Source: a virus | Taxonomy: Duplodnaviria > Heunggongvirae > Uroviricota > Caudoviricetes | IMG/VR virus record: IMGVR_UViG_2778261506_000004 | DNA length: 6,168 nucleotides | Reading direction: 5' to 3' (one strand) | In this document: piece after piece, positions 1-6,168 of the stretch | How the letters are laid out: the number at the start of each line of letters is the position of its first letter | Numbering within the stretch: the stretch's first letter is position 1 | Made by a program: the position numbers and the translations under genes | The notes under the pieces: model-generated | What the model saw: the letters and a program-made list of their open reading frames with translations, nothing else | What the model was told of the DNA's origin: nothing | Databases searched by the model: none

Positions 1-102
<102 letters not shown>

Positions 103-309
103 AAACCGGAAATAACGCCAGAAATGGTGGAAAAAATAGCCTAAATAGGCTGATTCGATGTGTTTGCGGGAAAAAAATCGGCCCAGATCCGCGAAATTTT
201 AATCAACGAGTCAGCTTGGGAAGAAATGACCTGCTTATTCGCACCTTCCTTAGCTCTTTAACAATCTGGTCCCCATCAACAAGTAACTGATAACTTGAGG
301 AGGTGTGAA

Positions 310-516
310 ATGCACAAAACAGAACCCAAAATCGTCGCGCCCGGATACACAAATGAGGAAATTTACGAGTGGATGGCAAAGAAGCTGGCAGCTATAAACC
401 AGCTTCGTGAAGTGCTGTCTTATCGACAGGAAACAATAGACTCCTTAAAAAAACTGGATCAGGAAATCACGGTTTTATCACAGGATGTTACTTTAGATAT
501 TGTGCAGACAAATTAG
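310..516 (+). CDS. Small hypothetical phage protein, 68 aa, predicted helical/coiled-coil (MHKTEPKIVAPGYTNEEIYEWMAKKLAAINQLREV...)
   Basis: ATG at 310 is preceded by a strong Shine-Dalgarno GAGGAGG (297-303) at 6-nt spacing. The ORF track start at 295 is a TTG with no RBS. Stop TAG at 514-516. No family recognised. Confidence 0.55.
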   Translation: MHKTEPKIVAPGYTNEEIYEWMAKKLAAINQLREVLSYRQETIDSLKKLDQEITVLSQDVTLDIVQTN

Positions 517-922
517 GATCCCATTCATTTTCGTCAAAATCATCAAAGTGATGAATTTGTGATCTCCAGTCTCGATAATCTAAAAATTTCTGGGCGGTTA
601 CGCTTATTTTATCAAGTGTGAGTTCATCCTGAATTGAAAGAAGAAGTTCATCAAATTTCATCTCATTAATCTGTTTTGGCATCCAGTGATGCTTCATCAG
701 AATAAGGTGAACCAGAGCCTTTTTCCCATTCAACTGATTATAGGGAGTGCCGAATTTCTTCCGGTGCTCATGTAAGACAAGATCCAGAAGAGTAAGTAAT
801 GTTGCCCTTGATTCCACTTTGCTTATTTCGACTGATGACACTACCCCACTGATTTCAATGCCCCGATACTTTCCAACATTTTCACAGTGGGATTTGTACA
901 ACGTGTAGATATTACCGGACAT
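488..922 (-). CDS. Hypothetical protein, 144 aa, encoded antisense to the surrounding + strand operon; candidate lysogeny-expressed moron or exclusion gene
   Basis: ATG (complement of 920-922) is preceded on the minus strand by AAGGA at about 7-nt spacing; stop is the complement of 488-490. Its 3' end overlaps the 310..516 gene convergently by 29 bp. Near the C-terminus the string RDWRSQIHH gives an R-x6-H spacing that is loosely HEPN-like; this is weak and unverified. Confidence 0.55.
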   Translation of the reverse strand: MSGNIYTLYKSHCENVGKYRGIEISGVVSSVEISKVESRATLLTLLDLVLHEHRKKFGTPYNQLNGKKALVHLILMKHHWMPKQINEMKFDELLLSIQDELTLDKISVTAQKFLDYRDWRSQIHHFDDFDENEWDPNLSAQYLK

Positions 923-937
923 TTCTTTTCCTTTTGC

Positions 938-989
938 GTTGTTGGGGATAACCAGATTAACCGAATCCTTGTTGTTGGGGAATAACCAG
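938..989. repeat. Tandem imperfect direct repeat: GTTGTTGGGGATAACCAG (938-955) and GTTGTTGGGGAATAACCAG (971-989), about 33 bp centre to centre
   Basis: Read directly from the sequence; the two copies differ by one inserted A. They lie 16 to 70 bp upstream of the minus-strand gene start, i.e. in its promoter or leader region. On the minus strand each copy contains TTATCCCCA / TTATTCCCC, a partial resemblance to a DnaA-box TTATNCACA. Confidence 0.6.
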
Positions 990-1206
990 GTCCACCTCGC
1001 CTGATGTGGCTAAAAGCAGGCACATAACAGCTAAGTATTTTCAACCAGAGAGAATCCTTAGCGTTGTGGTGAATGCTGCTCAGCGCACGCGGGTTAAGGT
1101 TGAGGCTGACAGTCGACCTTCTGTGGATACCCACCCGCCTGGTGTGCAACCTTCGCCAGGCACCGGGAGGCACCCGGCACCACAACTTTATGCTGTGTGT
1201 AGTCTT

Positions 1207-1253
1207 GGCGGTACCAGCTTGTACCCTTGCTTCCGGCTGGTACCGTCCTTTTT
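1207..1253 (+). terminator. Candidate intrinsic terminator or attenuator hairpin: 10-bp perfect stem CGGTACCAGC (1209-1218) / GCTGGTACCG (1236-1245), 17-nt loop, followed by a T5 run (1249-1253)
   Basis: Perfect inverted repeat followed by TCCTTTTT on the + strand only; the minus strand has no T-run after the hairpin. It sits about 140 nt upstream of the 1391 start codon inside a GC-rich region with no ORF. The loop is longer than in a typical terminator. Confidence 0.4.
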
Positions 1254-1390
1254 ACAAAACAGAGAAGAGCATCACCGGACGACGGGCTCATAACTCAATC
1301 CATCCGGGCGGCTGCCACCGCAGGTGTTCTTCTCTGTTTTGTGGAGAAACTAATCGGCCTTGCAGGGTCGATATGATGAGGAGCAGCAAA

Positions 1391-1753
1391 ATGGCTAGCG
1401 AACGCAGTACTGATGTGCAGGCATTTATCGGGGAGCTGGACGGCGGCGTATTTGAAACCAAAATCGGCGCAGTTCTCAGTGAAGTCGCTTCCGGTGTGAT
1501 GAACACGAAAACCAAAGGTAAGGTCTCACTCAACCTGGAAATCGAACCATTTGATGAGAACCGAGTGAAAATCAAACACAAACTCTCATATGTTCGCCCG
1601 ACTAACCGCGGGAAAATTTCTGAAGAAGACACCACCGAAACGCCGATGTATGTCAATCGCGGTGGTCGCCTGACTATTCTGCAGGAAGACCAGGGACAAT
1701 TACTGACTCTTGCCGGTGAACCTGACGGAAAACTCCGCGCAGCAGGTCATTAA
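1391..1753 (+). CDS. Hypothetical phage early protein, 120 aa (YfdP-like by size and position in a CPS-53/KplE1-type cassette; identity from memory, unverified)
   Basis: ATG at 1391 is preceded by GAGGAG (1378-1383) at 7-nt spacing. The ORF track's longer version from 1073 translates to an Arg/Pro/Cys-rich, non-protein-like N-terminal extension across the GC-rich region and is rejected. Stop TAA at 1751-1753. Confidence 0.7.
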   Translation: MASERSTDVQAFIGELDGGVFETKIGAVLSEVASGVMNTKTKGKVSLNLEIEPFDENRVKIKHKLSYVRPTNRGKISEEDTTETPMYVNRGGRLTILQEDQGQLLTLAGEPDGKLRAAGH

Positions 1754-1818
1754 TATCGTTCTTAATTAACTGATTATTTATCTCATCACTGAATATCTTT
1801 ATATAGTGAGGACTTATT

Positions 1819-2643
1819 ATGTCTCAGAACTTAGACGCAACCGCAATTAATCAAATCCATGCTATTATTTCTGCTCAGGGTGTTAATGAAATTATCAGTA
1901 AGATTGGTGCCGATGCTGTAGCATTGCCTGAGAATTTCCGCATTCATGATCTGGAAAAATTTAATTTAAATCGCTTCCGTTTCCGTGGTGCGCTTTCCAC
2001 TGCCAGCATCGATGACTTTACCCGTTATTCTAAAGATCTTGCAGATGAAGGCACCCGCTGCTTTATCGATGCTGATAATATGCGTGCCGTCAGTGTGCTT
2101 AACCTGGGTACTATTGATGAACCAGGTCACGCAGATAACACCGCCACTCTCAAACTGAAAAAGACAGCACCGTTCTCTGCACTGTTGTCTGTTAACAGCG
2201 AGCGTAACTCCCAGAAGTCACTGGCAGAATGGATTGAAGACTGGGCCGACTACCTTGTGGGTTTTGATGCTAATGGTGACGCTATCCAGGCAACAAAAGC
2301 GGCTGCGGCTGTCCGTAAAATCACGATTGAAGCAAACCAGACCGCTGATTTTGAAGATAATGACTTCAGCGGCAAACGCTCCCTGATGGAGTCTGTCGAA
2401 GCGAAGACCAAAGACATTATGCCAGTGGCATTTGAATTTAAATGCGTTCCGTTTGAAGGTCTGAAAGAACGTTCTTTTAAATTACGCCTCAGCATTATCA
2501 CTGGCGATCGTCCTGTACTTGTTCTGCGCATTATTCAGCTGGAGGCGGTGCAGGAAGAAATGGCTAACGAATTTCGCGATCTGCTTGTTGAGAAATTCAA
2601 AGACAGCAAAGTAGAAACCTTTATTGGTACTTTCACCGCCTGA
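1819..2643 (+). CDS. yfdQ: YfdQ-like phage protein (DUF2303 family), 274 aa
   Basis: ATG at 1819 with GTGAGGA RBS (about 1806-1812); long clean ORF with a protein-like composition. Size and gene order (120 aa, 274 aa, then an HD-domain protein) match my recollection of the E. coli K-12 CPS-53 yfdP-yfdQ-yfdR block. The symbol is from memory, not a search. Confidence 0.75.
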
Positions 2644-2655
2644 TTTGATTACTGC

Positions 2656-2677
2656 AAATGCCCCTGCGGGGGCATTT
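2656..2677 (+). terminator. GC-rich hairpin between the yfdQ-like and yfdR-like genes: AAATGCCCC-TGCG-GGGGCATTT; possible weak terminator or RNA-stabilising stem-loop
   Basis: 9-bp perfect inverted repeat with a 4-nt loop, 13 nt after the yfdQ-like stop. The U-tract is only the TTT inside the stem tail plus AT, so termination would be weak or partial. Confidence 0.3.
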
Positions 2678-2771
2678 ATGGAAACGTAATTAACTCAATA
2701 ATCTCCGGATGGTGAGGGCTTCCTTTTACCAGAATTCAGTGCGGTGCAGCGCAAATAACGTGGAGAACAAA

Positions 2772-3320
2772 ATGTCATTTATTAAAACTTTTTCTGGGAA
2801 GCATTTTTATTATGACAGGATAAATAAAGACGACATCGTTATTAACGATATCGCGGTTTCCCTTTCAAATATCTGTCGCTTTGCAGGACATCTTTCACAC
2901 TTCTACAGCGTCGCCCAACATGCGGTTCTTTGCAGCCAACTGGTACCGCAGGAATTTGCTTTTGAAGCGTTAATGCATGATGCAACAGAAGCGTATTGCC
3001 AGGACATCCCCGCTCCACTGAAACGCCTTCTTCCTGACTATAAACAGATGGAAGAAAAAATAGACGCCGTAATCCGTGAGAAATACGGGTTACCCCCGGT
3101 TATGAGTACGCCCGTGAAATATGCCGATCTCATCATGCTGGCAACCGAACGCCGCGATCTCGGGCTTGATGATGGCTCTTTCTGGCCTGTACTGGAAGGC
3201 ATCCCGGCAACAGAGATGTTCAACGTGATTCCACTGGCACCGGGCCATGCCTACGGGATGTTTATGGAACGCTTTAAAGAGCTGCATAAGATGCATAAAC
3301 AATCCAGACAGCGAAATTAA
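2772..3320 (+). CDS. yfdR: HD-domain phosphohydrolase, YfdR/YfbR-like putative 5'-deoxynucleotidase, about 182 aa
   Basis: ATG at 2772 (MSFIKTF...) is preceded by GGAGA at about 6-nt spacing; the ORF track start at 2709 has no RBS and is rejected. HD-domain signature is visible: ...AGHLSH..., ...LMHDATEAY..., ...CQD... (H ... HD ... D). Stop TAA at 3318-3320. Confidence 0.8.
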   Translation: MSFIKTFSGKHFYYDRINKDDIVINDIAVSLSNICRFAGHLSHFYSVAQHAVLCSQLVPQEFAFEALMHDATEAYCQDIPAPLKRLLPDYKQMEEKIDAVIREKYGLPPVMSTPVKYADLIMLATERRDLGLDDGSFWPVLEGIPATEMFNVIPLAPGHAYGMFMERFKELHKMHKQSRQRN

Positions 3321-3363
3321 CTAGTGAAATAGTTTTGTAGCAAAAGAAATGAGGTTATCAAAA

Positions 3364-3609
3364 ATGCTTCAAATGCTGACACTTGAGGAATGGGCTGCGG
3401 AAAAATACAGAAGTAATCCTCCAAGCGTGTCCACATTGCGTCGTTATGCTAAGCAGAATTTATTTTGTCCACCGGCAATGAAACAAGGTCGACTATGGCG
3501 AGTGCGTGAGGACGCAGAGTTAGTTGGGGAATTAGTTACTCCTGTCATCAAGAAAAATGATTCTATTATTCTACAAAGGATTTTAAGTAATGGCAGCCAG
3601 ACCACGTAA
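3364..3609 (+). CDS. xis: Excisionase (lambda Xis family), about 81 aa
   Basis: The translation MLQMLTLEEW...RRYAKQNLFCPPAMKQGR... parallels lambda Xis MYLTLQEW...RRWVRECRIFPPPVKDGR... as I recall it. GAGG (3351-3354) lies 9 nt before ATG 3364; alternative starts are 3349 and 3373. The 3' end overlaps the int start by 20 nt, as in lambda. Confidence 0.85.
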   Translation: MLQMLTLEEWAAEKYRSNPPSVSTLRRYAKQNLFCPPAMKQGRLWRVREDAELVGELVTPVIKKNDSIILQRILSNGSQTT

Positions 3610-4717
3610 AAATAATGTTTCAGTCCCGAACTTGTATCCGCTTTATAGTAGAAAAGTAAATAAAGTCTATTGGCGATATAAACATCCTGTGACCGGGAAG
3701 TTTCATTCTTTAGGCACAAACGAAGCTGAAGCCATTGCTATTGCCACTGAGGCAAATTCACGCCTGGCTGAGCAAAGAACCCGGCAGATTATGGCTATCA
3801 GTGACAGGATCGCAACCAGCAAAGGAAAAGCAATCACAACGTCAACCTGGTTAGATCGCTATCAAGCAATCCAGGATGACAGACTGGAAAGTGGCGATAT
3901 AAAGCTAAACACCTATAAACAGAAAGCCAAACCAGTATCCTTGCTCAGGGAACGAGCAGGAATGAAATTAATTTCATCAGTTGATGTAAGGGATATAGCA
4001 CAATTACTTGACGAGTATATCACTGCCGGGCAACCGAGGATGGCGCAAGTAGTCCGCTCCGTTCTAATTGATGTATTCAAGGAGGCACAACACTATGGGG
4101 AAGTCCCTCCGGGCTATAATCCAGCACTGGCAACCAAACAACCCAGAAGAAAAATTACCCGACAACGGTTAAGTCTTGAAGAATGGCAAAAAATCTTTGA
4201 TATCGCAGATGCACGCCATCGTTATATGGGGAATGCCATGCTGTTAGCACTGGTTACCGGCCAACGGTTAGGTGATATCTCACGTATGAAATTTAGCGAT
4301 ATTTGGGATGATCATCTTCACGTCATCCAAGAAAAAACCGGGAGCAAAATCGCCATCCCGCTTTCCCTTCGCCTCAATGCAATTAACTGGAGTTTACGCG
4401 ATGTAGTAGCCCGCTGCCGTGACTATGCAGTCAGCCCATACCTTGTACATTTTTTTCGTACTACTTCACAGGCTGAACGTGGCGCGCAAGTAAAAGCCAA
4501 TACATTGACGATGAATTTCAGTAAAGCGAGGGATTTAGCAGGCATTGACTGGGGTGAAGGTTCGCCCGCCACATTCCATGAACAAAGATCTTTATCTGAG
4601 CGACTTTACGAAGCTCAGGGCGTCGACACCCAAAAACTTCTGGGACATAAATCGCCTAACCAGACAGCTAAATACCATGATGATCGTGGTAAGGAATGGG
4701 CAAAAATCAAGGTTTGA
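3590..4717 (+). CDS. int: Site-specific tyrosine recombinase, phage lambda Int family integrase, 375 aa
   Basis: N-terminal arm-binding region resembles lambda Int (...VPNLY...VTGKFHSLG...). The C-terminal catalytic domain has the lambda-like motifs VTGQRLGD (Arg), PATFHEQRSLSERLY (His-x-x-Arg), LLGHKS (His) and AKYHDDRGKEW (Tyr nucleophile). AAGGA RBS lies 9 nt upstream. Confidence 0.95.
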   Translation: MAARPRKNNVSVPNLYPLYSRKVNKVYWRYKHPVTGKFHSLGTNEAEAIAIATEANSRLAEQRTRQIMAISDRIATSKGKAITTSTWLDRYQAIQDDRLESGDIKLNTYKQKAKPVSLLRERAGMKLISSVDVRDIAQLLDEYITAGQPRMAQVVRSVLIDVFKEAQHYGEVPPGYNPALATKQPRRKITRQRLSLEEWQKIFDIADARHRYMGNAMLLALVTGQRLGDISRMKFSDIWDDHLHVIQEKTGSKIAIPLSLRLNAINWSLRDVVARCRDYAVSPYLVHFFRTTSQAERGAQVKANTLTMNFSKARDLAGIDWGEGSPATFHEQRSLSERLYEAQGVDTQKLLGHKSPNQTAKYHDDRGKEWAKIKV

Positions 4718-4736
4718 ATTTTACAAAATTGAATGA

Positions 4737-4756
4737 TACTGTATATGCATACAGAA
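4737..4756. promoter_or_regulatory. Candidate LexA (SOS) box TACTGTATATGCATACAGAA (CTGT-N8-ACAG, AT-rich spacer)
   Basis: Matches the E. coli LexA consensus TACTG(TA)5CAGTA at all invariant CTGT/ACAG positions. Lies in the 115-bp intergenic region between the int stop and the downstream operon, about 80 bp upstream of ATG 4833. Confidence 0.55.
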
Positions 4757-4775
4757 TTGAAAGAAAATTAAGCTC

Positions 4776-4803
4776 TTGAAAGTGCTTGGTTTTATGGAAT
4801 AAT
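4776..4803 (+). promoter_or_regulatory. Putative sigma70 promoter for the downstream operon: -35 TTGAAA (4776-4781), 16-nt spacer, -10 AATAAT (4798-4803)
   Basis: Hexamers and spacing read by eye. A second TTGAAA at 4757-4762 and a TTGAAT at 4729-4734 are alternatives; the latter would place the LexA box inside the spacer. Not experimentally defined. Confidence 0.3.
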
Positions 4804-4832
4804 GAAACCAAATAGTTTACAGGAGTTTTCTT

Positions 4833-5729
4833 ATGCAGTTGTATGCCTTACGTGTGTTAATGAGACCGCGCGATCCAGACCTCTTTTCGAAAGGAGCTGT
4901 TCAGAAAGATATCTCTCATTTTGAAAATGCTATGGTTGTCGCTGCAAAAAATTTACACATGACGTCATCAACACCTTCCGTTCATAAGAAAACTAGTTAC
5001 ACCCTGAAATTGAGCATAAAACCTACTGATGGTGTTATGGCTGGAGTCATATCAAAGCTGCAAAAGATTAAAGGACATGATAAAGACTTTCGAGAGTACG
5101 ATGTAGACAACTATCCACCTATCGTATGGATTTGGGACAAAGTAGAGCAGGTGTTACTGGTTGAGAGGAAAACCGCTGTTTTCAAGGATGCGCAACAAGT
5201 TGCTAAAGCATTCGAAGATCTAGCCAATAACGACTATTTGGCTCAGTTAGGACTTAGAATATTTATAGAGCCTTGTCTTGAAATGGAAGATTTTTGGTCA
5301 GAATACCATAGGCTTCAATTTATCGACAAAGTCAGCTTTACGCTGATTACTCCGAATATCTTCGGAAGCAGTAAGCAAGCGTTAACCAATGATTTACGGA
5401 AGCTTGAAAAAGATACCAATGCAAATACTGTGACCACTATTTTTGAAAACAAAGATGGCAATTTGAAACTCAAAGGTTCTCATTGGGCTGAGACTCTTGT
5501 TGACTGGGTCAAAGATGGTGGCGGGTCATGGTTGATTAAAGGACGTAAGACACTCAAGTCAAAATCTACTACGGTATCCAGTAATCAGACAGCCAAAATC
5601 GTGCTGATCGAAGGTGAGATATCAGAAATTGAACTTGATGGCTACTCAGCAAATGATATTAAAGAGATCATAGCATTACATCAAAACAGGTATACGTTCA
5701 AAAATGCAAAATCTAACTGTCTGGATTAA
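4833..5729 (+). CDS. Hypothetical soluble protein, 298 aa, no recognisable family; first gene of a two-gene operon
   Basis: ATG at 4833 is preceded by AGGAG (4821-4825) at 7-nt spacing. Long ORF in a visibly AT-richer region than the upstream phage genes. No Walker A, HD, HEPN or other motif was recognised by eye. Confidence 0.8.
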   Translation: MQLYALRVLMRPRDPDLFSKGAVQKDISHFENAMVVAAKNLHMTSSTPSVHKKTSYTLKLSIKPTDGVMAGVISKLQKIKGHDKDFREYDVDNYPPIVWIWDKVEQVLLVERKTAVFKDAQQVAKAFEDLANNDYLAQLGLRIFIEPCLEMEDFWSEYHRLQFIDKVSFTLITPNIFGSSKQALTNDLRKLEKDTNANTVTTIFENKDGNLKLKGSHWAETLVDWVKDGGGSWLIKGRKTLKSKSTTVSSNQTAKIVLIEGEISEIELDGYSANDIKEIIALHQNRYTFKNAKSNCLD

Positions 5730-6168
5730 AGCTATAGCTACCTTCTTTTTGTGCTTAGCATTAGCATCGACTGATAAAACCATTTATACCTTACTTGAGC
5801 AGGCTTCTGCTGGAGTAATAGGTTCAATACTTGGAGGTATTGCCGCAGGTATCTCCGTTATCTTCGGAATTTTGGCTGTCATTAATAAGGGCGAGAAAAG
5901 CACAGACTTTACGGACTATTTAGATAGTTTAGAATTAGATTTGAAATTACTGGTCATGTGTCTGGCAGTAACAATCTTCCTTCCCTATTTACGTAATTAT
6001 GACATACCACTAGTAAATTATCCTCAGCACGAATTTATCCCTTCTAAAGGCAAGCTATTTACTGCTTTAGAACTTTTTGCTATCGTGCTATCTCTTAACC
6101 TCATTGCAGAAGTGATTAGCTGCATGATTTTAGTGGTTAAAAAAAGTTTCAAAATTGAATCAAAGTGA
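5704..6168 (+). CDS. Small integral membrane protein, 154 aa, about four predicted transmembrane helices including a Gly-zipper-like helix (GSILGGIAAGISVIFG)
   Basis: ATG 5704 overlaps the upstream gene by 26 nt in another frame, suggesting translational coupling; its own RBS is weak. Hydrophobic stretches at roughly aa 7-22, 36-60, 80-96 and 118-145. Stop TGA at 6166-6168 is the last codon of the window. Confidence 0.7.
   Translation: MQNLTVWIKAIATFFLCLALASTDKTIYTLLEQASAGVIGSILGGIAAGISVIFGILAVINKGEKSTDFTDYLDSLELDLKLLVMCLAVTIFLPYLRNYDIPLVNYPQHEFIPSKGKLFTALELFAIVLSLNLIAEVISCMILVVKKSFKIESK

Follow-up and report, generated by a model that had tools for sequence, protein, structure and literature searches.

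Organization of the locus

The window analysed here is a 6,168-nt stretch of virus record IMGVR_UViG_2778261506_000004. From its open reading frames, family scans and comparison with annotated genomes, it comes from a lambdoid prophage of E. coli/Shigella that resembles e14 and SfIV, of which it forms the left arm. Close to its left end, two genes converge and overlap at their 3' ends: a 68-aa gene on the plus strand, referred to below as the partner, and a 144-aa gene on the minus strand that belongs to the ECs1072 family (Table 1). The initial annotation had reported this convergent pair with a 29-bp overlap and had assigned to the 144-aa gene its own ribosome-binding site (RBS) and upstream repeats, and all of these features are confirmed. 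Its description of the remaining genes in the first 4.7 kb as plus-strand also holds; yfdP, yfdQ, yfdR, xis and int, which ends at position 4717, all have this orientation.

Table 1. Features of the window, with positions numbered from its first nucleotide
Feature	Position	Strand	Details
IS5 right end	1..249		InsH C-terminus and terminal inverted repeat CTTATTCGCACCTTCC at 234–249; outside the cassette
TTAG, IS5 target site	250..253		In intact relatives, stem of the minus-strand terminator that closes the ECs1072 transcript
AATCTGGTCCCCATCAACAAG, inverted third copy of the ECs1072 leader unit	263..283	plus	75% similar; upstream of the partner RBS
Partner gene, 68 aa	310..516	plus	ATG 310; GAGGAGG RBS 297–303; stop TAG 514–516
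Convergent overlap of both coding regions	488..516		29 nt
ECs1072-family gene, 144 aa	488..922	minus	ATG 922–920; AAGGAAAAG RBS; stop TAA 490–488
RBS and tandemly duplicated leader unit	923..991	minus	Copies at 938–958 and 971–991
Dyad element GCCTGCTTTTAGCCACATCAGGCGAGGTGG	992..1021	minus	Conserved; candidate promoter or operator
STnc100/PasD-like sRNA region	1033..1256	plus	41.9 bits, under the gathering score of 47
yfdQ		plus	DUF2303
yfdR		plus	HD phosphatase
Two genes of no known function			Downstream of int

Both members of the pair look like real coding genes. Relative to an allele with 98.8% identity, all 6 differences in the ECs1072 gene are synonymous, and its pN/pS relative to E. albertii is 0.31. 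For codons 1–47 of the partner, pN/pS is 0.05–0.18. These comparisons indicate that purifying selection acts on both genes.

The repeats upstream of the ECs1072 gene, GTTGTTGGGGA(A)TAACCAG, each end in a Shine–Dalgarno (SD)-like AAGGA and are a tandem duplication, 33 nt in length, of the SD-proximal unit; other family members have one copy of this unit. The role of the additional inverted copy that precedes the partner RBS is uncertain. No sigma-70 consensus promoter was detected upstream of the 144-aa gene in the window; plausible TATAAT or extended −10 elements are present in the Sakai and Pectobacterium-type leaders. A conserved candidate signal is a dyad of the form GCCTG-N7-12-CCACCTCAGGCG-N2-4-GTGG, located 65–101 nt upstream of ECs1072 start codons at seven loci in six genera, with two compensatory double changes in the Pantoea copy. 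A structured leader RNA or pseudoknot in this region was considered and has no thermodynamic support, as the sequence folds no better than shuffled controls (z = +1.14). In Pectobacterium-type leaders the dyad is flanked by a −35-like TTCACC and by an extended −10 element (TGgTATCTT), and for this reason we favour a role as a putative promoter or operator over one as an RNA structure. We also considered whether the STnc100-like sRNA region is tied to the cassette and rejected this, since the sRNA is not found beside other family members.

Similarity between the window and intact prophages begins at the boundary of positions 249 and 250. IS5 has inserted here, 60 nt ahead of the 68-aa gene, and now stands between the cassette on one side and PL and cI on the other. 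Leftward of this point, intact relatives (L001, SfIV) contain the cI-like repressor gene ymfK followed by its terminator, and then a strong PL (TTGACA-16-CATAAT) with flanking GTAC operators. Between PL and the partner lies a strong intrinsic terminator with an 8-bp stem for minus-strand transcripts, and this stem is the point at which IS5 landed. Judged by this comparison, IS5 has detached the partner from PL and broken the ECs1072 terminator. Both changes are expected to disturb regulation, so the cassette in the window is probably misregulated through IS5, and the prophage itself may be defective.

The two protein families

The 144-aa protein matches NF033230 (NCBIfam, 'ECs1072 family phage-associated protein'), a hypothetical equivalog model of a single full-length domain of ~142 aa with a curated cut-off of 70 bits. 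The match scores 157.8 bits and aligns residues 4–144 with profile positions 2–142. It also matches phrog_5286 (function not assigned) over residues 1–144 of 144 (E = 1.5e-90). This score above the cut-off and the prophage location of the gene together place it in the NF033230/phrog_5286 family: the flanking genes are cI/cro and yfdPQR-xis-int, and lambdoid as well as P2-like prophages contain homologues. The NF033230 cut-off is likewise passed by the homologues from ST64B, Sakai, Pantoea, Pectobacterium and IMG/VR. An exhaustive HMMER search gave 76 family representatives at the 50%-identity cluster level, most of them full-length, single-domain proteins of about 143–175 aa and the remainder shorter fragments; all named members are from Enterobacterales. 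Residues R54, L64, G66, A69, H72 and W134 are near-invariant across the family.

The AlphaFold2 model of the 144-aa protein is confident and all-alpha (pLDDT 82, pTM 0.82). The protein is soluble and mildly acidic, and hydropathy analysis (GRAVY −0.47) revealed no hydrophobic or transmembrane segment. A superinfection exclusion protein of the SieA/SieB/Imm type was considered and set aside, as these transmembrane helices are absent. There is no Pfam match for the protein, and a Pfam scan over all 58 family members returned scattered single-member noise only. Likewise, PADLOC-DB 2.0 gave no match to the window proteins and four diverse homologues (E <= 0.1–1), the family profile had no match among PDB sequences at E <= 10, and Foldseek searches of PDB and BFVD returned no fold relative and nothing with TM > 0.31.

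A loose resemblance to HEPN RNase motifs had been suggested for the C-terminal segment RDWRSQIHH, based on its R-x6-H spacing. This segment lies in a variable region of the family: R117, R120, H124 and H125 vary among homologues at 52–72% identity, the R and H residues are gone already at 52–56% identity, and none is part of the family consensus. Lack of conservation of the R-x6-H residues, even in close homologues, refutes the hint. The structural check agrees, since Foldseek matches of the AlphaFold2 model to HEPN toxins are at noise level (TM 0.23–0.29, probability <= 0.14) and a HEPN four-helix fold is rejected. With the motif unconserved and no fold match, another RNase identity for the protein was also rejected.

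The 68-aa partner is a member of phrog_1744 and carries the N-terminal motif EPxI..PGYTxEEIxEWM. In its AlphaFold2 model (pLDDT 87) the first 14 residues, which contain the conserved motif, are extended and are followed by one long helix spanning residues 15–67. Variants of the partner are distributed over phrog_1744, phrog_3501 and phrog_8304 (function not assigned) and cross-match phrog_1744. Frameshifted variants are common and arise at an A7 run. Across the pairs, ECs1072 proteins are 145–155 aa long (144 aa in the window) and partners 55–120 aa. The maximum KD19 is <= 1.42 for both products, which suggests that the partner, like ECs1072, is soluble rather than a hydrophobic toxin peptide. 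No similarity of the pair to known toxin or antitoxin families was detected.

Conservation and genomic contexts of the pair

The partner and ECs1072 regions are present in 424 and 421, respectively, of 5426 complete E. coli genomes, where they are adjacent and have the same identity distribution; the partner count is based on the part of the gene that does not overlap ECs1072. The wider survey comprised 19 distinct loci. At 16 of these a partner homologue is present as a convergent ORF at the ECs1072 3' end, overlapping the ECs1072 gene by 29–317 nt in 15 cases and ending 35 nt downstream of it at the sixteenth (L013). In Pectobacterium and Lonsdalea, an unrelated but conserved convergent ORF overlaps ECs1072 by 176–185 nt, and one locus (L007) has no convergent partner ORF. 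An iterated partner HMM recovered no partner homologue from the Pectobacterium, Lonsdalea and L007 loci.

Homology among the partners extends to distant members of the group. The partner of a P2-like Pantoea prophage matches the E. coli partner with E = 3e-6 in BLASTP and 1.5e-5 in phmmer, and those of Sakai Sp4 and L013 are picked out by the motif G-[YL]-[TS]-[DN]-x-E-[LI]-x-[ED]-W-[LM]. An HMM built from four sequences was run on six-frame ORFs of independently fetched loci and gave one match per locus, at 5 of 5 loci among 3887 ORFs and at 12 of 12 loci among 1442 ORFs. Each match is the convergent ORF that overlaps the ECs1072 3' end. Partner homologues thus accompany ECs1072 at 22–100% protein identity in six backbone contexts, with none elsewhere among the ~5300 six-frame ORFs of the fetched loci. 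Scans of viral sequences for related loci found no relative, and a scan of genome contigs yielded 3 loci only.

The initial annotation proposed a pair, and this conserved co-occurrence and convergent overlap give that proposal strong support. The comparisons indicate that the convergent arrangement is not due to chance, and that the ECs1072 gene and its partner are an obligate, orientation-locked pair. A reading in which they are functionally unrelated neighbours, with the small ORF simply the first early gene and the overlap a product of genome compactness, was already disfavoured. It would fit the very narrow E. coli partner family with its poorly constrained C-terminal third, as well as the variable overlap and the gap at L013, but it does not explain why homologues so divergent are found in six contexts and nowhere else in the loci searched, and we consider it very improbable.

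At least six such contexts were recognised. In the first, which includes the window, the pair is downstream of PL beside a cI-like repressor (L001, L012, L013, L022 and L026–L034). At L018 the pair comes first on the PR side, opposite cI; Sakai Sp4, the source of the namesake ECs1072, has it between O and a cII-like gene; and P2-like Pantoea prophages carry it inside their Pe early operon. In ST64B, Klebsiella phage KPP5665-2, Serratia and IMG/VR contigs it is found between Q/PR'-tR' and holin, and at L035 it adjoins a terminase-like gene. Without exception across these contexts, the flanking lytic genes share the orientation of the partner and run opposite to the ECs1072 gene. A lytic promoter or its leader terminator often lies directly before the partner, which in intact prophages of the window type is the first gene after PL.

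The slot between PL and yfdP holds different cargo in sibling phages: a 242-aa antisense gene in PhiR29_1, orf33 in SfV, and ymfJ/ymfI in e14. The pair is therefore present in some and absent from other phage genomes that are otherwise collinear, which is how a moron behaves, and homology breakpoints are located at window positions 938 and 992. These observations uphold the earlier description of an accessory unit antisense within a phage operon, and they suggest that the cassette is moron-type cargo in a hotspot slot downstream of PL in e14-family prophages. The e14 ymfJ/ymfI genes resemble the cassette in that they occupy this slot between the cI-like repressor/PL and xis-int and converge with a 63-nt overlap. 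No sequence homology to the pair was detected for them (YmfI belongs to a separate family, NF051477), and YmfI and YmfJ were rejected as its homologues. The PL-downstream slot of e14-family prophages is thus a hotspot for convergent two-gene cargo.

Expression and proposed function

Expression evidence comes chiefly from Salmonella prophage ST64B. Its ECs1072 homologue is an unannotated 144-aa gene (L024, 3281–3715) that scores 167.5 bits against NF033230. By size, neighbours and overlap it corresponds to STMMW_20121 (2090066–2090500, 435 nt, beside holin), which overlaps STMMW_20131 (sb50) by 71 nt. Owen et al. 2020 (PMC7067206) reported that STMMW_20121 has a promoter of its own, identified by dRNA-seq, and is transcribed antisense to the lytic genes in almost all of 17 conditions; they included it among candidates for an accessory or regulatory role. 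It is expressed at 60–270 TPM in 16 of the 17 conditions (median 113), and its partner STMMW_20131 at a median of 93 TPM; the median of both genes flanking the cassette is 3.7 TPM (PMC7067206, Table S5). Transcription of this family member in nearly all lysogenic conditions agrees with the prediction of a lysogeny-expressed accessory gene (PMC7067206). The family therefore includes homologues expressed from a repressed prophage, and by analogy the gene in the window may be as well. For the ECs1072 transcript, an own promoter has been described in ST64B and a minus-strand terminator is seen in an intact relative, with no consensus promoter detected in the window.

The two ST64B genes respond differently to conditions that induce the prophage. 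The ECs1072/partner ratio falls from 2.5 at the InSPI2 baseline to 0.76 with peroxide and 0.41 with NO shock, both of which are prophage-inducing (Table S5). Expression of the partner correlates with that of holin over the conditions (rho 0.59, p 0.012), and that of ECs1072 does not. Over the 17 conditions the two genes are not anticorrelated (Spearman +0.37, not significant), so antisense antagonism is not dominant at steady state, and because the partner is also expressed in lysogens, a plain division into a lysogenic and a lytic gene is too simple. These comparisons assume that the libraries were strand-specific. Two further observations come from other prophages. In e14, repressor cleavage induces ymfJ, the gene in the place of the partner, at a late stage of the SOS response (LFC 4.8), as expected for a PL-driven gene, and the Sakai ECs1072 probe changes significantly over growth, by 2.13-fold at the stationary-phase transition.

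We propose, with a probability of roughly 60%, that the pair is a self-contained, mobile, lysogeny-expressed two-gene moron cassette of temperate enterobacterial phages whose mRNAs are mutually antisense. The ECs1072 gene would be transcribed against the surrounding lytic operon from its own promoter and would be on in the lysogen, as reported for the ST64B homologue and, by analogy, as predicted for the window. The partner would be driven by the adjacent lytic promoter, PL in an intact prophage and presumably PR or PR'-tR' elsewhere. Its co-orientation with the lytic genes and its usual position just downstream of a major lytic promoter would couple its transcription to the activity of that promoter. 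Given the position of the terminator in an intact relative, the ECs1072 mRNA runs past the partner start before it ends and so covers the whole partner gene in antisense. Because of this terminator and the convergent overlap, the two mRNAs would be extensively antisense and RNA polymerases from the two promoters would collide. Prophage induction may then shift the balance from ECs1072 to the partner through convergent transcription and RNA pairing, and the single helix of the partner may bind or modulate ECs1072. Counting against this reading are the lack of a detected consensus promoter in the window, co-expression of the two genes in ST64B, the 3 of 19 loci with no partner homologue and the frameshifted partners.

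An accessory rather than core-cycle function of the pair is suggested by the existence of sibling phages that lack the cassette and by its operation in unrelated regulatory circuits. The likeliest role, plausible though at less than even odds, is that ECs1072 acts in the prophage state, for example in exclusion, in abortive infection or as a toxin-like protein, with the partner as its modulator or antidote. More speculative still, and unlikely on our estimate, is that the pair represents a class of prophage modules not recognised before, made of two novel-fold soluble proteins that are encoded tail to tail and always set against a lytic promoter. In such a module, firing of that promoter, on induction of the carrier or infection by a relative, would flip the protein ratio by colliding transcription and pairing of the mRNAs, and would thereby trigger or release exclusion or abortive infection. 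If true, the module would be a protein–protein toxin/antidote system switched by convergent transcription and not by proteolysis.

The same layout could serve the carrier phage directly. In this alternative the cassette is a transcriptional insulator or regulator that tunes the lysis–lysogeny decision and does not act on other phages; constant antisense transcription from the ECs1072 promoter would, during lysogeny, block leakage from PL, PR or PR' into xis/int or the lysis genes. Its placement is compatible with such a role, as it is always just after a major lytic promoter or leader terminator and always opposed, and in ST64B the genes around it are nearly silent (~3.7 TPM, compared with ~100 TPM for the cassette). 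An insulator alone would not need two proteins conserved under purifying selection, however, and the same cassette is found in lambdoid early, lambdoid late and P2-like circuits, while sibling phages live without it. We regard this alternative as quite improbable.

A toxin–antitoxin-like addiction or abortive-infection pair is somewhat less improbable, though still unlikely. One protein, either ECs1072 or the partner, would inhibit growth and be restrained by the other, both would be made in the lysogen, and the overlap would set their ratio, such that infection, induction or loss of the prophage frees the toxic member. Two small soluble proteins that co-occur tightly and have spread over unrelated phage backbones would suit such a system, as would expression of both at ~100 TPM in ST64B lysogens with a ratio that varies with condition, and a partner that is a single long helix, a kind often seen docking onto another protein. 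Yet neither protein resembles a known toxin or antitoxin family, frameshifted partners are frequent with no obvious loss of ECs1072, and in the window the separation of the partner from PL by IS5 is tolerated. The convergent layout is also atypical for type II systems, and neither gene encodes a hydrophobic toxin of type I. Assignment to type II was accordingly rejected, since the genes co-occur but are convergent rather than operonic and match no TA family. The 3'-overlap class of type I was rejected as well, because the products are soluble and both ORFs are conserved as proteins.

The cassette reading can be placed beside several known systems. One is the ST64B pair itself: like the window gene, STMMW_20121 is a 144-aa NF033230 member (29% identical) that lies antisense in a lytic operon with a convergent overlapping partner, sb50/STMMW_20131, and it differs in its location between Q/PR' and holin rather than downstream of PL. 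The STMMW_20121–sb50 pairing went unreported by Owen et al. 2020 (PMC7067206). No functional study of ECs1072, STMMW_20121 or sb50 was found in the searched literature.

Among classical morons, lambda/P22 sieB and lambda bor are lysogen-expressed genes with their own transcription unit in or next to the PL or late operon, and their roles are accessory, in exclusion or serum resistance. SieB is a membrane protein and Bor a lipoprotein, and neither is known to have a conserved convergent protein-coding partner. ECs1072 differs from both in having no hydrophobic segment and no sequence or fold similarity to them. In the type I TA systems TxpA/RatA and BsrG/SR4 of B. subtilis prophages, the genes are convergent and the RNAs pair at their 3' ends for cross-control; a non-coding RNA serves there as antitoxin to a toxin that is a short hydrophobic peptide. 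The cassette shares with these systems a convergent 3' overlap in a prophage, but both of its members are soluble, conserved proteins. A further prophage-expressed accessory locus, BstA/aba of prophage BTP1, reportedly adjoins the immunity region and is said to combine a defence function with a built-in escape for the carrier phage. BstA is a KilA-N protein and aba a DNA element; the cassette has no homology to them, and for ECs1072 defence is a candidate role.

The protein family was already catalogued, and one of its members had been flagged as a lysogeny-expressed candidate moron. No description of the obligate convergent partner, of the orientation rule or of the variety of insertion contexts was found in the searched literature, and these appear to be new here. 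The analysis also exposes annotation gaps, as the ECs1072 homologue is unannotated in ST64B and in a Klebsiella phage record. The ST64B family member is one of a small number of prophage genes with strong transcription in lysogens. The cassette is carried by ~8% of complete E. coli genomes and is also found in Salmonella, Shigella, Klebsiella, Serratia, Pantoea and Pectobacterium prophages. Its recognition as a unit would turn two 'hypothetical proteins' into a defined, testable candidate module for lysogenic conversion or defence.

Sequence elements of the ECs1072 cassette

The 144-aa ECs1072-family gene is preceded by a conserved dyad element, GCCTGCTTTTAGCCACATCAGGCGAGGTGG, of which the Pantoea copy carries compensatory changes. 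RNA folding of the region gave no support for an RNA structure, and the element is therefore probably a promoter or operator site. At the other end of the gene, the palindrome TGGGATCC(C)A encodes the near-invariant C-terminal EWDP of ECs1072; its opposite strand is read as W-D-P by the convergent partner gene, the counterpart of the window's 68-aa gene, in several relatives. The A7 run of the partner is a frameshift site, with variants on many database contigs, and the frameshifted form in E. albertii overlaps ECs1072 by 64 nt. About 75 nt 3′ of the partner stop lies a weak plus-strand hairpin that could limit read-through from PL, the lytic promoter beside the cI-like repressor.

Features of the window and of related phage loci (L-numbers)
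Feature	Location	Strand	Remarks
IS5 right end	1-253, including target site		terminal inverted repeat 234-249; target site TTAG 250-253
A7 homopolymer run	447-453		within the 68-aa gene
Palindrome TGGGATCC(C)A	506-516		also at homologous loci L017, L019, L020, L024, L025
Weak terminator-like hairpin	591-606	+	within ECs1072 coding region
Dyad element GCCTGCTTTTAGCCACATCAGGCGAGGTGG	992-1021	-	precedes ECs1072 genes of six genera
STnc100/PasD-like prophage sRNA	1033-1256	+	41.9 bits, E = 1e-6
25-nt inverted repeat	1254-1278 / 1318-1342		84% complementary, 39-nt spacer
Two low-GC genes 3′ of int	4833-6168	+	products of 298 and 154 aa
ymfJ + ymfI, E. coli K-12 e14	L036 5498-6085		convergent, 63-nt overlap
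ECs1072 homologue, ST64B	L024 3281-3715		unannotated in phage record
ECs1072 homologue, Klebsiella phage KPP5665-2	L025 ~3850-4291		unannotated in phage record

Comparable loci in other phages

The e14 genes ymfJ and ymfI fill the same slot as the window cassette, flanked by the cI-like repressor on one side and xis/int on the other. The two pairs are not homologous. Induction of ymfJ occurs at a late stage of the SOS response. The ST64B and KPP5665-2 records call only the partner of the overlapping pair (sb50 and GP45, respectively).

Flanking regions and genes beyond int

IS5 separates the 68-aa gene from PL, and its insertion point lies within the stem that a minus-strand terminator has in intact relatives. 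A search of 5426 complete E. coli genomes did not turn up this junction in any of them. The STnc100/PasD-like sRNA scores below the gathering score of 47 bits and ends in a terminator-hairpin segment that spans 1209-1245. In genome annotations the sRNA region appears as ‘ymfH’ or as a frameshifted hypothetical CDS. A tie between the sRNA and the cassette was rejected, as no such linkage is seen at other loci. The 25-nt inverted repeat is flanked by the sRNA terminator on one side and the yfdP start on the other.

For the two proteins encoded beyond int, Pfam, PHROGs, PADLOC and NCBIfam gave no match; the 154-aa product is hydrophobic and membrane-like. Because the two genes occupy the slot that holds gtrA/gtrB/gtrIV in SfIV, they are candidates for lysogenic-conversion cargo.

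Follow-up and report, generated by a model that had tools for sequence, protein, structure and literature searches.

A probable STnc100-like structured RNA, carrying a stretch shared with RprA, at the early-left operon head of an e14/SfV-like lambdoid prophage

The closest described relatives of the RNA considered here are PasD and STnc100, both of which are abundant Hfq-dependent sRNAs in published work; PasD, encoded by EPEC and EHEC prophages, has been validated by Northern blotting and shown to depend on Hfq. The host RNA RprA is processed to its last 47 nt, a form that is active alone (PMC9262595), and the prophage RNA StxS acts on rpoS (PMC7547250). In RIL-seq data from E. coli K-12, the locus annotated as ‘ymfH’ was found in 81 and 117 chimeric fragments (PMC8175672, Table S1), with SIC scores of 0.667 (k = 3) and 0.75 (k = 4), i.e. 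always as the second partner of the chimera (PMC8175672). Its sRNA scores of 0.113 and 0.094 place it next to dicF, with a U-tract nearby, and barely above the threshold of 0.1 used by the authors (PMC8175672). The published RIL-seq data thus support the K-12 copy acting as an Hfq-bound sRNA. The Hfq-CLASH supplements do not mention ymfH.

The window, i.e. the whole stretch of DNA analysed (6,168 nucleotides, IMG/VR record IMGVR_UViG_2778261506_000004), carries a related locus at positions 923–1390, directly upstream of yfdP, which opens the series yfdP-yfdQ-yfdR-xisE-intE (as RefSeq annotates the identical stretch of NZ_CP059947.1). An earlier note, made from the sequence alone, had described this interval as GC-rich, devoid of a credible ORF and rich in hairpins, and each of these points was borne out. 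The GC content, in 200-nt windows, is 0.535–0.565 across 1001–1400, compared with 0.355–0.44 across 401–1000 and values down to 0.365 at 1701–1900. Only overlapping ORFs with Arg/Pro/Cys-rich products occur, on both strands, and Pfam and NCBIfam searches with the ORF products of the region matched no family. Direct reading located the inverted repeats GCTAAG/CTTAGC (1030–1035 and 1057–1062), GCCTGG/CCAGGC (1137–1142 and 1156–1161) and CCGGG/CCCGG (1163–1167 and 1173–1177), as well as the terminator-like 10-bp perfect stem (1209–1218 and 1236–1245) with its T5 run (1249–1253). Two further repeats had been overlooked, a 25-nt inverted repeat at 1254–1278 and 1318–1342 and a direct repeat at 944–962 and 978–996.

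RNA folding gave z = −2.87 for 1033–1256 and z = −5.15 for 1240–1400. Together with the covariation among homologues and the Rfam match described below, this confirms that the structure of 923–1390 exceeds chance. A search for tRNA and tmRNA genes in the window-type locus and six relatives found none, despite T-arm-like hairpins in some of the relatives. On balance we regard 923–1390 as a non-coding, modular RNA locus of an e14/SfV-like lambdoid prophage, placed where the early-left operon begins. The elements, all on the + strand, are as follows.

939–990, +: two copies of the repeat unit TTGTTGGGGA(A)TAACCAG (direct repeat)
992–1021, +: H-type pseudoknot, S1 CCAC 992–995 with GUGG 1006–1009 and S2 GCCUG 999–1003 with CAGGC 1017–1021 (covariation across loci)
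1010–1016, +: A-rich loop CUAAAAG of this pseudoknot
1022–1035 with 1057–1068, +: hairpin ACAUAAC-A-GCUAAG/CUUAGC-GUUGUG, containing the GCTAAG/CTTAGC pair (fold)
1063–1186, +: STnc100-family core domain, a five-helix pseudoknotted fold (Rfam and covariation)
1063–1071 with 1178–1186, +: P1, the closing stem of the core
1072–1074, +: J1/2, AAU
1075–1079 with 1085–1090, +: P2, with A1087 bulged
1096–1102 with 1147–1153, +: core pseudoknot, AAGGUUG with CAACCUU
1096–1103 with 1113–1120, +: local P3
1137–1142 with 1156–1161, +: P4
1163–1177, +: P5, CCGGG 1163–1167, loop AGGCA 1168–1172, CCCGG 1173–1177
1187–1206, +: single-stranded linker and candidate seed UUUAUGCUGUGUGUAGUCUU
1207–1253, +: intrinsic terminator, 12-bp stem GGCGGUACCAGC 1207–1218 with GCUGGUACCGUC 1236–1247, then U5 1249–1253 (inverted repeat, covariation)
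about 1249–1347, +: second structured element, a long three-way-junction hairpin (inverted repeat, z score above, alignment A2)
1254–1278 with 1318–1342, +: lower stem of this hairpin
1353–1372, +: small hairpin AUCGGCCU-UGCA-GGGUCGAU, just 5′ of the yfdP ribosome-binding site (fold)
1378–1383 and 1391, +: yfdP ribosome-binding site GAGGAG and ATG (ORF list, RefSeq annotation)

The covariance-model search that the earlier note had recommended aligned 1033–1256 (+) with the full length of the Rfam STnc100 model (RF02076, model positions 1–206) at 41.9 bits (E = 1.1e-7), which falls below the curated gathering cut-off of 47 bits; at gathering thresholds Rfam returned no match anywhere in the window. 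Other matches below the cut-off were obtained with phiES15 (40.6 bits) and ST64B (35.1 bits), and canonical STnc100 loci that carry the invariant motif CACCGGGAGGCACCCGGCACCA scored 62–138 bits. An exact copy of this 20-mer lies at 1163–1182, and the motif was found in more than 120 viral loci. The window also shows the architecture of the family, a multi-helix core closed by P1 with GGUGAAU on its 5′ side and the 20-mer on its 3′ side. P2 contains one mismatch in the window, T1077, where most copies carry G.

The same helices are preserved by compensatory change in 40 unique e14-like cores of at least six sequence subtypes. When each of these cores was parsed separately, P1, P4, P5 and the pseudoknot showed compensatory variants over 28 distinct helix combinations. 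Within the core alignment (A1), P2 and P5 are 99.5% paired, three of the five P5 pairs are changed on both sides, and covariation amounts to 0.242 vs 0.128 in shuffles (0/500 as high). The counts from this alignment understate the pairing of P1, P4 and the pseudoknot because MAFFT misplaces the latter two helices and, in 13 Klebsiella-type sequences, sets P1 off by one column. The pseudoknot between J2/3 and L4 is a criterion added in this analysis and absent from the Rfam definition. Besides AAGGUUG/CAACCUU, the e14-like set contains five further variants with full complementarity, and at least 6 bp can form in 63 of 73 canonical STnc100 cores vs about 7% of shuffled loops. As judged from these sequences, the core pseudoknot is family-wide and outside what the Rfam model can represent. 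The centre of the locus, about 1033–1253 (+), therefore probably belongs to the STnc100/PasD family of prophage small RNAs as a divergent member.

Between core and terminator, positions 1191–1206 are identical in 16/16 bases with RprA nucleotides 62–77 (local alignment with the RprA sequences printed in PMC5606850 and PMC7311995), which form the 5′ single-stranded part of processed RprA. The window has one such 16-nt match; 200 shuffles produced none, and TGCTGTGTGTAGTCT is present in at least 120 viral contigs. The alignment spans only RprA 62–80; the main rpoS-pairing seed (…CCCCUGAGUGAAACAACGAAUU) and the 5′ stem-loops of RprA do not occur in the window. The Rfam RprA model (gathering cut-off 70 bits) found no match in 800–1500 or 1150–1270 at E values up to 10. 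One phage relative (L259) has 24 nt and the terminator stem in common with RprA and is matched by this model at 41.2 bits (E = 2.9e-4). In a phage relative the model places the second stem-loop of RprA on the P5 hairpin, and RprA 26–60 bears a weak likeness to the 5′ start of canonical STnc100 (16 of 500 shuffles were as good). Type-B relatives keep the architecture and lack the RprA-like stretch. The calculated pairing of the RNA with the rpoS leader is −15.3 kcal/mol, a prediction only. A contig search with the 14-mer GTTGTGGTGAATGC returned almost solely chance matches from unrelated phyla, and a literature search found no paper on a prophage RprA-like sRNA or on an RNA at ymfH. We tentatively suggest that the prophage RNA could be a mobile mimic or relative of RprA that joins or competes in the RprA/Hfq network, its STnc100-type domain perhaps acting in cis as well. 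RprA itself may have descended from such a phage leader with loss of most of the STnc100-type domain.

The structure at 1207–1253 is a GC-rich hairpin followed by a U-tract, as in intrinsic terminators. It was missed by a simple terminator scan because the loop limit there was 8 nt and the loop here has 17 nt. A match to the DicF model at this position is weak (19.4 bits; gathering cut-off 48 bits). In alignment A2, nine of 13 pairs of the terminator stem are changed on both sides. The three-way-junction hairpin that follows has a lower stem 93.5% paired, with five pairs changed on both sides, an inner helix 98.5% paired and a nearly invariant apical motif, GACGGGCUCAUAAC(C/U)CAAUCC; an Rfam search with it gave only a chance-level overlap with MIR1094 (19 bits vs a cut-off of 80, E = 0.4). 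A2 as a whole shows 92.6% pairing, and 18 of its pairs are changed on both sides. In 500 shuffles the observed values were never equalled, ‘further pair types’ (150/500) excepted, and slid controls gave at most 0.071 vs the observed 0.186. Aligning homologues, a check that had likewise been proposed, thus brought out compensatory changes in the stems of the core, in the terminator and in the downstream hairpin. At the position of the small hairpin before yfdP, relatives carry GGCGG-UGGCA-GCCGCC or CGACAUUGCAGUGUCG, as read by eye.

Upstream of the core, the second repeat copy forms the loop of a hairpin with the stem CCUUG 967–971/CCAGG 986–990, in which four of five pairs form in the window. 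Hairpins with a UGUNGGGGA-type loop recur in relatives on the stems CUGG/CCAG, CUUGG/CCAAG, UUCUCG/CGAGAA and UCUGG/CCAGA (compared by eye, with no formal count). S2 of the adjoining 992–1021 pseudoknot covaries across loci (GCCUG/CAGGC, GCCCGG/CCGGGC, GCCGGG/CCCGGC, CGCCC(C)G/CGGGCG) and S1 varies too (CCACG/CGUGG). O157 Rac-like prophages and Klebsiella phages have this block but no core, and in K-12-type sequences its DNA may contain a minus-strand promoter as well. The sequence GUUGUG is contested between the 1022–1068 hairpin and P1: the minimum-free-energy fold of 930–1256 picks the former, that of 1033–1256 the latter. A consensus scan of 923–1062 on the + strand found no sigma-70-like promoter. 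The candidate CTGATG-17-CATAAC is weak, its −10 element is not conserved in relatives, and it was discarded. The RNA-level covariation of 992–1021 suggests that transcription starts further upstream. Expression in the window is uncertain because an IS5-like element lies between the locus and pL.

The element is located 3′ of a cI-like repressor gene and 5′ of the first early-left gene in e14, ST64B, phiES15, mEp460, an Stx2a phage and an SW070919 prophage. A search of 5426 complete E. coli genomes gave matches to the region in 2781. Rac-like relatives have this core after the terminator, directly before a ribosome-binding site, a placement that fits a cis role better than the body of a trans-acting sRNA. 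Mosaic breakpoints lie in the region at about 938, 992, 1205 and 1367.

Two alternatives deny that an RNA is the conserved entity. RefSeq treats the interval as a protein gene, YmfH (103 aa), that is frameshifted in the window, where PGAP flags 1066–1376 as a frameshifted hypothetical protein; K-12 and its derivatives indeed carry an intact, GTG-initiated ORF annotated ymfH over this RNA. An intact gene in relatives had been named beforehand as evidence against a structured RNA, and formally K-12 ymfH is such a gene, but 12 of the 13 unique full-length homologues are interrupted and their length differences are not multiples of three. The K-12 frame is itself due to a 1-nt deletion within the otherwise invariant AGGCA loop. 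Moreover, YmfH matches no Pfam or NCBIfam family, ST64B (77% identity) has no ORF annotated at this position, and substitutions across homologues keep RNA pairing, not a reading frame. A protein gene is thus highly improbable, and since the frame is intact only in K-12 and broken in the other 12, ymfH is taken as an annotation artefact and not as a decayed gene. The conservation could instead reflect DNA, be it operator or promoter sites, among them a leftward promoter serving the ECs1072-family gene, or a boundary at which phage modules recombine. The mosaic breakpoints, the direct repeats at 939–988 and, as read from the sequences, the good candidate minus-strand promoter of K-12-type sequences, TTTACC-16-TATACT, which overlaps the pseudoknot block, would agree with this. 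However, double substitutions and G-U pairs preserve the helices on the + strand only, and the block stays with the rightward leader whatever lies to the left, even a + strand gene in phiES15. As it is common to different repressor types, the pseudoknot block is not an immunity operator, and we consider a DNA-level explanation improbable. What stands is the structured RNA proposed in the earlier note in place of spacer or coding sequence, on the strength of the full-length STnc100 alignment, the covarying helices, terminator and downstream hairpin, the position at the operon head, conserved in many lambdoid phages, and the Hfq-bound behaviour of the K-12 copy in RIL-seq.

A third alternative, which partly overlaps with an sRNA function and is compatible with it, is a purely cis-acting leader whose structured domains would steer early-left elongation or termination, as a put-like antiterminator or an attenuator dependent on the 5′ end, the short terminated RNA being a by-product. 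The constant position at the operon head over immunity types, the strong terminator before all early-left genes with no N-like gene annotated there, the Rac-like loci with the core between terminator and ribosome-binding site, and the upstream pseudoknot, present even where the core is missing, are all in its favour. So are the ability of GUUGUG to pair with 5′ CAUAAC or 3′ CACAAC, with a switch of the minimum-free-energy fold once upstream sequence is added, and the sequence GCGGGTTCAGG common to HK022 putL stem II and canonical P4. Homology to HK022 put was nevertheless rejected: overall similarity is absent, the PL-nun interval yields only short matches (11–15 nt) in the wrong order, and the two-stem layout of putL/putR was not found. 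Many canonical members, furthermore, are free-standing, with good sigma-70 promoters 5–8 nt before P1 and their own terminators, PasD and STnc100 are published as abundant Hfq-dependent sRNAs, and the invariable second place of the K-12 ‘ymfH’ RNA in RIL-seq chimeras is the behaviour of an sRNA. An exclusively cis-acting leader is therefore doubtful.

Most likely, the locus encodes a prophage sRNA that depends on Hfq, and the terminator of this sRNA doubles as a gate for read-through into yfdPQR-xis-int. The RNA would stop at the 1207–1253 terminator, and its U-tail would bind Hfq. The RprA-type stretch would then base-pair with targets in trans, possibly after RNase E cleavage in the A/U-rich ACUUUAU just 5′ of it, as for RprA. 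In this way the prophage RNA would act within the host RprA regulon or in competition with it. Termination at this hairpin would also restrict read-through into yfdP-yfdQ-yfdR-xis-int, and transcripts that do read through would bear the 1249–1347 structured element in the yfdP 5′ UTR. Transcription start, processing, targets and the attenuator role of the RNA are inferred.

The locus is probably a variant of the STnc100 phage small RNA, which was known before. The K-12 y-gene ymfH, along with thousands of ‘frameshifted hypothetical protein’ calls, is thereby reinterpreted as a structured RNA, and the STnc100/PasD family gains a subfamily missed by the Rfam threshold together with a pseudoknot supported by covariation. 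The data offer a concrete, testable link from a prophage RNA that is very common to the RprA regulon of the host; if true, a prophage present in roughly half of the complete E. coli genomes would join or compete in the RprA/Hfq network (RpoS, biofilm, narP). The link may also account for an over-expression screen in which cloned ‘ymfH’ came up as a retron-toxin trigger. For the early-left genes of these lambdoid phages, in which no N gene is annotated, the locus suggests control by a modular RNA leader made up of pseudoknot, core, seed plus terminator and three-way hairpin.

Among the known systems, HK022 put and the lambda nutL/N-leader resemble the locus in that a structured RNA opens an early operon (the N gene is not annotated in the present phages), and here too a short triplex or pseudoknot within an elaborate fold is plausible. 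They share neither sequence nor architecture with the window RNA, and put consists of two stems of about 70 nt in total, not immediately followed by a terminator. StxS, the short PR′-tR′ transcript of Stx phages, is likewise a prophage sRNA arising by early termination ahead of a phage operon; its sequence is unrelated, and the operon is late and under Q control. DicF (RF00039, prophage Qin) is, like the window RNA, a small RNA inside the early-left operon of a defective lambdoid prophage, 5′ of kil/dicB-type genes, with a similar seed-plus-terminator layout and a likeness in UUGGCGGUAYCAG of the terminator. Its seed sequence is a different one, and 19.4 bits against a cut-off of 48 does not make the window RNA a member.

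RprA (RF00034) has the 16 nt UGCUGUGUGUAGUCUU directly 5′ of a terminator hairpin and U-tail, preceded in both RNAs by ACAAC and an A/U-rich stretch, and its terminator stem recurs in some of the phage relatives. The window RNA differs in lacking two parts of RprA, the 5′ stem-loops and, within the rpoS-pairing region, AACGAAUU, in having a large 5′ domain and in being encoded by a prophage, away from the chromosomal rprA locus. Relative to STnc100/PasD, the P2 and P3 sequences are unlike, the score of 41.9 lies below 47, and the RprA-type linker is missing from canonical members. The genomic setting differs as well: canonical STnc100/PasD genes are found in the late region near Q, stx and sialate esterase, and PasD near Q and LpxR (10 kb being the distance set for comparison), whereas the window element heads the early-left operon in the order repressor, element, yfdPQR, xis, int (compared by context alone). 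Shared with this family are the P1 closing stem, GGUGAAU, the bulged P2, P4 and the invariant P5 CCGGG-AGGCA-CCCGG adjoining CACCA, as well as the succession of core, linker and intrinsic terminator on a prophage.

The GC-rich gap at 923–1390, between the start of a minus-strand gene and the ATG of yfdP, was proposed in an earlier note to hold a structured ncRNA or regulatory leader. This proposal holds and can be made more precise: the region probably specifies an Hfq-dependent prophage sRNA of the STnc100 family, which would carry an RprA-type seed and whose terminator would also gate the early-left operon. Its interest lies in the RprA-identical tail, a mis-annotated K-12 gene, a family-wide pseudoknot and a modular leader. 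The GC content is 0.535–0.565 over 1001–1400 vs 0.355–0.44 over 401–1000, and the folding energy lies below that of shuffled sequence (z = −2.87 for 1033–1256 and −5.15 for 1240–1400). All features listed previously were confirmed in their given places: the three short inverted repeats (1030–1062, 1137–1161 and about 1163–1177) by reading the sequence, and likewise a 10-bp perfect stem in a repeat search (1209–1218/1236–1245) with T5 after it. Overlooked at that stage were a 25-nt inverted repeat (1254–1278/1318–1342) and a direct repeat (944–996).

The window corresponds to the early-left arm of a lambdoid prophage (e14/SfV-like) in E. coli, and from position 249 to its end shares 99.97% identity with NZ_CP059947.1, for which RefSeq gives the gene order ymfK (LexA-family, cI-like repressor), 68-aa hypothetical, ECs1072-family gene, yfdP, YfdQ/DUF2303 gene, yfdR, xisE and intE. 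The features are listed here, with genes as in the RefSeq annotation of that record.

1–248, 3′ end of an IS5-like (ISKpn26-family) element, terminal inverted repeat at about 228–246
310–516, hypothetical gene, 68 aa
488–922, minus strand, ECs1072-family gene
1063–1186, STnc100-like core (helices P1–P5 and pseudoknot)
1066–1376, "frameshifted hypothetical protein" pseudogene, the sole PGAP feature between 922 and 1391
1207–1253, plus strand, terminator; double-sided changes in 9 of 13 pairs among relatives
about 1249–1347, second hairpin
1391–1753, yfdP

The reference strain has an evident pL (TTGACA-17-ATAATG) directly past ymfK, with TGTACC operators resembling those between ymfK and ymfT. 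In the window's genome the IS5-like element has the prophage pL and immunity region on one side and the early-left genes on the other, and the operon is therefore cut off from pL. Downstream of intE are two overlapping ORFs (4833–5729 and 5704–6168; 298 and 154 aa), the second of which looks membrane-like; Pfam and PADLOC gave no match for either, and in the reference genome they are followed by an integrase pseudogene.

Rfam returned nothing for the window at curated thresholds. With permissive filters, positions 1–206 of the STnc100 model (RF02076) aligned to 1033–1256 on the plus strand at 41.9 bits (E = 1.1e-7; Rfam cut-off 47 bits, above this score), and the alignment reproduced the predicted fold with its closing stem, several internal hairpins and terminator. 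The exact motif CCGGGAGGCACCCGGCACCA is present in more than 120 viral contigs, about 18 of them close relatives of the window; the remainder have just ~22–27 nt in common with it by BLAST, and all eight of these contigs run through Rfam matched STnc100 (62–138 bits). Both STnc100 and the related PasD sRNAs are already known from prophages, at published sites in the late region close to Q, stx2 and the sialate esterase; PasD has been validated by Northern blot and depends on Hfq.

Searches with further conserved pieces yielded 40 unique "e14-like" cores of at least six subtypes, whose helices were read by parsing every sequence separately. The earlier note had suggested looking for compensatory changes among homologues, and these are seen in the core helices, the terminator and the second hairpin. 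P1 occurs as GUUGUGGUG/CACCACAAC, GUUGUGGU/GCCACAAC or GAUGCGGUG/CACCGCAUC, P5 as CCGGG/CCCGG, GGUGG/CCACC or CCUGG/CCAGG around an AGGCA loop in all, and P4 as many differing stems. A pseudoknot pairs the strand 3′ of P2 with the P4 loop; it has six versions, each of them fully complementary (window, AAGGUUG/CAACCUU; elsewhere GAGCCA/UGGCUU, AAGGCUGG/UCAGCCUU, AGACUGACAAA/UUUGUCAGUCU, CAGUUAA/UUAACUG and GGCCA/UGGCC). In the MAFFT alignment of these cores 75.3% of cells were paired vs 66.8% in shuffles (0/500 as high), with covariation of 0.242 vs 0.128 and with P2 and P5 99.5% paired; these figures are lower bounds because 13 sequences have P1 shifted in this alignment, which also garbles P4 and the pseudoknot. 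The pseudoknot is family-wide: the same one occurs in canonical STnc100, at 6 bp or more in 63 of 73 cores vs ~7% of shuffled loops. At canonical loci (L042, L073, L098 and others) it covaries; many of these RNAs have strong sigma-70 promoters 5–8 nt upstream of P1, and several contigs hold tandem copies ~484 nt apart. Position 1077 is T in the window and in three sampled copies, and G in ~20; T1077 gives a U-C mismatch in P2. Phages whose BLAST match to the window began only at 1205 (mEp460, Stx2a/2c phages) have a "type B" core with the same closing stem and layout and unrelated internal sequence.

Across the terminator and second hairpin, 92.6% of aligned cells were paired and 18 pairs changed on both sides (0/500 shuffles as high), with covariation of 0.186 vs at most 0.071 in slid controls. 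The lower stem of the second hairpin was 93.5% and its inner helix 98.5% paired, the latter with a nearly invariant loop motif. Beside these paired changes, an element acting only as DNA appears improbable.

The main competing explanation is a purely cis-acting leader, either a put-like antitermination element or a 5′-end-dependent switch; we regard it as possible though clearly less probable than the sRNA, with which it is partly compatible. The stretch 992–1021 fits an H-type pseudoknot, the second stem of which occurs in four compensatory versions. We think that transcription begins upstream of this block, since it is present regardless of the prophage's repressor type or left-hand neighbour; a consensus promoter scan of the plus strand over 923–1062 found none. 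When the upstream part was included in folding, a hairpin (1022–1035/1057–1068) took the place of P1, and GUUGUG (1063–1068) is able to pair with either CAUAAC (1023–1028) or CACAAC (1181–1186), which hints at a predicted alternative pairing of the P1 region. In some loci seed and terminator directly follow the upstream pseudoknot block without a core, and in Rac-like loci the core is positioned past the terminator, directly 5′ of a ribosome-binding site; the leader is therefore assembled from exchangeable RNA modules. In HK022 (L127, minus strand), GCGGGTTCAGG at 6257–6271 is common to putL stem II and the canonical STnc100 P4, and AATGCTGCTCA at 6241–6251 to putL stem II and window 1072–1082; as the order of the two is swapped, these matches may be due to chance. 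In some relatives (L129 ~2240–2400, L005 ~2750–2940) the core is preceded by an insert containing two hairpins that resemble tRNA T-arms (GGTTCGATTCC; GTCCGTTCGATTCGGAC plus ACCGGCA); ARAGORN called no tRNA in it. The ST64B locus (L003 21–97, minus strand) holds the isrK sRNA (64.3 bits), and L260-type loci (L260 11327–11505, minus strand) hold RalA (215 bits) and can thereby be recognised as Rac-like prophages.

A protein-coding reading is very improbable. K-12 e14 has a homologous stretch, 89% identical, that carries the annotation ymfH, an ORF of 103 aa starting with GTG (L002 2576–2887). Among 13 unique full-length homologues this frame is open in K-12 only; in the rest it is interrupted by premature stops, and they measure 314, 315 or 321 nt vs 312. 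An intact gene in relatives, which the earlier note had named as grounds for refutation, therefore does not hold up. Compared with the other copies, that of K-12 is one base short in the AGGCA loop, which is otherwise invariant, and its P5 is damaged, also by a G-to-A change; sequence of this type occurs at ≥99% identity in 283 records, the five listed being K-12-type laboratory strains. YmfH matches no Pfam or NCBIfam model, and in the window itself the ORFs overlap one another on the two strands, and neither database has a family that matches them, in line with the previous view that none is credible. The broken frame and the absence of a family match speak against a protein-coding gene ymfH, and the K-12 gene is mis-annotated.

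Published data on ymfH bear on the sRNA reading. In a K-12 RIL-seq re-analysis (Bar et al., 2021; PMC8175672), Table S1 has "ymfH (CDS)" twice, with 81 chimeric fragments and three partners in the exponential-phase sheet and 117 fragments and four partners in a second data set. The SIC scores (0.667 and 0.75) place it second in every chimera, a U-tract is close by, and the sRNA scores, adjoining dicF, are 0.113 and 0.094 (authors' candidate threshold 0.1); the main text does not discuss ymfH. The cloned ymfH 'ORF' triggers the retron-Sen2 RcaT toxin (bioRxiv 10.1101/2020.06.22.160242), and the trigger may be this RNA instead of a protein. A Reg-seq study handled intE, xisE and ymfH as one operon, whose start site is conditional.

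The linker between core and terminator is nearly invariant among relatives. No fewer than 120 viral contigs, forming 72 sequence clusters, contain its 15-mer TGCTGTGTGTAGTCT, and a literal text search located it within RprA in two papers (PMC5606850, PMC7311995); window 1191–1206 is identical to RprA nucleotides 62–77. Processed RprA, the last 47 nt, is active alone (PMC9262595), and by hand count on the published sequence the shared 16-mer is approximately its entire single-stranded 5′ portion. As a lead only, window 1189–1208 has a calculated pairing of −15.3 kcal/mol with the rpoS leader, at the upstream edge of the RprA site. The DicF model gave a weak match to the window terminator (19.4 bits). 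Another locus, L324, has a genuine tRNA (7457–7530; Rfam 69.8 bits) immediately after the RprA-like terminator. We found no paper on a prophage RprA-like RNA. The Rfam RprA model has no match in the window, and the window RNA therefore falls outside the RprA family. A phage subtype represented by L259 has an unbroken run of 24 bases, as well as the terminator stem, in common with RprA; the RprA model aligned end to end with L259 4362–4460 (minus strand) at 41.2 bits (E = 2.9e-4), below its cut-off of 70 bits, and placed the second stem-loop of RprA onto the STnc100-type P5 hairpin. It is possible that RprA is related to these phage RNAs as a truncated form.

Follow-up and report, generated by a model that had tools for sequence, protein, structure and literature searches.

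Genomic context of the repeats

The window, by which we mean the whole stretch of 6,168 nucleotides analysed here, matches E. coli 268.2 (NZ_CP059947) at 100% identity and Shigella phage SfIV at 99%. It represents the early-left arm of a lambdoid prophage of the e14/SfV/SfIV type that is integrated beside icd, and it contains the following genes and leader:

1-102: 3' end of ymfK, a cI-like repressor gene
310-516, plus strand: ORF of 68 aa
488-922, minus strand: gene of 144 aa in the sieB position (the cargo gene), ECs1072 family
1033-1256: STnc100-like structured leader (Rfam score 41.9 bits, threshold 47)
beyond the module described below and the leader, plus strand: yfdP, yfdQ (DUF2303), yfdR, xis and int, with int ending at 4717

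The only matches of the 144-aa protein are to the ECs1072 family and phrog_5286; no SieB domain was found in it, and it gave zero matches to Pfam or PADLOC. The replication genes are located ~3-4 kb away, across the immunity region.

Two direct repeats abut the cargo gene. Copy 1, GTTGTTGGGGATAACCAG (938-955), begins 15 nt upstream of the minus-strand ORF, whose start is at 922, and copy 2, GTTGTTGGGGAATAACCAG (971-989), differs from it solely by a single inserted A; the distance from start to start is 33 bp. Reading of the sequence therefore bore out the preliminary description of tandem, near-perfect 18/19-bp repeats ~33 bp apart beside the 144-aa gene. No exact repeat between stretches lying within 60 nt of each other is longer, anywhere in the window, than the 11-mer common to both copies. 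A local repeat of at least this length was obtained in 40 of 500 mononucleotide shuffles (8%), and the composite repeat (11-mer, 1-nt indel and 7-mer) is expected ~1e-5 times per window. The commonest variant of the repeat among the loci described below is GGATATCC.

With up to three mismatches allowed, chance would yield the 18-mer 0.01 times in the window. A search for further copies at this tolerance, as had been proposed, found none in the whole 41-kb prophage; one diverged, inverted copy of the motif is present at 263-283. With two direct copies only and no array of at least three repeats in the 41-kb prophage, the suggestion that the repeats are iterons for a replication initiator was rejected. 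The suggested DnaA box had some foundation, as TTATCCCCA (951-943, minus strand) is indeed one mismatch from TTATNCACA, but such near-matches are common (12 in the window versus 6.7 expected) and TTAT is lost in the commonest variant, so that this candidate was also discarded. Neither of two further suggestions held: the repeats lack the TTGC-N6-TTGC form of a CII-like activator site and differ from it in motif and in their 33-bp spacing (in P22 the C1 site is annotated at PRE, away from the sieB segment), and, as integrase arm-type sites, they would lie 3.7 kb from the end of int, near which no copies were found. CI/Cro operators were likewise considered and rejected. Those of this phage are TGTAC-N7-GTACA palindromes in the cI-cro intergenic region, none of them near the repeats, and the conserved module that contains the repeats is common to phages with unrelated repressors (LexA-family YmfK, XRE-family, lambda CI and P22 C2).

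Homology to the sieB region of lambda and P22

Using sensitive BLAST, the 95-bp module containing the repeats matched lambda positions 34394-34464 with 76.4% identity over 71 nt (E = 2e-3), in the same orientation. The match is placed immediately upstream of sieB, between orf28/ral and sieB. Lambda sieB is encoded on the strand opposite the pL operon, which is the geometry found in the window, and the gene order of the window (cI, minus-strand 144-aa gene, module, plus-strand yfdPQR-xis-int) follows the lambda/P22 layout. Lambda and P22 each have two copies of CTGTAGGGGT, 34 bp apart, upstream of sieB, and the 3' block CCACC..GCCTGA.GTGG..AAAAG.CAGGCAC is common to the module, lambda and P22. 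Intermediate variants bridge the clade of the window and the lambda/P22 clade. By sequence comparison, the repeats are parts of a ~95-bp cassette homologous to the sieB promoter/sas region of lambda and P22.

Ranade and Poteete (J Bacteriol 1993) reportedly used RNase protection to map the P22 sieB start and recognised the lambda PsieB from its homology to P22. The lambda record has no promoter or RNA annotation at 34394-34464, and TAAACT is found between its repeats. The P22 record (NC_002371) places the sieB promoter at 29690-29720, with TAAACT as its last six bases, and the start of the sieB RNA at 29727, which is the A before CCCCTACAG, 7 nt after the -10. With this annotation transferred to the window by alignment, the elements of the module are:

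938 to ~1028: whole conserved module (repeats, -10, SL2 and 3' element), homologous to the lambda/P22 sieB upstream region and sas
938-955: repeat copy 1; its minus-strand complement, CCCCAACAAC, would open the cargo mRNA, and its plus strand is the 3' arm of a long-range complementarity described below
947-949, minus strand: predicted cargo mRNA start, transferred by P22 alignment and falling near 947, at the first C in the complement of copy 1, with a 5' UTR of ~25 nt to the ATG at 922
954-959, minus strand: predicted -10 hexamer TAATCT of a PsieB-like promoter, between the repeats and aligned with the P22 TAAACT
971-989: repeat copy 2, overlying the minus-strand -35 position and forming the core of the plus-strand hairpin SL2
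977-982, minus strand: putative -35-position hexamer TTCCCC, 17 nt upstream of the -10 and inside copy 2 (3/6 matches to consensus)

In each of the 17 variants compared, a TAnnnT hexamer occupied this offset (TAATCT, TAAACT, TATTAT, TATAAT or TAAAAT), and the spacing of the repeats was 32-35 bp across variants. A consensus sigma-70 scan of 923-1033 returned no promoter, the -10 TAATCT matching consensus at 3/6 positions, and by-eye searches for hexamers on both strands were unconvincing before the P22 annotation set the register. A sigma-54 reading of TGGC-N9-GGC was rejected, as this spacing is not kept among variants. The P22 alignment and the conserved -10-like hexamer lead us to assign the repeats to the promoter region of the antisense gene. 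The proposal that they are regulator sites at this promoter was right in its placement and is backed by their conservation and functional look, but the direct-repeat-recognising protein that it invoked is not supported.

Distribution and variation of the module

A motif scan of IMG/VR identified 120 loci. Across them, a block of ~95 bp, composed of GTTGTTGGGGATATCCAG, ATTAACCGAATCCTT, GTTGTTGGGGAATAACCAG and GTCCACCTCGCCTGATGTGGCTAAAAGCAGGCACA in this order, is near-invariant. Identity within the module is 95-100%, and the flanks differ at either side: the minus-strand gene abutting copy 1 is variable, as is the sequence past CAGGCACA. Breakpoints of homology between prophages fall at 938, 952, 992 and ~1030. 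The STnc100-like leader (RF02076), whose match at 41.9 bits is below the gathering threshold of 47, does not include the repeats and is not a constant partner, the module also being found with quite different downstream leaders. A small minus-strand ORF across the module (22 codons, 1025-957) was dismissed as not coding, since a 1-nt indel between variants breaks its frame.

The module is present in 1,114 of 5,426 complete E. coli genomes, about a fifth, and is annotated in none of them. Among the strains carrying it are CFT073 (NC_004431.1:3060617-3060695) and APEC O78. It is also found in sequences from Klebsiella, Salmonella, Hafnia, Cronobacter and Buttiauxella. A 15-mer scan of genome contigs gave 120 matches, nearly all by chance, those in E. 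coli and Buttiauxella alone being real. Rfam has no family for the module or for P22 sas.

The preliminary description had regarded absence of the repeats from otherwise homologous prophages as evidence against its reading, and on this point the result is mixed. SfV, e14 and ST64B are without the repeats, L004-type prophages keep copy 2 and are missing copy 1, and a Providencia phage is without copy 2. On the other side, ~1,100 E. coli genomes have kept the repeats, and diverged versions occur in lambda, P22 and phages of Klebsiella, Hafnia and Salmonella. The core of the repeat, in both copies, is TGTTGGGG here, TGTAGGGG in lambda and P22, and CTGTGGAA in Hafnia phage Meifeng; that is, both copies change in concert between phage clades. 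Whatever reads the motif reads both copies. The most economical reading is RNA pairing, in which copy 2 keeps its complementarity to the beginning of the mRNA, encoded by copy 1.

A predicted structured RNA on the plus strand

In P22, the sas antisense RNA is 127 nt long according to a 2026 RNA-seq paper (PMC13397905). The P22 sieB promoter and sas go back to Ranade and Poteete 1993 (cited via PMC13397905 and PMC12197685), and reviews describe sas as switching sieB translation. The sas sequence maps exactly to P22 29636-29762 and covers both repeats on its way from shortly beyond the start codon of sieB to the 3' hairpin. Window positions 916-1024 are 70% identical to P22 sas over 116 aligned columns, and both repeats fall inside this alignment. 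The elements predicted on the plus strand are:

967-990, plus strand: hairpin SL2, CCUUGUUGUU-GGGG-AAUAACCAGG, with its loop at 977-980
992-1021, plus strand: invariant 3' element, in which GCCUG (999-1003) pairs with CAGGC (1017-1021), predicted in all variants
992-995 with 1006-1009, plus strand: possible crossing stem in the 3' element, CCAC with GUGG

Covariation in SL2 was measured in an alignment of 23 sequences. The proportion of cells paired was 86.8%, compared with 31-51% when the partner was slid, and both sides had changed in five of the ten pairs. Compensatory changes included A-U to U-A, U-A to C-G and C-G to U-A; next to the loop, for instance, U-A here corresponds to A-U in lambda and P22, and Salmonella phage F1055 provides a case of U-A versus C-G. 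G.U pairs are frequent, and it is only on the plus strand that they fit. Folding predicted SL2 in 10 out of 10 variants, at -7 to -10.6 kcal/mol. Copy 2 is shown by these alignments to belong to a covarying hairpin, predicted on the plus strand, with few independent events behind the covariation and two main clades.

The pairs of the 3' element are invariant, and covariation is therefore uninformative about them either way. A lambda-type nut (boxA/boxB) reading of the 3' hairpin was rejected, as there is no boxA there. A hairpin of copy 1 (SL1) is possible in the window at -4.7 kcal/mol and was inconsistent across the folded variants. The energy of the whole-module fold on the plus strand was not significant by itself, and the minus-strand RNA over the module was less structured than shuffled sequences (z = +2.2); SL2 and the 3' hairpin were the only structures to recur. 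No convincing plus-strand promoter for a discrete sas-like RNA was found beside copy 1 or in the window; the plus-strand RNA may here exist only within the early-left transcript.

A boxA and a long-range complementary arm

The diverged, inverted copy of the motif adjoins a further element of the early-left transcript:

253-264, plus strand: perfect rrn-type boxA, GCTCTTTAACAA (12/12 match)
263-283, plus strand: left arm AATCTGGTCCCCATCAACAAG, the inverted and diverged third copy of the motif, directly after boxA and complementary to 938-958

The rrn boxA-spacer has been given as ugcucuuuaacaauuua (PMC2724277), and GCUCUUUAACAAU in the window is identical to it. In relatives, the cI terminator is followed by pL with CI-type operators, a structured leader, a hairpin and then boxA, and this order places boxA within a nutL-like site of the early-left transcript. 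A perfect boxA is found 550-900 nt upstream in 85 of the 101 loci bearing copy 2, while SfV and e14 have neither boxA nor repeats.

The right arm (938-958) comprises copy 1 plus CCAGAUU (CCAGATT in DNA) and lies ~680 nt downstream of the left arm. The duplex predicted for the window, at -23.9 kcal/mol, contains a 3-nt bulge and a mismatch; in 13 cassette classes, with the arms separated by 513-817 bp, the predicted duplexes range from -22 to -29 kcal/mol. The arms covary by class (ATATCC; ATGACT; GTAACCCTC/GAGGGTTAC; CTGAAT/ATTCAG; CTT.../...AAG). In a fixed-register alignment, 83.6% of cells were paired versus 23-48% when slid, 10 of 18 pairs had changed on both sides and 0 of 500 shuffles reached the observed score, counts that are inflated by a register derived from the same sequences. 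Differences between arms gave G.U pairs 14 times on the plus strand versus 3 times on the minus strand. No inverted arm was found near nutL in lambda or P22. In this clade, copy 1 and a boxA-adjacent arm are shown to be complementary and to covary, and they are predicted to pair; inverted repeats acting as DNA would look alike except for the G.U bias.

A probable portable two-stranded cassette

The explanation that we favour, and regard as probable, is that the repeats are built-in parts of a portable two-stranded lambdoid cassette, the counterpart of PsieB plus sas. On the minus strand, a sigma-70-type promoter would drive any gene in the 'sieB slot', here the 144-aa ECs1072-family gene, and transcription from the C-run of copy 1 would give each cargo mRNA the same beginning, CCCCAACAAC. 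Read on the plus strand, the way the early-left operon runs, this DNA would specify a structured RNA, with the GGGG hairpin of copy 2 followed by the 3' hairpin, and copy 1 would be antisense to the beginning of the cargo transcript. Once leftward transcription sets in, at infection or induction, this RNA would pair with the cargo mRNA leader and alter or stop its translation, by analogy with P22 sas, leaving the phage unharmed by the gene that its own lysogen expresses; a sas mutant of P22 is self-excluding. For this prophage we infer where transcription starts, that a plus-strand RNA is made, where it ends and how it acts on the cargo, and likewise that in the lysogen the 144-aa gene is transcribed from the cassette.

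In both P22 and the window, the slot is on the strand opposite the early-left operon, in homologous sequence; two direct repeats 33-34 bp apart occupy the -35 and +1 positions, which in the window are predicted ones, with a -10-like hexamer between them and the same 3' block beyond; and copy 2 forms a predicted hairpin with a GGGG loop. The repeat unit, however, is 18/19 nt with core TGTTGGGG here and ~10-12 nt with core TGTAGGGG in P22, the cargo belongs to the ECs1072 family instead of SieB/Esc, and the interval from the immunity region to the slot contains, in the window and unlike in P22, neither an N gene nor a lambda-type nutL. The inverted arm beside an rrn-type boxA is present in the window and absent from both P22 and lambda.

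Some observations weigh against the cassette. Neither copy is indispensable, judging from the losses in L004-type prophages, the Providencia phage, SfV and e14, and the lambda match is weak by itself (E = 2e-3). The empty sigma-70 scan with its poor -35 and -10, the failure to find a convincing plus-strand promoter, the inconsistent hairpin of copy 1 and the few events behind the SL2 covariation count on the same side. Moreover, the cargo is not SieB and is without a known esc-like internal start; therefore, the 'translation switch' of P22 is not literally transferable.

The pairing envisaged has a mechanistic parallel in IS10, where the 5' end of the RNA-IN mRNA pairs with the hairpin loop of the antisense RNA-OUT. 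The resemblance is of mechanism only, with no sequence relation: the cargo mRNA would begin with CCCC..., which could pair with copy 1 and with the 5' arm and GGGG loop of SL2.

Alternative explanations

Pairing of 263-283 with 938-958 would loop out a region of ~680 nt antisense to the cargo genes, much like the boxA/boxC leader and processing stem of rRNA, and the resulting helix might serve RNase III as a site or an antitermination complex tethered at boxA as a folding device. That such a long-range RNA helix is the primary function of the repeats is conceivable, although we doubt it; it would complement the cassette and not exclude it. The perfect boxA, in the window as in most loci bearing copy 2, its joint absence with the repeats from SfV and e14, the class-wise covariation of the arms, their strong predicted duplexes and the plus-strand G.U bias all argue for a helix. 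Against this, the pairing counts are inflated by an alignment register of our own choosing, inverted repeats in DNA would give the same picture save for the G.U bias, and the duplex in the window is interrupted by its bulge and mismatch. Copy 2 is left unexplained by the helix, and, as lambda and P22 have the direct repeats without an inverted arm, it gives no general account of the repeat pair.

In rRNA operons, boxC takes part in the 16S processing stem, and a chaperone model describes the rrn antitermination complex. The window resembles the rRNA operon leader in having a boxA and then a strand with its complement several hundred nucleotides downstream; it differs in its phage early-left context and in the looped-out segment, which is antisense to prophage cargo and not rRNA. 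A more ambitious proposal, which we consider unlikely, would combine these features: the early-left operon of this clade would mimic rRNA operons, with a boxA, a long-range helix bracketing a swappable cargo slot, and a copy 2 hairpin that neutralises the cargo mRNA. During induction or infection, the helix would form in the transcript tethered at boxA, which would thereby present the GGGG hairpin and might be cut by RNase III. The invariant 5' leader would be a handle common to all cargo mRNAs, and the slot would hold opposite-strand genes expressed in the lysogen, probably for exclusion or defence. The motif classes (TGTTGGGG, TGTAGGGG and CTGTGGAA) would then be specificity groups, deciding which incoming phages can switch off the resident exclusion gene in trans, in the manner of P22 sas.

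Two explanations at the level of DNA were also weighed. If the repeats, perhaps together with the inverted third copy, bound a phage or host regulator of the cargo promoter, their positions at -35 and +1 on the same helix face and the kept spacing of 33-35 bp would be accounted for, and concerted change of the copies is what a co-evolving cognate protein would produce. No protein co-varies with the motif, though: repressors, cargo and neighbouring genes differ among phages having the same motif, a host factor would not explain three motif classes in E. coli and Salmonella phages, the CI/Cro operators are a different palindrome, and the compensatory and G.U changes in SL2 point to RNA. We judge a protein operator very improbable. 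A recombination linker, or terminal inverted repeats by which cargo cassettes are swapped or inverted, with the direct repeat left over from a promoter unit once duplicated in tandem (33 bp), seems to us distinctly improbable as well. It would fit the exact placing of the homology breakpoints (938, 952, 992 and ~1030), the cassette classes with matching ends (for example, AATCTGG joined to ATGACT on both sides) and the resemblance of the sequence upstream of copy 2 to the -10 unit upstream of copy 1 (GGTGGACCTGGTTATT versus GGTTAATCTGGTTAT), as well as the extended -10-like TGgTATnnT in the upstream unit of SfV, e14 and phiES15. Yet no recombinase or invertase is tied to the module, cargo in the opposite orientation was not seen, and mosaic junctions are expected at any conserved functional cassette. 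The near-invariant SL2 and 3' element, the conserved -10, the G.U bias and the P22 transcripts indicate a function beyond homology, and it is the two-stranded cassette that we retain.

Significance of the cassette

The part of this picture already known is the PsieB/sas cassette of P22. New are the spread of the cassette and its independence of the cargo, the covariation of the hairpin, the concerted change of the two copies and the covarying arm linked to boxA. A boxA-linked helix would be a rare phage case of long-range RNA organisation in the style of rRNA operons. The module marks a conserved slot for diverse, lysogen-expressed prophage genes with candidate roles in exclusion or defence. 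If the RNA reading is true, the cassette gives any gene in this slot a promoter, a common mRNA leader and an antisense 'off switch', which would explain how temperate phages escape harm from their own exclusion genes.

Start of early-left transcription

The following features of the window bear on the transcripts and cargo considered here.

138–151, minus strand: hairpin AGCCTAAATAGGCT, then a T-run
253–264, plus strand: perfect rrn-type boxA GCTCTTTAACAA, 5′ of the 68-aa ORF
1033–1256: structured element resembling STnc100 (41.9 bits, short of the gathering threshold of 47)
1254–1278 and 1318–1342: arms of a second long hairpin
4833–6168: ORFs of 298 aa and 154 aa (the latter with predicted membrane character), 3′ of int

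In SfV, e14 and the L004-type prophages, the cI terminator is directly followed by a clear pL whose operators are of CI type (ACTTGACAATGTACCCATGAGATACATAATGTACCC); the L004-type prophages are the group that keeps only copy 2 of the direct repeat. The sequence after the cI terminator in the window and SfIV is unrelated to that of these relatives, the join falling at about TTAGCTCTTT, and comparison of window 103–249 with three related loci (L004 750–930, L007 825–990 and L006 690–860) revealed no operator-bearing pL in the window or SfIV. In locus L002, the cI–cro intergenic region (18915–18985) contains the palindromes TGTACCTCCGGTGTACA and TGTACCTTAACGGTACA, which are probably the operators for CI and Cro in this immunity type.

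The hairpin at 138–151 is terminator-like for the cargo transcript on the minus strand; on the plus strand it could possibly act downstream of cI as a weak terminator. The boxA indicates that the early-left transcript contains a nutL-like site; no N gene is recognisable in the phage carrying it.

Cargo and its boundaries

The 68-aa ORF (plus strand) and the 144-aa ORF (minus strand) are convergent and overlap by 29 nt (488–516), an arrangement like that of ymfJ and ymfI in e14. The two convergent cargo genes are bracketed by arms at 263–283 and 938–958, whose inverted complementarity covaries by class. L004-type prophages carry AATCTGG|ATGACT at both junctions of the bracketed cargo.

Pfam, PHROGs, NCBIfam and PADLOC gave no match for the 298-aa and 154-aa ORFs. 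In E. coli 268.2 they are flanked by int on one side and by a truncated integrase and icd on the other, so these ORFs possibly represent cargo at the prophage att end.

Putative promoter variants in relatives

Inspection of four repeat-less loci (L007 at ~1490–1510, L006, L005 and L256; junction at window 992), representing SfV, e14 and phiES15, revealed an extended −10-like TGgTAT(A/C/G)(C/T)T directly after GGTGG on the cargo strand. This motif points to a possible alternative promoter, located one 'unit' upstream of that predicted for the window. Providencia phage PSTCR7lys (L257, ~640–700) has a single-copy form of the cassette: on the cargo strand a consensus TATAAT precedes CCCCTACAG by 6 nt, and the unit is joined directly to the 3′ hairpin block.

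Organization of the early-left leader

The 5′ part of the STnc100-like element, GAATCCTTAGCGTTGTGGTGAATG (1052–1075), is similar to GAATCCTTGTTGTTGGGGAATAAC (963–986) and possibly represents the copy 2 unit once more, in degenerate form. At the end of the element stands a strong terminator hairpin (about 1207–1250). This hairpin and the second long hairpin are 81% conserved between window 1192–1350 and the related locus L027 (7735–7890), while the intervening ~530-nt leader of L027 is unrelated to that of the window; the early-left leader therefore consists of conserved ends and a swappable middle. Termination-mediated immunity was reportedly described in SfV by Roberts and colleagues in 2007, and it may map to this part of the leader.

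Follow-up and report, generated by a model that had tools for sequence, protein, structure and literature searches.

The present analysis indicates that the yfdP-yfdQ-yfdR cassette and the adjoining xis-int pair very probably form the distal part of a leftward early (pL-type) operon in a lambdoid prophage of Escherichia coli that integrates at icd and is related to e14. The window, that is, the whole stretch of 6,168 nucleotides analyzed here, is the already annotated left arm of a lambda-like E. coli prophage at icd. Many RefSeq E. coli chromosomes carry positions 249–6168 with 100% identity, and on these the genes are named yfdP, yfdQ, yfdR, xisE, and intE. The cassette arrangement is already known, and neither its annotation nor its mosaicism is new. 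Comparisons with related elements show a real recombination breakpoint at approximately 3281, within the last codons of yfdR. The joint is inherited; it is present in approximately 2% of complete E. coli genomes, with sequence divergence across it.

Gene content of the cassette and the integration module

Five closely spaced, co-directional genes (yfdP-yfdQ-yfdR-xis-int) lie on the + strand, 3' of the gene for a LexA-like CI repressor. The operon context runs from the CI (LexA family) gene through a small ORF, the cassette, xis-int, and cargo genes to icd. In the source genome, icd is 2.7 kb downstream, and an integrase remnant lies between. The features are as follows.

1033–1256, + strand: STnc100/PasD-type structured RNA (predicted) just 5' of yfdP, with a terminator-like 3' hairpin and U-run at approximately 1205–1256
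1391–1753, + strand: yfdP, 120 aa; PF27127 on homologues
1819–2643, + strand: yfdQ, 274 aa; DUF2303 (PF10065)
2656–2677, + strand: perfect 9-bp hairpin AAATGCCCC-TGCG-GGGGCATTT without a U-run, directly after the yfdQ stop, read from the sequence
2772–3320 (ORF 2709–3320), + strand: yfdR, 182 aa; HD-domain protein, YfbR-like 5'-deoxynucleotidase by name
3281–3344, no strand assigned: mosaic junction and 64-nt, lineage-specific linker between the yfdR 3' end and e14-type DNA
3364–3609 (alternative start 3349), + strand: xis, 81 aa; lambda/e14-type excisionase, RefSeq start 3364
3590–4717, + strand: int, 375 aa; lambda-family tyrosine integrase of the e14 IntE type
4833–6168, + strand: two-gene cargo between int and icd, encoding a 298-aa orphan and a protein of at least 154 aa

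The sequence-only reading that preceded this work proposed that the first three genes are YfdP/YfdQ/YfdR-like. BLASTP against the K-12 CPS-53 proteins bore this out, with identities of 99.2% for YfdP, 98.2% for YfdQ, and 95.5% over 176 aa for YfdR. YfdP matched phrog_204 (E 1e-49). All of its listed homologues carry PF27127, and this assignment was taken from their precomputed annotation and from the identity to K-12 YfdP. The AF2 model of YfdP (pLDDT 73) consists of a long helix and a curved sheet. A search of the PDB with this model gave no significant structural neighbour, and a profile search of PDB sequences with YfdP also found nothing. An NTF2-like or CaMKII-hub-like reading was discarded as not meaningful (E > 0.02, TM <= 0.32).

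YfdQ matched PF10065 over model positions 2–269 of 269 (305 bits, E 4.7e-91). It also matched PDB entry 9o7m, 'YfdQ Protein' (E 4.8e-44), and the 36 chains in this homologue entry hint at a large homo-oligomer for YfdQ. A literature search found no paper mentioning 9o7m. The AF2 model, built from a 30-sequence alignment (pLDDT 76), gave nothing below E 0.04 by Foldseek against a PDB set without 9o7m, and only other DUF2303 proteins in BFVD. We also considered a hidden recombinase in YfdQ or YfdP. This reading was rejected because neither protein showed structural similarity to the Rad52, RecT, or Red-beta types; the literature also argues against it (PMC12315714). The triad is kept across Enterobacterales. 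YfdP and YfdQ are very common proteins to which no function can be assigned.

The start of yfdR at 2772 is the K-12-equivalent and RefSeq start. Its product matched phrog_318 'deoxyribonucleoside 5' monophosphate phosphatase' (E 5e-108) and PDB 2gz4 (E 2.6e-13), with an HD doublet at residues 69–70. PF12917 scored 24.9 bits, just short of its 25.9 cut-off, and HD_3 matched at E 0.005. Since the NCBIfam YfbR equivalog model scored 20.5, far under its cut-off of 122, YfdR is a relative of YfbR and not its equivalog. The HD protein had been described as uncharacterized, which does not hold: RefSeq names it as a 5'-deoxynucleotidase, and YfdR has been shown to bind DnaA (PMC4776307). In K-12, the multicopy phenotype needs both yfdQ and yfdR, yfdQR without yfdS or yfdT gave no DnaA-related phenotype, and the deletion of yfdQRST had no effect (PMC4776307). 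Since the window is without yfdS and yfdT, a role in host replication may not apply here.

The proposed lambda-type Xis overlapping a lambda-family Int was also confirmed, including its coordinates, and the overlap is 20 nt. Xis matched PF07825 Exc (E 6.2e-12, above the cut-off) and phrog_629 excisionase (E 9e-31). Int matched the full PF09003 Arm-DNA-bind_1 model at residues 1–73 (E 7.6e-37) and PF00589 (E 9.5e-19); its catalytic residues R226, K249, H330, R333, H353, and Y362 align with R212, K235, H308, R311, H333, and Y342 of lambda Int. The closest relationship is with e14 (96.3% identity to XisE and 93.6% to IntE), against 40% to lambda Xis and 35.6% to lambda Int. This e14 type, and the e14 match at 992–1380, had been missed in the sequence-only reading. 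No match of Xis or Int to TorI, IntS, or SfV Int was found by BLASTP. By analogy with IntE, to which Int is 94% identical and whose element e14 adjoins icd, Int probably integrates and excises the prophage at icd. A tRNA or tmRNA target inside the window was ruled out because a search of the window found none; the target, icd, lies outside it.

The cargo proteins had no Pfam, PHROG, NCBIfam, or PADLOC matches. The 298-aa protein has 38 homologue clusters, all without a protein name, and the named genera are all Enterobacterales. By eye, the protein of at least 154 aa is hydrophobic (membrane-like). PADLOC gave zero matches for any protein of the window, and a defence or anti-defence assignment was therefore dropped.

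The junction between yfdR and xis

Homology to CPS-53, SfV, SfIV, mEp460, and Stx2c phages always ends at 3280/3281. The matching spans are 1372–3280 for CPS-53 (96.9% DNA identity), 992–3281 for SfV (97.6%), and 1205–3281 for mEp460. In contrast, e14 DNA matches the window at 992–1380 (89%) and 3345–4704 (86.6%), with nothing between. The C-terminal tail of YfdR (6 aa; last ~13 codons) is unlike the K-12 and SfV alleles. Found in 110 of 5426 E. coli genomes at 87–100% identity, the linker never occurred outside the yfdR-to-xisE context. The cassette had been described as fused directly to xis-int. The genes do adjoin; however, 43 nt lie between the yfdR stop and the annotated xis start.

Our census covered 5426 complete E. 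coli genomes. The direct yfdR-to-xisE joint of the window is a minority arrangement, found in 109–110 of these genomes and in one of 80 viral loci, whereas the usual yfdR-yfdS-yfdT continuation was present in approximately 2280 genomes. The e14 layout, a direct joint without the cassette, was present in 316. The yfdR region or the upstream RNA region was matched in approximately 2000–3000.

The broader gene order is nevertheless normal. yfdPQR is a conserved three-gene unit, with 96–98% DNA identity to CPS-53, SfV, SfIV, mEp460, and Stx2c phages and 55–64% protein identity to prophages of Klebsiella (also adjoining icd) and Yersinia, which have the same general architecture. The family norm in the early-left operon is cI, yfdPQR, zero to six small, variable ORFs, and xis-int, as observed in SfV and in the Klebsiella and Yersinia prophages, and yfdP/Q/R-type clusters are frequent in lambdoid early-left operons (PMC12315714). 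The proposed module exchange thus stands as far as a breakpoint at approximately 3281 is concerned; however, since the general order is the family norm, the junction represents ordinary lambdoid mosaicism rather than a special fusion.

The joint may instead have arisen without exchange, through an internal deletion that removed yfdS, yfdT, and the remaining ORFs separating yfdR from xis in a phage that already carried an e14-type xis-int pair. We consider this rather unlikely. Related Klebsiella icd prophages have yfdPQR followed by five small ORFs and then Exc and an Int that is 60% identical to that of the window, which makes an ancestor with intervening genes and an e14-type Int plausible. 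The region also occurs in deleted forms (RNA-to-yfdR, and RNA-to-xisE as in e14), and the 64-nt linker could be a leftover of deleted DNA. In variants with yfdPQ deleted, the right breakpoint (2660) falls inside the hairpin at 2656–2677; no direct repeat or microhomology that accounts for these variants was found in the intergenic regions of the window. However, yfdPQR is 96–98% identical to SfV/CPS-53 DNA, whereas xis-int reaches only ~86% identity with its nearest K-12 relative and has no relationship to the integration genes of SfV and CPS-53. Such an abrupt shift in relatedness, placed exactly at 3281, is the mark of recombination between lineages. Deletion and exchange are also not mutually exclusive.

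It is possible, but doubtful, that yfdPQR was inserted into an e14-like backbone by a homologous left crossover in 992–1380 and an illegitimate right join near xis. Since K-12 e14 also has 992–1380, just 5' of yfdP, in addition to 3345–4704, the window may be read as e14-type DNA on both sides of the cassette, and the RNA region directly abuts xisE in e14. This region is also the constant left border of a slot of variable content ahead of xis-int. This slot is empty in e14; in some phages it is occupied by yfdR with additional genes, in the window by yfdPQR, and in SfV and CPS-53 by yfdPQRST and others. However, window 992–1380 is 97.6% identical to SfV and only 89% to e14, and the left crossover was therefore not at 1380 in the lineage of the window. 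The e14 layout is equally well explained by the deletion of a cassette.

We consider it very unlikely that the cassette works as a module for anti-defence or nucleotide pools whose adjacency to xis-int is functionally required, for example, through an HD enzyme tuning dNTP/dNMP pools. Across genera, the three P-Q-R genes stay together and show similar divergence, and YfdR is a predicted HD phosphohydrolase. However, most relatives have variable genes between the triad and xis-int, and the adjacency is therefore not conserved. Furthermore, PADLOC found nothing, and e14 has the same type of xis-int without the cassette.

We concluded that exchange between lineages at approximately 3281 is the preferred explanation. 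The joint is a well-populated, clean example of lambdoid mosaicism with its breakpoint at a gene end, and has little import beyond correct annotation. Integration modules of at least three unrelated kinds accompany the yfdPQR triad, namely, those of the e14 type (icd) and the SfV type, and IntS/TorI (argW).

The upstream RNA region and expression of the operon

The RNA at 1033–1256 aligned with the full Rfam RF02076 STnc100 model at 41.9 bits (E 1e-6) without reaching the gathering score of 47, and is best described as a putative divergent STnc100 relative. It has an invariant 22-nt core and a closing-stem architecture in common with the wider family, and its fold z-score is -3.85. At least 120 viral contigs contain the core, and both the closing stem and the first hairpin show covariation. 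In 78 of the 80 viral loci, yfdP is preceded by at least the 3' hairpin. RefSeq labels the region 'frameshifted hypothetical protein', and it is annotated as ymfH in K-12 e14. A larger Rfam search at E <= 0.01 did not recover STnc100 in mEp460-type phages or e14; in the former, nothing but the 3' hairpin is left, and the copy in e14 misses the threshold. Beyond being a stand-alone sRNA gene, the RNA might gate leftward read-through into the cassette and excision genes in cis, in the manner of a regulated terminator or leader, and its conserved sequence might also serve as a portable homology patch promoting module exchange, although we regard this combined role as improbable.

Following repressor cleavage, the leftward transcript would probably express the cassette and then Xis and Int, which would free the prophage from icd through tyrosine recombination of the lambda type. 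Early in the cycle, YfdR, perhaps with YfdQ, may act on the host through weak dNMP phosphohydrolase activity and by binding domain I of DnaA, which damps initiation at oriC. The terminator-like hairpin and U-run at approximately 1205–1256, just 5' of yfdP, count against this early-transcript model. A consensus scan of 1391–4717 detected neither a convincing promoter nor a strong + strand terminator, and no N-like antiterminator gene was evident between cI and yfdP.

Comparison with known prophages

CPS-53/KplE1 of K-12, SfV, SfIV, and mEp460 have yfdP-yfdQ-yfdR in the same order and spacing as the window, likewise in the leftward early operon after cI, and their cassette proteins are 95–100% identical to those of the window. 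However, CPS-53/SfV-type elements carry yfdS and yfdT, and more, before the excisionase, and their recombination genes (TorI/IntS at argW in CPS-53, and SfV xis/int in SfV) are unrelated to those of the window. The layout of CPS-53 had been described correctly: intS occupies the argW end, and yfdP-Q-R-S-T-ypdJ-torI the other; int of the window is beside the cassette, whereas the CPS-53 integrase lies at the opposite prophage end. The presence of yfdS, yfdT, and ypdJ between yfdR and torI had been omitted.

Lambda xis-int encodes the same domains (Exc, and an arm-binding N-domain and catalytic domain with the six residues), with xis likewise upstream of int and overlapping it at the end of the pL operon. 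However, lambda Xis and Int are only 40 and 36% identical to those of the window, attB lies between gal and bio rather than in icd, and xis-int is preceded by ea and b-region genes and exo-bet-gam instead of yfdPQR.

e14, which resides in icd of K-12, is closer. Its Xis and Int are 96 and 94% identical to those of the window, and it has the same 20-nt overlap, icd site, and upstream RNA region ('ymfH'). In contrast to the window, e14 is without yfdPQR, and the slot between int and icd carries ymfD, ymfE, and lit instead of two orphan genes. The closest phage is Escherichia phage vB_EcoM-689R6 (ON470584), which is 96.5% identical over window 249–4699, matches the window in its arrangement from the cI side to yfdPQR-xis-int, and adjoins icd. 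It differs in its cargo after int, which encodes a DUF262 protein and a hypothetical protein.

Genomic source and gene content

Positions 249-6168 of the window are 100% identical to many RefSeq Escherichia coli chromosomes. The genes yfdP, yfdQ, yfdR, xisE and intE are named as such in RefSeq, and both annotations and descriptions of the region already exist. In NZ_CP116241, the window corresponds to the left arm of a lambdoid prophage that looks complete. The cassette (yfdP-yfdQ-yfdR) is preceded by terminase, lysis genes, Q, replication genes, cro and a LexA-like cI; cI is followed by a small ORF, an opposite-strand ECs1072-family gene, then the cassette and xis-int, and lastly two cargo genes, an integrase remnant and icd. 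The closest phage record, vB_EcoM-689R6 (96.5% over window 249-4699), shares this layout and also adjoins icd. Between the cargo and icd are an integrase pseudogene remnant (source genome L001, 18182-18391, approximately 260 nt past the window end) and a hypothetical gene. This suggests that the attachment site once held an older e14-like element, since decayed.

The window contains nine credible genes, five of which are located within 1391-4717, all on the plus strand.

Genes of the cassette and recombination pair (window coordinates, strand, description)
1391-1753, +, yfdP, 120 aa
1819-2643, +, yfdQ, 274 aa; DUF2303 (Pfam, E 4.7e-91)
2709-3320, +, yfdR ORF (182 aa from the K-12/RefSeq-equivalent start at 2772); YfbR-like and HD matches near threshold (Pfam)
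3364-3609, +, xis (alternative start 3349); Exc, PF07825 (Pfam)
3590-4717, +, int; lambda Arm-DNA-binding and Phage_integrase domains (Pfam)

PHROGs assignments were concordant with Pfam for these proteins. The gaps are 65 nt (yfdP/yfdQ), 128 nt (yfdQ/yfdR) and 43 nt (yfdR/xis), with a 20-nt overlap between xis and int. Between cI and yfdP, no N-like antiterminator gene was evident; a small 68-aa ORF follows cI (310-516, plus strand), and its 3' end is overlapped by the phage-associated ECs1072-family gene (488-922, minus strand). A perfect 9-bp hairpin (AAATGCCCC/GGGGCATTT, loop TGCG, no U-run) was noted at 2656-2677, 13 nt past the yfdQ stop. In natural yfdPQ-deleted variants (loci L008, L030, L035, L046 and L107), the right breakpoint, 2660, is inside this hairpin.

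Sequences of the E. coli K-12 cryptic prophages CPS-53 (KplE1) and e14 and of the phages SfV, mEp460 and lambda were retrieved, and the window proteins were compared with theirs. YfdP, YfdQ and YfdR showed 99.2, 98.2 and 95.5% identity, respectively, to the K-12 CPS-53 proteins, the last over 176 aa with an unlike tail. Xis was 96.3% identical to e14 XisE and 40% to lambda Xis, while Int was 93.6% identical to e14 IntE and 35.6% to lambda Int, with 6/6 lambda Int catalytic residues conserved. Xis and Int did not match TorI, IntS or the SfV integrase in the protein comparison. In CPS-53, intS lies at the argW end, with yfdP-Q-R-S-T-ypdJ-torI at the opposite one. The sequence-only reading had described a YfdP/YfdQ/YfdR-like block followed by an overlapping lambda-type xis-int pair, and its account of the CPS-53 layout was correct; its observation was confirmed in full and its interpretation was partly supported.

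Function of the cassette and the cargo slot

The HD-domain protein had been regarded as uncharacterised, which is not the case: YfdR carries the name 5'-deoxynucleotidase and has been shown to bind DnaA (PMC4776307). Multicopy yfdQ and yfdR, with yfdS or yfdT, inhibited initiation at oriC; yfdQR by itself was insufficient and yfdP was dispensable (PMC4776307). Since the window lacks yfdS and yfdT, this phenotype may not apply to it. The one new lead on YfdQ is PDB entry 9o7m ("YfdQ Protein"), which matches the window YfdQ (E 4.8e-44). Because the entry contains 36 chains of a single 274-residue sequence, this relative suggests that YfdQ forms a large homo-oligomer; a literature search found no paper on 9o7m. 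AF2 models of YfdQ (pLDDT 76) and YfdP (pLDDT 73) had no significant PDB neighbours.

In our favoured mechanism, yfdPQR-xis-int is an early-left operon, and the cassette products would act on the host soon after induction. Xis and Int, encoded after the cassette, would then excise the prophage from icd. By homology, the recombination part of this mechanism is solid.

The slot between int and icd carries a cargo of two genes.

Cargo genes (window coordinates, description)
4833-5729, gene 1, 298-aa orphan protein
5704-6168, gene 2, overlaps gene 1; product hydrophobic (membrane-like) as judged by eye

The 298-aa protein had no match in Pfam, PHROG, NCBIfam or PADLOC. Its homologues form 38 clusters, and every named one is from an Enterobacterales genus. 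In e14, the slot instead holds ymfD, ymfE and lit, and in phage 689R6 a DUF262 gene; therefore, it is likely a defence-gene hotspot with an uncharacterised occupant.

Structured RNA upstream of the cassette

An STnc100/PasD-type structured RNA (1033-1256, within a conserved block at 992-1380) lies outside the finding. The full Rfam STnc100 model aligned (E 1e-6) at 41.9 bits, under the gathering threshold of 47. This region folds better than shuffled sequence (z = -3.85); at its 3' end, a terminator-like hairpin precedes a U-run. It is annotated as a "frameshifted hypothetical protein" in RefSeq, and the e14 copy as ymfH in K-12. A 2026 preprint tied STnc100 to PasD prophage sRNAs.

An invariant 22-nt core, CACCGGGAGGCACCCGGCACCA, was present in at least 120 viral contigs (35 sequence clusters); its flanks have diverged beyond BLAST, and the closing stem and first hairpin show compensatory changes. 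The genes downstream of the core are heterogeneous: hydrophobic small ORFs, yfdP, yfdR, xis and, in 24 cases, an unannotated 681-aa ORF, whose product we guess by eye, as a sequence-only candidate, to be a NanS-p-like esterase. The RNA region is the constant left border of a variable slot ahead of xis-int. This position is the reason for reading the RNA as a cis-acting element that gates read-through, which we consider improbable.

Unlike the window, relatives of the mEp460 type carry genes for C4 antisense RNA and IsrK RNA side by side, each exceeding its Rfam gathering score (L005 [mEp460], 2324-2512; L128, 2711-2899; L137, 2730-2918). In mEp460, both are inside an annotated transcriptional-regulator gene, noted there as a putative antirepressor.

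The joint between yfdR and xisE

The window was compared with the reference elements by BLASTN, which gave the homology blocks below.

Homology blocks (window coordinates, element, identity)
1372-3280, CPS-53, 96.9%
992-3281, SfV, 97.6%
1205-3281, mEp460, 97.2%
992-1380, e14, 89%
3345-4704, e14, 86.6%

Every phage match to the cassette ends at 3280/3281, approximately 13 codons ahead of the yfdR stop; at the equivalent position in K-12 and SfV, yfdS begins, overlapping yfdR. The linker at 3282-3344 is confined to the yfdR-to-xisE context and was found in 110 of 5426 complete genomes, one copy each, with 87-100% identity. The joint is therefore old and inherited; neither misassembly nor a single isolated event accounts for it.

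The 3' part of yfdR was present in 3051 genomes, only 109 of which run on into xisE; yfdR continues into yfdS/T in 2280 genomes. In 316 genomes, the upstream RNA region directly abuts xisE, as in e14. Among 80 viral contigs with near-identical yfdQ, the P-Q-R order is invariant and the content after yfdR varies, with yfdR-XisE-IntE in only one.

The mosaic junction proposed from the sequence is real but ordinary. It was made by boundary recombination of the kind that defines lambdoid phages. Prophages of Klebsiella and Yersinia also carry the triad, downstream of a Peptidase_S24 repressor gene (YfdP 55-60%, YfdQ 57-59% and YfdR 60-64% identity to the window proteins); next come 2-5 variable small ORFs, with Exc and a lambda-type Int beyond them. 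In Klebsiella, the element likewise adjoins icd and encodes an Int with 60% identity to that of the window. Therefore, the general order is the family norm and the arrangement is not unusual; the window is its minimal version, with zero ORFs between yfdR and xis.
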